From the NCBI GenBank assembly GCA_963737065.1, contig CAVTRC010000001.1:1376001-1440000 (forward strand): a stretch of 64,000 bases of DNA, given 5' to 3'. Below the pieces are notes generated by a model. The model was given only the letters and a program-made list of their open reading frames with translations. It searched no databases and was not told where the DNA came from. Each line of letters opens with the position of its first letter. Within the stretch, counting starts at the first letter, position 1. Position numbers and translations under genes: made by a program. This document shows, piece by piece, positions 1 through 64,000 of the stretch. The DNA is from Candidatus Eremiobacteria bacterium (GTDB taxonomy: Bacteria; Vulcanimicrobiota; Vulcanimicrobiia; Vulcanimicrobiales; Vulcanimicrobiaceae).

Positions 1-867
1 GTGAGAAGGATTCGTCGCTCCCACGATCGCGCTCGTGATCGCGGGTTCGCGCAACGCCCAGGCAAGTGCGAGCTGTGCCGGCGAAATACCCGCCTCTTGC
101 GCGAGCGGCTTCACGCGCGCCACCGCATCGAGGACCGGCTGCGTGAAGTAGTCTTCCATGAATTCGCGGTATTGGCTTGCGGCGCGTGAACCGGCCGGCG
201 GATGCGAAGCGTCGGCATACTTACCGCTCAAGATTCCCATCGCGAGCGGCGACCACACGACGTTTCCCATGCCATACCGTTCGCACGTCGGAAGGACTCG
301 TCGTTCGATGCGCCGCCATAACGCGCTGTATTGTGGTTGATTGCTGACCGGTATGCTCCAGCCGCGCACGCGGCATAGATTTACCGCGCTCGCAATTTGA
401 TCGGCATTCCATTCCGAGACGCCCCAATAGAGAATTGTGCCCGCACGCACGAGATCGTTCATCATTTCGCACGTCTCTTCGATCGGCGTTTCATCGTCGT
501 ACCGATGACACTGATAGAGGTCGATGTACTCGACCTTCAATCGCTGGAGCGATTTATAAACCTCGTCGCGGATATGTTTGCGCGACAGCCCGCGCTCGTT
601 CGGCGTCTCACCCGTCGGCCAAAACAGTTTCGTCCCGATAACGAGCGTCTCGCGCGGCAGTTCGGCGAGAATCGGGCCGAGAGCTTCTTCGGCTTTTCCC
701 TTTGAATACGTGCTCGCCGTGTCGAAGAACGTAACGCCGCTCTCGTAAGCGATCCGTACGCATTCACGTGTTGCGCTTTGATCGACGGTGTTCCCGAACG
801 TCAACCACGATCCCAGGCCGATAACGGAAAGCTTCAGTCCCGAGTGTCCCAACGTTCTGTAGTGCAT
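1..867 (-). CDS. Aldo/keto reductase (Kv-beta/Tas-like), runs off the left edge
   Basis: Manual translation from ATG at 867: MHYRTLGHSGLKLSVIGLGSWLTFG...GVTFFDTASTYSKGKAEEALG, the typical AKR N-terminus. Absent from the ORF track because no stop lies in the window. Confidence 0.9.
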   Translation of the reverse strand, partial: MHYRTLGHSGLKLSVIGLGSWLTFGNTVDQSATRECVRIAYESGVTFFDTASTYSKGKAEEALGPILAELPRETLVIGTKLFWPTGETPNERGLSRKHIRDEVYKSLQRLKVEYIDLYQCHRYDDETPIEETCEMMNDLVRAGTILYWGVSEWNADQIASAVNLCRVRGWSIPVSNQPQYSALWRRIERRVLPTCERYGMGNVVWSPLAMGILSGKYADASHPPAGSRAASQYREFMEDYFTQPVLDAVARVKPLAQEAGISPAQLALAWALREPAITSAIVGATNPSH

Positions 868-873
868 CTACGC

Positions 874-1710
874 TCACTGCGGCACGAAGACACGCAGCGC
901 CTTCGGCAAAATCTCGAACGTCGCCGGCGTCTTGCCCGCCGGCTCGGCATCGGCGGTGATATGATGCGCGTGAGGCGTGCGAACTTCGAAACGTTTTCCA
1001 CGCAGCGTGCGCAAGCCCGGTACATTGCTCCGCCGGCCTCCCAATATCGCGCGCCCAACTGCGAATGCTTCCCACGCGTTTTTAATGTCGACGGAATAAA
1101 GATCGAGCCACCCGTCATCGATCGCAGCGTCCGAAACCGAGAGAAAGCCGCCGAAACGATAGCTGTTTGCAATCGTCAATTGAATCGTTCGCAAGTGCTC
1201 GGTCCCGCCCGCGTGAACGACTTCGGCATGAATCGGACGCGCATGACGGAACGCCTGCACGGCAGTAGCAAGAACACCGAGAAATCCGAAACGTTGCTTG
1301 AGCTCCGGCGTCTGGAGCCGCGAGATTCGGCTCGAAACACCGATGCTCGATTCATTTACAAAATAGTGGCCGTTCACACGTCCGACGTCGATGGCCTGTT
1401 CGTGCCTGCGCGCGATGATGTCGACCGCGCCGCGGACGTCGACCGGCACGCGAAGCGTGCGCGCGAGTTCGTTGAACGTTCCAAGGGGAATCATCCCGAG
1501 CGGCAGATCGCGTTCGAGTGCCAAGCCGATCGCGCTGAGCAGAGTGCCATCTCCACCCGCCGCAACGATACAATCGGCATCGCCGGCGATATCGTCCGGC
1601 CAGCCCTCTTCCACGAACTCGACTCCGGAGTCGTGAAGCGCAGCGCGCACCTCCGGAGCCGCTTGCGCGCCGCGCCGGGACCGCATGTTGATTACCAATT
1701 GTGCGAACAT
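874..1710 (-). CDS. Diacylglycerol/lipid kinase, YegS/BmrU family
   Basis: AAGGDGT, PLGTFNELAR, NGHYFVN and DDGWLD motifs; start trimmed to MFAQLVIN. Confidence 0.9.
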   Translation of the reverse strand: MFAQLVINMRSRRGAQAAPEVRAALHDSGVEFVEEGWPDDIAGDADCIVAAGGDGTLLSAIGLALERDLPLGMIPLGTFNELARTLRVPVDVRGAVDIIARRHEQAIDVGRVNGHYFVNESSIGVSSRISRLQTPELKQRFGFLGVLATAVQAFRHARPIHAEVVHAGGTEHLRTIQLTIANSYRFGGFLSVSDAAIDDGWLDLYSVDIKNAWEAFAVGRAILGGRRSNVPGLRTLRGKRFEVRTPHAHHITADAEPAGKTPATFEILPKALRVFVPQ

Positions 1711-1720
1711 GATCTCACGC

Positions 1721-2605
1721 TTAGGACGGCCGCGTCGCCGCGGCCGGTGCGGGAAACGTGCCCGGCGGCGAAACGGTTGGAAATGCGATGCGCACGTAAT
1801 CGATGAACAATCGCACGTGTTGCCGTCCGAGCTTGGCGCCCGCGTCGAACGAGATCTCTCCCCGTTCGACGACATAATACGAACCGACGCGTGCGATGTG
1901 CAACTCGACGTAACCGTTGCGATCGATGAGATCGCTGTGTTCGAGCGCAAAGCGAATCGTGCAGATCGTTTGCGTCGATGCTTGCACGCCGATGTCGGTT
2001 GCGGGATGCCGCGCCGCGTCGTCGCGCGCGGTCAGACGAATGAGACGCGCGGTTGAGTTGTCGGCGCACGTTGTCCACCCGCCGTCGCGTGCGCGATAGA
2101 TTCCAGGATCGAACGAATGGACGATGGCGATGACCGGCATTTCGCGGCTCGTCGCTGCGGCCGTTGCTAGAGGAGCCGGCTCGGGCCGCGCCGTTGCTTC
2201 TTGCATCCCAAACCGCATCCACGAGTCGATGCCGCCCCACGTCGCATTGAGCGCCGGGAAACGCGTGACGGCGCGCGCGGTGTCGAGTTGCACGGACGTC
2301 ATGTTGTCTTTTGTGCGAACGAGGACCGGCCACCACCGCGACGTGTCGCCAAGCGCGGGGCCAACGGAGAATCCGAACTCGGCCTCGCCGCTTTGCGGGT
2401 CGCGACTGACATAAAACGTTGCGCCGGACGCGCGCACGACGGCGTCGTACGAAACGAGCGGCGGCTGAGGCAGATGCGACATATGGCTGATCACCGACCG
2501 ATAATACGCGTCAACGCTCTCCAATTCATCGGCGCGCACGGCTGCGTCACGCATCAGCACGCACGCGACTACGATCGTTACGAGCACGTCGAGTCGGCGT
2601 CTCAT
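1721..2605 (-). CDS. Hypothetical secreted protein
   Basis: Long ORF with signal-peptide-like N-terminus MRRRLDVLVTIVVACVLMRDAAVRA. Confidence 0.65.
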   Translation of the reverse strand: MRRRLDVLVTIVVACVLMRDAAVRADELESVDAYYRSVISHMSHLPQPPLVSYDAVVRASGATFYVSRDPQSGEAEFGFSVGPALGDTSRWWPVLVRTKDNMTSVQLDTARAVTRFPALNATWGGIDSWMRFGMQEATARPEPAPLATAAATSREMPVIAIVHSFDPGIYRARDGGWTTCADNSTARLIRLTARDDAARHPATDIGVQASTQTICTIRFALEHSDLIDRNGYVELHIARVGSYYVVERGEISFDAGAKLGRQHVRLFIDYVRIAFPTVSPPGTFPAPAAATRPS

Positions 2606-2654
2606 CGGTTTATTATCGCGTGTTCCGAGCAATCGGGCCAGCCCGCGGCGGTTC

Positions 2655-2691
2655 AAAAAGCGAAGCGGCCCGACTCAAGGAGCCGGACCGC
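2655..2691 (-). terminator. Intrinsic terminator
   Basis: Minus strand GCGGTCCGGCTC-CTT-GAGTCGGGCCGC followed by TTCGCTTTTT; the two G-U pairs form only on the minus strand. Confidence 0.75.
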
Positions 2692-2815
2692 GTTCGTTCG
2701 CGAGGAGTGCGAAGCAGGAGTACGTTCTCGCGAAACTTGGATATGACGAAGCGAACGCGGCATAAACGCTGCAGCGAACGCGGTTGCTTATTGAATTGAG
2801 GAGTGATATGCAACC
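2655..2815 (-). ncRNA. Candidate small RNA or attenuator with four CUCCU motifs
   Basis: Intergenic segment with nested inverted repeats ending in the terminator above; no family recognised. Confidence 0.35.
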
Positions 2816-2858
2816 ACCCTAGACTTCGGCTATTTCCGGCTTCCGCTTTAGCTACGAA

Positions 2859-4757
2859 CTAGAGCATCGACAACGCTTGCGTCGCGGCCCGCTCGCCTTC
2901 GATCACCGCGCCGGTCCAGTTCTGGCGTCCGCGCAGTTCCGAATGGCCGAACGAAATGCGCCCAAACGGCCGGCGCAGCGTTTGTAGCGGACCGGGCGAA
3001 CCGTTCGGCCCGAAATACCACCCGGGCGCCGGAGAGATGTACGCGTGTCCCCAGCGATTTAAAACGATGCCTGCGATATCGCGCTTGGCGTCGAAACCCG
3101 CGCGGCCGAACAGACGCTGCAACTGCGTGCGGATCTGCCGCTCGAAATCGGCATAGCTCGTCGTCAACATGCGAACGCGTCCGGCCGTCGTTTGGTCCGC
3201 GAGCGACATCCCGGGTTGCGGGAATCCGGTGTACATCGTGAACATCGCCGGAAGAGAAGGATCGAGCGGCGGACGGTACGAGCCGAAGAGCATCGGCTGT
3301 CGAATGTTCCCCCAGAAGCCGTACCCGCTGAACCATCGAGCTCCCGTTATCCCGAGTTTCGCGAGCGGCCGCCACTGTCGAAGCGCAACATTCGCGACCA
3401 GACTCGGTGCGTGGTGGAACGTGTCGTACGCAGCACGGTAGGTCTGTGGAAGGTCGCGCACGACGCGCTTTGCAACCCAGCCGCCGATCGTCACGACGAC
3501 CGCGCGTGCCTGCACCGCGTCGAGCGATCCACCGCGTTCGTACACCACGCGGACGCCTTTGGCGCTCGACGCTTCGCCGTCGTGGTGCACCGCGATTGCC
3601 GTGCTCGCAAGACGAATGCGTACCGACGAACCGGCACGATCGAATTCGTTGAAGTCGAACGGCGCATCGACGATGTTGGCAAATGTGCGGTCGCCGGTAA
3701 TTGCGGATGGAATCAAAGCTTCGACAAGATGACGCGCGATCGTGCCGTTTCCCCCGGGAAACGAAAAGACCGATGAATCCGGCGTCTGCTTCACACGGGG
3801 AGCGACGCCCGGAAGCCCGAGAAGCTTGGCACCGTATGCGGACACGGCGTCGGCGCTCGCAGCATAGCTCGTCGTTCCGGTAAGCGAATCAGCCAGACGA
3901 ACTACCGCGGGGCCGAGGCCCATCACGTTACGAATGAACGCGCCGTACGACATCGAGTCGAGCCATGGTCCAACGGGCGCACCGTTGGGCGAGCTAAACT
4001 CCTTTTCGTTATTGTGCCACGCGAGCAGATCTGCGCGCGTTCGTTCGTCGAACGGCACTCCACGCAAACCGTCGGAGAAGATGTCGCGATAGAAACCGTG
4101 CACGCCGAACGGACCGCCATCGAAGAACCACCCGACGTTCGCCGTCGCTTCGTCCCAATACCACGGTTCGAAGTTGTCGCGCGCAAAACGCAGGCCGGCC
4201 GCCGCACCCGTCGGTTCAACGAACTCGAAATGACGCGGAATACCGAGTTCGTCCCACAGCGCACCGATGACCGGGTCGCTCGTAGGCGGAACGTTCGTAT
4301 CGTTCGATGCTTGCGGCCCGAAAAGGCGCACGCCGTCGACGTCGATTTCGTTCTGTTTCGCTTCGCCGCCCGGGATCGGGTGGTTCTCGACGATGAGCAC
4401 GCGTGCGTTCGGATGATGTTTGCGAACGGTATACGCAGCCGACAAGCCCGCAATTCCGCCGCCAATGATGACGACGTCGTACACTTCATCGACGAGTCGA
4501 GCGGAGGCGATACGCGCTTCGTATCGTCCGTCACGCAACGCATGCGCAGCGTTGACGACCGGTGCCGTATTGCCGTTCGAACGCGCATAGTCGCCGACAC
4601 CGCCATACCCGGTGAACGCGTCGGTGAGACCTTGCGCGTCTGCGGCAACCGGGGCGTAAAGCAGTGCGGCGCCAGCACCGGCAAGAACACCGTTGACAAA
4701 ATCGCGGCGCGTGATCGTTTCGCCCAGTCCGAGCTCTCGATCATCGTTGCAGTTCAT
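2859..4757 (-). CDS. Tat-exported FAD-dependent oxidoreductase, spermidine dehydrogenase (SpdH)-like
   Basis: ITRRDFVNG Tat motif, GGGIAG FAD motif, ENHPIPGGEAKQNE, FPGGNGTIARHL and NRWGHAY. Confidence 0.8.
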   Translation of the reverse strand: MNCNDDRELGLGETITRRDFVNGVLAGAGAALLYAPVAADAQGLTDAFTGYGGVGDYARSNGNTAPVVNAAHALRDGRYEARIASARLVDEVYDVVIIGGGIAGLSAAYTVRKHHPNARVLIVENHPIPGGEAKQNEIDVDGVRLFGPQASNDTNVPPTSDPVIGALWDELGIPRHFEFVEPTGAAAGLRFARDNFEPWYWDEATANVGWFFDGGPFGVHGFYRDIFSDGLRGVPFDERTRADLLAWHNNEKEFSSPNGAPVGPWLDSMSYGAFIRNVMGLGPAVVRLADSLTGTTSYAASADAVSAYGAKLLGLPGVAPRVKQTPDSSVFSFPGGNGTIARHLVEALIPSAITGDRTFANIVDAPFDFNEFDRAGSSVRIRLASTAIAVHHDGEASSAKGVRVVYERGGSLDAVQARAVVVTIGGWVAKRVVRDLPQTYRAAYDTFHHAPSLVANVALRQWRPLAKLGITGARWFSGYGFWGNIRQPMLFGSYRPPLDPSLPAMFTMYTGFPQPGMSLADQTTAGRVRMLTTSYADFERQIRTQLQRLFGRAGFDAKRDIAGIVLNRWGHAYISPAPGWYFGPNGSPGPLQTLRRPFGRISFGHSELRGRQNWTGAVIEGERAATQALSML

Positions 4758-4884
4758 CGCTATCTCGCCGTTTCAGATCTATTGGTCAATTCGGAGCTTT
4801 CCGATTCTGTTCAGAGAACTGTTGGGACGTTCCCGTTTCAAAGCGGGGACGGCGAAACGCATTACGGCAGAAACATTCTCGCGA

Positions 4885-5430
4885 TTAACGAATATCGATT
4901 TGCCGGACGATTTCGCGCGCCGACGACCGTACTGCTGCCGAAGCTGCACTCAATCGCTCATTCCCAATGTGAGTGACTTCGTCGAGGCGCCAGATGCCGA
5001 GGCTGCGCCACGCTGGATTGTAATAACACCACCATTGCACGCCGGCGTACATTTCCAAGTCGAAGATTTGCTTTGACCAAGCTTGAGTGATCGAACGATC
5101 CCGGGTAATCACATGGCTCGGTTGCGTAATCCCAAGCGCAGCAAGCATTGCAATATTGTCGAGGTCACATATTGCAGTCGTGTCCGGCGCCTCGTAGGCT
5201 ACGAGCGCTATCGCAAGGCCGGATGCATGAACGAAGTCCGCTGGACGCCAAATCGCCAGTCGGCCGAAAGCCTCGGCGATCGCTGCTTCAGGAGTATCCG
5301 CGACGTAAAGGACCTTGTACTGAGCCGGATTATCGGCGCGCCCGGCGCTACTTCCGGGAATGTAAAAAGCGCCACCCTTTTGTTTTGGGTCGGCGCCTCG
5401 ATCAAAAGGAATCACTCGATAGAGTTTCAG
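4885..5430 (-). CDS. RES-domain toxin (NAD+-targeting family)
   Basis: LYRV...GRADNP...VLYVADTPEAAIAE motifs, downstream of an Xre/MbcA-like antitoxin; likely CTG start at 5430. Confidence 0.85.
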   Translation of the reverse strand: MKLYRVIPFDRGADPKQKGGAFYIPGSSAGRADNPAQYKVLYVADTPEAAIAEAFGRLAIWRPADFVHASGLAIALVAYEAPDTTAICDLDNIAMLAALGITQPSHVITRDRSITQAWSKQIFDLEMYAGVQWWCYYNPAWRSLGIWRLDEVTHIGNERLSAASAAVRSSAREIVRQIDIR

Positions 5431-5807
5431 GCGTACGCTCCCGCGTCGATCGCATCAAGCGCCTGAATCAGCGGACCTGCTCCACGCATTACGAGAACGT
5501 CGATGGGGCGGCCATGATCCAGAAACGGCTCGTTTCCCACAAGCCAACGCATGGCCGTATCGGCTTTGAAAACTTGCAACGCCCTGTTCATTACGTCATG
5601 GACGTCAATGACGCGTTTTGCCATTTCCGCGCTCATTTTTCGGTGCCCGGATGTCCAGTTCACGATTGTCGAATGGTCAGCATCGAGAAGTACCGCAAGC
5701 GGTCGAGGGCCGAACGCGCGAACGAGCCGTTCGAGCAACGGCTGCACTGTAGCTAGCTCCTCGGGGTGAGCGGGTGGTTGAATTTCCTGTACGGGTACGG
5801 TCCACAT
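5427..5807 (-). CDS. Antitoxin Xre/MbcA/ParS family (HTH + DUF2384)
   Basis: HTH-like LAVLLDADHSTIVNW and C-terminal AMRWLVGNEPFLDHGRPIDVL...DAIDAGAYA. Confidence 0.85.
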   Translation of the reverse strand: MWTVPVQEIQPPAHPEELATVQPLLERLVRAFGPRPLAVLLDADHSTIVNWTSGHRKMSAEMAKRVIDVHDVMNRALQVFKADTAMRWLVGNEPFLDHGRPIDVLVMRGAGPLIQALDAIDAGAYA

Positions 5808-5830
5808 GCGTGCTGTCTCCCCTAAACGAA

Positions 5831-5867
5831 AGTATACCGCCGCAGCGCGAAACCGTAAACTGGTTTC
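5831..5867 (-). promoter_or_regulatory. Sigma70 promoter with palindromic operator of the TA operon
   Basis: TTTACG-N17-TATACT on the minus strand; GAAACC-N7-GGTTTC palindrome (5849-5867) covers the -35 box. Confidence 0.7.
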
Positions 5868-6535
5868 CGAAGTCGAGGCACTCGCGAGCGGCGCGATCGG
5901 GCGGCAATACTACATGCCCGCACAAAAGGTCGCTCGAAAAAGTTGTTTTTGCCAGCCTAGAGCTGCAGAAACCGCATTTGCGGCCGTGCGCGTTGAGCGC
6001 TGCGCGTTTAGCGCCACTCGTCCCGACCGCCGCGCTTGGTGTTACGCAAGCGCTCGATGTGAATCGGCGCGTCGGAATTCGATTTCGAGCGCGCGATCGA
6101 TTGCGCCGGCCTGCGTGGCGGCGATGGCACTTGCGCGCTTAACTCGGCTTCGACTTGCTCGCGGTAAGAATCGTCTTGAGGCTCGCGCGTTGCATCCGCG
6201 TCAAGGTCATAACGGTGCGCGGCTCACGGACATTGGTGCGGTTAACTGCGATAGTTCTTGTGTACGTGGCGCTTGCCATCGCTTTCTTTGCAGAAGGCGC
6301 TCCGACTCATGGAGTTGTTCCAGGCTTTAGATAACGTCGTTGGAGCGATGGGCGTGTTCGCTGAGTTTATCCGGTTTGACGCTTTGCAGACCGTGCGCCC
6401 TTGCGAAAAGGTGGCCGGCGCGAAAGGCGTGGCACAAGTAATAAAAACCCAACGGAAAGTGCCACTTCGTGCAAAACCAACAACAGTCGCCCGGAATTCT
6501 AAAGACCCGGGAGTTTCTGGAGCTGGACATTGTTT

Positions 6536-6622
6536 TGGTGCTCAGGAAGGGACTCGAACCCCCACGATGTTGCCACCACTGGTACCTGAAACCAGCGCGT
6601 CTACCAATTCCGCCACCTGAGC
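6536..6622 (-). tRNA. tRNA-Leu (anticodon CAG)
   Basis: GCTCAGG acceptor stem, D-loop GGAATTGGTAGAC, anticodon arm CTGGT-TTCAGGT-ACCAG, long variable arm, GTTCGAGTC T-loop and encoded CCA. Confidence 0.97.
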
Positions 6623-6675
6623 TCAGTCCATCGCGCTTCGCGCGTCGTCCCCTTCGCGCAGCCGGAGTCGATTCG

Positions 6676-6702
6676 TGAAACTCGCTAGTCTTCCTCGGGG
6701 TT
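6676..6702 (+). promoter_or_regulatory. Putative ECF-sigma promoter upstream of the htrA-like gene
   Basis: TGAAAC-N17-GGTT. Confidence 0.35.
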
Positions 6703-6714
6703 TGCGGTTCCACG

Positions 6715-7674
6715 ATGTCCGCAGTTAGAGTTGTCTCGCACGCAACGGTCGCACCTCAACCCGCGCTTGATGCATACTCGCGTGCCGTTACGGGCGCCGC
6801 GGAACTGGTCAGTCCATCGGTCGTGGCGATCGAGGTGCTCAACGGGCGTCGCTCGGGAAACGGTTCGGGATTCGTCTTTACGCCCGACGGCTTCGTGCTT
6901 ACGAACAGCCACGTCGTTCACAAGGCGCAGCACGTGCGCGTTGCGCTCTTGGACGGGCAAGATCTGCCGGCGGAGATTATCGGCGACGATCCGCATACCG
7001 ATCTCGCCGTACTTCGTATCGATGCGCCGGATATCGTCGCCGCCGCGCTTGGCGATTCATCAGCCTTGCGACCGGGTCAGCTCGTCGTCGCGGTCGGGAA
7101 TCCGTACGGCCTTGCGTATACCGTGACCGCCGGCGTCGTCAGCGCGCTCGGGCGCACGCTGCGCTCGCAGTCCGGACGCTTGATGGACAACATCATCCAA
7201 ACGGATGCGGCACTCAATCCCGGCAACTCCGGCGGACCGCTCGTAACGGCGACCGGGGAAGTAATCGGCGTGAACACCGCCGTGCTTCCCGGTCAGGGAC
7301 TTTGCTTTGCAATCGCCATCAACACGGTGAAACACGTTGCCAGTCTGTTGATTCGCGATGGGAAAGTTCGTCGCGGCTACTTCGGAATCGGAGGACAGGA
7401 CATCACGCTCTCGCGTGCCGCTGCGCGGCGTTTCGAACTCCTCGATCCGCGTGCTGTATTGGTCGGTTCCGTAGAACCAGGCAGTCCTGCATCGACCGCA
7501 CGGTTGCAAGAAGGCGACGTCCTTATTGGAATTGAAGGCGAACGGATTCTGGGAATCGACGACCTGCACAAACGGCTCACGTCGATCGATCTCCGCCGTC
7601 CGTATAAGCTCGACGTTGCGCGCAAGAGCGAACGGTTCCAAACGATTATTTTGCCCGTCGAATCGCCTGCATGA
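6715..7674 (+). CDS. S1C (HtrA/DegQ-like) serine protease with PDZ domain
   Basis: GSGFVF, LTNSHVV, DLAVLRI and [16 protein letters not shown] catalytic triad motifs. Confidence 0.95.
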
Positions 7675-8885
7675 TCCGCAAACTCGCGCCGATTCTCGGC
7701 ATCACGTTTATCGACATCATCGGATTCAGCATGCTGCTTCCGATTTTGCCGTATTTCGTGACGCACTTCGGCATGAGCGCGATCGTCGTCGGCATCTTGC
7801 TCTCCACCTTCTCGCTCTGCCAGCTGATTTCGGGACCGATTTGGGGCAACGTTTCCGATCGCGTCGGACGCAAGACGGTTCTCATCATCAGCCAAATCGG
7901 TGCGACGATCGGATGGGCGATGCTCGCATTTGCTCCCAACATCCTGTGGATCTTCATCGCGCGCATCGTCGAAGGCATTTCCGGCGGCAACATCGGCATC
8001 ACGCAAGCGTATGTTGCGGATCTCGTGGAGCCGAAGCAACGAGCGAAAGCATTCGGCTTGATCAGCGCGACGTTTGCGGCGGGGATGGTGTTCGGACCCG
8101 CGGGGGGCGGTCTGCTCTACTCGAGATTCGGCTTTGCCGCGCCGTTCCTCGCCGCATCGGCGCTGCAATTGATCACGCTGATTCTGACCGTGATCCTTCT
8201 GCCCGAATCGCGCTCGAAGCTTCAGCGCGGGACGGAGCACGTCGGCACACGCGAAATCTTCGCGACGTTCACGAACGCACGGCTCTCGCCCATACTCTTA
8301 CAGAAACTCGCACTATCGCTTGCGCTTTACGGCTGGTACTCCGCGATCGCACTGTACCTTGCCGGTCAGATGCGCTTCGGCGTCGTACAAACCACGCAGT
8401 ACTTCTCGCTCTTTGCGATTGTGAACGTCGTAATCAACGGCGTCGGCGTCGGCAAGGCGTCCAATCGACTCGGCGACCGCGTGATGTCGTCACTTGGGCT
8501 CGCCCTGCTTGTCGCAGCCTTCGCCGCAGCGCCGTTCGTCCACAACATCTACACGCTTACGGGCGTGATGATTCTTTTCGCGGTCGGCGGTGCGTTCGCG
8601 AACAACGGTCTGGTCGCGATGATTTCCAACGTAGCGACGGAGCGCGAACAAGGCACGGTATTAGGGGTGTCGTCCTCGCTCGACTCGCTTTCGGGAATTT
8701 TCGCGCCGCCGGTTTCGACGGGATTGCTTGCGCGGTACGGGTCGCCGTTTGCGAGCGTCGAACCGTTGATCATGTCGGCGATCGCGCTCGCGCTCGGCGT
8801 CCGAAACTCGTTGCATGCACCGCGCGTAGCTCATGGGGTCACCGACGCATCCGTCATCACACCGCCTGCTGAGGAGCTCGTATGA
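7671..8885 (+). CDS. MFS transporter, TetA/DHA1-like
   Basis: SDRVGRK motif A and about 12 hydrophobic segments. Confidence 0.9.
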
Positions 8886-9661
8886 AGACGAAGATTACCG
8901 GTACCACATTACCCGTTCTGGAAGTTGGCCTCGAACCGGGCGATAAAATCGTCGCCGAGCCCGGTGAGTTTTCATGGATGACGGAGAACGTGCAGCTGAA
9001 TACGACGGCTATGACGGCCGGCGCAAAAGGATTTATGGGCGTGATCGGCCGGGCGTTGTCCGGCGGCGGCATTTTCATGACCGAGTATTTCACGCAAGGC
9101 GGAAACGGCTTGATCGCGTTCGCCTCGAAGATGCCGGGCCAAATCATGCAAGTCGACGTGGAGCCGGGGCGCGAGTATATGATTCACCGGCACGGCTTCT
9201 TGTGCGCGACGCACGGCGTCGAGTTGAATATGGGTTTCCAGCGTTCGCTCGGCGCCGGAATCTTCGGCGGGAACGGCTTCATCTTACAGCGCTTGAGCGG
9301 AACCTGCACGGCGTGGGTGGAGCTCGGCGGTGAGATCGTCACGTACGACCTTGCACCGGGCGAATCGATTCAGGTTCATCCCGGGCACATCGGCATGTTC
9401 GAATCGACCGTTAACTTCGACATCACGCTCATGCGCGGCATCACGAACGCGGTATTCGGAGGCGACGGTTTGTTCATCGCGCGTTTGACCGGCCCCGGTA
9501 AACTTTGGCTGCAAACGCTCACGATGCCGAATCTTGCTCACGCATTGATTCCCTACATCGGAAGACAAGAAGCGCAAACTGCCGCGCAAACGGGAGTCGC
9601 GGGCGGTGTTGCAGGCGGCGTCGCGGCGTCTGTTCTGAAGAACCTATTCGGAGATCAATAA
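8882..9661 (+). CDS. AIM24/TIGR00266 family protein
   Basis: GTTLPVLEVGL, GIFGGNGFILQRLSG and FGGDGLF..LTGPGKLWLQT motifs. Confidence 0.9.
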   Translation: MKTKITGTTLPVLEVGLEPGDKIVAEPGEFSWMTENVQLNTTAMTAGAKGFMGVIGRALSGGGIFMTEYFTQGGNGLIAFASKMPGQIMQVDVEPGREYMIHRHGFLCATHGVELNMGFQRSLGAGIFGGNGFILQRLSGTCTAWVELGGEIVTYDLAPGESIQVHPGHIGMFESTVNFDITLMRGITNAVFGGDGLFIARLTGPGKLWLQTLTMPNLAHALIPYIGRQEAQTAAQTGVAGGVAGGVAASVLKNLFGDQ

Positions 9662-12600
9662 CGCTCGAGATCAAATTCCTCGGGCAGGCGCGGGTCTACC
9701 GTGACGGCGCCGCAATCAAATTCGCAAAACCGTCCAAATCGCTCGCGATGCTCGCGTACCTCATTCTGCACGACGGGGTTCCCGTCGTGCGCGAGCATCT
9801 TGCGTTTACGATTTTTCCGGACTTGCCGGAAGAGGATGCGCTGAAGGAACTTCGCCGCTACCTCTACCTGGCGCAAAAAGCATTGCCCGCGCGCGCACCA
9901 CCGTGGATCCTTGCCGACGCCGAGACCGTGCAGTGGAACGGTGGTAACGATTCGCGCGTCGACGTACTCGATTTTCGGCGCTTGCGTAACGGCGACGCGA
10001 CCCTCGCACCGGCAGTAGACGCGTACGCGGGAGAATTTCTTCCCGAGTTCTACGATGAGTGGGTGATCGAGGAACGCGAACGCCTTCGCATCTCGTTTCA
10101 CGACGCGCTGACGGCGTTGGTGGTGCGCTCGCGCGGCGATCGCCGATACGCCGATGCAATTCGTTTTGCCCGGCGGCTTCTTGCCGACGATCCTTGGCGC
10201 GAAGACATCTTACGGCACTTGATCGCGGCACGGTATGAATCGGGCGACACCACGGGTGCGCTCGCGGAGTTCGATAAGTTCGCGCGGCGCGCACGCGAGG
10301 AGTTGCATGTTGAACCGATGCCGGAAACGCGCGCGCTTCGTACTTCTCTCGCATCCGGAACACCGTTACCGTCGTCGCTCGACCGCGTCGAGCGGCAATA
10401 TCGAATCGAAACCCACGCGCTCGCGTTCGCGGGCCGATCCAGAGAAATCGCGCGCTTGCACCATGCGTGGGAACGCGCAGCGCGCGGTACGGGCGGTCTC
10501 GTCGTGATTGAAGGCGAGTCGGGAATCGGCAAGTCGCGACTCGCTGCGGAATTTGCCCTAGGCGTGGAACAGTCGGGTGGCCGCGTCTTCGCCGGCACGA
10601 CGAGCTCGCCCGAAAAGATGCCGTATCAATGCATCATCGAACTGCTTCGCACCGCGGCGCCGTTGCTCGATGCGCTGCGCGGAAGCGATGTACGCGCCGA
10701 CGTGCTGTCCGAATTACTGCCCGAACTTCGAGAACGCGAACCGGCGCGCATCCGGATGCCGGACGTTGCGCCGCAGAACGGACAACTGCGTCTCTTCGAC
10801 GCCGTTGCGTCGTCGTTTGCATCGCTTGCTCGCACGCGGCCGCTGTTGCTTGTTATCGAAGATGCGCATTGGGCCGGCCAGCCGACGCTCGCGCTGTTGC
10901 GTGTACTCGCGCGCCGGGCAGCGCGTTTGCCGATCCTCATCGTGCTCACCGCGCGCGACGATGAAATTCCGCCGGAGCACCCGTTGCGTATGCTGCAACG
11001 CGAACTCAGTGACGAACACCTCGCGATGCGGCTCCCGCTCGGACGTTTGACACGCGCGGACGTCGACTATCTCCTCGAACGGCTCGAGCATCGAGCCGGC
11101 GAAGAACTCCACGCCGATGCACTGTTCGAGCGGAGCGAAGGTCATCCGCTGTTTCTGACCGAGGCGATCCGCGAAACGAAGGAGACGGGGAGCCAGCGTG
11201 GAGGCGGAGGACTCTCACGCATCGTCGAGCGTCGTCTTTCTTCGCTTTCGAGCGGCGCGCGTCGTTTGGCGGATGCCGCGGCAACGTGCGGCGTTTCCTT
11301 CGATCTCGACGCCGTTTGTTTAGCCTCGCACGCGAGCGACGCGGAAACGCAACGCCATATCGATGAGCTGCTCGACCGGCACGTCGTGCGTGAGATCGAA
11401 GGCTCAGGCGGATTTGAATACGTCTTCACGCACCACTTGATTGCGTCGGTTCTCTATGACGCACTCGATCCGCAACGACGATCGCGGCTACACAATCGCA
11501 TCGCGGCCGCGTTAGAACGGACGCAGATTGCGCGCCTCGACCGTGCCGCGCCGGAAATCGCGCGACATTATGACGCCGGTGGAGACGCGGCAAAGGCCGG
11601 CTCGTGGTATGCGCGAGCTGCTCGCGTTGCCGCGGGCGTCTTCGCGCATGCCGACGCCGTACGCTATGCGACGCTTGGGCTCGAACGCATCGACGAACCG
11701 AGCGCAACGGTGGAGCTGCTGCTGTTACGCGAGCGCGCGAACGCGCTGTTGGGAAGGCGCGAGTTGCAGCTACGCGACCTGGATGAACTCGACCGGCGTA
11801 ACATCGACACGTTGCGTGGGGACGTCTTGCAGCGGCGCATTGCGTTGGCGCGGGCGGCTCAGGACGCCGACGGCGGACGCGCAGCAATTCAGTCGCTCCG
11901 CGAGCATGGACGCCGGACCGACGACGGCCACTGGGTGGGCGTCGCGGATTGCGCCGACGCGTGGCTTGAAATTTCGCTGGGCGCATACGCGGCCGCGCGG
12001 CCGCTCGCGGAACGCGCGCGTTCTTATCTCAGCGCATGCGGAAGCGTCAGCGAGCAAGTCGAATGTTTGACGGCGCTCGCCGAGGTCGACGTCGCCGTCG
12101 GGCAAAACGAACGCGCCGAAACATTGTTGGAAGAAGCGCGCGCGATTGCCGAGCGAGGCGGCGACGAGTTCGCGAAAGCCGCGACGTTGATGCAAAGCGT
12201 CGCGATCGCCATGTCACAACAGCGCTTTGAAGCCGTGATGCGCCTTGCACGTGAAGCTGCCGAATTACACCGGATGCACGGCGACCTCGTCGGCGAAGCA
12301 GTCGCACAGGCGAATACCGCTTCCGCCGCGCTGCGATTGTCGCGTTGGAAAGAAGCTCGCGAAGCGAACGCGATTGCCGCGTCGACGTTTGAATCGATCG
12401 GTGACCGGCGTGGGCTCGCGCGAGTGCTGATGAATCTCGGCATGCTACACGGCCGCTGCGGTGATTTCTCCGCAAGCCGGTCGTTTTTTGCGCGCGCGTT
12501 CGAGTATCAGACGCTGCTCAAGGAGGACCGAGCTCGAACCGCGTCACTGTTGAATCAAAGTTTTATCGCGTTGTGGCAGCGTAAAAGCGCCGACGCAAAA

Positions 12601-13125
12601 CAGTTGGCGTCGCACGCCCTTTCGCTCGCGACGGCAATGCAACATGCAGCGTTTCGCGCGCAGGCGCTCGGAAATCTAGGCGCGGCTGAGCGCGATTTAG
12701 GTGAGGTCGCCGCGGGTGCCGCACATATGGATGAAGGCATCGCGCTCCAAACGGCGGTCGGACGAATGGCGGACGCAGCCAGCGATCTCGTTGATGCGGC
12801 GCTTGCGCATGCGCTCGCAGGAGAGCACGAAGCGGCGAAGGCGCTAACCGAGCGATTTTTGGCCCTCGATCACGGAGCGTGCGAAGGCGCGGTCTTCCCG
12901 CCCTATCCGTGGTGGATCGCAGCGCGCGTGCTCCAGGCGCTCGGCGACGATCGCCGCGCCGGCGCGCTCGCACAAGCGGCGAAAATCACGCGCTCGTCCT
13001 TGTCTGCAATCGACGACGATGAGCTTCGCGGCCATTTCGAACGGCTTCCGTTCGTCGCGTCGATCCGACGCGCGCAGAACGGCGATTGGGGCGATCTTCG
13101 GCACGCAAGCGGCACGGCGAGCTGA
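9658..13125 (+). CDS. BTAD (SARP-type) + AAA ATPase + TPR transcriptional regulator
   Basis: LEIKFLG wHTH start, BTAD (FYDEWVIEERERLR, DPWRE), Walker A GESGIGKS, Walker B LLVIEDAHWA, SEGHPLF and helical repeats; start uncertain (ATA at 9658). Confidence 0.85.
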   Translation: MTLEIKFLGQARVYRDGAAIKFAKPSKSLAMLAYLILHDGVPVVREHLAFTIFPDLPEEDALKELRRYLYLAQKALPARAPPWILADAETVQWNGGNDSRVDVLDFRRLRNGDATLAPAVDAYAGEFLPEFYDEWVIEERERLRISFHDALTALVVRSRGDRRYADAIRFARRLLADDPWREDILRHLIAARYESGDTTGALAEFDKFARRAREELHVEPMPETRALRTSLASGTPLPSSLDRVERQYRIETHALAFAGRSREIARLHHAWERAARGTGGLVVIEGESGIGKSRLAAEFALGVEQSGGRVFAGTTSSPEKMPYQCIIELLRTAAPLLDALRGSDVRADVLSELLPELREREPARIRMPDVAPQNGQLRLFDAVASSFASLARTRPLLLVIEDAHWAGQPTLALLRVLARRAARLPILIVLTARDDEIPPEHPLRMLQRELSDEHLAMRLPLGRLTRADVDYLLERLEHRAGEELHADALFERSEGHPLFLTEAIRETKETGSQRGGGGLSRIVERRLSSLSSGARRLADAAATCGVSFDLDAVCLASHASDAETQRHIDELLDRHVVREIEGSGGFEYVFTHHLIASVLYDALDPQRRSRLHNRIAAALERTQIARLDRAAPEIARHYDAGGDAAKAGSWYARAARVAAGVFAHADAVRYATLGLERIDEPSATVELLLLRERANALLGRRELQLRDLDELDRRNIDTLRGDVLQRRIALARAAQDADGGRAAIQSLREHGRRTDDGHWVGVADCADAWLEISLGAYAAARPLAERARSYLSACGSVSEQVECLTALAEVDVAVGQNERAETLLEEARAIAERGGDEFAKAATLMQSVAIAMSQQRFEAVMRLAREAAELHRMHGDLVGEAVAQANTASAALRLSRWKEAREANAIAASTFESIGDRRGLARVLMNLGMLHGRCGDFSASRSFFARAFEYQTLLKEDRARTASLLNQSFIALWQRKSADAKQLASHALSLATAMQHAAFRAQALGNLGAAERDLGEVAAGAAHMDEGIALQTAVGRMADAASDLVDAALAHALAGEHEAAKALTERFLALDHGACEGAVFPPYPWWIAARVLQALGDDRRAGALAQAAKITRSSLSAIDDDELRGHFERLPFVASIRRAQNGDWGDLRHASGTAS

Positions 13126-13137
13126 TACGGTTGCGCC

Positions 13138-13317
13138 GTGAACAGCGAACGGCGAGAACTGACCTTCGTCCTACGCATCTGGGTGAGCGACCGCGATAGC
13201 CGTGCATCGTCATGGCGCGGCTTCATCCACGAAGTCCGCAGCGGCAAACGTCTCCTCGTCACCGGCGTTCACGACATCGCCGATTTCATAGCGGCGCACT
13301 TGACGACCGGAGCCTAG
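13138..13317 (+). CDS. Small conserved-looking hypothetical protein (59 aa)
   Basis: Manual translation MNSERRELTFVLRIWVSDRDSRASSWRGFIHEVRSGKRLLVTGVHDIADFIAAHLTTGA; fills the gap between the regulator and the oxidase. Confidence 0.7.
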   Translation: MNSERRELTFVLRIWVSDRDSRASSWRGFIHEVRSGKRLLVTGVHDIADFIAAHLTTGA

Positions 13318-13322
13318 CACTC

Positions 13323-14384
13323 GTGGCGATACGAATTGCACTTGCATTTCTCGTACTGTTATCCGCGCAGCCCGCTATCGCGGCTGAACGCATGTACTAC
13401 ATTGCGGCAGACAACGTACTGTGGGACTATGCTCCGAGCGGCCGCAACCAGTTCGATGGAACGATGCTCAAGAGACAGACCGATCAAATCGGCTTTTCAT
13501 ACCGCAAGATCGTCTACCATCGGTATACCGACGCGTCTTTTTCTACGATGGTGCCGCGAAACGCCGGCGAGCAGTATATGGGCATTCTCGGGCCCGTCAT
13601 TCACGCGGAAGTGGGTGACACCGTTGTCGTCGTCTTCAAGAACAACGCGCAGCTACCACTGAGTTTTCACGTCCACGGCCTACGCTATACGAAGAGCTCC
13701 GAAGGAGCGCCGTATCGCGACGGCGTCGATCCGTCGGTAAAGCGGGGCGACGCGGTAGCGCCAGGCGCGACGTACGCGTATCACTTTGACGTGCCCGATC
13801 GCGCGGGGCCCGGGCAGATGGACCAATCGTCCATCGTGTGGATGTATCACTCGCACACCGATGAATTGCGCGATGTGAACACCGGCCTCGTCGGCCCGAT
13901 CGTCGTAACGCGCAAAGGATCCGCCCGGCCCGATGGCTCACCGGTCGACGTCGCTCACGAAGTCTTTTCGCTCTTCGCTCAATTCGACGAAAGCCAAAAT
14001 CGTCTACTTTCTCAGAATCTTGAAATGGCGAAAGCGAACGGCGAGCGCATCAATGCACACGCGGCGGCATTCGTCGATGCGAACACGCTCTTTACCATCA
14101 ACGGGTTCATCTACGGCAACGGCCCGATCCTCGACGTTCGAAAAGGCGAACGAACGCGCTGGTACGTTATGGCGACGATGAGCGATTTCGACTTTCACGT
14201 GCCGCATTGGCACGGGGAGACGGTCCTCATTAACGGCATGCGCGCAGATAGCGCGCAACTGTTGCCAATGGGAATGATCGTCGCCGATATGATTCCAGAT
14301 AATCCCGGAACGTGGTTGTATCATTGTCACATCAACATTCACTTACAAGCCGGGATGTCCGCTCTGTATCGCACGCTTCCGTAA
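13323..14384 (+). CDS. Secreted two-domain multicopper oxidase, ceruloplasmin/hephaestin-like
   Basis: YYIAADNVLWDYAP, GILGPVIHAEVGD, SFHVHG, WMYHSH, HVPHWHG and WLYHCHINIHLQAGM. Confidence 0.9.
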   Translation: MAIRIALAFLVLLSAQPAIAAERMYYIAADNVLWDYAPSGRNQFDGTMLKRQTDQIGFSYRKIVYHRYTDASFSTMVPRNAGEQYMGILGPVIHAEVGDTVVVVFKNNAQLPLSFHVHGLRYTKSSEGAPYRDGVDPSVKRGDAVAPGATYAYHFDVPDRAGPGQMDQSSIVWMYHSHTDELRDVNTGLVGPIVVTRKGSARPDGSPVDVAHEVFSLFAQFDESQNRLLSQNLEMAKANGERINAHAAAFVDANTLFTINGFIYGNGPILDVRKGERTRWYVMATMSDFDFHVPHWHGETVLINGMRADSAQLLPMGMIVADMIPDNPGTWLYHCHINIHLQAGMSALYRTLP

Positions 14385-14401
14385 ACGAGGTCAATCACAT
14401 C

Positions 14402-14914
14402 ATGCTGAATATTCGCAAGGTTACGCTGCTCGTTCTCGCGTTCGCCGTTCCGGTCGCCGCGGGCAGAGCGGCACCGACGCCCGTTCCAGGCGGAGCAAAC
14501 CAGGTCAACGCAATCCAGGGCAAAGTCGGCGATACGATCTTTAACGGTGTACTTCGCATCACGGTTCAAACGGTACGCGATGCCACGGCGGACGATCATC
14601 CCGAGAAAATGCTGCCCGGACCGAATCAGAAGGTCATGGTGATGAACGTCTTGCTGCGTAACGGAATGCACAGCGATTTCATCGACCTTCTGAGCTACTC
14701 TCTCGCGGATGCCGACGACGTCGTATTCCAGATTCCGAGCAACTACATAAATCCCGGCAACCTGCACATTATCCAAGGTGCGGCCGCGCGGCAAAACGCC
14801 ATGTTTGTCGTCGATAAAGACTACAAGCCGGCCAAACTCATCGTTCAATGCGCCACCTGCTCGAGCGGACTACACTTTCGCTCGATCCGGCTTACAATTG
14901 CGCAATCGCAGTGA
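14402..14914 (+). CDS. Hypothetical secreted protein (Ig-like/DUF4352-like)
   Basis: Signal peptide followed by KVGDTIFNGVLRITV and a beta-rich body. Confidence 0.65.
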   Translation: MLNIRKVTLLVLAFAVPVAAGRAAPTPVPGGANQVNAIQGKVGDTIFNGVLRITVQTVRDATADDHPEKMLPGPNQKVMVMNVLLRNGMHSDFIDLLSYSLADADDVVFQIPSNYINPGNLHIIQGAAARQNAMFVVDKDYKPAKLIVQCATCSSGLHFRSIRLTIAQSQ

Positions 14915-15107
14915 GCATTCGGCAACGATCGTGCGCCTAGCTCGACCGGCAAGTGGGGAGGTTTCGGCGTTGATTTTCAAATCCGCTTCGGCGTTGCTTA
15001 CACCGTTGGCGAAGGCGTTCGCAGAGGCATAGGTCCTGTCATGTGGGTCTAGTCGCTTAAGGATGCGTTAGACCGTGTCAGAATGACTTGCGGATGGAGG
15101 ACTTCTC

Positions 15108-15674
15108 ATGACGTATTCTATCCGTTGTTTCTCTCTGGCGGCGGCGCTGATCGCAGCGCTAAGCGGTTCGGCTTACGCGCAGACTACCAAAGTCGAAGGG
15201 ACGCCCATTCCGGCGCCGGCTAAGCCGGACTTCTCGACATTGAAGTATCTCGTCGGCACGTGGACGTGCAGCGACCTCAGCTCACGCCGGCCCGGAGCCT
15301 TTACAACCACGGAAGTGTATTCGATGGACCCCAGCGGGTATTGGCTGACCCGGGACGACACGATCCATACGGCATCGTGGATTCCGCGTGACGTTCATTC
15401 GCAGACGAAGTTCACGTGGGACGCCGGCTCGGGCAAATGGGTCCGTATCACGACCGGCGACGGCGGGCAATTTGCGATTGCGACGGCCGGGGCGCGTAGC
15501 AGCGGCGGCCAGAGGACGTACACGTACGTAATTCAGTCCACCGCTCCCGACGTTTCATCGTACGCGCCCGAAGTCTACACGAAAGTGGGGAACACCAAAA
15601 AGACCATGAAGACGACGTTTACCGAGAAGACGGGGCGCGTCGTCAACGTCACGGAGACGTGCACGAAGTCTTAG
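15108..15674 (+). CDS. Hypothetical secreted beta-barrel protein
   Basis: GGAGG RBS, signal peptide, LKYLVGTWTC motif and terminal CTKS (possible disulfide). Confidence 0.75.
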   Translation: MTYSIRCFSLAAALIAALSGSAYAQTTKVEGTPIPAPAKPDFSTLKYLVGTWTCSDLSSRRPGAFTTTEVYSMDPSGYWLTRDDTIHTASWIPRDVHSQTKFTWDAGSGKWVRITTGDGGQFAIATAGARSSGGQRTYTYVIQSTAPDVSSYAPEVYTKVGNTKKTMKTTFTEKTGRVVNVTETCTKS

Positions 15675-15686
15675 CCTAATGTGCGG

Positions 15687-15715
15687 AAACGCCCGGTGAG
15701 GTTCGCCGGGCGTTT
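15687..15715. terminator. Bidirectional terminator hairpin
   Basis: AAACGCCCGG...CCGGGCGTTT between convergent genes. Confidence 0.7.
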
Positions 15716-15742
15716 GGTGTTGCCATCAAACCGCTTCGAGAA

Positions 15743-16609
15743 CTACGCTGCGGATTTTTTGCGGCGTGTTGTCGTCTTTTTCTCGTGTTTTTCGTGGGAG
15801 GCGGCGCGGCCGTCCGTGCCCGTGCCGCGGCGCTTTTTGCTTTCCTCGAGCGACTGCGCGAGCACGTCCATAAGGTTGACGACCTTCGCGCGGGGCGAGG
15901 CGGCCTTTTTGGCCTTCGGCAATTCTTTACCTTGCGCGCGCGCTTCGATCATTGCGAGCAGCTCATCGTGATACGTGTTTGTGAATTTCTCCGGCTCGAA
16001 TGCGTCGACGGTCATCGTGTCGATCAGCATCTTTGCCATCTTCATCTCGCCCTCGGGCAGCTTTTCGTTTCCCGGAATCTCGAGCGACGACGGTTCGACC
16101 ATTTCGTTCGCCCAGTGCATCAGTTCGAGGACGAGCGCTTCGCCGATGGGTTTTACCGCGGCGATGTATTCCTTAGTGCGAATCACGACCCGCGCGATTG
16201 CGACCTTATTCGATTCGTTCAGCGCTTCGCGCAGCAGCGCATATGCGTGCTTGCCCTGTTTGCTCGGCTCTAGATAGTACGGCTTGTCGAAAAACATCGG
16301 GTTGATCTTATCGAGTTCGACGAACTCCAAAATATCGACGGACTGCGTCGCAACCGGATTGACCTTCTTGAAGTCTTCGTCGCTCAACTCGACGTACTGG
16401 CCCTTCTCGTACTCATAGCCCTTGACGATCTCGTCCCACGGCACTTGCTTGCCGTCAACCGAACAAATCCGCTCGTACTTGATGCGTCCGCCGTCTTTGG
16501 CGTGCAGCATGTTGAACGAAAGCTCGTCGCTGCGGACCGCGGTGAAAAGCTTCACCGGAATCGTAACGAGACCGAAGTTGATAGCACCGGACCATATTGA
16601 ATGCGCCAT
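15743..16609 (-). CDS. ku: NHEJ DNA end-binding protein Ku
   Basis: MAHSIWSGAINFGLVTIPVKL, IVKGYEY, VVNLMDVLAQSL and a basic tail. Confidence 0.97.
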   Translation of the reverse strand: MAHSIWSGAINFGLVTIPVKLFTAVRSDELSFNMLHAKDGGRIKYERICSVDGKQVPWDEIVKGYEYEKGQYVELSDEDFKKVNPVATQSVDILEFVELDKINPMFFDKPYYLEPSKQGKHAYALLREALNESNKVAIARVVIRTKEYIAAVKPIGEALVLELMHWANEMVEPSSLEIPGNEKLPEGEMKMAKMLIDTMTVDAFEPEKFTNTYHDELLAMIEARAQGKELPKAKKAASPRAKVVNLMDVLAQSLEESKKRRGTGTDGRAASHEKHEKKTTTRRKKSAA

Positions 16610-16691
16610 AGCGCGTATAGTGTACCCGACTTCAGCAAGCGGCGCACCGGCTTTCCGTATTTGGTAGTTAGCCAAAGGCCGCCGGCACAAG

Positions 16692-17653
16692 CTATTGTGG
16701 TGGCCAGCGCTTTCGCGCCTTGCCGATTGCGGGTTCGAGCCGCTGCTTCTTCCACGCGCGACCGCCCCACAAGTCGCCGTCGCGGGCGAGCCGCTGCGGC
16801 GTCGTGCGCGTGTTGAATTGCGCGAACGCCACTTCCGGCGACCCGCCGCGCTTACGCGCAAACGCTTCGACTTCGGACCAATCCAGCGGCGTCGAAACGG
16901 GTGCCCCATCACGCGCGCGCACGGAGTATGCACTCACGATCGTCTTGCCGCGGCCGACTTGAAGGAAATCCAAATAGACGAGCGACTGATCGCGTTTCTT
17001 CAGCGACCGCTCGAGCGTCACAAGGTCGGCCGTCGCTGCGCAATTTGCGACGCAACGGCTTCCGCGAAGATCTTTGCCGCATCATACGTGTAGCCCGCGG
17101 CAAGCGGAACGACGATATGCAAGCCCATGCCGCCCGAACTTTTCACCAGCGTCTTCAAGCCGATTTCGGCGAGCAGATCGCGCATTGCAAGCGCAACGGT
17201 TGCCAACGTTTTAATCGAGCACGTTTCACCGGGGTCGAGGTCGAAGAATACGTAGTCCGGCTCTTCGATCGTCGGCACGTGCGAGGTCCAGACGTGCAAA
17301 ATGATCGTCGCAAGGTTCGCAACGAAAACGAGCGTTGCTTCGTCGTTGCATAGCATGTACGTCGTCTTTTCGCGTACGCCGCCGGGACTCGTAAGCGACA
17401 CACGGTCGGCCCACTCCGGCAAACCACGCGGTAACTGTTTTTCGAAGAACGACTGGTCGTCGATGCCGTCGGGATAACGCTGCAACGTCAGCGGATAGTT
17501 GCGCAAATGCGATAGCAACCACGGTGAGACGCCGCGGTAGTACTCGATCAAGTTACCCTTCGTGATGCCGTCGCGCGGGAAGAGCACTTTGTCGAGATTC
17601 GAGACCGAAAGCGTTCGGCCGTTTACGACGAGTTCAGTGCGCTTCGCGGCCAA
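16692..17653 (-). pseudogene. Stand-alone LigD polymerase (AEP) domain, frameshifted near 17025 (possibly a sequencing error)
   Basis: SNLDKVLFP, RYPDGI, FFEK, FDLDPG and KSSGGMGLHI in one frame; VYLDFLQ...YSVRARDGAPVSTPL in the next. Confidence 0.85.
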
Positions 17654-17813
17654 CGTCAGTCTCTGAACTTGAAACGATGTATTGCAGACGCGAGCAATCT
17701 ATCAGTACTTCGTCACCCGCTTCGCTCGCGTTCAGTCGCCGCCTCAGCTCACCGACGTTGCTGATGTCGAACTCGCCCTCGAGTGCGACAGTTACGCAGT
17801 TCCGCTCGGTCAT
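17634..17813 (-). pseudogene. Truncated STAS (anti-anti-sigma) domain, 59 aa
   Basis: Manual translation MTERNCVTVALEGEFDISNVGELRRRLNASEAGDEVLIDCSRLQYIVSSSETDVGREAH matches the N-terminal half of STAS. Confidence 0.65.
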
Positions 17814-17822
17814 GGTCGGTTT

Positions 17823-19451
17823 TTACCCTATGGGCCGCTCGATTATGACGTCTTCCGGATCCTTGTCCATCCGCAGTCCTAAAAAAGCGGGCTGCCGCAA
17901 AAAGCCATCACGCGTCCATTCGGCAAATCGGACTTCGGCGACCAATTCGGGCTTCACCCAATGCTTCGGCGCGTTCGCCACAACCGCGTTCGCAAACGGC
18001 GACGTGCTGCACGAGAGCCGTTCGAGCTTCTTCATGATCTCACCGATGAGCTTGACGGAAAATCCGGTGCCGACCGAGCCGACGAACCGCAACGCTTTGC
18101 CGTCGTATGCGCCGAGCAGCAGCGAGCCGAAGCCCTTGCGGCTACCGCGCGGATCGGTCCATCCGCCGATGACAAATTCTTGCTCGTGTTGCGCTTTGAT
18201 CTTCACCCAGTCGCGCGTACGCCGCTCGATGTAGAGCGACTCGCGTTTCTTTCCGATGATGCCCTCGAGTTCGTTCTGCTTCGCTTGTTCGAAGAGCGCT
18301 TTGCCCGTACCGACGACGTGCTTTGAATAGAGCACGCGTTCGTCGTTGCGTATCAAGCGCTCGAGTAGCGCTTTGCGCGCTTCGAGCGGTTCCTTTCGTT
18401 GATCGCGTCCATCGGCATAGATCACATCGAAGGCAGCATACGTGAGATCGTGACCATGCTGCGCGTACTCTTGTAACCGCTGAAAATCCGAGCGTCCTTT
18501 GGAGTCCAAGCTAACGATCTCGCCGTCCACGATGATCGGAACACTCTCAAACGCATCGGCGAGACCGTCTAAATCCGGAAACTGTTTGAGCAGGTCCAAT
18601 CCGTTGCGTGAAACGAGCGACAGCATCCCGTTCTCGTCAATCGTGCAGATCGCGCGGTACCCGTCCCACTTGATCTCGAAGAGCCATTCGCTATCATCGA
18701 ACGGTGCATCGATGAGCGTCGCAAGCTCGACACCTTTGAGGTGCGGCAGCGCATTCGTCTTTTGCTTTGCTGCCGCGCGCACGGTAGCGCGTTTCGGCGG
18801 ATCTTTCGTTTTCGATGATTGCCATGTCTTCGGGTGTTTTTCTTTGGCAATATCGTCGAGCGTTCGTCCACTGATGACGGATTGCGGATAGTCATTGACG
18901 TCATAATGCGACGGATCGCCGTCCGGATCGTGATCTTTGATCAGCAGCCACGGATCGCCGCTTTCGCCTTCTTTGGGTTTCATTCGCACGAGCGTGAAGA
19001 TGCCGGTCAGCTTGTGACCGTGCATCACGAACTTGATTTTTCCGTGCTTGATCTCATCGACGGGATCGTCGCCTTCGTAAAGCTCGTACCAGCCGTTGTC
19101 CCAGACGATCACTTCGCCCGCGCCGTATTGCCCTTCGGGAATCACGCCTTCGAAATCGCGATAATCCATTGGGTGATCCTCGACGTGCATCGCGAGTCGA
19201 CGCTCGCCGGGAACCATCGTCGGCCCCTTCGGTACCGCCCACGACGCAAGAACGCCGGCGGCTTCTAAACGAAAGTCGTAGTGCAGCCGCGTTGCATCGT
19301 GTTTTTGCACGACGAATCGCAGGCGTTTGCCGCTCTTCGCTTTCGCGCCGCTCGGTTCGGGCGTGATTTTAAAGTCGCGTTTTTTCTTATACGTGGCGAG
19401 CGAGCCGGTGGTGCGGCTCGCATCGCTCGTCTTCCTTCGAGACGCCGGCAT
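17823..19451 (-). CDS. ligD: DNA ligase D (phosphoesterase + ATP-dependent ligase domains)
   Basis: FVVQKHDATRLHYDFRLE PE domain, EIKWDGYR ligase motif I, EGIIGK and OB-fold GSVGTGF. Confidence 0.95.
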   Translation of the reverse strand: MPASRRKTSDASRTTGSLATYKKKRDFKITPEPSGAKAKSGKRLRFVVQKHDATRLHYDFRLEAAGVLASWAVPKGPTMVPGERRLAMHVEDHPMDYRDFEGVIPEGQYGAGEVIVWDNGWYELYEGDDPVDEIKHGKIKFVMHGHKLTGIFTLVRMKPKEGESGDPWLLIKDHDPDGDPSHYDVNDYPQSVISGRTLDDIAKEKHPKTWQSSKTKDPPKRATVRAAAKQKTNALPHLKGVELATLIDAPFDDSEWLFEIKWDGYRAICTIDENGMLSLVSRNGLDLLKQFPDLDGLADAFESVPIIVDGEIVSLDSKGRSDFQRLQEYAQHGHDLTYAAFDVIYADGRDQRKEPLEARKALLERLIRNDERVLYSKHVVGTGKALFEQAKQNELEGIIGKKRESLYIERRTRDWVKIKAQHEQEFVIGGWTDPRGSRKGFGSLLLGAYDGKALRFVGSVGTGFSVKLIGEIMKKLERLSCSTSPFANAVVANAPKHWVKPELVAEVRFAEWTRDGFLRQPAFLGLRMDKDPEDVIIERPIG

Positions 19452-19463
19452 CTATGCCGACTC

Positions 19464-19622
19464 TTACACCCTCGCGCCCCGGCCGGTCAATAAATTGATG
19501 ATCAACAGGATGATTGCGACCACCAATACGATGTGGATCAGGCCGCCGAGGAGATGGAACGACAGTCCCACCAGCCAGAAGATAAACAGTATGACGATAA
19601 TGGCCCAAAGCAGTCCGGCCAT
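19464..19622 (-). CDS. lmo0937/DUF5670-family small membrane protein (52 aa)
   Basis: Manual translation MAGLLWAIIVILFIFWLVGLSFHLLGGLIHIVLVVAIILLIINLLTGRGARV. Confidence 0.85.
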   Translation of the reverse strand: MAGLLWAIIVILFIFWLVGLSFHLLGGLIHIVLVVAIILLIINLLTGRGARV

Positions 19623-19625
19623 ACG

Positions 19626-19865
19626 TTACGGATGTCCTCCGTTGTTGGTGGTCGTCGTGCTGTTCGTCGTGGATGACGAGCCGTTCGCACCGGAATTGTT
19701 GCCCGGCTGCGTGATCGTGGTATTATGGGTCGTCGAACTGCTCGTCGCGGACCACGGATGCCACGCGAAGAGCGCGATGAGGACTGCGACGATAACAATT
19801 AGCGTAATGCCGATTGCGGCGCCGCTGCTGCCGCCTTCATCCCTGACGATTACCGGATCGCTCAT
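19626..19865 (-). CDS. Small single-TM protein with Ser/Thr/Asn-rich tail
   Basis: GGAG RBS; hydrophobic helix then WHPW and a low-complexity tail. Confidence 0.75.
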   Translation of the reverse strand: MSDPVIVRDEGGSSGAAIGITLIVIVAVLIALFAWHPWSATSSSTTHNTTITQPGNNSGANGSSSTTNSTTTTNNGGHP

Positions 19866-19896
19866 GTCTCAGATGTCTCCCTTCTCCGCATGGGCT

Positions 19897-19922
19897 TTTC
19901 CCGCTCGCTCGCAAGCACAAAC
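19897..19922 (-). promoter_or_regulatory. Putative SigB/SigF-type promoter
   Basis: GTTT-N16-GGGAAA on the minus strand, about 30 nt upstream of the ATG at 19865. Confidence 0.55.
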
Positions 19923-19947
19923 GCGGATCATCGCGAAACGGCCAAGC

Positions 19948-20232
19948 GTGACGTTGAGCGTTTTAGGCGGGGCGTTATCGGGTATCATCGGCGTTTTCGC
20001 ATTATTCCGAGCGTTCCGACCGGGCGGGTACTACGACGCCGACGTTTACGGCATGACGGCAGCGACGCACCGGGCGTACGCAGCCCTCTCGTGGGGGTTC
20101 TTCGTCGCTTTCGTCTTCACGCGGTGGTTCCGAGCGGGTACGATAGCCTTTTACCTCTTGGCGGCGTTCGTGCTCGTTGCACTGTTTTACCTGACGTCGT
20201 TTCTGCGCGGAGCTCACGAAGACGATGGCTGA
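19948..20232 (+). CDS. Small membrane protein
   Basis: Three hydrophobic segments; overlaps the start of the next gene. Confidence 0.65.
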   Translation: MTLSVLGGALSGIIGVFALFRAFRPGGYYDADVYGMTAATHRAYAALSWGFFVAFVFTRWFRAGTIAFYLLAAFVLVALFYLTSFLRGAHEDDG

Positions 20233-21949
20233 TTTTCACTTTTCACCGCGCCCGAACCGAGCCGCCGAGATCGAATGGTCGGCATGGGCTCCGGACGCGT
20301 TCGAGCGCGCGGAACGCGAAGACAAGCCCATGCTGCTTGCGATTTCCGCAGTCTGGTGTCACTGGTGCCACGTCATGGATGAAACGACGTATTCCGATCC
20401 GGACGTCATCGGGCTCATCAACGCGAATTACGTGCCGGTGCGCGTCGACAACGACGAACGGCCCGACATCAACGTTCGCTACAACATGGGCGGATGGCCG
20501 ACTACGGCATTTCTCGCACCGGACGGCACGACGTTGACCGGCGCAACATATTTGCCGCCCGTGCAGATGCGTCAGGCATTGAGCGACATCGCGCGATTCT
20601 ATCACGAGAAGAAAAGCGAGATCGCGCAGCGTTCGAATGAATTGCGCGCTAACCGCGTCGCCGTCGAATCGACGCCGGATGCGCTTTCACCCGCAATCGT
20701 CGATCGCGTGCGCGGCGCCATTGCGGACGCTTACGATCCCGAGTTCGGCGGATTTGGAGACGCACCGAAGTTTCCGCAGCCGGAAGTGCTCGAATTCCTG
20801 CTCTACGAATGGCGCGCACGCGATGACCACCATTGCTACGACATGGTCGCGCGAACGATGCTCGAGATGGCACGCGGCGGCATGTACGATCACGTCGAGG
20901 GCGGTTTTTTCCGGTATTCGACGACGCGCGACTGGTCGGTCCCGCACTTCGAGAAAATGGCGGAAGACCACGCCGGGCTCTTGCGCGTGCTCTCGCAACT
21001 GCAGTTATGGGCGCCCACGCAAGAGACCCATGAAACGTTGCGTTCGGCGCTCATGTACGTGCGTACCGTTTTGCGCGACCCGCTCACCGGATTCTTCTCG
21101 GGAAGCCAAGATGCCGATGAATCGTATTTCGCGCTTCCGCTTGAGGAGCGGCGCACGCGAACCGCGCCTTTCGTTGACCCGCGCTCGTACTCGAATTGGA
21201 CGTCATCGCTTGCAGGCACGTTTGCGTGGGCCGCATTGGCAACCGACGACGGTGCGCTCGCGAATGAATCGCTGCTCGCGCTCGATTCGCTGCACGAGCG
21301 AATGCGCGACTCCGACGGCATGCTCTTCCATGTCGTTGCGCCCGGCGAAAAGCCGCGCATCCGCGGGTTGCTTACCGACCAAGTCGCATACGTCCGCGCG
21401 TTGCTCGACGCGCACGAAACGACCGGCGAGGCGCGGTTACTGGAGCGCGCGCGCACACACACCGACGGCATCGCCGTGCATTTCGGTGCGCCGGACGGCG
21501 GCTACTACGACCATGCGCGGCGCGAAAATGTCATCGGGCGTCTCGAACTTGCGGATCGTCCGATGATCGACAACAGCGTCATGGCGGAAAACCTCCTGCG
21601 GCTGAGCCTGATGACGAACGAGGAGCGCTATCGCGCGCAAGCGGAGCGCGTCCTCTCGCTCTATGCGGCGTCGTACGAGAGCGCGGGCGGGTTCGCGGCG
21701 CCGTATGCGCGCACGGTGCGACGGTATCTCACCGCGCCGGTCAGCGTGCGGTTACGCGGCACGCCGGCCGCGACGAGCGATCTGCGGGAGGCAGCACGCC
21801 GTCTGCCCGCCGCCTTCACCACGGTGTACGGGGAGACCGGTGGTGACGCTATGCCGCAAGCCTACGTCTGCGCCGGTACGACGTGCGCAGCCCCCGTAAA
21901 CAGCGCTGCAGAGCTGCGCGGCGCGTACGAGTCCGTCGCCACGATTTGA
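20225..21949 (+). CDS. Thioredoxin-domain DUF255 protein (YyaL/SSP411-like)
   Basis: WCHWCHVMD, GGWPTT, GGFGDAPKFP, GGFFRYS and PHFEKM. Confidence 0.93.
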   Translation: MADFHFSPRPNRAAEIEWSAWAPDAFERAEREDKPMLLAISAVWCHWCHVMDETTYSDPDVIGLINANYVPVRVDNDERPDINVRYNMGGWPTTAFLAPDGTTLTGATYLPPVQMRQALSDIARFYHEKKSEIAQRSNELRANRVAVESTPDALSPAIVDRVRGAIADAYDPEFGGFGDAPKFPQPEVLEFLLYEWRARDDHHCYDMVARTMLEMARGGMYDHVEGGFFRYSTTRDWSVPHFEKMAEDHAGLLRVLSQLQLWAPTQETHETLRSALMYVRTVLRDPLTGFFSGSQDADESYFALPLEERRTRTAPFVDPRSYSNWTSSLAGTFAWAALATDDGALANESLLALDSLHERMRDSDGMLFHVVAPGEKPRIRGLLTDQVAYVRALLDAHETTGEARLLERARTHTDGIAVHFGAPDGGYYDHARRENVIGRLELADRPMIDNSVMAENLLRLSLMTNEERYRAQAERVLSLYAASYESAGGFAAPYARTVRRYLTAPVSVRLRGTPAATSDLREAARRLPAAFTTVYGETGGDAMPQAYVCAGTTCAAPVNSAAELRGAYESVATI

Positions 21950-21973
21950 AACACGCTCGTCCGGTTCGGCGTA
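21947..21973 (+). promoter_or_regulatory. Putative ECF-sigma promoter
   Basis: TGAAAC-N17-CGTA upstream of the GGAGG RBS of the TM2-domain gene. Confidence 0.4.
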
Positions 21974-21996
21974 GTGAATGGTGGAGGAAGACAACC

Positions 21997-22407
21997 ATGA
22001 CACCGTATGTCGAAACGCTTCTGCAGTACGTCCGCCCGGAAAGCCAAGGAGCGTTCGTTTACGACTATCGCCGCTTCGCGAAGGATCCGAACCTCGCGCT
22101 GCTTTTGACGATTTTGCTCGGCATCGTCGGCGGCGAAGCCTACTACATGGGCGAGTGGAAGCGCGGAATTTTGATGACCCTCGCGCTGTTTTCGGGCGTC
22201 GGCCTCTTCATCAGCGTGCCGATGTGGATCGTTCGCTGCTTCACGATCGCAAACGAATGTGAGTCGTACAACGACTACCTCGCCTACTGCCTCGCATACC
22301 GTTACCTGCCGATCGGCACGGCGCCCGAACCGCCCGCGCCGGCTCAGGCTCCCGGTACGCACACACGGCCACACATCTCCGGCTTGCCGATGACCGTTCG
22401 TTCATAA
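21997..22407 (+). CDS. TM2/NINE-domain membrane protein
   Basis: KDPNLALLLTILLGIVGGEAYYMGEWKRGIL motif; GGAGG RBS. Confidence 0.8.
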   Translation: MTPYVETLLQYVRPESQGAFVYDYRRFAKDPNLALLLTILLGIVGGEAYYMGEWKRGILMTLALFSGVGLFISVPMWIVRCFTIANECESYNDYLAYCLAYRYLPIGTAPEPPAPAQAPGTHTRPHISGLPMTVRS

Positions 22408-22545
22408 CAGCGACCGCCAGGCCCGGCGAGACACCGTCGGGCGTTCGAATTGAGTACGAACCGGCCGCAATGAATGAACAGACCTCGTTGGAGCGTTTCT
22501 CGTAACGGCTGGCGCAGCGATCCAATACATTAACTGGTTGAATAG

Positions 22546-22869
22546 TTGATGTCGATGGTAGTACTCTTCACCGTCGTGGTCACGATAGGGCTCGTTGCTG
22601 TACTAGCATCGGTCGCGATCTCCATTTGGCAGTACGGCAACGTCCGCTTACCGGTCGCCATTTCATCGGCGTGCGCTCTCGCGGCCGCTGTTGCCGAAAT
22701 ACTGTGGTGGCGCAACGCGAACTCCATTGACATTTCGGTCGGTTTCGTTCTTGGGATCGCTAGCATGATGGCTGCATCGTGGGCGATACGAAGCAGAACC
22801 AGCAATGATCTTGAACAGTTCAGACGTCGCTACGATGAGATTAAAAACCGGGTGGACACACGGCGCTGA
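22546..22869 (+). CDS. Hypothetical membrane protein
   Basis: Three hydrophobic segments. Confidence 0.5.
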   Translation: MMSMVVLFTVVVTIGLVAVLASVAISIWQYGNVRLPVAISSACALAAAVAEILWWRNANSIDISVGFVLGIASMMAASWAIRSRTSNDLEQFRRRYDEIKNRVDTRR

Positions 22870-22880
22870 CGGAAAGGCGG

Positions 22881-24005
22881 CTACGGTCGCACGAATGCGT
22901 TCCAGTACCAGCAACCCCACAGGCCGGCGATAACGGAATACACGATCAGAATCCGCGCCCACAACGCGAGTGCGTTTTTCGCCGCGAGAAACATGAGCGC
23001 GACGAGAAACGGTTCGAAATCAAGCGCGTGACGCATGCCGAACTGCGCGAAGCCGTTGACGTAGTAAACGAAATTCGGCGCCGCGGTTACGAACACGGCA
23101 ACCCAGAGCGCGAGAACGAGTTGCACCGGTCGACGGGCGAAGAATGAATAGATCAACGCCGGGCTCGTCCACGTCAGCGCCACCCCGCTAAGCGTCGGCT
23201 GCAGATACGGAAAGTGCGCGACTCTGTCGGGAGCTTGAACGAGAAACGACCACAGCTCATATGGAAAGTAGCGCAACTGAAACGGTGAGCCGGTCGCACT
23301 TCCCACCTGATCTTGGTGGTACCACGCGGTGTAGCCGATGTCGTACCATGTGCCCCAACGCGCGACGTTGTATGAAACCCAGCCGACCGCAACCGGAACC
23401 AGCACGGCGGCGAACGATGCAATCGCGCGCCGCGAATTGATCAGATACGCGTAGACCGGCAGCGCGAGAATCAGGTCGAAACGCGAGAGCAGCGCGGCGC
23501 TTCCCCAAAGGGCGACGAGCCAGCCCCGCTTCTTACCGGCCAATTCTACGAGCGCGAGCATCGTAAAGCAGACGGCCGATACGTGAGCGATGAACCAAAC
23601 GTCGCCGAGCATCGCGCACCAGAGCAAATCGGTTCCGGCGAGCAACAAGGCACAGATCCAGAGGTTCTCGGCGTCGCCGACGCCGTACCGTTCCCCGAGC
23701 TCGTACGCAGCGGCGACTGCGATCGCACCGAGGACGATCGAAAGCAACGTCTGGTTTGCGTTGCCGAATAGCGCGACGAACGGTAGGAGCAAGAGCGCCG
23801 GCATCGGCGCCTCGATAACGTAATAGTGCCCGTTGTACGGCAGCGCGTCGATATACGAGCCGGGCCAGTTGATCCATGTGTGGCCGTGAAGCAATGCCTG
23901 CGCGAGCAAGACGAAGTTGTTGTACGGCGTGGCGCGTCCGCGCGCGAGGATTGCGATCAGAATAGCAGCGATCGCGCCCACAATAAGCGATCGTTTGATT
24001 TTCAC
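22881..24005 (-). CDS. Polytopic membrane protein, putative GT-C glycosyltransferase
   Basis: Many TM helices, YNVARWG and GFAQFGMRHALD motifs. Confidence 0.65.
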   Translation of the reverse strand: MKIKRSLIVGAIAAILIAILARGRATPYNNFVLLAQALLHGHTWINWPGSYIDALPYNGHYYVIEAPMPALLLLPFVALFGNANQTLLSIVLGAIAVAAAYELGERYGVGDAENLWICALLLAGTDLLWCAMLGDVWFIAHVSAVCFTMLALVELAGKKRGWLVALWGSAALLSRFDLILALPVYAYLINSRRAIASFAAVLVPVAVGWVSYNVARWGTWYDIGYTAWYHQDQVGSATGSPFQLRYFPYELWSFLVQAPDRVAHFPYLQPTLSGVALTWTSPALIYSFFARRPVQLVLALWVAVFVTAAPNFVYYVNGFAQFGMRHALDFEPFLVALMFLAAKNALALWARILIVYSVIAGLWGCWYWNAFVRP

Positions 24006-25459
24006 AGTTGCGCGGTCGTTCGCTGCACGCGATAGAGTTCAGGGTGCGCGAAGAGCCGTTCGAGACGAAAACCTCGTACGCTCCCCTCCGGCGTACCGAC
24101 GACGAAAACCGCGCGCCGCGCGCTCCAGCCGTCGACGTGGTCTTCGACGTCGCCGATCCACGCCGGGACGATCGTCCGGCGTCCGGCGGCACGGTCCACA
24201 TACGCCCGATACGCCAGTGCGGGCGCGAGCGTCCAACTCGCAACGATAATTGCATCATCGGGCGTTCGGTCAAGCACCGCGTTCGCCGCATCGGCCGCTC
24301 GCCGGTCACCGGCCTGCCCGGAGATCGTCGGCTGCGACACGAGCAACGCTGCGGTGGCGACCAGCATCGCCGCGTGCGCGGGAAACCGCACGACTGCCAC
24401 CCGCAAAGACGCGAGACCGTATCCCGCAAGCGAGCCGAGCGCCACGAACGCCGGTAAGAAATATCGCGAAACGTCCGACTCATCGCGAAAGCCAAGCGCG
24501 AACAGTGCGGGCGCAGCACCTGCAATGCACAGTACGAGAACGCGCACATCACGCTTTCGCGCGGCGAAGAATACGCCGGTCGCTGCCGCCGCGAGACCAA
24601 TCCACGTCAGTTCTCGCGCGGCTAGCGCGACGAATGATGCCGCTGCATCGAAGTCTCCGTCGTTCGCATACGCATGAAGGCCCGCAGCGACGTCCACATC
24701 CGGAGCGAACACCAGATCGAAAAACTGCGATGGTGCTATCGGATGATCGTAATCCCAAAACGCGTTTCCGACGATGCCGAGTTGCGCGACGGGATCCAGG
24801 TGAGCTGCCGTAACGGCCGCGCTACGCAACGGAAGATAGAGGAACCAGATCGTCGCCGACGCGACAGCGATCAGCGAAGCGGCGAGCAACGCTCGTCCGT
24901 CCACTTGATGGAGTTTCGCAATGACGAGTGCTAAGATCGCGGGAAGCAAGAAAAGTGCGATTGGGTGCGCGGCGACAGCAAGCCCGAATGCAATCGCTGC
25001 CGCGTAGAGGCGGCTCGGGCGCGCTTCACGATGCCACTGCAAGAGCAACCACAAGGCCGAAGCATACAACGCGATCGCAAGCGCATGAACGTCCGCGCGC
25101 GTCGCGACGGTCCACGTGACGCCGCCCACGGCAAAAATCCACGAGGCGAGAACGGCGGCCACGCGATCGCCGGACAACTCGTGAACGATCGCATACACGC
25201 ACCATGCCGCGAGGCTCATGCAAAGCGCGCTGAACAGGCTCATGCGGAACGCGACGGAACCGAACGGCAGCGCGTGCGAAAACAGCCACCCCGCAAGCGT
25301 ATACAGCGGGAGGCCCGGCGGATGCGCGATACCGAGAATATACGGTACGGTGTCCATCTCGCCGACATCCCAAAATCCGACGAAACGATGTGCCGTCGCG
25401 GCGTAAACGATGAGCGGCGCGCCGAACGCTGCAAAACTTGCGATGCGCGCACTGTTCAC
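24002..25459 (-). CDS. DUF2723 family protein (GT-C, TMEM260-like)
   Basis: WDVGEM...LGIAHPPGLPLY signature and YLPLRS. Confidence 0.85.
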   Translation of the reverse strand: MNSARIASFAAFGAPLIVYAATAHRFVGFWDVGEMDTVPYILGIAHPPGLPLYTLAGWLFSHALPFGSVAFRMSLFSALCMSLAAWCVYAIVHELSGDRVAAVLASWIFAVGGVTWTVATRADVHALAIALYASALWLLLQWHREARPSRLYAAAIAFGLAVAAHPIALFLLPAILALVIAKLHQVDGRALLAASLIAVASATIWFLYLPLRSAAVTAAHLDPVAQLGIVGNAFWDYDHPIAPSQFFDLVFAPDVDVAAGLHAYANDGDFDAAASFVALAARELTWIGLAAAATGVFFAARKRDVRVLVLCIAGAAPALFALGFRDESDVSRYFLPAFVALGSLAGYGLASLRVAVVRFPAHAAMLVATAALLVSQPTISGQAGDRRAADAANAVLDRTPDDAIIVASWTLAPALAYRAYVDRAAGRRTIVPAWIGDVEDHVDGWSARRAVFVVGTPEGSVRGFRLERLFAHPELYRVQRTTAQL

Positions 25460-25461
25460 GA

Positions 25462-26163
25462 CTAAAATGCCGGCAGGGTCGGCTCCGGCCGCGGCTTCGG
25501 GCCGACGAACGTCGACGGCGGCAACGAAGGCGGGAAGCGATAGTCGGTCCAGGTGATCCGCTCGCGGGTCGGTTTGCCTTTCACGTCTGCCTCGACGCTT
25601 GCCACGAGCGGCACCCAATATGCGCCGGACCTGCCATATTGCAGCTGCCCGGTTCCGGTCGTCGTTCCGGCCGCAGCGCGAAATGCGATGGCGCGCGGTA
25701 AGTAGGTTTGCCCGTCGATCGTCAGCGTCGTCACGGCAAACCCGCTGTCAGCTGGTATCAACGGACGGGCTTCGTACATGTAATCGAAGTGCGAGCCGGC
25801 GCGCACCGAACGTAAATAGAGCAGCGTGTACGTTGAAGTGCGCGGCGCAATGCGCGACACGTCGTACCGGTCCGGACGCCGGGCAATCTTCACGACTTTT
25901 CGCGACAACGCGGTTCCATCGACCGCAAGCGTTTCATCGCGTACTTTTTCGCCGCTGCGGTAAATTTGATGGCGTTGCTCGATGGAGTTTGCACCGGCTT
26001 GCGACACTGTGTACGTGAAGATCATGGCCTTCGGCTGCTTGAGCGATGCGATTTCAAGTTCGTAGCGTTCCAGTGCGATCTGCGAATCGATCGGCGCAAC
26101 CACGCGCGGCGACGCGGCAATCGATACGGCGATCAAGGCCACGACGCAAAGAGCGCGCATCAT
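25462..26163 (-). CDS. Hypothetical exported protein (LolA/sorting-protein-like fold possible)
   Basis: Signal peptide; IDGQTYLP and ITWTDYRFP motifs. Confidence 0.65.
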   Translation of the reverse strand: MMRALCVVALIAVSIAASPRVVAPIDSQIALERYELEIASLKQPKAMIFTYTVSQAGANSIEQRHQIYRSGEKVRDETLAVDGTALSRKVVKIARRPDRYDVSRIAPRTSTYTLLYLRSVRAGSHFDYMYEARPLIPADSGFAVTTLTIDGQTYLPRAIAFRAAAGTTTGTGQLQYGRSGAYWVPLVASVEADVKGKPTRERITWTDYRFPPSLPPSTFVGPKPRPEPTLPAF

Positions 26164-28790
26164 GCAAGCACCGCGTCGCGAATCGCTTGCACCGCCGCCG
26201 GTGCACCGCTCGCATCCTTTCCGCCGCCCTGTGCTTGCGTGGGTGCTCCACCACCTTTGCCATGCACGAGCGGTGCCGCGAGCTTCACGAGATTGCCCGC
26301 ATGCACGCCGGCCTTTACGAGGTCGTCGCTTGCGGACACGAGCAGGCTTACGCTGCCGTTATCGACGCCGGCAAGCGCAATGACACCACTCGGCATACGG
26401 CTTCGCAACGCGCTCGTGAGATGGCGCAAGGCTTCGGCGTTGCCTTCGTGCACGACGGCGCCGACGAATGCGCGATCACCTTTGCGTTCGACGCGCTCGA
26501 GATACGCTTGCGCGTCCGCCGCTGCGAGACGAGCTTTCATCTGTCCGACCGCGGTCTGCAGGTCTTTGATGTCGCGTTGCATCCGGGACACGCGCTCGGA
26601 AATTTCATCCGGCGTCGTGGCCAGCGACGAAGCGAGGTCGCCCACGAGCGTCTGTTGACGCGCGACGAACTCTTCCGCTGCTTGCGAGACGCAACTCTCG
26701 ATGCGGCGGATGCCGCTGCCGATCGACGACTCGCTGAGGATGAGAAACATGCCGAGTTCGCCCGTCGTGTGCGAATGCGTCCCGCCGCAGAACTCTACCG
26801 ACGGACCCGCCTGCACGACGCGCACGATTTCGCCATACTTCTCACCCGCCATGGTGATCGCGCCGGTTCTGCGCGCTTCTTCGATCGGCAGTTCGCGCGT
26901 CACGAGATGCGAATCGTCACGAATCATTTCGTTGACTCGCGCGGACACGGCGCGCTTTTGTTCCGGCGAGAGTGCGCCCGAAGGCCACCGGAAATCAAAT
27001 CGCATGCGATCGATGCCGACCCACGATCCCGCCTGCGCAACGTCGTCGCCGAGCACGTCTCTGAGCGCGCGCTGCAGCAAATGCGCGGAAGTGTGATGAC
27101 GGCGAATTTCGCGTCGCCACCACTGATACACCGCCGTGTGGACGCGATTGCTCGCGTGAAACTCTCCGCCGCGGACAATGCCGTGGTGGGCAACCGCGTC
27201 GCCCATATACTGCGCGTCTTCTACCTCGAAGACCGAACCGTCTTCGCTCGTCAAGCGTCCGCGATCGCCGATCTGGCCACCGCGCTCGGCATAAAACGAC
27301 GTGCGGTCGAGCACGATCGCGCCACGTTCGCCGGCGGCCAGCATCTCAACTGGAGCTTGCCCTGAGCCTGTCGAAGGGTCTTTGAGGAGCGCGACGATTT
27401 CACCGTCGGTTTCGAGGCCCTCGTACCCGGTGAAGTCCGACTTGATTGCGGGCAGTTCCGCAAGCGAGACGACCGCGCGTTTCGCTGCAGCATCGCGTCG
27501 CGCGCGCTCCCGCTGTTCGTTCATCTTTTGTTCGAACGCGATCGTGTCGACCGCGACGCCGCCGTCACCCGCGATTTCCCGCGTCAACTCGATCGGGAAG
27601 CCGTACGTATCGTGGAGGACGAACGCATCTTCTCCGGATATCAAGCGCGTGCCGTTTTCGTTGGCGTCTTCAATGAGGCGGTCGAGCATCGCCATGCCGC
27701 GCGCGAGCGTTCGATCGAAGGTTTGTTCCTCGGCGCGCACCGTTTGCCGAACCCGTCCAATGTTTTGCCGCAACTCGGGATATCCGGGCGCGAGCGACTG
27801 CACGACCGCGGCGGTGAGCTCGGTGAGGAATCCGTCCGGATATCCGAGCAAACGCCCATTGCGAATTGCGCGGCGAATAAGAAAGCGCAGCACGTAGCCG
27901 CGATCGTTGTTCGACGGAAAGATCCCGTCGTTGATCAGGAACGTCACCGCGCGCGCGTGATCCGCGATAATGTTCTGGCGCACGCGCTGTTCGGCCGGCG
28001 CAAGCGACGTTAGACCGATTGCAGGCTGCGCCGCAATCAAATCGGTAAACAGATCGGTCTCGTACATGGACGCGTGGCCGTTTGCGAGCGCGAGACACCG
28101 TTCGAAGCCGGCGCCCGTATCGATCGATTTCTTCGGTAATTCGCTCAGCTTGCCGTCGGCGCTGCGATTGAACTGTTGGAAAACGAGGTTCCAAAATTCC
28201 ACGAACCGGTTGCCCAAATTCGGCCCGGTATCTTCCGGACCGCCGGCATGCTGCTCGCCCGTATCGTAAAACAACTCCGTACACGGACCGCATGGACCCG
28301 TGGGCCCCATCGTCCAGAAATTGTCTTCGTCCCACCGGCTGACGCGCTCTTTCGGAAGTCCGATTTCGTCGATCCAGATACGCTCGGCCTCATCGTCGCT
28401 CGTGTGTACGGTGACGTAGATGCGATTGGGATCGAGCTCGAGCACTTTGGTCGAAAACTCCCACGCCCACGCAATCGCTTCGCGCTTGTAGTAGTCGCCG
28501 AACGAAAAGTTGCCGAGCATCTCGAGAAACGTTCCATGGCGACCGGTGCGGCCGACGTTCTCAATGTCGCTCTTCGCGCCGGCCACGCGCAAGCAGCGCT
28601 GCACCGTTACCGCTCGGGGTGCGGGCGCCGGCTGCTCGCCGAGAAAGATCGGCACGAACTGCTCCATGCCGGCGATCGTGAAGAGCGTCGTTGACATCTC
28701 GTCGGGAATAAGGCTCGCCGAAGGAAGCAGCTTGTGTTGCTTGGCGACGAAAAAGTCGATCCAAGCCTGTCGGAGTTCTTGGCTTTTCAT
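26160..28790 (-). CDS. alaS: Alanine--tRNA ligase
   Basis: TLFTIAGMEQF, HGTFLEMLGNFSFGDYYK, HTSAHLL editing site and EFCGGTH. Confidence 0.99.
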   Translation of the reverse strand: MKSQELRQAWIDFFVAKQHKLLPSASLIPDEMSTTLFTIAGMEQFVPIFLGEQPAPAPRAVTVQRCLRVAGAKSDIENVGRTGRHGTFLEMLGNFSFGDYYKREAIAWAWEFSTKVLELDPNRIYVTVHTSDDEAERIWIDEIGLPKERVSRWDEDNFWTMGPTGPCGPCTELFYDTGEQHAGGPEDTGPNLGNRFVEFWNLVFQQFNRSADGKLSELPKKSIDTGAGFERCLALANGHASMYETDLFTDLIAAQPAIGLTSLAPAEQRVRQNIIADHARAVTFLINDGIFPSNNDRGYVLRFLIRRAIRNGRLLGYPDGFLTELTAAVVQSLAPGYPELRQNIGRVRQTVRAEEQTFDRTLARGMAMLDRLIEDANENGTRLISGEDAFVLHDTYGFPIELTREIAGDGGVAVDTIAFEQKMNEQRERARRDAAAKRAVVSLAELPAIKSDFTGYEGLETDGEIVALLKDPSTGSGQAPVEMLAAGERGAIVLDRTSFYAERGGQIGDRGRLTSEDGSVFEVEDAQYMGDAVAHHGIVRGGEFHASNRVHTAVYQWWRREIRRHHTSAHLLQRALRDVLGDDVAQAGSWVGIDRMRFDFRWPSGALSPEQKRAVSARVNEMIRDDSHLVTRELPIEEARRTGAITMAGEKYGEIVRVVQAGPSVEFCGGTHSHTTGELGMFLILSESSIGSGIRRIESCVSQAAEEFVARQQTLVGDLASSLATTPDEISERVSRMQRDIKDLQTAVGQMKARLAAADAQAYLERVERKGDRAFVGAVVHEGNAEALRHLTSALRSRMPSGVIALAGVDNGSVSLLVSASDDLVKAGVHAGNLVKLAAPLVHGKGGGAPTQAQGGGKDASGAPAAVQAIRDAVLA
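27355..27378. repeat. REP-like motif inside alaS (encodes PSTGSGQA)
   Basis: GCTTGCCCTGAGCCTGTCGAAGGG; 18-bp exact match to 41919-41936. Confidence 0.75.
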
Positions 28791-28811
28791 AAGGGCTTCC
28801 GAAAGATACTA

Positions 28812-29132
28812 CTAGTGTCCCGGAGCCACCCGCAATCCGGCTTTTTCCGCACATGCGTGCGTCGCCGCGCGAAACTTCGGGTTATCGGGGGTCAACCGCG
28901 CCAGCTGGTCGTCGGTGAACGATGATTCCAAACGCCCTACCGAGCAGTAGCAATACGTGGTGCCCGCTTTCCCCGGAATAGCCTCAAGACACGAGCGTAA
29001 GAAACTCGTTCGCAGCGCACCGTGCAGTTCTTCCCGCTTCGCCGGCGACGGCGACGACGACGATTGCGACGTCCCGCCGGTGCATGCGGCGATGCCGAGC
29101 GTCGCCGCGAGCGCGGCGATGCGCCGGATCAC
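28812..29132 (-). CDS. Small lipoprotein
   Basis: Lipobox IAAC; four further Cys (C..CYC..C). Confidence 0.75.
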   Translation of the reverse strand: MIRRIAALAATLGIAACTGGTSQSSSSPSPAKREELHGALRTSFLRSCLEAIPGKAGTTYCYCSVGRLESSFTDDQLARLTPDNPKFRAATHACAEKAGLRVAPGH

Positions 29133-29935
29133 TCGCGAAGAACCGCCCGCAATTTTTCCAATGCCTTCGCCTGCAAGCGCGAGACGTGCATCTGCGAGAC
29201 GTTCAGGCGCTTCGCAATTTCGGTTTGCGAGACCGATTCGTAGAAGCGCAGATAGATGATGACGCGTTCGCGTCCGGTGAGCACGTGAAACGCGCGCTCG
29301 AGGTTAGCGCGATCCTCGAGCATCTCTAAACCGGAGTCCGTGATGCCTACCGTGTCTGCCAATGTTTGCGATTTCTTTTCGCCTTCACCGGACACTTCGG
29401 AATCGAGCGAGAGCAAGTTGTAGGCTTGGCCCAACTCCTGGGCTTCGAGAATCTCTTCCTCGGTGGCATTCAATCGTTCCGCGAGTTCGGCCACCGTCGG
29501 ACTGCGGCCGAGCTCGACCGCCATCTTTTCGTTCGCGCGATTGACGGAAAGATTTAGTTCTTGCAAGCGGCGCGGCACCTTTACCGCCCAGCCTTTGTCG
29601 CGGAAATAACGCTTGATTTCACCGACAATGGTCGGCGTTGCGTAGGTCGTGAACTCGACGCCGCGATCCAATTCGAAACGATCGATGGCTTTAAGCAGCC
29701 CGACCGTTCCGACTTGGATCAGATCGTCAAGTGGCTCGCCGCGGTTGGCGAACTTCAGCGCCAGAAAGCGAACGAGGTTGAGATGCGCAACCACTAAGTC
29801 GTTGCGCAGCGACTCATACTCACTGTCTTTGCGATCGGGATTCTGGTCGTGCCGCGCTCTTGCGGTTGCAAACCGGCCAAACAGGGCACGCGTCCGTTCC
29901 CGTTCGGAACGAACGTCGGGGTGCGATTCTTGCAC
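29129..29935 (-). CDS. sigB: RNA polymerase sigma factor, SigB/SigF family
   Basis: DDLIQVGTVGLLKAIDRF, YATPTIVGEIKRYFRDKGWAVKVPRRLQE and SQMHVSRL. Confidence 0.9.
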   Translation of the reverse strand: MQESHPDVRSERERTRALFGRFATARARHDQNPDRKDSEYESLRNDLVVAHLNLVRFLALKFANRGEPLDDLIQVGTVGLLKAIDRFELDRGVEFTTYATPTIVGEIKRYFRDKGWAVKVPRRLQELNLSVNRANEKMAVELGRSPTVAELAERLNATEEEILEAQELGQAYNLLSLDSEVSGEGEKKSQTLADTVGITDSGLEMLEDRANLERAFHVLTGRERVIIYLRFYESVSQTEIAKRLNVSQMHVSRLQAKALEKLRAVLRE

Positions 29936-29936
29936 G

Positions 29937-30365
29937 TTATACCGGTAGTCGCTTGGTCATAATGAGCTGTGTTCCTTGCTCGGGATGCACGTCATAGGAG
30001 ACGTCATCCATGAGCGAGCGAATCAAGAACACGCCCAACCCGCCGACACGCTCGTCCTCGAGTTCGCGCGAACGGATGCTTTCAGGACGCGTTCCACGTC
30101 CGTAATCGCGTACGTGAATGCGAAGGCCGTCGGTTAGCGCTTCGCATCGGATCTCGATATATGTGCTTCCGTGTGCATGCTGAATCGCATTCGTGCATGC
30201 CTCGGCAACCGCGAGTTTGATATCTTCGATCTCGTCGATCGAGAAATGCAGACGGCTTCCGACCGCTGCGACGGAAAGGCGTGCGAGTGCAACCCACTCC
30301 GCCTTGCACGGCACGCGCAGTTCGACGATGTCGACGTCGTCGGCGTGCGTGACCGGCTGATTCAC
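29937..30365 (-). CDS. rsbW: Anti-sigma factor, serine kinase
   Basis: DIKLAVAEACTNAIQHA, DYGRG and GGLGVFLIRSLMD. Confidence 0.9.
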   Translation of the reverse strand: MNQPVTHADDVDIVELRVPCKAEWVALARLSVAAVGSRLHFSIDEIEDIKLAVAEACTNAIQHAHGSTYIEIRCEALTDGLRIHVRDYGRGTRPESIRSRELEDERVGGLGVFLIRSLMDDVSYDVHPEQGTQLIMTKRLPV

Positions 30366-30718
30366 ACTAATGCCTTCATTGCCGCGTCTTCACTTTCGAA
30401 GATTCCGAAGATCTTGACGAGGCCGGTAATGTCGAAGATCTTCTTGATCTGCGGATTCGTGCACACGAGGTTCACGGATCCGCCGTGTTCCCGAACGCGC
30501 TTGAGGCCGCCAATGAGTACGCCTAAACCGGTCGAGTCGATATACCGGACCTTCTCGAGATTGATGACCAGGTGATACACGCCGCGATCGATGAGCTCGC
30601 CGATTGCATCCTTGACCTTCGGCGACGTGTAGACATCGATCTCCCCGCCAAGATCGACGACAGAGCAATCGCCTTGTGCTTCACGCACGTTCACCTTGAT
30701 GTCCAACGTCTTTTTCAC
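30362..30718 (-). CDS. rsbV: Anti-sigma factor antagonist (STAS)
   Basis: GEIDVYTSP, YIDSTGLG and FDITGL. Confidence 0.92.
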   Translation of the reverse strand: MKKTLDIKVNVREAQGDCSVVDLGGEIDVYTSPKVKDAIGELIDRGVYHLVINLEKVRYIDSTGLGVLIGGLKRVREHGGSVNLVCTNPQIKKIFDITGLVKIFGIFESEDAAMKALV

Positions 30719-31059
30719 TCCTGTGAGTCGGCCTTGCGTTCGAGTTCTTCACGCAACGATTCGGCAGAGGCATTGCCTTCCTCAACCGCTTCGTTGAAAT
30801 TGCTGCGCGCGTTTTCCACAACTTGCCGGCCGCGCTCGTAGAGTTCGGCCGCACTTTCTTGCCACGAGGTAGTGACGTCGGTTACGCGCCCCCGCAGATC
30901 ACCCGTGGCGTCCATGGCCAGATTACCCGCTTCTCGGGCTTTCCCAACCACGACGTCACGCGTCTCTTCCTGCGTAATGAGCACGGCAACTACGCCGCCC
31001 ACAATAGCGCCGAGAAGGAATCCGGCGAAAAAGCCACCGCCGCGATTCTCATCGTTCAT
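30715..31059 (-). CDS. YtxH-domain general stress protein
   Basis: GFFAGFLLGAIVGGVVAVL followed by an amphipathic helix. Confidence 0.75.
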   Translation of the reverse strand: MNDENRGGGFFAGFLLGAIVGGVVAVLITQEETRDVVVGKAREAGNLAMDATGDLRGRVTDVTTSWQESAAELYERGRQVVENARSNFNEAVEEGNASAESLREELERKADSQE

Positions 31060-31073
31060 GTCGCAATCGTCTC

Positions 31074-31484
31074 CTAGGATTCGCCTGCTGACTTTCTTCC
31101 CTTTACGAGTCTGCGTAAACCGGCGCTGACGCCCGTTATCGTTGCGCCGGCGTTGATGATAGCGGGCGCGAGCGCGTCTTTCGTCAACGACGCGGTCTGC
31201 GAGACGGAGCCCGCGACGTCCTCGAGCGACTTCACAACGCCGCCAAGCCGCGCGAGCGTCTGATCGGCGGTGTCTGCGATGCCGCCGACGTGATCGAGGG
31301 TCGTATTCACCGGCTTGCTCAGCGTTGAAATCTGGCGATCGAGCTCGTCGAGCGTCACGTCCACGCGTCCGAGCGTCTTCGCGAGCGCGAGCATTCCCCA
31401 AAGAACGCCGATGCCGACGAGGAGCACGCCGATCCCCACGCCGACGTACATGATCCAGCTGAGGTCAGTCCCGGTGGTAGTCAT
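31074..31484 (-). CDS. DUF948 (YoxC/YtxG-like) protein
   Basis: N-terminal TM helix then coiled coil; paired with YtxH. Confidence 0.7.
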   Translation of the reverse strand: MTTTGTDLSWIMYVGVGIGVLLVGIGVLWGMLALAKTLGRVDVTLDELDRQISTLSKPVNTTLDHVGGIADTADQTLARLGGVVKSLEDVAGSVSQTASLTKDALAPAIINAGATITGVSAGLRRLVKGRKSAGES

Positions 31485-32635
31485 GGCTGATAGTTCCTTT
31501 CTCGCATGTGACTTGTGAGGTTGGCTACCAAATTCGCCGCTCGTTCGATTTCCGCGTCCACGGTACCGGCTCCAAGAGAAAAACGAATTACGCCTTGGTG
31601 CCAGCGCGGGTCCGCGCCGAGCGCCGCGATCACGTGACTCGGCTCGAGCGCTCCCGACGTACACGCGCTTCCGGCGGAGACGGCAACGCCCTCCAGATCG
31701 AGAGCGACGAGCATCGATTCTGAATCGATACCCGCAAACGACACGTTGCAATTGTTTGGCAGACGGGGCGCCCCTTCGCCATTGATTCGCACGTCATCAA
31801 TGCCCTTCAGCCGCGCTTCGAGATGATCCCGTAACGCGCCCACGCGCCGCGCCGTCTGCGTGCGTTCTCGCACGACGAGCTCGAGCGCGGTCGCGGCGCC
31901 TACGATGCCCGCGACATTCTCTGTACCCGATCGCCGCCCGAACTCTTGGCCGCCGCCGTACACCAGTGGTTGAATGGAGACGCCTTCACGCACGTAGAGC
32001 ACACCGACGCCTTTTGGTCCGTAGAACTTGTGCGCGGAGATCGAGAGCAGGTCGACACCGAGCGTATCGGGGCGTATATCGATCCACGGCGCCGCTTGCA
32101 CGGCGTCGGTATGGAACGCAACGTTGCGCGCGCGAGCGCGTGCAGCGAGTTGCGCAATCGGTTGAATCGTGCCGATCTCGTTATTCGCAAGCGCGACCGT
32201 TGCAAGCACCGTATCGGTGCGGATCGCGGATGCGAAGCGGTCGACGTCGATGAGTCCGCGGTCGTCCACCGGCACCAGTGTCACGTTGAATCCCTCATCT
32301 CCCAGCGCCTCGAGCGCGCGTAATACCGCGTGATGCTCGATGACGGTCGAGACAATATGCCGGCCGCGGCCGCGCAATGCGCGCGCGACGCCGAGGATCG
32401 CCTGAGTGTCCGATTCCGATCCACTGCCGGTGAACGTAATCGTTTTACGCGGGACGCCAAGGATCGCCGCGATGCGGTCGCGCGCATCGTCCAGTCCCGC
32501 GCGGGCGCGCCGGCCTTCCGCGTGCAGCGAACTTGGATTGTATCCCGCTTGCGCAAAGTAGGGAAGCATTGCCTCGAGCACTTCTTGACGCACCGGCGTC
32601 GTAGCGGCGTAATCGAGATACAGGCGATTGTCCAC
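31481..32635 (-). CDS. iscS: Cysteine desulfurase (IscS/NifS family)
   Basis: YLDYAATTP, HTDAVQ, SAHKFYGPKG and SAGSACTS. Confidence 0.93.
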   Translation of the reverse strand: MDNRLYLDYAATTPVRQEVLEAMLPYFAQAGYNPSSLHAEGRRARAGLDDARDRIAAILGVPRKTITFTGSGSESDTQAILGVARALRGRGRHIVSTVIEHHAVLRALEALGDEGFNVTLVPVDDRGLIDVDRFASAIRTDTVLATVALANNEIGTIQPIAQLAARARARNVAFHTDAVQAAPWIDIRPDTLGVDLLSISAHKFYGPKGVGVLYVREGVSIQPLVYGGGQEFGRRSGTENVAGIVGAATALELVVRERTQTARRVGALRDHLEARLKGIDDVRINGEGAPRLPNNCNVSFAGIDSESMLVALDLEGVAVSAGSACTSGALEPSHVIAALGADPRWHQGVIRFSLGAGTVDAEIERAANLVANLTSHMRERNYQP

Positions 32636-32720
32636 GAATTCTCAGACCCTTCTCAGAGCGTCACCCTACGATAACACCTGTGCGAAGCTCCATTGCACAC
32701 TCCGAGAAGTAGCAACGGGA

Positions 32721-32751
32721 AAGGGTGGCCGGAAGAACTCCGGCCACCCTT
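32721..32751. terminator. Strong hairpin/terminator
   Basis: Perfect 13-bp stem AAGGGTGGCCGGA...TCCGGCCACCCTT downstream of rarA. Confidence 0.75.
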
Positions 32752-32787
32752 CATTTATGCACGCCGAGCGACCGCCTAGCTGAAGCA

Positions 32788-34035
32788 TTAGCGGTCGTGC
32801 GCTCCAGGCTCGTAGTATGTGCGGTCACGCAGATTTTCAGGCAAGTTTTGTTGCTTGACGGAATAGTCGTCGTGCGCGTAATGATAGCCTCTGCCGTATC
32901 CAAGCTGTTTCATCAAGCCCGTCGGCGCGTTGCGCAGGTGCAACGGCACGGGATCGTTGCGCGTCTCCTGGACATCTTGGATTGCGGCACCATACGCGCG
33001 TCCGACGCTGTTGCTCTTCGGCGCTTTCGCTAAATAGAGCGTCGCATGCGCGAGCGGATAAAAGCCTTCCGGCATTCCGACGAAATGCACCGCTTGCTGT
33101 GCCGCTATCGCGACTTGGATCGCTTGCGAATCCGCTAATCCTACGTCTTCCGACGAGAGAATGACTAAGCGCCGCGCGATAAACAACGGCTCCTCGCCGC
33201 CGTCCAGCATTCGAGCGAGCCAATAGACCGCAGCATCCGGATCGCTCGCGCGTATACTCTTGATGAACGCGCTGACGATGTCGTAATGCTGCTCGCCGCC
33301 TTTATCATACGTCGATCCGCGTTTTTGGAGCGCCTCGAGCACGAGCTGGCGATCGATTTGCTTCGTGCCATTCCGAAGCAGTGCGGTTTCCGACGCGAAT
33401 TCGAGTGCATTGAGCGCGGTGCGTGCGTCGCCGTTCGCATATCCAATCAGCGTTGCCCGCGCATCGGGTTCCAGATGAATGTTGTGCGCGCCGAGTCCTC
33501 GCTCCGTATCATCAACCGCGCGCTGGACGATCGCAGCGATCTCTTCGTCGGCCAATTGCTGCAGCACGAACACGCGCGCACGCGATAGTAGCGCCGAGTT
33601 CACTTCAAAGGACGGATTTTCGGTTGTTGCGCCGATCAGCGTCACCGTTCCATCCTCCACGTACGGCAACACTGCGTCTTGCTGCGCCTTGTTGAACCGG
33701 TGAATCTCGTCGATGAAGAGTACCGTGCGCCGGCCTACGCTACGCCGCGCCTGCGCTTCGGCAACCACGCGACGTAAATCGGCGACGCCGGCACTGACCG
33801 CCGACAGCTTTTCAAAATGCGCGCCGGTCGAACGGGCGACGATTTCCGCAAGCGTCGTCTTCCCGGTGCCCGGCGGACCCCAAAGAATCATCGATGGTAC
33901 GCGATCCGTTTCGATTGCCCGACGCAAGGCGCGTCCCACACCGACGATTTGTTCTTGCCCGACGTACTCTTCGAGCGTGCGAGGGCGCATGCGCGCAGCG
34001 AGGGGCGCGTCCGGCTCGCCAAAGAGCGAATTCAT
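32788..34035 (-). CDS. rarA: Replication-associated recombination protein A (MgsA)
   Basis: PLAARMRP, GPPGTGKT, DEIHRFNKAQQD and SAFIKSIRASDPDAA. Confidence 0.97.
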   Translation of the reverse strand: MNSLFGEPDAPLAARMRPRTLEEYVGQEQIVGVGRALRRAIETDRVPSMILWGPPGTGKTTLAEIVARSTGAHFEKLSAVSAGVADLRRVVAEAQARRSVGRRTVLFIDEIHRFNKAQQDAVLPYVEDGTVTLIGATTENPSFEVNSALLSRARVFVLQQLADEEIAAIVQRAVDDTERGLGAHNIHLEPDARATLIGYANGDARTALNALEFASETALLRNGTKQIDRQLVLEALQKRGSTYDKGGEQHYDIVSAFIKSIRASDPDAAVYWLARMLDGGEEPLFIARRLVILSSEDVGLADSQAIQVAIAAQQAVHFVGMPEGFYPLAHATLYLAKAPKSNSVGRAYGAAIQDVQETRNDPVPLHLRNAPTGLMKQLGYGRGYHYAHDDYSVKQQNLPENLRDRTYYEPGAHDR

Positions 34036-34042
34036 GCCTTGC

Positions 34043-36121
34043 TTATAACAGAGTTTTCGTCCACCAGTCCAGCATACGCGAATAGAGATCGCGACGGTGC
34101 ATGATTTTCCGTGGACCGTGGTGTTCGCCCGGATAGACGAAATACTGTACCTCTTTACCGGACTTCATAAAGGCGTCCAGTAATGAGAGCGAGTTCATGA
34201 GATGCACGTTGTCGTCCGACGTCCCTTGCAAGATCAGCAGCGACGCTTTCAATTGTCCGGCCGACGGCAGTACCGACGTGTTGCGATACGCACGGACTTG
34301 TTGTGACGGCATGCCCATGTACCGTTCGGTGTACGCGCTGTCGTAGAAGTGCCAATCTGCGGGCGGTGCACCCGCAATACCGGATTTGAATGCCGCACGT
34401 GCATGCGTGAGCGTGAACGCCGTGAGATAGCCGCCATAGCTCCAGCCTTCAAGACCGAACCGCGTCGCATCCGCGTAGGTCTGCTGCTTCATCCAGCCGA
34501 CGCCGGCAAGTTGTCCCGCCATTGCAATCTCGCCCATGCGGTGGAAGAACATCCGCTCCGCAGAAGCGCGATCGATTTGCGAAGCGGGCCCCGAAACGGT
34601 AAACACGAGGAACCCGTGCTGTGCGAGCAAGAACGGGAAAAGTCCCGGCCACCGATTGACGGTTTCGTTATCGTCGATGCCGAGCGGACCACCGTACGGC
34701 GTAAAGATCACCGGATAGCGTCTATTCGGATCGAAATCTTTCGGCACGACGAGCGTCGCATCGAGGGTGCCCCAGGGTGACGGAATCTCCAGCGCGCGAA
34801 CGGTACCCAAGTCGAAGCGCGAGAGATCGGGCGTGCGAAAGATGAACGCAGCGTGGCCGTTGAACCTGGCCCGTACGACGGTCGTCGGGTGATTGTACGC
34901 GGAAAACGTGTCGATGAAATTACTGCTGTGCGCGGCGAGCACCACGTTGTGCGTTCCCGGTGACGGCGTCAGGTTCTCAACCGCGCCGCCACGCAAAGCG
35001 ACGCGCAAAAACGAACGATCGCGCCGGGTGGGATAGTAGGCATCGATGTATGCCGCATTCGGATCGACGCGTAGCACGGAGCGTACGGTATAGTTTCCGG
35101 TGATGCGGCGCCATCGTCGACTGCGTATGTCGATCGCCCACAAGGACTGCCGTCCGCCTCGCTGCGAGAGCAGGTACAACGTGCGGCCGTCTTTCGACCA
35201 ATCCGGAATCGGTTCCACGTCGACGAACTTGGGATCGAATTCACTCGCGATCGTGCGTTGAGAGCCATCGTTACCGAAAGCGACCCATCGCAGATGCCGC
35301 TGCGCTCGATCGATGATTTGATCGAGCAGCACGTCGCCGCGTGGAGACCACGAAAACGAGAGGACGTACTCGTCGTTACGGCCGCCCTCATAGAGCGCAT
35401 GCGACTGCGCCGACGCAACGTCGACGACGTTGAGCGAGACGCGCGCATTCTTATCGCCGGCCAGCGGATATCGCTGCTCTTCCACAACGTTGATGCGCGG
35501 AACATAATTTTGCACCGGAAACGGCTGAATCGGCGTTTCATCAAACGAGAGGTAGGCGATTCGCGTTCCGTCCGGTGACCATGCAAACGCGTGCTCAACG
35601 TTCATTTCTTCGCTGTAAAGCCAATCGGGATCGCCGTTTATCCGCGTCGCGGACCCGGTGGTCGTCAATCGTCGTGCGCGTCGCGTCCGCACGTCGACGA
35701 CGTAGAGATCGTTTTCGTGAACGTACGCGATACGCCGGTCATCGGGCGACCATTGCGGATCGTCTGCGTCTTGCGCTAACGAGAGTTCGCCGCCGCTTTG
35801 CGGATCGATCGTTTCGAGCGAACCGGCGTTGATCGACGCGATCGTGCGGCCATCGTGCGACCACGCGATTTCCGAGACTTCGCGCGAACGCGTCCCGCGC
35901 TGTTCGGATTTCGCATGAAAAAGCAAACGATCGGCGTTCGTGCGCATGTCGTGAATTCGAAGAACGGCGGGATCGCCTTCTTTGAAGCCCGGAGTGCTGT
36001 AGACGTACGCGGACCCGTTCGGAGCCCAGCGGAATGAGGACGGCGGTGTGCCGTTCACCGGATGCTGCGCAACGATATCGTTGACGGTCAATAGTCCCGC
36101 CAGCGTGACGACGGCGATCAT
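34043..36121 (-). CDS. S9B dipeptidyl peptidase IV-like peptidase
   Basis: Beta-propeller WSPDG repeats, GWSYGG nucleophile, DDNVH and YPGEHH; start approximate. Confidence 0.92.
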   Translation of the reverse strand: MIAVVTLAGLLTVNDIVAQHPVNGTPPSSFRWAPNGSAYVYSTPGFKEGDPAVLRIHDMRTNADRLLFHAKSEQRGTRSREVSEIAWSHDGRTIASINAGSLETIDPQSGGELSLAQDADDPQWSPDDRRIAYVHENDLYVVDVRTRRARRLTTTGSATRINGDPDWLYSEEMNVEHAFAWSPDGTRIAYLSFDETPIQPFPVQNYVPRINVVEEQRYPLAGDKNARVSLNVVDVASAQSHALYEGGRNDEYVLSFSWSPRGDVLLDQIIDRAQRHLRWVAFGNDGSQRTIASEFDPKFVDVEPIPDWSKDGRTLYLLSQRGGRQSLWAIDIRSRRWRRITGNYTVRSVLRVDPNAAYIDAYYPTRRDRSFLRVALRGGAVENLTPSPGTHNVVLAAHSSNFIDTFSAYNHPTTVVRARFNGHAAFIFRTPDLSRFDLGTVRALEIPSPWGTLDATLVVPKDFDPNRRYPVIFTPYGGPLGIDDNETVNRWPGLFPFLLAQHGFLVFTVSGPASQIDRASAERMFFHRMGEIAMAGQLAGVGWMKQQTYADATRFGLEGWSYGGYLTAFTLTHARAAFKSGIAGAPPADWHFYDSAYTERYMGMPSQQVRAYRNTSVLPSAGQLKASLLILQGTSDDNVHLMNSLSLLDAFMKSGKEVQYFVYPGEHHGPRKIMHRRDLYSRMLDWWTKTLL

Positions 36122-36264
36122 CCCGGTTGCTGCGCGCTCTCGCAGCGCGTCACCTTGTATTATTCCGCGTAGTGCAGCTCGATTGCGCTTGATTCCACGT
36201 ACAGCGCGCCGAGACTCGTGCGAATGCGGCAACGATGAAACGCACGACCGTCGGCTCGCACGCG

Positions 36265-36948
36265 CTAGGTCGGCGAAGGGCTCGGCTGGGGTGTGTGCTT
36301 TTCCAGCGGGTTCTTGATCGTGATCGGCTTCGGCGTTGCGAAATGCGGGTTCACTTGGCTTGGGAATTGCATCACGACGTTGCCTTCCGCGTGCGCCTTT
36401 CCGGTGATCGTGTCGTACACGACGTGCTGCGCCGTCATGTTGCGGTCGCCTTGCACGATGTGCACGTTTCCGTTGAGATCGAGTTGGTGCGTCGTGTCGT
36501 TCAGCACGCCCTTTGCTGCGTCGACGGTCGTGTCGGCTTGCACGTAGTGCACGTTGCCGGTCGCAGTGTAGACCTTCGCTGTTCCGTCGATGTTGACTTG
36601 ATCCGCGGTCAGCGTCGCGGGTCCTTTGGAGTTGGAGGCTTTCGAGGTAGACAGCCCGGCGAAGTTTCCTTGCGAATCGTGCATGACGACGTGGCCGTAA
36701 ATCGTTGCGGCCTTCGTTTTGTAGTTGCCGTTTGCGCGATCGCCCGTGATGTCGCCGCCTTCGCGCGTCATCGTGACCTGATTGGACGTGGAGAAATCGC
36801 CTGTCTTGAAGTTCACGTCGACCGACGTCATCTTGACGGTCCACACGCCGACGGTGAACTGCGTGCCGCTGCCGGCAGCGGAGGGCGGCGGCTTAGGCGC
36901 CGCGGCGACGAGCGCTACGGCGGTAAGGAGCGAGAGCGCGTGTTTCAT
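36265..36948 (-). CDS. LptA/OstA-family beta-jellyroll protein
   Basis: Signal peptide and repeated ATGNVHYVQ/GNVHIVQ/AEGNV strands. Confidence 0.8.
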   Translation of the reverse strand: MKHALSLLTAVALVAAAPKPPPSAAGSGTQFTVGVWTVKMTSVDVNFKTGDFSTSNQVTMTREGGDITGDRANGNYKTKAATIYGHVVMHDSQGNFAGLSTSKASNSKGPATLTADQVNIDGTAKVYTATGNVHYVQADTTVDAAKGVLNDTTHQLDLNGNVHIVQGDRNMTAQHVVYDTITGKAHAEGNVVMQFPSQVNPHFATPKPITIKNPLEKHTPQPSPSPT

Positions 36949-37607
36949 TGCTGAGAACGGACCTTTACGCTATGACGTTCGACCGCACCGAGAAGTTCCG
37001 CGATACGGTCGTATTTCATCACGCCTTCACGTAAGAGGCGCGCGGGCGATCGGCTCAGGTCCACGATCGATGCTTCGCCTTCATAGCGCGTGGGCCCGTT
37101 TAGGACGAGTAGATCGGCGCCCGGCAGTTCACTCGTATCGTCACCACCGCGATACGGCGGCCTGCCGCTTTGATTCGCGCTCGTCACGGCGAGCGGCCCG
37201 CACCGTTCCAAGATCGCCTTTGCGAGCGGCTCGTCGGGCACGCGGAATCCGAGTGTCGGCATTCCAGCCGTCACTTCATCGCTGATGAATTCCGGCTTGC
37301 GTACGATGACGATGACGGGGCCGGGCAAGAGCCGCTTTGCCGCGAGAATCGCAGCCGAGTTTCCCGGAGCGAACTCCAAGAATTCAACGGGCGTAGCAAC
37401 ATGCAGCGTCAGCGGCTTTTCATCGGGCCGGCGCTTCGCGCGATAGACCTTGTCGACAGCGGCCGAACGATATGGATCGCACGCGATGCCGTAGCTCGTT
37501 TCGTTGGGGAAGATGATCGTACCGCCGTCAAAGATGACGCGCGCGCATCCTTCGACGAGCACCTCGAGCGCCTCGTTTCGCGCGTCGAGTACGGCCCCGA
37601 TCGCCAT
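36945..37607 (-). CDS. tsaC: L-threonylcarbamoyladenylate synthase (Sua5/YrdC)
   Basis: FPNETSYG, KRRP..KPL, RVPD and TSANQSG. Confidence 0.92.
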   Translation of the reverse strand: MAIGAVLDARNEALEVLVEGCARVIFDGGTIIFPNETSYGIACDPYRSAAVDKVYRAKRRPDEKPLTLHVATPVEFLEFAPGNSAAILAAKRLLPGPVIVIVRKPEFISDEVTAGMPTLGFRVPDEPLAKAILERCGPLAVTSANQSGRPPYRGGDDTSELPGADLLVLNGPTRYEGEASIVDLSRSPARLLREGVMKYDRIAELLGAVERHSVKVRSQQ

Positions 37608-37728
37608 CAGAAATGTTCCTTCGGAAATGGTGTGAGAGCGTTCACCAGGCCGAGGCAACACGAGCCGCGGTGTGCTTTAGCACATAAGGCGAGTGTTAAC
37701 GACGGCATGGTGACCGCTCTCACGCCAT

Positions 37729-40097
<2,369 letters not shown>

Positions 40098-40103
40098 TGG
40101 TTC

Positions 40104-40136
40104 AAAAAGTTCGCGGGGCGCTGGTGTGCGCCCCGC
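40104..40136 (-). terminator. Terminator after the atp operon
   Basis: GCGGGGCGC stem with a T-tract on the minus strand. Confidence 0.7.
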
Positions 40137-40176
40137 TTCACTGTATCGGGCCTTTCGGCATGCTTTCTAAGCCGCT

Positions 40177-40554
40177 TCAATGGCTTCCGACCAGGCGTAG
40201 TTTCGCGTTAGCGAACTCTATTGTCGCGGGATCCGCTGCACGCGCGAGTTCCTCGCGCGTCTTTGCGACGTCAATGTCTTCGAACCCGAGCGCCTGATCG
40301 ACGAGAATCGTCACGCGATCCGGGAGCGCTTGCATGAACCCTTCGGCGGTAGCAAGTTCGAGACGTTCAGTCTTCCCGTCGGCGGCGACGTTCGCGCGCA
40401 GAACGCCGGGCTTGAGCGCGGCAAGAAACGGCGCGTGATGCGGAAGGATGCCTTCCTCGCCTTCCGTCGTTACGGCAATAACCAGCTCGGCATCGCCCTC
40501 GAAGACGACCTTCGTCGGCGTGATGAGCTTGAACGGGATCGTCGAAGCGGCCAT
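40177..40554 (-). CDS. atpC: ATP synthase F1 epsilon
   Basis: EGEEGILPHHAP motif; last gene of the operon. Confidence 0.93.
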   Translation of the reverse strand: MAASTIPFKLITPTKVVFEGDAELVIAVTTEGEEGILPHHAPFLAALKPGVLRANVAADGKTERLELATAEGFMQALPDRVTILVDQALGFEDIDVAKTREELARAADPATIEFANAKLRLVGSH

Positions 40555-40588
40555 CAGAGCGTCGCTTCTAACGCGCGCGAGGCGTGCA

Positions 40589-42148
<1,560 letters not shown>

Positions 42149-42166
42149 TCACGCAGGAAATTGGCA

Positions 42167-43069
42167 TCATGTATTTACCAAAGCCTCCGCCCCGCCGACG
42201 ATTTCGAGAAGTTCCTTCGTAATCGCGGCTTGGCGCGCGTTGTTCATTTGAATGGTCAGTTCGTCGATGAGTTTGCCGGCGTTGTCGGTCGCGTTGTTCA
42301 TTGCCAGCAATTGCGCGGCGAAGAACGCCGCATCGGTTTCGAGCATCGCGGAGAAGATCGTGAACTCGAGGTACTTCGGCAGCAAGCGCGAGAGCACGAA
42401 TTCAGGCGACGGCGCAAATTCGACCGATCCTTTTGCTCCATGCGGTTCGGCCGGTCGCGGCGTATCAGCTTGATCCTTCGACAAGGCCAGCACGACGGTA
42501 TCGCGCAGAATGGGCACCATTTGGCGGGTTTCCGGCTTTTGCGACAACATCGAAATGAGTTTCGACGAGATGAGCGTGATGCCGGAAATCCGGCCGTTGA
42601 TAAAATCGTCCGTTACAAGTTTCGCGACGTCGCGCGCCACCTCGATCTTCGATGGCGCGTTGAGCACCCACGTCGGATGGCTCGCCTTCCCCATACGACG
42701 CACGGCGTTGCGTGCTTTGATACCGACGGTATACCACGTCACGTCTTTTTGATCGCGTGCAAAAAGCTCGCCGGCGCGAATAACGTTGGAGTTGAACGCC
42801 CCTGCGAGGCCTTTGTCGGCCGTCATCAAGATGACGCCGAGCGGCGCATTCGCGTTTCCCGGTTTCATGAACGGATGGTCGACGCTCGTTACCGCGTTCA
42901 TCAAGTCGCGCAGCATCTCCGCAAGCGTATCCGCGTAGGGACGCGCTTGCTTTTGTGCCATCTCGGCGCGGCGGATCTTTGCCGCGGCGACTTGTTTCAT
43001 CGCCTTGGTGATCTGCTGCGTGTTCTTCAGCGAGCGAATGCGCTCGCGAAGATCCTTGACGCTCGGCAT
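42167..43069 (-). CDS. atpG: ATP synthase F1 gamma
   Basis: TQQITKAMKQVAAAK, DKGLAGAFN and ARQAAITKELLEI. Confidence 0.98.
   Translation of the reverse strand: MPSVKDLRERIRSLKNTQQITKAMKQVAAAKIRRAEMAQKQARPYADTLAEMLRDLMNAVTSVDHPFMKPGNANAPLGVILMTADKGLAGAFNSNVIRAGELFARDQKDVTWYTVGIKARNAVRRMGKASHPTWVLNAPSKIEVARDVAKLVTDDFINGRISGITLISSKLISMLSQKPETRQMVPILRDTVVLALSKDQADTPRPAEPHGAKGSVEFAPSPEFVLSRLLPKYLEFTIFSAMLETDAAFFAAQLLAMNNATDNAGKLIDELTIQMNNARQAAITKELLEIVGGAEALVNT
42474..42496. repeat. Degenerate inverted copy of the REP-like motif inside atpG (encodes VVLALSKD)
   Basis: Reverse complement GTCGTGCTGGCCTTGTCGAAGGA shares the CTG...TGTCGAAGG core. Confidence 0.5.
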
Positions 43070-44568
43070 TAAAAGCTCTTGTTGAACTCCGTCAGCGCCG
43101 CGTTCAGTCTTTGCTTCGTATCGTCCGAGAGCTGGCCGCTCGATGCGATGGTCTGCGGAATCTCCGGATGCTTCGAGTGCAGGAACTCGATGAAGCCCGC
43201 AGCCCAGTTCTGCAGGCGCGGAGTCGCGATATCGTTTACGTACCCGGTGGTCGCGCCGTAGAGGATCGTCACTTGATCTTCCATCGCCATCGGCTGATAC
43301 TGCGGCTGCTTCAGCAATTCGGTGAGTTTTTCGCCGCGCATCAGTTGCATCTGCGTCGCCTTGTCGAGGTCGCTCGCAAGTTTCGCGAACGCCGCAAGGT
43401 CGCGATACTGAGCGAGCTCCAGTTTGAGCGGACCTGCTACGCCTTTCATCGCCTTCGTCTGCGCGGAACCGCCGACGCGCGAAACCGATAAACCGACGTC
43501 AACCGCGGGACGAATGCCTTGAAAGAAGAGGCTCGGCGTGAGGTAGATTTGCCCGTCGGTGATCGAGATGACGTTCGTCGGAATATACGCGGAGAAATCA
43601 CCCGCTTGGGTTTCGATGATCGGCAGTGCCGTCATCGATCCGCCGCCGAGTTCGTCGGAAAGCTTCGCCGCCCGTTCGAGCAGACGCGAGTGCAGATAGA
43701 AGACGTCGCCGGGATATGCTTCGCGCCCCGGAGGACGGCGAAGAAGAAGCGCCATTTCACGATACGACTGCGCGTGCTTGGTGAGGTCATCGTAGACGAT
43801 GAGGACGTCTTTGCCTTGATACATGAGCTCTTCGCCCATCGCACAGCCGGCGAAGGGAGCGATCCAGCGCAGCGCCGCCGATTCGGACGGACCGACCGTA
43901 ACGATCGTCGTGTAGTCCATCGCGCCCTTGTGTTCGAGGATTTGCGCCAGCGCGGCAACCGTCGCATTCTTCTGACCGATCGCGACGTAGATGCAGAACA
44001 CGTTCTTGCCCTTTTGATTGATGATCGTGTCGACCGCGATCGCCGTTTTTCCGGTCGAACGGTCGCCGATGATCAGCTCGCGCTGGCCTTTACCGATCGG
44101 AATGAGCGCGTCGATCGCGCGGATACCGGTCTGCAGCGGCTGCTTCACCGATTGACGTTGAACGACCGTCGGCGCGATGTTTTCGATCGTGCGATATTTA
44201 TTCGTTTCGACGGGCCCTTTGCCGTCGACCGGCTGGCCGAGCGGATTCACGACGCGACCGAGCAGCGATTCTCCGACCGGAACGGACGCAATGCGTCCGG
44301 TGCGGCGAACCTTATCGCCTTCTTTGATGTCTTCGTCGTCGCCCATGATGACGACGCCGACGTTGTCCTCTTCCAAATTCAGCGCGACGCCCAGCATGCC
44401 GTTGTGGAATTCGACAAGTTCCGACGAGCGTACGGCGCGCAGACCGTAGACGCGCGCGAGGTTCGCGCCCACCTCGATCACGGTTCCAACTTCGTCCTCC
44501 TGGACGGCCGTGTTGAAGCTCGCAATCTGCTGCTTCAGAATACCGGCGATTTCGTCTGCGTTAATCAT
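43069..44568 (-). CDS. atpA: ATP synthase F1 alpha
   Basis: GDRSTGKT and [23 protein letters not shown]. Confidence 0.99.
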
Positions 44569-44636
44569 TATACGAGGCGCTCCGATCTGATCTGCGCGTA
44601 TTGGTTTGCAAGTAACTCCCCTTGGGCGCCGGCACG

Positions 44637-45182
44637 TTAGCGGCTCCCTGCGAACAACGTTCGCGACAGTTCTTCGAGGCGGCCCGCGACCGTGCCGTCG
44701 ATGCGTCGATCGCCCATGACGACGCGCACGCCGCCGATCAGCGACGGATCGCGGCGTACCGAGACATCGAACTTCTTGCTATAGACGCGCTCGAGCCGGT
44801 CAACCAGCGAACGCAGTTCCGTCTGCGGCAAATCACGAGCGGTGATGACGGTCAGCGGTTCCATCCCGCGCGAGGCGAGTTCAAGCTTGCGATACTCGAC
44901 GATCACGCCGGTGAGAAGCGCTTCGCGGCGCTTGCGCACGAGGAGCAACGCGGTGTGAAGCGCGATGTCGTCGACCCGGCCGTTGAACGCGTTGAGCAGG
45001 GCCTTCTCTTTGTCGCCACGGTCGACGACCGGCGAAACGAAGAATTCGCGCGTCGATGCGTCTTCGTCGACGGCGCGCCCGATGGTGGAAAGATCGTCGC
45101 CGACCTTTTGAATGCGTCCGGCTTGCTGCGCGAGTTGGAAAACGGCGACCGCGTACCGCCGCGCAAGCGTTTCGTTCGCCAT
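44637..45182 (-). CDS. atpH: ATP synthase F1 delta
   Basis: [10 protein letters not shown] and DPSLIGG..IDGTV. Confidence 0.95.
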
Positions 45183-45676
45183 TAGTTCCGCGCTCCGTGT
45201 TCGAGCGACGCGACGAACCGGTCGACGAGCCGCGCGTTCACCCCGCCGTCGACGCGCGTCTCTGCCTCACGCCGGGCGAGTTCGAGCGCTTTTGCCGCGA
45301 GCTCTTCACGTAATTGTTCCCGCGCGGCCGCTCGCGCCCGCTGCAGTTCGCCGGCCGCATTGCGCAGTGCGCGCTCTCCCGCTTCGTTCGCTTCGGCGAT
45401 CATGGCGTCCGATTCGTGCTTCGCTTGATTTGCGGCGCGCTGAGCAATGAGCTGCGCATCGTGTTTCGCGCCTTCGATTTCTTGACGAAGAAGGTCGAGC
45501 GCCGCTTTTGCTTCATCTCGATGGCGTTCCGCCTCCGCGAGCTGGCGGTTTTGATTCGCTTGGGCGGCAAGAACTGCCGGCGCGATGTACTTCGTCCACA
45601 GCCAGACCATCACCGCAAGAAAAAGAATCGCGGAGATGATATCGGACCACTTGGCGACTGCTTCGTAATTCAACAT
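45182..45676 (-). CDS. atpF: ATP synthase Fo subunit b
   Basis: N-terminal TM helix plus coiled coil; operon position. Confidence 0.9.
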   Translation of the reverse strand: MLNYEAVAKWSDIISAILFLAVMVWLWTKYIAPAVLAAQANQNRQLAEAERHRDEAKAALDLLRQEIEGAKHDAQLIAQRAANQAKHESDAMIAEANEAGERALRNAAGELQRARAAAREQLREELAAKALELARREAETRVDGGVNARLVDRFVASLEHGARN

Positions 45677-46119
45677 CAGCGCTCGGTGACGGTCCGTTCG
45701 ACCATCAGTTCAGCGAGTTGACGGACGAGGCTCTCTTCGCCGACGCGCGCGGCCATCAATTCGGCATCGGCCTGCTTGTCGGCGGCCTCGATCGTCGACT
45801 GCGCCTGCGCTGTGTACGTTGCCGAAATCTCCGACGCTTTGTTTGACCCGTCGGCGCGCGCCTTTGCGATCGTTGCAACCGCATCACGCCGTGCAGCGGC
45901 GCGAATGCCTGCGGCTTCCGCGCGCAGCTTGCTGCCTTCGGTTTGATACTTCTCGTAGTCGGTGTGGACGCTGTTGATATACCTGCGGCGTTCGCGGATC
46001 GCGCGACCAACCGGACGTAAAAAAACGACCGACAAAATCGCGAAGAAGATCGCGAAGTTAATCAGCTGCACCCAGAACGTTCCATCGGGTTGGAGAAACA
46101 TCTCCGCGGCGAGCATCAT
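45676..46119 (-). CDS. ATP synthase Fo subunit b'
   Basis: DGTFWVQLINFAIFF..VFLRPV..IRER; second b-type gene. Confidence 0.88.
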   Translation of the reverse strand: MMLAAEMFLQPDGTFWVQLINFAIFFAILSVVFLRPVGRAIRERRRYINSVHTDYEKYQTEGSKLRAEAAGIRAAARRDAVATIAKARADGSNKASEISATYTAQAQSTIEAADKQADAELMAARVGEESLVRQLAELMVERTVTER

Positions 46120-46131
46120 GATTGTTTCGCT

Positions 46132-46407
46132 TTAGTGCAGGTGCTGCAGCAGACCCGGAACGTTTGCCACGACGAGCAGCAGGTAGAAACCCAAACCGAG
46201 TCCGATGATCGGGAACGCTTCCAGCACGCCGACGCCGAGAAAGAGGAACGTGAAGATGTTCGGACGCGCTTCGGGTTGACGCGCGATCGCCTCCACGGCC
46301 TTGCTCGCAACGATACCGTCGCCGATGGCCGAACCGAATGCCACACCGGCGATAATGATGCCGAACGCCAGCAGGGTCAGGCCTGCAACCAACGCTTCAG
46401 AGGTCAA
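46132..46407 (-). CDS. atpE: ATP synthase Fo subunit c
   Basis: ARQPEA loop and carboxylate in VLEAFP. Confidence 0.96.
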   Translation of the reverse strand: MTSEALVAGLTLLAFGIIIAGVAFGSAIGDGIVASKAVEAIARQPEARPNIFTFLFLGVGVLEAFPIIGLGLGFYLLLVVANVPGLLQHLH

Positions 46408-46487
46408 GTCGATACCTTTCCATAGTTATCTTAGCTAGTATACCGGGTGACTTTAGCGAGCAAAGTTTTAACTTTGATCGATAAAGT

Positions 46488-47219
46488 CTAGTGATCGGAT
46501 GCCGTTGCGAGCGACAGATAGACGATCGCGAGCAGGGTGAAAACGAACGCTTGTACGGTTCCGACGAAGAAGTTGAAAAACTGTATGAAGAACGGAATCA
46601 CCGTCACGGCGAGCGACAGGTTCACCGGACCGATCGTCACGTGCGACGTCACGATCGACGCGATGATGATGAAGAGCAGTTCGCCCACGAAAATATTGAA
46701 AAATAAACGTGCTGCGAGCGTCGCAGGCCGCGCGAGTTCTTCGAGAACATTGATCGGCGTGAGCCACCAGAAGGGCTTCGCCACGTGGCCGAATTGCTTG
46801 ATCCCGTTTTGACGGATGCCGACCACCCAGCAGATGACGAAAACCATCAATGCGAGCGGCAGCGTCGTGTTCAAATCCGCCGTCGGGGAACCGCCGAACG
46901 GCAGGCCGAGCACCTTAAACGGAAAGATGCCGAATTGATTCAACAAGAAGATGAACACGAAGAGCGCGATAAAGAACGGAACGTACGGCTCGCCCCGTTC
47001 TCCGAGCGTACTCGTCACCAAATCGGCCAGGTAGTTAATGGCGCCTTCGGCGATCGTCTGGCGCTTCGAGACGTACGCGGAGCGGTAGCTGGCACCAACC
47101 AAGGCGAAAAAGACGAGCGAAACGATCATCACGAGCCACGTCGTCATGATCGTGTCGCCATGGACCGTTCCGAACACCGGCCACTGCCAGGGAATGTGCT
47201 CGCCGATTTGCTCGTGCAC
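46488..47219 (-). CDS. atpB: ATP synthase Fo subunit a
   Basis: PTADLNTT, LAARLFFNIFVGE and QAFVFTLL. Confidence 0.96.
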   Translation of the reverse strand: MHEQIGEHIPWQWPVFGTVHGDTIMTTWLVMIVSLVFFALVGASYRSAYVSKRQTIAEGAINYLADLVTSTLGERGEPYVPFFIALFVFIFLLNQFGIFPFKVLGLPFGGSPTADLNTTLPLALMVFVICWVVGIRQNGIKQFGHVAKPFWWLTPINVLEELARPATLAARLFFNIFVGELLFIIIASIVTSHVTIGPVNLSLAVTVIPFFIQFFNFFVGTVQAFVFTLLAIVYLSLATASDH

Positions 47220-47225
47220 GAAACG

Positions 47226-47756
47226 CTATTCTCTTTTAAATGCGCGCTGCACACTCGCCATATACAGCGCTAACGGAAGAAAGAAGCCGGCGAAGTACGC
47301 CGCCATCGACCACCACGGTCCTCGAGCGGCAAATGCCACGGGGACTATACCGAAGACCGCGATTCTTAGAAAACTACTAAAGACGAAGCCCCCGACCGAG
47401 CGCGTTTCGACGACCCGCTCGTTGCTGCGCATCACCAGAAGGTTATTGATGATACCGCAGAGGCCACCAACCAGCAGGGCAAGCGCGGGAATGGGGAACC
47501 GGGGGGCGGTTGCGGCACCGACGATCGCTACGGTGAGCACGGTTCGAAACGAGACCGATTTCTTGAGCGCGCGATACGTCGCGAGATCGGCCGCCGCTTC
47601 GGCGTCGCCATAGCTACGCTCAGTCTTTCCCCAATCCTCCTCGTCAAAATACCGCGAAGCGCTTCGCACAGCCGGCACGCCCATCGCCGGATCCGCACTC
47701 CGCTCGCCTTCCGGAGACTGCGCGCGCCCCGCATCGTGCGGCCCCCGCTCGTTCAT
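47226..47756 (-). CDS. atpI: ATP synthase protein I
   Basis: Four TM segments directly upstream of atpB; start uncertain. Confidence 0.75.
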   Translation of the reverse strand: MNERGPHDAGRAQSPEGERSADPAMGVPAVRSASRYFDEEDWGKTERSYGDAEAAADLATYRALKKSVSFRTVLTVAIVGAATAPRFPIPALALLVGGLCGIINNLLVMRSNERVVETRSVGGFVFSSFLRIAVFGIVPVAFAARGPWWSMAAYFAGFFLPLALYMASVQRAFKRE

Positions 47757-47938
47757 TCGGTGTGGAACAGCAGCCGCATGGCGCTATATCCGCCGACCGC
47801 GAGGCCAACGATCAAGCCCACGAACGCCCACATTGGCTGGCCCGTACGAGCACCGACGAAGATGCCGAGGAGTAAGCCGGCAAGCGTCGCGCCGGCAAGC
47901 GTGCTGCCGGCAGCAATAACCGGGACGGCATCCTTCAT
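47753..47938 (-). CDS. AtpZ/AtpR-like small membrane protein
   Basis: Gly-rich two-TM protein MKDAVPVIAAG... at the head of the atp cluster. Confidence 0.7.
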   Translation of the reverse strand: MKDAVPVIAAGSTLAGATLAGLLLGIFVGARTGQPMWAFVGLIVGLAVGGYSAMRLLFHTE

Positions 47939-49092
47939 GAAGCAACGGCGCCGAACGGCTCGGGATACGGCGTTCCCGCGTGACGGGCCAAGAGCCATTC
48001 GACGATGCGCTCCGAGGCATGTCCGTCGCCGTACGGGTTCGCGGCACGCGCCATGCGCGCAAAGTCGACTTCATCGACGAGCAAACGACGCGCCGCGTCG
48101 ACGATTTTTGCCCGGTCGTGTCCGACGAGCTCGAGCGTACCGGCCTCAAGCCCCTCCGGGCGCTCGGTCTCGTCGCGCATCACCAGGACCGGTTTACCGA
48201 GACACGGCGCCTCTTCTTGCAAGCCGCCGGAGTCGGTTAGAACGAACGTCGCCGCTTTGACGGCGGCGACCATGTGCGCGTAGTCGATCGGCTGCACGAG
48301 CACGACGCCCGGAACGTTATCGAGCACGTCGAGCGCAACCGGACGGACGTGCGGCGAGGGATGCACGGGCCAATAGATTTGCGGGCGTTGCGGCAGCCCG
48401 GCGATGTCGCGCATCGCTTCGCACATCTCGCGCATGTGCGGGTGATTCTCGCGACGATGCGCGGTCACGACGATGATGGGACGCGAGCGATCGAGCAGAT
48501 CGAAATCGGGCGGCTTGGGAAGATTGCTGCGGTTCGCGGTCGCGAGGAATGCGTCGATGACCGTGTTGCCCGTGACGATGATGTCTTCGACGTTGACATT
48601 TTCGCGCAGCAGATGCTCGCGCGCGAGCATCGTCGGCGAAAAATGATAGCGCGCAATCGTCCCGGTCAAGCGGCGATTCATTTCTTCGGGATACGGAAGC
48701 CACGGATCGTTCGTCCGCAATCCTGCTTCCACGTGTCCCACGGGAACTTGCTGGTAAAACGCCGCAAGCGCAGCAGAAGTGCTCGTCGTCGTATCGCCGT
48801 GAACGAGCACGACGTCCGGCGTCGCCTCGTTCAGCACGGGCTCCATCCCTTCGAGCACGCGCGTGGTAATTTGCGTGAGCGTTTGATCGCGCGTCATGAT
48901 ATCGAGATCGTAGTCGGGAACGATCCCGAAGAGCTCGAGCAGATCGTCGAGCATCTGCCGATGCTGCGCCGTAACGCAGACGATGTCGTCGATCGCCGGA
49001 TGAGCGCGCAGCGCATGAACGACGGGAGCCATCTTGATGGTGTCCGGACGCGTTCCGAACACCGTCATCACGCGAAGTTTGTGATTCTCCAT
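47935..49092 (-). CDS. wecB: UDP-N-acetylglucosamine 2-epimerase (non-hydrolysing)
   Basis: VFGTRP, HVEAGLR, TAHRREN, TDSGGLQEEAP and NPYGDG. Confidence 0.97.
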   Translation of the reverse strand: MENHKLRVMTVFGTRPDTIKMAPVVHALRAHPAIDDIVCVTAQHRQMLDDLLELFGIVPDYDLDIMTRDQTLTQITTRVLEGMEPVLNEATPDVVLVHGDTTTSTSAALAAFYQQVPVGHVEAGLRTNDPWLPYPEEMNRRLTGTIARYHFSPTMLAREHLLRENVNVEDIIVTGNTVIDAFLATANRSNLPKPPDFDLLDRSRPIIVVTAHRRENHPHMREMCEAMRDIAGLPQRPQIYWPVHPSPHVRPVALDVLDNVPGVVLVQPIDYAHMVAAVKAATFVLTDSGGLQEEAPCLGKPVLVMRDETERPEGLEAGTLELVGHDRAKIVDAARRLLVDEVDFARMARAANPYGDGHASERIVEWLLARHAGTPYPEPFGAVAS

Positions 49093-49101
49093 AACGCAGC
49101 C

Positions 49102-50176
49102 CTAGATCGTGTGCTTGAAAACGTGCGTAAATTCACCCGAGAGCGCGAGCGCGACGACGCCGAGCAGGAAGCAGACGGCGTAGATCAACAGCACCGCCTG
49201 GCGTACATTCAGCCCAAAGCGGAAGATTAACTGGTGGTGAAAGTGGCCGCGGTCGGCTTCCGTAATTTTCTTCCCGGACCGCGCGCGACGCACGATCGCA
49301 GCGGCCGTATCGAGAATCGGTAATGCGAGCACGACGAGCGGCACGACAATGGAAATCGCAATCGCCGTCTTGCTTGCACCGATAACGGAAACCGTTGCAA
49401 ACACATAGCCGATAAAGAGCGAACCTGCGTCGCCCAAAAAGATCTTTGCCGGATTAAAATTGTATGGAAGAAATCCGAGCGCGCCGCCGGCGAGCGCGAT
49501 CACGACGAGCGCGACCACCGGATTGCCGTGCAGTACCGAGATAGCGAACAAAAATAGGCTTGAAATCGCGGCGAAACCCGAGAGCAACCCGTCGAGGCCG
49601 TCGATGAAGTTGATCGCGTTCATCATGCCGACATACCACAGCAGCGTAAGCGGTACACCGACGTACCACGGGAAATCGATCCAGTTCGAATTCGGATTGT
49701 GATCGAACGGATTCGTGATCCCCGGAATGATGAATCCGTACAACATAGAGATCAGCGCGACGATGATCTGCGCGAACAACTTGTTGCGCGGACGCATCTG
49801 CATGATGTCGTCCCAGACGCCGACGCCGAGGATCAATAGACTGCCGAAGAGCAGTCCGACGAGCCTGTGCACGGTATCGAATTGATCGCTCATCATGTCG
49901 AGCTTTTGGTGCACGCCGACATGCTCGAGCGGAGGGGAAGAGCGCGTACGGCGAGCTCAGCGCGAAGCCGAGCACCGCGAAGAGTGCAAAGGCGAACCCG
50001 AAAAACACCGCGAGGCCGCCGATGCGCGGCGTCGGATGCACGTGAACGTGACGGTCTTCACCGGTACCGACGACGATTTGTAAGTGCGTTGCAAGCTTGA
50101 TCACGAGCGGCGTTGCCGCGGCCGACACGGCGGCCGCAACCACGAAAGTCACGAGATAAATGAACGCAGCCGTCAC
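49102..50176 (-). CDS. wecA: Undecaprenyl-phosphate GlcNAc-1-phosphate transferase (WecA/TagO), frameshift near 49931
   Basis: HPTPRIGG in the first frame; GVWDD, NAINFIDGLDGL, FNPAKIFLGDAGS and DRGHFHH in the second. Confidence 0.85.
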
Positions 50177-50610
50177 GCGCGTGCCGCCTCGAGCGTCGCA
50201 AATTGCGCGATCGCGACGCCGGCCTCGGCGAGCAGTTCACTCGCAACGGGGTCGGGATACCCCATGTCGTAGACGATCTTTTGCAGGCCTGCGCTGATCA
50301 ACAGTTTCGAACAGTTCACGCACGGCTGATGCGTGCAGTACGCGAGGGAACCGGCGAGGCTAACACCGTGTAGGGCGCCTTGCACTATCGCATTTGCTTC
50401 CGCGTGCGTCGCGCGCGCGCAATGCTCGTTGACCACGATGCAGCCTGCCTCGGTGCAGTGCGCGACCCCGCGCGGCGCGCCGTTGTACCCCGTCGTCAGA
50501 ATCCGATGCTCGCGAACGAGCACGCAACCTACGGAAAGACGCGGACACGTTGCGCGCGTAGCGACGGTTCGCGCGATTTGCATAAAATACTCATCCCAGC
50601 CCGGGCGCAT
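50173..50610 (-). CDS. dCMP deaminase family (ComEB-like)
   Basis: RPGWDEYFM, TGYNG, HAEANA and PCVNC. Confidence 0.93.
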   Translation of the reverse strand: MRPGWDEYFMQIARTVATRATCPRLSVGCVLVREHRILTTGYNGAPRGVAHCTEAGCIVVNEHCARATHAEANAIVQGALHGVSLAGSLAYCTHQPCVNCSKLLISAGLQKIVYDMGYPDPVASELLAEAGVAIAQFATLEAARA

Positions 50611-50624
50611 CGTTCCGGCGATTC

Positions 50625-51293
50625 CTACGTATGTGCGCGCACTGCGTGCGGCACGGAGGTGAGACTGCCGAACATCCGGTCTCCGGCGTCGCCGAGGCCC
50701 GGAACGATATACGCGTGATCGTTCAACCCCGCATCGACTGCTGCGGCGACGATGGTAACGCCGGGATGCGACTCATGGATGTGCTCGACGCCCTCCGGCG
50801 CTGCGATCACGCAGACGAATGTCATCTTCCGCGCGCCGCGATCGACGAGCGCGTCGAGTGCGGCCACGCCCGAATGACCCGTGGCAAGCATCGGATCGAG
50901 TACGAACACGTGACGGTCTTCGAGCTGCGGCGGTACGTTTGCGTAGTAGGGCACCGCGCGCAAGGATTGCGGATCGCGATAGAAGCCGAGATGCGCGACG
51001 ACCGCGTCATCGATCACGTCGAGAAACCCCGGAAGCAATCCGAGACCGGCGCGCAGCACCGGTGCGACGACGGGGCGCGTTGCGATGCGTTCAGCCTTCG
51101 TTTCGATGAGCGGCGTCGTGACGTCGTAGTCGCGCAACGGCAACGAACGCGTTGCTTCGTAAGCGAGGAACGCGCCCAGTTCTTCGATGAGCGTCCGAAA
51201 AACCGGCGTCGGCGTATCACGGTCGCGCAAGCGCGCAAGTCGATCGGCGACGGCCGGATGTCGGACGACGTGCAACGCTTCGGAAGCGGGCAT
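50625..51293 (-). CDS. upp: Uracil phosphoribosyltransferase
   Basis: PVLRAGL, DPMLATG and YIVPGLGDAGDR. Confidence 0.97.
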   Translation of the reverse strand: MPASEALHVVRHPAVADRLARLRDRDTPTPVFRTLIEELGAFLAYEATRSLPLRDYDVTTPLIETKAERIATRPVVAPVLRAGLGLLPGFLDVIDDAVVAHLGFYRDPQSLRAVPYYANVPPQLEDRHVFVLDPMLATGHSGVAALDALVDRGARKMTFVCVIAAPEGVEHIHESHPGVTIVAAAVDAGLNDHAYIVPGLGDAGDRMFGSLTSVPHAVRAHT

Positions 51294-51361
51294 GCCCAAT
51301 ATTTAGGGCGGTCGCAATCCGAAGCCTTTACCGGCATGCGCGGGTTGCAACCGTCGTGGAG

Positions 51362-52870
51362 ATGGCGCGCGCGGCTCGATCGACCGGCGACCTGTGGGTC
51401 ATGATCGCGACGATCGTCGGGTCGAGCATGGCCTTCATCGACGGCATGGTCGTCACGCTTGCGCTGCCGTCGATTCAACGTCAATTTCATGCCGGAGCCG
51501 GCGACGTCGCCTGGATCGTCGAGCTGTATACGCTTGTCATTGGGTCGCTCATGCTCATCGGCGGCGCCCTTGCCGACATCTACGGGCGGAAACGGATCTT
51601 CACGTTCGGCGTGATTCTGTTTGCAATCGGCTCGGTTGGCTGCGGGTTTGCCTGGTCGATTCCATCGATGCTGGTCGCACGCGTGGTTCAAGGCTGCGGT
51701 GGAATGTTACTCATTCCGTCGAGCCTCGCAGTCCTCGGCGCGCATTTCACCGGCACGGCACGCGATCGCGCGATCGCGGCGTGGTCTGCATTCGGCGCGC
51801 TGACGTCGACGCTAGGCCCGATGGTCGGCGGCGCGCTTATCGATTCGCTGGGATGGCGCTCGGTTTTTTGGATCAACATTCCGCTTGCCGCACTGGTGCT
51901 GTATGCAACGAGCGTTCACATCGACGAAAGCCGTGATGACCGCGCGTCGCGCCACCTGGATTTCACCGGCTCAGCGTTGCTCACCGTTTCGCTCGGCGCA
52001 ATCACGTACGCGCTTATTCGCGGTAGTTCCATCGGCTGGCATTCGGTCTCGACGACCGGTACGGCGATTGCAGGCGTTGCCCTGATGGCAATCTTTGTCG
52101 CACGTGACACGCGCGTAACAAACCCACTCGTTTCGCCTGCAGTGTTCGCGTCGCGAACCTTCGGTACGGTCAACGTTGCAACGCTGCTGCTGTACGGCGC
52201 ACTCGGCGCGAACTTCTACGTGTTGCCGTTCGTGATGATTCAGGGTCATGGATATAACGCGCTGCAAACCGCCTTAGCGACGCTTCCATTGGGAATCTGT
52301 ATGGTTGCGCTCGCGCGTGTTGGCACGGCGCTCGGGCGCACGATCGGTATGCGCACCGTGCTTGCGATCGGCCCAATCGTCATTGCAGGCGGCTTTGTCG
52401 TACTCGCGCTTTTAGAACGGAATTCGACGTATGTAACGACGTTTTTCCCCGGCATTGTCATGATCGGTATTGGACTCGGACTAACTGTCGCGCCCCTGAC
52501 ATCGACGGTTATTGATTCCGTCGCGCCCGAACACGTCGGCATCGCGTCGGGCATCAATAACGCGGTTTCGCGCGTCGCCGGTTTACTTGCCGTCGCGGCA
52601 CTTACGATCGTTCTTGCGAAGTTGTACAACGCCTCGCTGGACCACTCGCTCGATGCCATGCGCGCATCGCCGCGGATACGAGCGGCGGCGAATGCACAAC
52701 GCGACCGCCTCGGCGGCGCTCGCTTCAAAAACGCGCAACTGCAGCTCGCATCAACGCGAGCGTTCGAGCAGGGATTTCAAGGCGTCGCACTCGGCTGCGC
52801 GACGCTGACGCTCCTCGCAGCAGTCGCCAACGCGCTCGGCATTCGGAACGACGAGTTGCAGGCCCGTTAA
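51362..52870 (+). CDS. MFS transporter, DHA2 (14-TM) family
   Basis: SSMAFIDG..V..ALP, ADIYGRKR, WRSVFWINIP and ASGINNAVSRVAG. Confidence 0.92.
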   Translation: MARAARSTGDLWVMIATIVGSSMAFIDGMVVTLALPSIQRQFHAGAGDVAWIVELYTLVIGSLMLIGGALADIYGRKRIFTFGVILFAIGSVGCGFAWSIPSMLVARVVQGCGGMLLIPSSLAVLGAHFTGTARDRAIAAWSAFGALTSTLGPMVGGALIDSLGWRSVFWINIPLAALVLYATSVHIDESRDDRASRHLDFTGSALLTVSLGAITYALIRGSSIGWHSVSTTGTAIAGVALMAIFVARDTRVTNPLVSPAVFASRTFGTVNVATLLLYGALGANFYVLPFVMIQGHGYNALQTALATLPLGICMVALARVGTALGRTIGMRTVLAIGPIVIAGGFVVLALLERNSTYVTTFFPGIVMIGIGLGLTVAPLTSTVIDSVAPEHVGIASGINNAVSRVAGLLAVAALTIVLAKLYNASLDHSLDAMRASPRIRAAANAQRDRLGGARFKNAQLQLASTRAFEQGFQGVALGCATLTLLAAVANALGIRNDELQAR

Positions 52871-52933
52871 AGGGCTGCGGCATACGAGGGTTTCTGCAAA
52901 TCGCGTGCGATATTGCGCTGTGGAGGGAAACGC

Positions 52934-53707
52934 TTGAAGAAACGGCTACGCACTTGGAAGACTCTGATCGAACAAGCCGTCGAGACGATGCCGGTAGAAT
53001 TCACATTGGCCGATATCGTGGTGCGGAAAACCGCGTTCGAGAAGCACTATCCCGAGAATCGTTTTATCGAAGCGAAGATTCGGCAAAGTCTACAAGTGTT
53101 GCGCGATCAAGGCGTAATCCGGTTTCTCGGACAAGGGCGCTATGAGCGACTCAATATGAAGCCGATATTCAGTCCATTGATTGACCAAACGATTGCAACG
53201 ACATACTCAAATAAGACCCAGTTTGCTCGTGTTGTCTTGGAGACGTGGGCAGAGCTAAACCTCTACTGCTTACATTGCGTGAACGATTCGTTGACCCGCC
53301 TTCCGCATAATACGCCTGTAGCGGACTTTGAATGTCAGTGCTGTGAGGCGCAATATCAACTTAAGGCAAAAGATGGCCGATTCGGCTCGAAGCTCAGTGG
53401 AGCAGCATATGCGCCAACGCTGAAGGCGAGCAAAGAACGTTCCATGCCCGAACACGTCCTGGTCGAGTACGACCGTCGCTTCTCGACGGTCGTTTTCGTC
53501 GACGCCCTTCCCGGATCCGCGATAACGCCGGAACGCGTTGTTGCAAGAGCCCGCCTTTCCGCAAGCGCGCGTCGTGCCGGATGGCAGGGGTGTACGATTC
53601 GCATCGACGGCATTGAACGCGTCGGGATCGTTAGGCCTTCAGGTTTGCCGAGAGAAGCGGTGCGGGCGGCATGGGCGCAGAGGATGAAAATGCGAGCCGC
53701 GGACTAA
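52934..53707 (+). CDS. DpnI-like (Dam-replacing family) nuclease with swapped domain order
   Basis: N-terminal HYPENRFIEAKIRQSLQVLRDQGVIRFLGQGRY (DpnI winged helix) followed by TQFARV..ETW..YCLHC..NTPVADFECQCC..YQLK..ARRAGWQGC (DpnI catalytic domain); GGAGGG RBS and TTG start. Confidence 0.85.
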   Translation: MKKRLRTWKTLIEQAVETMPVEFTLADIVVRKTAFEKHYPENRFIEAKIRQSLQVLRDQGVIRFLGQGRYERLNMKPIFSPLIDQTIATTYSNKTQFARVVLETWAELNLYCLHCVNDSLTRLPHNTPVADFECQCCEAQYQLKAKDGRFGSKLSGAAYAPTLKASKERSMPEHVLVEYDRRFSTVVFVDALPGSAITPERVVARARLSASARRAGWQGCTIRIDGIERVGIVRPSGLPREAVRAAWAQRMKMRAAD

Positions 53708-53971
53708 GATCTTGCAAGATTCTATGTTGGCGGCGTTCCGTTCAAAAACGAGTTGGATGATACGCTGCGTTGTTCGAATGTAGTGAAACCTTAGCAATTC
53801 GTAGGCGGCACTTACCATGCAATCATGCGTGCGGCAACAAACCTCGCCGACCTCTTCGTCGGGATAATAGAGGAATGCCCGCTTGATATGCTGGCCTTCA
53901 GCAGGGCATTGAGGATTGAGGCAAGGCCCGCAGCCGCCGTCATCGGACAGCGAAAACCGATACGTCTTCAC
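53639..53971 (-). CDS. Cys-rich hypothetical protein
   Basis: Begins 4 nt after the glyA stop; CGPCLNPQC...CCRTHDC; overlaps the 3' end of the DpnI-like gene. Confidence 0.4.
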   Translation of the reverse strand: MKTYRFSLSDDGGCGPCLNPQCPAEGQHIKRAFLYYPDEEVGEVCCRTHDCMVSAAYELLRFHYIRTTQRIIQLVFERNAANIESCKILVRGSHFHPLRPCRPHRFSRQT

Positions 53972-53975
53972 GCGA

Positions 53976-55223
53976 CTACGGGACCTCGAACCGGGATGTT
54001 AATTCGTGAACGCGGGCGCGGAGTTTGCCGACGTTCGCCTTGCCTTCGATATCCGCTAAGCCGTCAAGGATGATCCGTGCGACCTCGCGGCACTCGCTCT
54101 GGCCGAATCCGCGCGACGTGATCGCCGGCGTCCCGAGGCGAATTCCGCTTGCAACCATCGGTTTTTGCTGATCGTACGGAATCGCGTTTTTGTTCACCGT
54201 GATGCTGATCTCATCGAGATACTGCTCGACCGCTCTGCCGGTTAGGCCTTTCACCGACACGTCGACGAGCATCAGGTGCGTATCCGTGCCGCCGGCCACC
54301 AAGCGAAGGCCGCCGCGGACAAACTCTGCCGCCATAGCTTTCGCATTGTCGATGACTTGTTGCTGATACGTCTTAAACGACGGCCGTAGCGCTTCGCCGA
54401 AGGCGACCGCCTTCGCCGCGATCGTGTGCATCAGCGGACCGCCCTGAATGCCGGGGAACACGGTTTTGTCGATCGCTTGCGCGTATGCTTCTTTGCAGAG
54501 AATGATACCGCCGCGCGGTCCACGCAGCGTTTTGTGCGTTGTCGACGTGACGTATTCGGCGACCGGCACCGGCGACGGATGCAATCCGACCGCAACGAGC
54601 CCCGCGATGTGCGCCATGTCGACGAGGAGCACCGCGCCGATTTCATCGGCAATCTCACGGAACGGCGCATAGTCCATGGTTCGCGGATAGGCGCTTGCGC
54701 CGGCAATGATCATCTTCGGTTTGAATTCGCGCGCCTTGGCACGCACGTCGTCGAAGTCGATCAGCTCGCTGTCTTTGCGCACTCCGTACGCGACCGCGTT
54801 GTAGAGCTTTCCGCTGAAACTCACCTTGGTGCCGTGCGTCAAGTGGCCGCCGTGCGCCAGCGACATGCCGAGCACCGTGTCACCCGGCTGCAGTTGAGCC
54901 ATGAAAACCGCCATGTTGGCCTGCGCGCCCGCATGCGGTTGCACGTTTGCATGGTCGGCGGCGAAGATCGTGGTTAAGCGATCGATCGCGAGATTCTCGA
55001 CCACGTCGACGAACTCGCAACCGCCGTAGTACCGCTTGCCGGGATATCCTTCGGCGTATTTATTGGTCATCACCGACGCCATCGCTTCGCGAACGGCGCG
55101 ACTCGCATAGTTTTCCGAAGCGATGAGCTCCAAATTTTCTTTTTGGCGCCGCTCCTCGTTCGCGATCGCTTCAAAAACTTGCGGATCTTCGGCTTCGATA
55201 GCGGACGGTGTCAGGATGTCCAT
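53976..55223 (-). CDS. glyA: Serine hydroxymethyltransferase
   Basis: [21 protein letters not shown] and [12 protein letters not shown]. Confidence 0.99.
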
Positions 55224-55235
55224 AACTGCGTTCCT

Positions 55236-55763
55236 TTATAACAACTCTTTCGGCGTGATCGCGTCGCTTATGCTACCGGCTTCGATATCTTTGAGCGTGC
55301 GTTCGCGTTGTGCGTCGCCGAATTCAAAGAGTTGCTCGACGCGGTGCTTGTGACGTTTCCCGTCGGACGCGTCGCCGTCGAACGGCGTGTGCATGAAAAT
55401 GTCGACGAGGCGCTCCGTCATTTCCCATCCGGTGAGGCGTTCGGAGAGCGCGAGCACGTTTGCATCGTTATGCCGGCGTGAAAGCTCCGTCGCCAGCGGT
55501 TCGAATACCGCGGCGCAGCGAACGCCCGGAACTTTATTGGCTGCCATCGAGATTCCGAGGCTCGATCCGCACACGACTACGCCGCGATCGGCCTGGCCGC
55601 TTGCAACGGCTTCGCCGACGGCATATCCATATTGCGGATAATCGACCGGCGTATCGCTGTTCGTGCCGTAATCAATGATCTCGTGACCGCTCGCGCGCAA
55701 GATTTGCGCGATGCGATCCTTATAACCATAGCCGGCGTGATCCGCGCCGAGCGCGATTTTCAT
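55236..55763 (-). CDS. rpiB: Ribose-5-phosphate isomerase B
   Basis: GADHAG, VDYP, CGSSLG, ANKVPGVR and RHNDANVL. Confidence 0.95.
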   Translation of the reverse strand: MKIALGADHAGYGYKDRIAQILRASGHEIIDYGTNSDTPVDYPQYGYAVGEAVASGQADRGVVVCGSSLGISMAANKVPGVRCAAVFEPLATELSRRHNDANVLALSERLTGWEMTERLVDIFMHTPFDGDASDGKRHKHRVEQLFEFGDAQRERTLKDIEAGSISDAITPKELL

Positions 55764-55889
55764 TTGGACTGCGCTCCGCTCCACGCATAAACATCAGTCA
55801 TCGGGAAACTCTCCGCGAGGGCGGCCCAATAAACATTTTCGTGCGGACGAACATGTACCGGGACTCCGCCGAGTGAATCTTGCGATGCC

Positions 55890-56597
55890 ATGAAGCTAGC
55901 TTGCACGAGCAGCGCGTTCGCGGGTGCGCTGGATCGCGGAGATCTGACGCAGCTCGAAGTTCTCGATCACGCTGCTCGAGAGCTGAGGATCGACGGCATC
56001 GTCTTGGACGTGCGGCACTTTCCGCGGACCGATGCGGACTACCTCGCCCAAATAAAGAAGATGGCCACCGACCTCGGCTTGACGATCGCCGCGTTGGAAA
56101 GCCGCGACATGCTGACATGCGATACGTCGTCGATGCAACGTGTGCTTGCGGTGGCGTGCGCAGTCGGCAGCCCGTTGATCGCGGCTCCGCTTGGATCGGA
56201 GACACTGCTGCCGTGGAACGCGCAGCTCGCGAAACTCTCCGAAGCGGCGGGGCTTGCAAAGGCCGCAAACGTTACGCTCGCTTTGCGCAACGTGCCGGGG
56301 ACGTTTGCAGCGACGGCTTCAGATTGCAGGCGGGTGTCGAAGGAGACCGATTCCGCCTGGTTGCGGTACGGCATCGAGCCGTCCGCGTTCGATGCGGCGA
56401 GCGATTCGTGCGACCTCGTGGACCGCACCGTGCTGCTATGGTCCAACGCGTTCGCTCCGCCGGAGGCATTCCTAGCGGCGTGGCAATCGTTTTTGGGATT
56501 CGCCGTGCTCACCGGCGACGCGCCGGTATTGGAAATGACAAACGCGATCCGCCGTTGGCGTATCGCGCATGCACGATCCGTGCTCGACCGCAAATAG
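55890..56597 (+). CDS. Xylose-isomerase-like TIM-barrel protein (sugar phosphate isomerase/epimerase family)
   Basis: MKLACTS..., DYLAQIKKMATDLGLTI and AKAANVTLALRN; metal ligands appear degenerate. Confidence 0.7.
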   Translation: MKLACTSSAFAGALDRGDLTQLEVLDHAARELRIDGIVLDVRHFPRTDADYLAQIKKMATDLGLTIAALESRDMLTCDTSSMQRVLAVACAVGSPLIAAPLGSETLLPWNAQLAKLSEAAGLAKAANVTLALRNVPGTFAATASDCRRVSKETDSAWLRYGIEPSAFDAASDSCDLVDRTVLLWSNAFAPPEAFLAAWQSFLGFAVLTGDAPVLEMTNAIRRWRIAHARSVLDRK

Positions 56598-56768
56598 CGT
56601 CTGCCACGCGAGGCAACTGAACCTGCGGTCTCGCAGGTGGGTGCGGCCCGGGCGCCGGTACCGCAGGCTCGAGGCCCAAGCGATCCCGTCGTATCCGGAG
56701 CTGATGCTCCCTAGGTATCCAAGTCGGTTCGGCACCTATGCGTGGTGCGCGCTAAGCGCAGTCGAGCC
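56582..56768 (-). ncRNA. ssrS: 6S RNA
   Basis: About 187-nt rod: GCTCGACTGCG/TGCGGTCGAGC, TAGCG/CGCTA, CCACGC/GCGTGG and GAACC/GGTTC stems; CACCCACCTGC..GCAGGTTCA motif typical of 6S; extended -10 TGgTACTCT upstream. Confidence 0.8.
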
Positions 56769-56858
56769 TTGTTAGAGTACCACTTGCCGTCAAGCCGTCC
56801 TTGCCGGATCGCCGTTGGCGCTTGCGCGGGCGCCGGCACGGCGTGATTGAGCCGCGCT

Positions 56859-57350
56859 ATGCAGACACAACCCCTCGCCCGCGAACGGTACGTTCGCCAC
56901 GGACATCTCGACGTTCCGCGGAGCGCCGAGCGACAGTATGAAGCCGCAAAAGCGTACCTGTCGGGCGATCCGGTCGAGCGCCGTCTTTTTCAGCGATTAC
57001 AGCATCCCGCGGACGGCCGCCACTACGTTTTGGCAATCAATCACCGCAATAGCGATTACTTCGACCCGCGCAGCAACACGATCGGATGGGACCCGTATAG
57101 CGCGCTTCGCACCACGAACGGAGGGCGCCAGTCGCCGGCCCTCGGTCTCGGACATGAAATCGATCATGCGGTCGAAAAGCGTTCCAAGTCGCAGCGGCTG
57201 ATGAATCAATTCGATGCGCGCTACGATGACGCTGAAGAACGCCGTGTCATTCTCGGCAGCGAAACGCATGCCGCGCGCACGCTCGGTGAAGGCATTCGTC
57301 ACGATCATGCGGGAAGCGTGTATCACGTCGCTTCGCCGGTGATGCGATGA
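56859..57350 (+). CDS. Stand-alone HExxH zinc metallopeptidase-like domain (M91/Rhs C-terminal-like)
   Basis: IGWDP...SPALGLGHEIDHA...EERRVI..E...LGEGIRHDH. Confidence 0.7.
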   Translation: MQTQPLARERYVRHGHLDVPRSAERQYEAAKAYLSGDPVERRLFQRLQHPADGRHYVLAINHRNSDYFDPRSNTIGWDPYSALRTTNGGRQSPALGLGHEIDHAVEKRSKSQRLMNQFDARYDDAEERRVILGSETHAARTLGEGIRHDHAGSVYHVASPVMR

Positions 57351-57401
57351 TCGCGCCATCCTGGCGCGAGGAGAGCGTGCGAACGGGCAGAAGCCGCACG
57401 C

Positions 57402-58418
57402 ATGGGTCTCTCGCTCTCCATTACACCGCTTGCGCTCTCGCTTAAACATCCGTTCAAAATCGCGCGCGGCGAAACGTCCGTCGCACGCACCGCGCTCTTC
57501 CGAGTCAGTGACGGCACCGACGAAGGGATCGGCGAGTCGACGCCGATCGAGCGCTACGGCGAATCGCTCGAATCGGTCGAGCACTATTTCGAAGAAAACG
57601 AAATGACGCTCGATGACCCATTCCAGCTTGAACGTCTGCTGCACGAACGGATTCCCGCGGCGGCGCGCGAGGGGCTCGACCTCGCGCTGCACGATCTCAT
57701 CGGCAAGCGACTCGAGCAACCACTATACGCGTTGTTAGGACTCGATCCCGCACGGACGCCCGTGACTTCGTTCACGATCGGCATCAGTGATCCGGAAACG
57801 ACGCTGCGTAAACTTGACGAAATCGGCACGCATCCGGTCCTCAAAGTAAAGCTCGGATTGGGAAGCGCACGCGAACAAGTCGAAACGATGGCCGCAGTTC
57901 GGGGCCGCTACACGGGCACCATCCGAATCGATGCAAATGAGGGCTGGAACGTCGGGACCGCGATCGAGATTCTCGGTGAACTTGCGAAGTACGACATCGA
58001 GTTTTGCGAGCAGCCGATTCCGGCCGGCTCTCCGCAAGGACTCCGCGCGATTCGCGAACGATCCGAAATACCGATCGTCGCCGACGAAGATTCACTTACC
58101 GCTCGAGACCTGCCGCAATTGATCGGCTGCGTCGACGGCGTCAACGTAAAGCTCGCGAAAACCGGCGGCATTCGCGGCGCGGTCGCAATGATTCATGCTG
58201 CGCGTGCCCTCGGCATGAAGATCATGCTCGGCTGCATGGTCGAAAGCGCCATCGCGGCGACTGCGGCCGCGCACATTTCACCGCTCGTCGACTGGGCCGA
58301 CATCGACGGCCCGTTTTTGACGAAGGACGACCCGTTCAGCGGCGTTACGTATCAACACGGAAAATTGATCTTGCCCGATGAGCCCGGACTCGGTGTCAAA
58401 GAACGCGTCGCCGCATGA
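57402..58418 (+). CDS. Enolase-superfamily dipeptide epimerase (L-Ala-D/L-Glu epimerase/DgcA-like)
   Basis: KVKLG, DANEGW, EQP, ADED, NVKLAKTGG, GCMVES and DIDG. Confidence 0.92.
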   Translation: MGLSLSITPLALSLKHPFKIARGETSVARTALFRVSDGTDEGIGESTPIERYGESLESVEHYFEENEMTLDDPFQLERLLHERIPAAAREGLDLALHDLIGKRLEQPLYALLGLDPARTPVTSFTIGISDPETTLRKLDEIGTHPVLKVKLGLGSAREQVETMAAVRGRYTGTIRIDANEGWNVGTAIEILGELAKYDIEFCEQPIPAGSPQGLRAIRERSEIPIVADEDSLTARDLPQLIGCVDGVNVKLAKTGGIRGAVAMIHAARALGMKIMLGCMVESAIAATAAAHISPLVDWADIDGPFLTKDDPFSGVTYQHGKLILPDEPGLGVKERVAA

Positions 58419-59473
58419 AGCGCCGGCGCTATGCAATTCTCGCGCCCGGCAAGTTCGTTGACGACGCGAAAACGGCGCACGGCGTTATCGCGTACGGCGA
58501 AGACGATGTCGTGGCCGTCGTCGACGACGACTTCGCCGGAAAGCACGTGCACGATCTGCTTCCGCATCTGCGCAACGATGCACCGATCGTCGGCACCGTG
58601 GAAGAAGCGCTCGCATATCACCCGACGTCGTTGTTGATCGGAACCGCCCCGAAGGGCGGCGCTCTGCCGAATGCCTGGCGTAATGAAATTCTGCGTGCGA
58701 TCCGCGCCAAACTCGAGATCGTGAGCGGTCTGCACGATATGCTTGCGGACGACGAAGAGTTCGCGCAAGCGGCGCGTGCAAACGGCACCGATATTTGGGA
58801 CGTTCGCAAACCGCCGGCAACGCCGATCTTCTCGGGCGCAGCGTACGACGTCAAAGCGCCCGTCATGCTGATGGTCGGCAATGATTGCGCCGTCGGGAAG
58901 ATGACCGTTGCACTGGAGCTCGCGCGCGCAGCTCGCGACGCCGGCGCGCATGCGGAGTTTGTGCCGACGGGGCAAACCGGCATCATGATCGCCGGTTGGG
59001 GGATTTCGATCGACCGCGTAATCGCGGACTTCGCACCGGGCGCCACCGAATTGCTAGTGCTCGAAGCGGCATCGCGCAATCCGGACGTCATCATCGTCGA
59101 AGGACAAGGATCGATCAACCATCCTGCGTACGCGCCGGTGACGCTCGCGCTGATGTACGGCGCGGCGCCCGACGCGCTCGTCCTCGTGGTCGATCCGCTA
59201 CGGCCGACGATCGAGAGCTACGCGACGCCGACGCTCGGTTATCGCGAGCTCATCGGCATTCACGAAGCATTGCTTGCGACCGTGAAGCCCGCGCGCGTCA
59301 TCGGCATCGCACTGAACACGCGCAAACTCGACGATCCGGCCGCGCGTCGCGAGATCGAGCGCGCGAAAGCCGAGACGACGCTGCCCGCGGACGATGTCGT
59401 CCGTTACGGTCCGCACGCGCTGTACGCGGCGATCGCACCGGCACTGCACAAAGAGCGTCCGTGCGGCGCATAG
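58415..59473 (+). CDS. DUF1611 protein (DgcN-like)
   Basis: AKTAHG, SGLH, GNDCAVGKMT, TGQTG and VEGQGSINHPAY. Confidence 0.9.
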   Translation: MKRRRYAILAPGKFVDDAKTAHGVIAYGEDDVVAVVDDDFAGKHVHDLLPHLRNDAPIVGTVEEALAYHPTSLLIGTAPKGGALPNAWRNEILRAIRAKLEIVSGLHDMLADDEEFAQAARANGTDIWDVRKPPATPIFSGAAYDVKAPVMLMVGNDCAVGKMTVALELARAARDAGAHAEFVPTGQTGIMIAGWGISIDRVIADFAPGATELLVLEAASRNPDVIIVEGQGSINHPAYAPVTLALMYGAAPDALVLVVDPLRPTIESYATPTLGYRELIGIHEALLATVKPARVIGIALNTRKLDDPAARREIERAKAETTLPADDVVRYGPHALYAAIAPALHKERPCGA

Positions 59474-61073
59474 CCGCGCTGCTGATCCTCGTCGCGCTCG
59501 CAGCGTGCACGAAAACAACGACGACCGCGAGAAGCGGCCGTCATTCGTGGACAATTCCGGGCGTGCTGCGAATGGGCGAACAGCAGGAGCCTGATTCGCT
59601 CAACTTAATGTTCGGCAACAACGAATCGACCGATGAAGTGAGTTCGCTGCTCTACTCGTTTCTGATCCGGTACGATGCGGACGGCAATCTGATTCCCGAT
59701 CTCGCGCTCGCAATTCCGACAAAGCACAACGGCGGGATCAGCGCAGACGGAAAGACGATCACCGTTCGCCTGCGCCGCAATGCGCGTTGGTCCGACGGTG
59801 CGCCCGTAACCGCAAGCGATTGGCTCTTCACGTACCACGCGGTGCTCAATCCGCGCAACAACGTCAAATCGCACTACGGATGGGACGGCATCGCGAGCGC
59901 AAAGGCGCCCGACGATTACACCCTCGTCCTTCAGCTCAAACATCCGAGCGTCTCTGCGTTCGACATTTTGACGATGGGCGGCACGGCGTATCCGCCGCTG
60001 CCGTCGCATTTGTTGGCAAAGCCTGCCGGATATCAATCGCGCGCCGATCAATAGCATGCCGGTTTCCAGCGGGCCGTACGTGCTGAAGCAATGGAATCAC
60101 GGCTCGTCGCTCGTCTTTGAGCCGAATCCGTACTACTGGCGCGGCGCTCCGAAGTTACACCAGCTCGTGTGGAAAGTCGTGCCAGATACGAACACACTGC
60201 TCAGCCAACTACAGACGCACGAAATCGATCTCTATCGCGACGTCGATTCGAATTCCGTGCCGAGGCTGTCATCGATTGACGGCGTGGTCGTGCAGCACCG
60301 GTTGATTGCGAATTGGCGTCATCTCGGCATCAATATGAGCCGCCCGCTGCTCTCGGACGTGCGCGTTCGTCAAGCGATCGCCGAAGGCATCGATTGGAAG
60401 CAGATCAACGATACCGTCTACCACGGAATCAACGAGCTCGCCCTCTCCGATATCTTTCCGCAGTCATGGGCGGCTCCGTCGTTGCCGCCGTACCGCTACG
60501 ATCCGCAGCATGCGCGCGCACTGCTTGCGCAAGCCGGCTGGAAGCCCGGACCGGACGGCATCCTTCGCCGCAACGGCGCTTCCGCTGCGTCTTACCGTTT
60601 CCGCTTCAAACAGCGCGAAAAGCAACGAACAATCCGAGGTCGTGATGCAATCGATGCTGCGCGCTCTCGGCATCGACGTCGCGATTCGCAATTATCCGTC
60701 GAGCCTGATGTTCGCAGAGAACGGTCCGCTCTACACCGGAAAATACGACCTCGAGTGGTCGATCAATACCAACGGTCCCGATCCTGACAACGCGGGAAGC
60801 TGGAATTCCGCATTCATTCCGCCGCACGGCGCAAATACGTCGTGGTTACGCGATCCGGTCGTCGACCGGACGAGCGCGGCAGCAGCCGCGACGTACGACC
60901 AGGCCGAACGCAAACGGCTCTACCAACAGGAGGAACAACGCATTCGGCAGGTCGTTCCGGCGGTTTTCTTCTATTGGGAACAGTCGTATTACGGTCTGAA
61001 CAGCGACATCAAAGGGTTCAAACCGGCCGCATTTCTCGTCGACACGTGGAACGCATGGGAGTGGCAGATTTAG
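59461..61073 (+). CDS. Peptide ABC transporter substrate-binding lipoprotein (family 5), frameshifts near 60022 and 60580
   Basis: Lipobox LAAC, PDLA, WSDGAPVT, SGPYVL and DVRVRQAI across three frames; ends WNAWEWQI. Confidence 0.85.
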
Positions 61074-61958
61074 GCGCATCGTTCGCGCAAGCGCTCAATA
61101 TTCGTGAAGGCACCCAGCTACGCTTCGAGCCGGCGCGCAGCGGCGTCGTGAGTTGGAACACGTACGCACCACACGGGCGACTGAAGTTTCGCTTGCTCCG
61201 TGCGGGTGTCCCGGCCACGTCGTGGTATCGACTACGCGGAATGGCACACGAGCGGCCGTAAATCGTTTAGCGCACAAAGCGATCGCGAAGGCGTGCGCGT
61301 CGACGTCGACGTCATCACCGCGGAGCAGCCGTTCGACGGAGTCGAACTCTTCGCAGCCGGCGTTGATTTCAACGTGTTGGCGTTCGCGGCACCGGCTCAT
61401 GCGCTTGCGTCGTTACCGTACGCGCGCGACGCGGTGATTCTCGATGTTCCGGCGTACACGCAATACATCGTAGAAGGGCAGCGCGGCTGGTGCAGCCCTA
61501 CGAGCCTCGCGATGGTGAACTCGTATCACGGCATCGACATCGGTGTCGAAGAAACGGCGCGCAGCGTAGCCGACCGCGCGTACAACGGTACGGGGAACTG
61601 GGCGTTCAACGTCGCCTACAGCGGCAGTTTGGGATTGCGTGCGGTCGTCGCCTATCTTCAGAACCTCGATCAAGCGCAACGCCTCATCGAGCGCAACCTT
61701 CCAGTGATTATCTCGTACTCGTGGAGCGAGGGCGATCTGCCGGGCGCGCCGCTCGAACACTCCGACGGACATCTAGCCGTTTTGTGCGGCTTTACGGCGA
61801 GCGGCGACTGCGCGATGAACGATCCCGCCGCGCCGCTGGTACGCGTGGTCTACCCGCGCGCGCCGCTCGAACGTATTTGGCAGCGCAACAATGGTGTGGC
61901 GTATGTGATCGCGCCCGTAGGCGTCGATTATCTCGACGTGCTTACGTCGCCCGCATGA
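61061..61958 (+). CDS. C39-like (papain-fold) peptidase, frameshift near 61225
   Basis: VPAYTQ, WCSPTSLAMV, GNWAFN, GHLAVLCGF and NDPA; the N-terminus VVSWNT is in another frame. Confidence 0.8.
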
Positions 61959-62479
61959 CACACTCCGCACAGCCGCACGAGCGGGTTGCGAGCATCGTGG
62001 ACGTGAAGGATGCACCGCTGCACATCGCGCTGGTCGAACCGGAAATTCCGCCGAACACCGGAAACGTCGCGCGCTTGTGCGCGGCAACGGGCTGTGCGTT
62101 GCACCTAGTACAACCGCTCGGTTTTCGCATCGACGACCGGGAACTCAAGCGCGCCGGTTTGGATTACTGGCACAACGTCGGCGTCGTGCTGCACCCATCG
62201 CTCGATGCGTTTCTCGATACGACCTCGGCGATGTCGCGCTGGTTCTTTTCGACCCACGCGGCGCACCGCTACACGGACATGAAGTTCGCGCTCGGCGATG
62301 TGCTCGTCTTCGGCCGTGAAACGAAGGGGTTACCAAAGGACCTTCTCGCTCGCTTCACCGACCGCGCCCTTCGCATTCCGATGCGCGAAGGGACCGTTCG
62401 CAGCGTGAACCTCTCCACCGCCGTCGGCATTGCGACGTACGGCGCGCTCACGGCACTCGATTTTCCCGGATTGCGATGA
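61955..62479 (+). CDS. trmL: tRNA (cytidine(34)-2'-O)-methyltransferase
   Basis: EPEIPPNTGN, KRAGLDYW, FGRETKGLP and RSVNLS. Confidence 0.95.
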   Translation: MTHSAQPHERVASIVDVKDAPLHIALVEPEIPPNTGNVARLCAATGCALHLVQPLGFRIDDRELKRAGLDYWHNVGVVLHPSLDAFLDTTSAMSRWFFSTHAAHRYTDMKFALGDVLVFGRETKGLPKDLLARFTDRALRIPMREGTVRSVNLSTAVGIATYGALTALDFPGLR

Positions 62480-63264
62480 CGGCACGCGTCACGTATCAGT
62501 TCGTCAACGACGTCTTTCGCGGGCCGGTTTACGGACGTCACGATATTTTCACCGCGCGATCGTTCAACGACTTCGTCCATCGCAACGACGTCGATCTTTC
62601 GCGCGCGATTTTTTCGTTTGACGGCAACAGACCGATCGGAACGATCGTGTTTGCGCAACGCGGCGAACGCGTCTGGCTTTCGCTCATGGGCGTTCTCCCG
62701 GAATATCGGCGGCAAGGCCTGGGGCGAGCGCTCTTTGCCGGAGCGGTCGATACGGTCCGCGCGTCCGGCGCCAAACACATCGAATTCGAGGTCGTGCAGC
62801 GCAACGTCGCCGTACAACAAATGTACGACGGCTTCGGCTTCCGCACCGACGGCGAACTGTTCGTATGGGCTCGAAAGGCGAAGCGCAGCGCTCGCAACGG
62901 GTTGGTAACGCGTAAGCACGCCGCGGCGACCGTACAACGCGTTGCGCGCACGGCGGCGCCATGCTGGCAACGAGAACGTGTTGCTGTAGCGCGCACGCCG
63001 TCCGCGCTCATCGAGGTCGATGATGCATACGCCTTTATTCGCTTACAGGATGAAACTGCGTACGTCCTCGACGCAGATGCGCGCGATGAAGCGAGTGCGC
63101 ATGCCCTACTAGAGCAAATGGATTCGCGCATCCCACACGATATTACGCTTTTTAATGAACCACGCGACTCGGCGCTCAGCGTTGCCTTGCGATGCAGCGG
63201 CTGGAACATTGTCGAACGTCAGTTCAAGATGAGTGATAGCCCTCTTCCGCTGTCCCATCGGTAA
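62476..63264 (+). CDS. GNAT family N-acetyltransferase
   Basis: GVLPEYRRQGLGRAL acetyl-CoA motif and N..VQQMYDGFGF. Confidence 0.88.
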   Translation: MTARVTYQFVNDVFRGPVYGRHDIFTARSFNDFVHRNDVDLSRAIFSFDGNRPIGTIVFAQRGERVWLSLMGVLPEYRRQGLGRALFAGAVDTVRASGAKHIEFEVVQRNVAVQQMYDGFGFRTDGELFVWARKAKRSARNGLVTRKHAAATVQRVARTAAPCWQRERVAVARTPSALIEVDDAYAFIRLQDETAYVLDADARDEASAHALLEQMDSRIPHDITLFNEPRDSALSVALRCSGWNIVERQFKMSDSPLPLSHR

Positions 63265-63583
63265 TAGACACCGGCGCATCGTCGGCAGCTTCAATAGAGC
63301 CGAAGATGCCCTTCAGGCACGCCCGGCCGTCAACGCGCATGCAGCCCTTCACGATTCCGTCGAAGTATACGAGCGCGTCAGGCTCTACGATGAAATCGCC
63401 CGTGACGATGCCGCGTCCGAGCGTCTTTACGCCGGAGCGAACGATCAGATTCGCGTGAACGATTACGCCGAAGTCCGCATCACGATCGATAGTAACCGCA
63501 TCCTCATGAATTCCTCGAACCATGTGGGCAGGAACGACGAGCGGAAAGCGCTCGACGAATTGTTCGCGTGTGAGCCGCTCCAT
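63224..63583 (-). CDS. Hypothetical protein, bactofilin-like beta-helix
   Basis: Repeated GIVTGDFIV/GIVKGCMRVDG strands. Confidence 0.5.
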   Translation of the reverse strand: MERLTREQFVERFPLVVPAHMVRGIHEDAVTIDRDADFGVIVHANLIVRSGVKTLGRGIVTGDFIVEPDALVYFDGIVKGCMRVDGRACLKGIFGSIEAADDAPVSITDGTAEEGYHSS

Positions 63584-63598
63584 GAGGAACGTCGTTTG

Positions 63599-64000
63599 CT
63601 ACGCCGCTTTGACGCCCTGCGGCTTCGGCATGAAAAACGTGCCGCCGAAGGCAAGAACGGCGAACGCCGCAATCGTGACGTAGACGGTGACGAGGCCGAA
63701 ATCGTCGCCGATTTTTCCGAACGCGGGCGCCGCTAAGCCGCCGATCGTGTTCGCGAGTCCGAGCGTCACGCCGGACGCGACGCCGATGTGCTTGGGCAGA
63801 TACTCTTGGCCAAGGACGACGAGCACGCCGGCCGAGAGCCCGAGCGAAATGCCGAAGCCGAGTGCGAGCACGGTCATCAACGCGAACGGATGGAAATACG
63901 CGCCGCAAACCGCGAGCAATGCACCGGCGGCCGCCGTCAATGCAAGTGAAAGCGTGATGACGCGCCGTCGATCGATGCGGTCCGCGAGACGGCCGCCTTG
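63599..64000 (-). CDS. MFS transporter (FSR-like), C-terminal part, runs off the right edge
   Basis: GGRLADRIDRR motif and GQEYLPKHIGVASGVTLG. Confidence 0.85.
   Translation of the reverse strand, partial: QGGRLADRIDRRRVITLSLALTAAAGALLAVCGAYFHPFALMTVLALGFGISLGLSAGVLVVLGQEYLPKHIGVASGVTLGLANTIGGLAAPAFGKIGDDFGLVTVYVTIAAFAVLAFGGTFFMPKPQGVKAA

Follow-up and report, generated by a model that had tools for sequence, protein, structure and literature searches.

DpnI is among the most used enzymes of molecular biology. R.DpnI of Streptococcus pneumoniae (PDB 4esj and 4kyw) is a type IIM enzyme that cuts Gm6A^TC, and its two domains, a catalytic domain and a winged-helix (wH) domain, each recognise this methylated site on their own and show crosstalk. 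In the window, that is, the whole stretch of 64,000 nucleotides that was analysed, one gene encodes a protein in which these two domains seemed to stand in the opposite order and in which the catalytic motif reads QxK instead of ExK. The question raised by this locus is whether such a protein belongs to the DpnI family, how it came about, and whether it can be expected to act on Gm6ATC. The initial annotation, made from the letters alone, had proposed a domain-swapped nuclease of about the length of DpnI with a YQLK motif and two CxxC pairs, and had named a profile search, a structure prediction and the gathering of homologues as ways to check it. The gene and its two domains are placed as follows:

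52934..53707, plus strand, wH-first DpnI-family gene of 257 aa, stop codon included (ORF call, Pfam and phmmer)
52922..52927, plus strand, Shine-Dalgarno-like GGAGGG, 6 nt 5' of the TTG start (read directly)
52949..53146, plus strand, N-terminal DpnI-type wH domain, aa 6-71 (Pfam PF17726, 4esj alignment and model)
53180..53632, plus strand, DpnI-type PD-(D/E)xK catalytic domain with a Cys4 zinc site, aa 83-233 (Pfam PF06044 and VIA-align)

The open reading frame was intact over its 257 codons, and it begins with TTG at a position equivalent to that where the homologues begin. In the Pfam search, DpnI_C (PF17726) was matched at aa 6-71 (E 1.2e-19, 70.7 bits vs. a cut-off of 23), followed by DpnI (PF06044) at aa 83-233 (E 1.3e-37, 129.6 bits vs. 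a cut-off of 26.7), and for both domains these scores are far beyond chance. Comparison with the DpnI chain 4esj by phmmer (E 9.5e-36) gave two swapped stretches, with query residues 87-231 corresponding to chain residues 12-155, and query residues 8-73 to chain residues 191-257. In agreement, an AF2 model built from 67 homologues (mean pLDDT 91.3, pTM 0.71) found DpnI 4kyw_A as its top Foldseek match (E 2.2e-17). When aligned with VIA-align, aa 79-255 of the model lay on residues 1-180 of 4kyw_A with a Z of 24.8 and an rmsd of 1.6 A over 176 residues at 30% identity, and aa 1-75 matched winged-helix folds with a Z of about 10; the catalytic part is thus predicted to have the DpnI fold, and the N-terminus a wH fold. 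PADLOC assigned the protein, once again in two stretches, to mREase_II, the type II methyl-directed restriction enzymes (model PDLC03207, E 3.5e-43). R.DpnI has the catalytic domain at the N-terminus and the wH at the C-terminus, and the protein studied here has the opposite order. Collectively, Pfam, the comparison with 4esj and the structure model agreed on the reversed order at about DpnI length, and the YQLK motif and both CxxC pairs were present as first described. One relative is already named 'DpnI domain-containing protein', and the other cluster names are mostly 'type II restriction enzyme' or 'restriction endonuclease'.

Two further segments bear on how the new order was put together:

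53147..53179, plus strand, new inter-domain linker, aa 72-82 (homologue alignment and BLASTP)
53651..53701, plus strand, C-terminal helix, aa 240-256, with conserved V243-R244-x-x-W247 (alignment and model)

The new linker runs from GRYxRL, formerly the C-terminus, to FSPLID, formerly the N-terminus, and F79, S80, P81 and D84 were almost invariant among the homologues. A BLASTP comparison with the canonical-order protein P0136 (253 aa) aligned query residues 4-73 with P0136 residues 183-252, reaching the C-terminus of P0136, and query residues 88-233 with residues 10-153, with identities of 44% in the wH and 40% in the catalytic domain. Moreover, the conserved stretch FSPLID..A..Y.S..Q that follows the new linker matches the N-terminus of a canonical Corynebacterium protein, and the V-R-x-x-W helix is equivalent to the segment with which the linker between the domains of canonical DpnI begins. 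These three alignments place the new termini inside the old linker and show that the old termini were joined, through a strongly conserved linker of 7-10 residues. Such an arrangement would be the expected product of a duplication followed by truncation, or of a fission followed by re-fusion. Among the 150 nearest cluster representatives, no wH-cat-wH duplication intermediate was found; the longer proteins in this set were either cat-wH-wH or cat-wH with N-terminal extensions that had no Pfam match.

The residues through which DpnI cuts and reads its target were located by reading the phmmer alignment to 4esj against the residues given in PMC4117772 and PMC3424567, where the chain index minus 3 equals the numbering of the papers. 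The active-site codons are the following:

53240..53242, plus strand, codon of E103, equivalent to DpnI E25, the active-site helix glutamate (invariant, 120/120)
53324..53326, plus strand, codon of D131, equivalent to DpnI D53 (invariant, 120/120)
53357..53365, plus strand, codons of Q142-L143-K144, equivalent to DpnI E64-L65-K66 (Q and K invariant, 120/120)

Hence, the active site E25/D53/E64/K66 of DpnI becomes E103/D131/Q142/K144, and the position that has changed is that of E64, a ligand of the site-1 metal in DpnI (PMC4117772). The sequence readers Q18, N48, R126 and R135 correspond to Q96, N126, R205 and R214, and the methyl pocket made of L129, R135 and W138, with G140, corresponds to L208, R214, W217 and G219. 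In the wH, the methyl contacts E228, K229, R231 and Q232 are represented by A47, K48, R50 and Q51, so that the recognition helix A47-K48-I-R50-Q51 stands where DpnI has E228-K229-I-R231-Q232. The cysteines of the zinc site, a feature of DpnI described in PMC3424567, are present as C112/C115 and C134/C137. Conservation was assessed in the 120 best 90%-identity clusters, which are 54-69% identical to the query. Besides the four active-site residues, Q96, R205, L208, R214, G219 and all four cysteines were invariant (120/120), N126 and W217 were kept in 119 of the 120 homologues, and A47, which takes the place of the wH contact E228, was invariant too. This conservation argues for purifying selection on what would be a working active site and reader, and it is the pattern that an enzyme in working order with the specificity of DpnI would show, as opposed to a decayed one. 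A possibly altered specificity had also been suggested at the outset, and this idea gained no support: the residues with which DpnI reads Gm6ATC were kept at seven of seven positions in the catalytic domain and at three of four in the wH, and they give no pointer to a changed target. The protein therefore resembles R.DpnI in having both domains homologous, the Cys4 zinc site, the equivalents of E25, D53 and K66, about equal length and a solitary gene with no methylase; it differs in the reversed order, the new linker, the termini placed in the old linker, Q142 for E64 and A47 for E228.

To place the QxK motif within the family, 1.84 billion cluster representatives were searched exhaustively with phmmer. 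There were 1224 matches at E <= 0.001, and the best 150 of these (50%-identity clusters) were classified. The set contained 115 proteins of the order cat-wH, 16 of the order wH-cat (seven of them full length) and 19 with a catalytic domain only. At the position of E64, the 115 canonical proteins carried Q in 55 cases and E in 60. D..QxK had been pointed out together with the reversed architecture, and these counts show that it is not peculiar to it; the family as sampled is better written as (E/Q)xK, and the occurrence of QxK, not ExK, in about half of the sampled canonical relatives is noteworthy in its own right. A catalytic-domain tree was computed by a quick IQ-TREE search on 136 rows, after removal of those rows in which fewer than 135 of the 171 columns were occupied. 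All 12 wH-first rows, together with four N-terminally truncated fragments, formed one clade (SH-aLRT 96), and the architecture switched once on the tree, which makes a single origin of the reversed order a well-supported interpretation of this alignment. The row sister to the reversed clade was the canonical QxK protein P0143 (SH-aLRT 84), a relationship that appears moderately supported, as the search was quick and most deep branches were weak. The E/Q state switched at least 10 times on the same tree. The position of the reversed clade beside canonical QxK lineages and the repeated switches indicate that Q was inherited from canonical ancestors. The canonical-order D..QxK proteins of the P0143 and P0136 type share the same QxK site and are nearest to the reversed clade in the catalytic-domain tree, and they differ from it in keeping the cat-wH order.

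A full-text literature search returned no description of a wH-first DpnI-type enzyme, and the expectation that such proteins had not already been characterised was upheld to that extent. The architectures set out by Helbrecht et al. 2024 in the main text of PMC11037411 are PD-(D/E)XK-wH, wH-HNH, PUA-wH-HNH, wH-GIY-YIG, PLD-wH and wH-Mrr(PD-QXK)-NTPase, and within that text none consists of a wH followed by a DpnI-type catalytic domain. These fusions resemble the protein studied here in the use of the DpnI-type wH as an adenine-methylation sensor, which is N-terminal in some of the families. The wH-Mrr fusion is also similar in that a QxK nuclease domain is mentioned for it, PD-QxK being named in the same paper as the Mrr-type catalytic motif, and it is unlike our protein because its catalytic domain is of another PD-(D/E)xK family and an NTPase is part of the fusion. 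What is new is the reversed order. The domains are already recognised by database annotation, and QxK is a common trait of the family. The wH-first DpnI-type architecture extends the catalogue of adenine-methylation sensors, and a natural family of reversed order is a ready test of the part that linkage geometry plays in specificity and in the two-site requirement. In addition, the family could provide a Gm6ATC reagent with different properties.

Homologues of the same order were then gathered at two scales. Matches were found in 39 of 201 genomes sampled across the phylum, the present host being counted among them. By group, a match was present in 37 of the 113 genomes from the family of the host, in one of the 15 from a second family and in neither of the two from its genus. 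No canonical-order form was found in this sample, where every PF06044 match above the cut-off was at a wH-first locus. Of the 35 genomes of the family in which PF06044 was matched, five had clearly broken copies (G051, G083, G142, G148 and G157), and in one more, G130, the copy was cut by contig ends. A scan of one genome per species, which was seeded with the wH motif and is hence biased toward the wH, gave 64 loci, 54 of them wH-first. The wH-first loci with informative titles were almost all from Eremiobacterota/Vulcanimicrobiota (Cybelea, Elarobacter, Zemynaea, Tyrphobacter and Baltobacteraceae), with one in Armatimonadota, and the remaining loci of the scan were wH-HNH, PLD-wH, lone wH or canonical Corynebacterium genes. 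Two Corynebacterium loci (L086 and L087) seemed collinear in the scan table; L087, when read through, proved to be a canonical cat-wH gene with ExK. Relatives of the reversed order form one clade in the tree and are mostly from Eremiobacterota. A gene for a 306-aa HNH nuclease directly adjoined the wH-first gene in 15 of the 54 related loci, among them a 37-38% identical subclade and the Armatimonadota genome, and remnants of it were seen in five more.

The immediate surroundings of the gene were those of an insertion, with these elements:

52871..53975, 1105-bp insert between the stop codon of an MFS transporter gene and that of glyA (blastn vs. congeners)
53708..53975, insert tail of 268 bp (similarity searches)
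53639-53971, minus strand, unconserved 110-aa ORF (ORF list)

When positions 50500-56000 were compared by blastn with the same-genus genomes G158 and G195, homology stopped at 52860 and 52855 and resumed at 53976 and 53972, respectively. In both congeners, 22-23 nt separate the stop codon of the MFS transporter gene from that of glyA, and the insert is absent. These two genes are convergent, and the wH-first gene starts 63 nt 3' of the co-oriented one. The GC content was 54.4% in the gene and 53.0% in the insert tail, with flanks at 60-61%, and GC3 was 0.59 in the gene vs. 0.70-0.74 in the flanks. The gene was therefore horizontally acquired, on a cassette of about 1.1 kb that entered where two housekeeping genes converge. 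Neither the 268-bp tail nor the 63-nt leader resembled any sequence of 93 related loci or of the rest of the genome, the 110-aa ORF had no Pfam match and no tblastn match in the related loci, the search for repeats flanking the insert gave short chance-level matches only, and a promoter and terminator scan of 52600-54100 found none. The wH-first gene adjoins the 3' end of glyA, with no HNH gene, in six of the 54 related loci. Ten neighbour genes (47938-59470) were scanned and were either housekeeping genes or of no known family; there was no methyltransferase among them, as the initial annotation had stated for the vicinity of the gene, which is thus solitary. A similar setting is known from neisserial Drg (NmeBII), the dam-replacing gene product, a DpnI-family enzyme that cuts only Gm6ATC and whose gene, flanked by conserved genes, forms a cassette of low GC that resembles a minimal mobile element (PMC4269198). 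Our gene shares with drg the character of a low-GC cassette between conserved genes. Unlike our protein, Drg shows the canonical order of domains, and its gene takes the place of dam; unlike the drg site, the cassette described here lies between the MFS transporter gene and glyA, with no dam remnant seen.

Next, we considered whether the host would tolerate a nuclease of this kind. In the host genome (3.08 Mb, 95% complete), no match was found to D12/Dam (PF02086), N6_N4 (PF01555) or phage-Dam (PF05869) methylases, and both type I-like N6_Mtase (PF02384) loci carry in-frame stops. GATC is abundant in the window, as had been noted, with 513 sites counted, and occurs 25,849 times genome-wide (observed/expected 0.987); GATC frequency is by itself uninformative on methylation. 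Taken together, these host data fit what would be a Dam-negative genome carrying a methyl-dependent nuclease. In the textbook view, DpnI and DpnII exclude each other. A DpnII-type nuclease was found in three of the 113 same-family genomes. Two of the three, G024 and G113, have an intact wH-first gene as well, and the 20 residues checked in it all agree with those of the query. Their cassettes are complete and look intact, each with a PF04556 nuclease, a D12 methylase and an N6_N4 methylase, the arrangement of the pneumococcal DpnII system. The D12 methylase of G024 scored 180.7 bits with TIGR00571 'dam' (cut-off 114.85), and its best PDB match was DpnM 2dpm (6e-31). The cassette and the wH-first gene are on the same contig in both genomes, 3.3 kb apart in G024 and 120 kb apart in G113. 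The proposal that hosts of this gene lack GATC methylation thus stood for the genome under study, which has no Dam-type genes, and was called into question by G024 and G113. If both systems were expressed and the cassette methylated GATC, a DpnI-like enzyme would be suicidal; a strain-chimeric metagenome assembly, the silencing of one partner, a different specificity of one of the two or a non-lethal QxK activity are possible explanations.

Such coexistence was seen in two of the 37 family genomes, and a DpnII nuclease was found in none of 50 further genomes carrying the wH-first gene. Out of more than 1000 wH fusion proteins, validated families included, Helbrecht et al. 2024 (PMC11037411) report a potential conflict for fewer than 100. 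As the coexistence observed here is no more frequent than that, it carries limited weight against a DpnI-like activity. Strong D12 methylases were present in three of the 29 family genomes that have an intact copy, in one of the six whose copy is broken or partial and in 13 of the 78 that lack the gene, and since these genomes are related and not independent, the numbers suggest at most a weak trend in the expected direction, that of avoidance. Any PF02086 match, which is not GATC-specific, was found in nine of 37 genomes with the gene vs. 19 of 76 without it.

From these data, the protein is probably an active DpnI-family endonuclease, type IIM or type IV-like, that depends on Gm6ATC and is encoded by a solitary gene, and the initial proposal of a solitary modification-dependent defence nuclease was the best reading of a gene that stands alone in a host with no D12/Dam, N6_N4 or phage-Dam methylase. 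As predicted from the residue map, the wH, with AKIRQ in its recognition helix, and the catalytic domain would each bind a Gm6ATC site that is fully methylated. The bases would be read by Q96, N126, R205 and R214 of the catalytic domain, and L208, R214 and W217, backed by G219, would form the pocket for the two methyl groups. Metal-dependent hydrolysis would be performed by E103, D131, the side-chain carbonyl of Q142 and K144, with Q serving in place of E, and the Cys4 zinc site would stabilise the fold. With the GATC sites of the host presumably unmethylated, only incoming Dam-methylated phage or plasmid DNA would be cut by this enzyme, whose gene arrived as the cassette described above. The patchy distribution, the broken copies, the low GC and GC3 and the exact insertion with an empty site in the congeners are the behaviour of a defence gene and speak for this role. 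The points against an active Gm6ATC nuclease are the Q in the place of the metal ligand E64, the coexistence with DpnII and the change of E228 to an invariant A47; moreover, in the parts of the DpnI-family literature covered here, activity is shown for no enzyme that has Q where DpnI has E64.

An alternative is an attenuated or non-cleaving Gm6ATC reader, which would bind its site or nick it slowly, would be non-lethal and able to exist alongside GATC methylation, and would either have a regulatory or sensing role or need a partner nuclease. The loss of a residue that is a metal ligand in DpnI (PMC4117772), the intact copies beside intact DpnII-type systems in G024 and G113, the HNH gene that adjoins 15 of 54 loci and has left remnants in five, and the speculation in PMC4269198 on a regulatory role of neisserial Drg via its wH domain all favour such a protein. 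We nevertheless consider it unlikely: none of the 120 homologues departs from E103, D131 and K144, a constancy that a protein which only binds DNA would not be expected to show, Q is the residue at the position of Q142 in about half of the canonical family, the gene stands beside glyA with no HNH gene both here and in 6 of 54 loci, and coexistence with DpnII (2/37 family genomes and 0/50 further ones) does not exceed the conflicts given in PMC11037411. Against an active nuclease with a changed target, be it another m6A context or a site geometry arising from the reversed order, stand the seven of seven catalytic-domain contacts and three of four wH contacts that were kept. Furthermore, A likewise stands in the AKIRQxLQ helix of a homologue of canonical order from Corynebacterium and of PLD-wH and wH-HNH proteins, and wH fusions, including PLD-wH and wH-GIY-YIG, are reported to sense Dam-type methylation (PMC11037411). 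A changed target is hence quite unlikely in our judgement, even though it would also explain the coexistence with GATC methylation and would agree with the new domain order and its strongly conserved linker (F79, S80, P81 and D84), and with A47 in place of the wH contact E228. It is very improbable that the gene is a silent or decaying passenger of the host genome with no current function: the frame is intact, every conserved residue is present, and the gene has a good ribosome-binding site and lies 63 nt 3' of a co-oriented gene. In favour of a passenger are the broken copies in 5 of 35 family genomes, the unconserved 268-bp tail and the lack of promoter-like or terminator-like sites in 52600-54100.

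Beside the preferred reading of an active Gm6ATC-dependent endonuclease, the intact copies next to DpnII-type systems and the association with the HNH gene led to a more unusual one, in which the wH-first QxK clade would read methylation and cleave only under certain conditions or with a partner, and could exist in a Dam+ host; this, too, we hold to be rather improbable. The forms proposed for conditional cleavage were nicking, a need for two sites with a geometry set by the reversed order, and an action that depends on the state of the DNA. The coexistence with DpnII in G024 and G113 is the sole observation that keeps a more unusual function open, and these two genomes are where a departure from the mutual exclusion of DpnI and DpnII might show.

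The analysis of the related loci from other genomes (L numbers) indicated that a gene encoding an HNH-motif protein immediately adjoins the DpnI-like gene in 15 of the 54 winged-helix-first loci. Examples of this neighbour and of a second, companion gene are found in the same locus:

L007, 2232-3149, + strand: HNH neighbour gene
L007, 488-1459, + strand: gene for a 324-aa companion protein

The HNH neighbour was further named in L035, L040-L042, L048, L050, L052, L055, L062, L064, L073, L074, L077, L079, and L082, and its remnants were observed in 5 additional winged-helix-first loci. The protein contains 306-316 aa with the HNH motif at the C-terminus, and its gene often overlaps the stop of the DpnI-like gene. 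This pairing was kept in a subclade 37-38% identical and was also found in one Armatimonadota genome, and the gene order was inverted once, at L082; the HNH neighbour gene was not present in the window. A Pfam search with the N-terminal 195 aa of the HNH protein retrieved no family, and an atlas lead weakly suggested similarity of this region to ScoMcrA-type DNA-sensing domains.

The 324-aa protein was repeatedly encoded near the winged-helix-first gene, in variable order and orientation across loci. It had no match in Pfam, its C-terminus reads like a PD-ExK nuclease motif, and the atlas leads were 'restriction endonuclease family', EVE, NucS_C, and ScoMcrA_N. The loci containing this companion look like islands of modification-dependent nucleases. 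In the genome containing the window, a homologue broken across three frames lies about 124 kb from the window's gene, and two N6 adenine methylase loci were also found broken by in-frame stops or frame changes, all three outside the window:

C1:1553106-1554066: 324-aa protein homologue
C1:2180466-2181313: type I-like N6 adenine methylase locus (PF02384)
C1:2123899-2124486: type I-like N6 adenine methylase locus (PF02384)

Two genomes of the same family, G024 and G113, carry both an intact winged-helix-first gene and a DpnII-type cassette composed of a PF04556 nuclease, a Dam-family D12 methylase, and an N6_N4 methylase; in G024, 3.3 kb separate the cassette from the gene.

G024:C56:86000-97500: complete DpnII-type cassette (L108)
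G113:C2:1422000-1429000: complete DpnII-type cassette (L109)

Two other ORFs were noted in the window:

53639-53971, - strand: 110-aa cysteine-rich ORF in the tail of the insert holding the DpnI-like gene
56847-57350, + strand: 167-aa ORF with the HExxH-like stretch GHEIDH

The former shares 69 nt with the 3' end of the DpnI-like gene and is probably not a gene, since it had no match in Pfam and no relatives among the 93 related loci. The Pfam search of the latter returned no family.

Variants were also observed within the DpnI family. The cluster representatives P0146, P0150, and P0157 are canonical proteins of 331-352 aa with two tandem winged helices C-terminal of the catalytic domain. A divergent winged-helix-first subclade, 36-39% identical and comprising L075, L077, L079, and cluster P0131, retains the D, the QxK, and the RRAGW loop, but of the two CxxC pairs in the zinc site the second has been lost.
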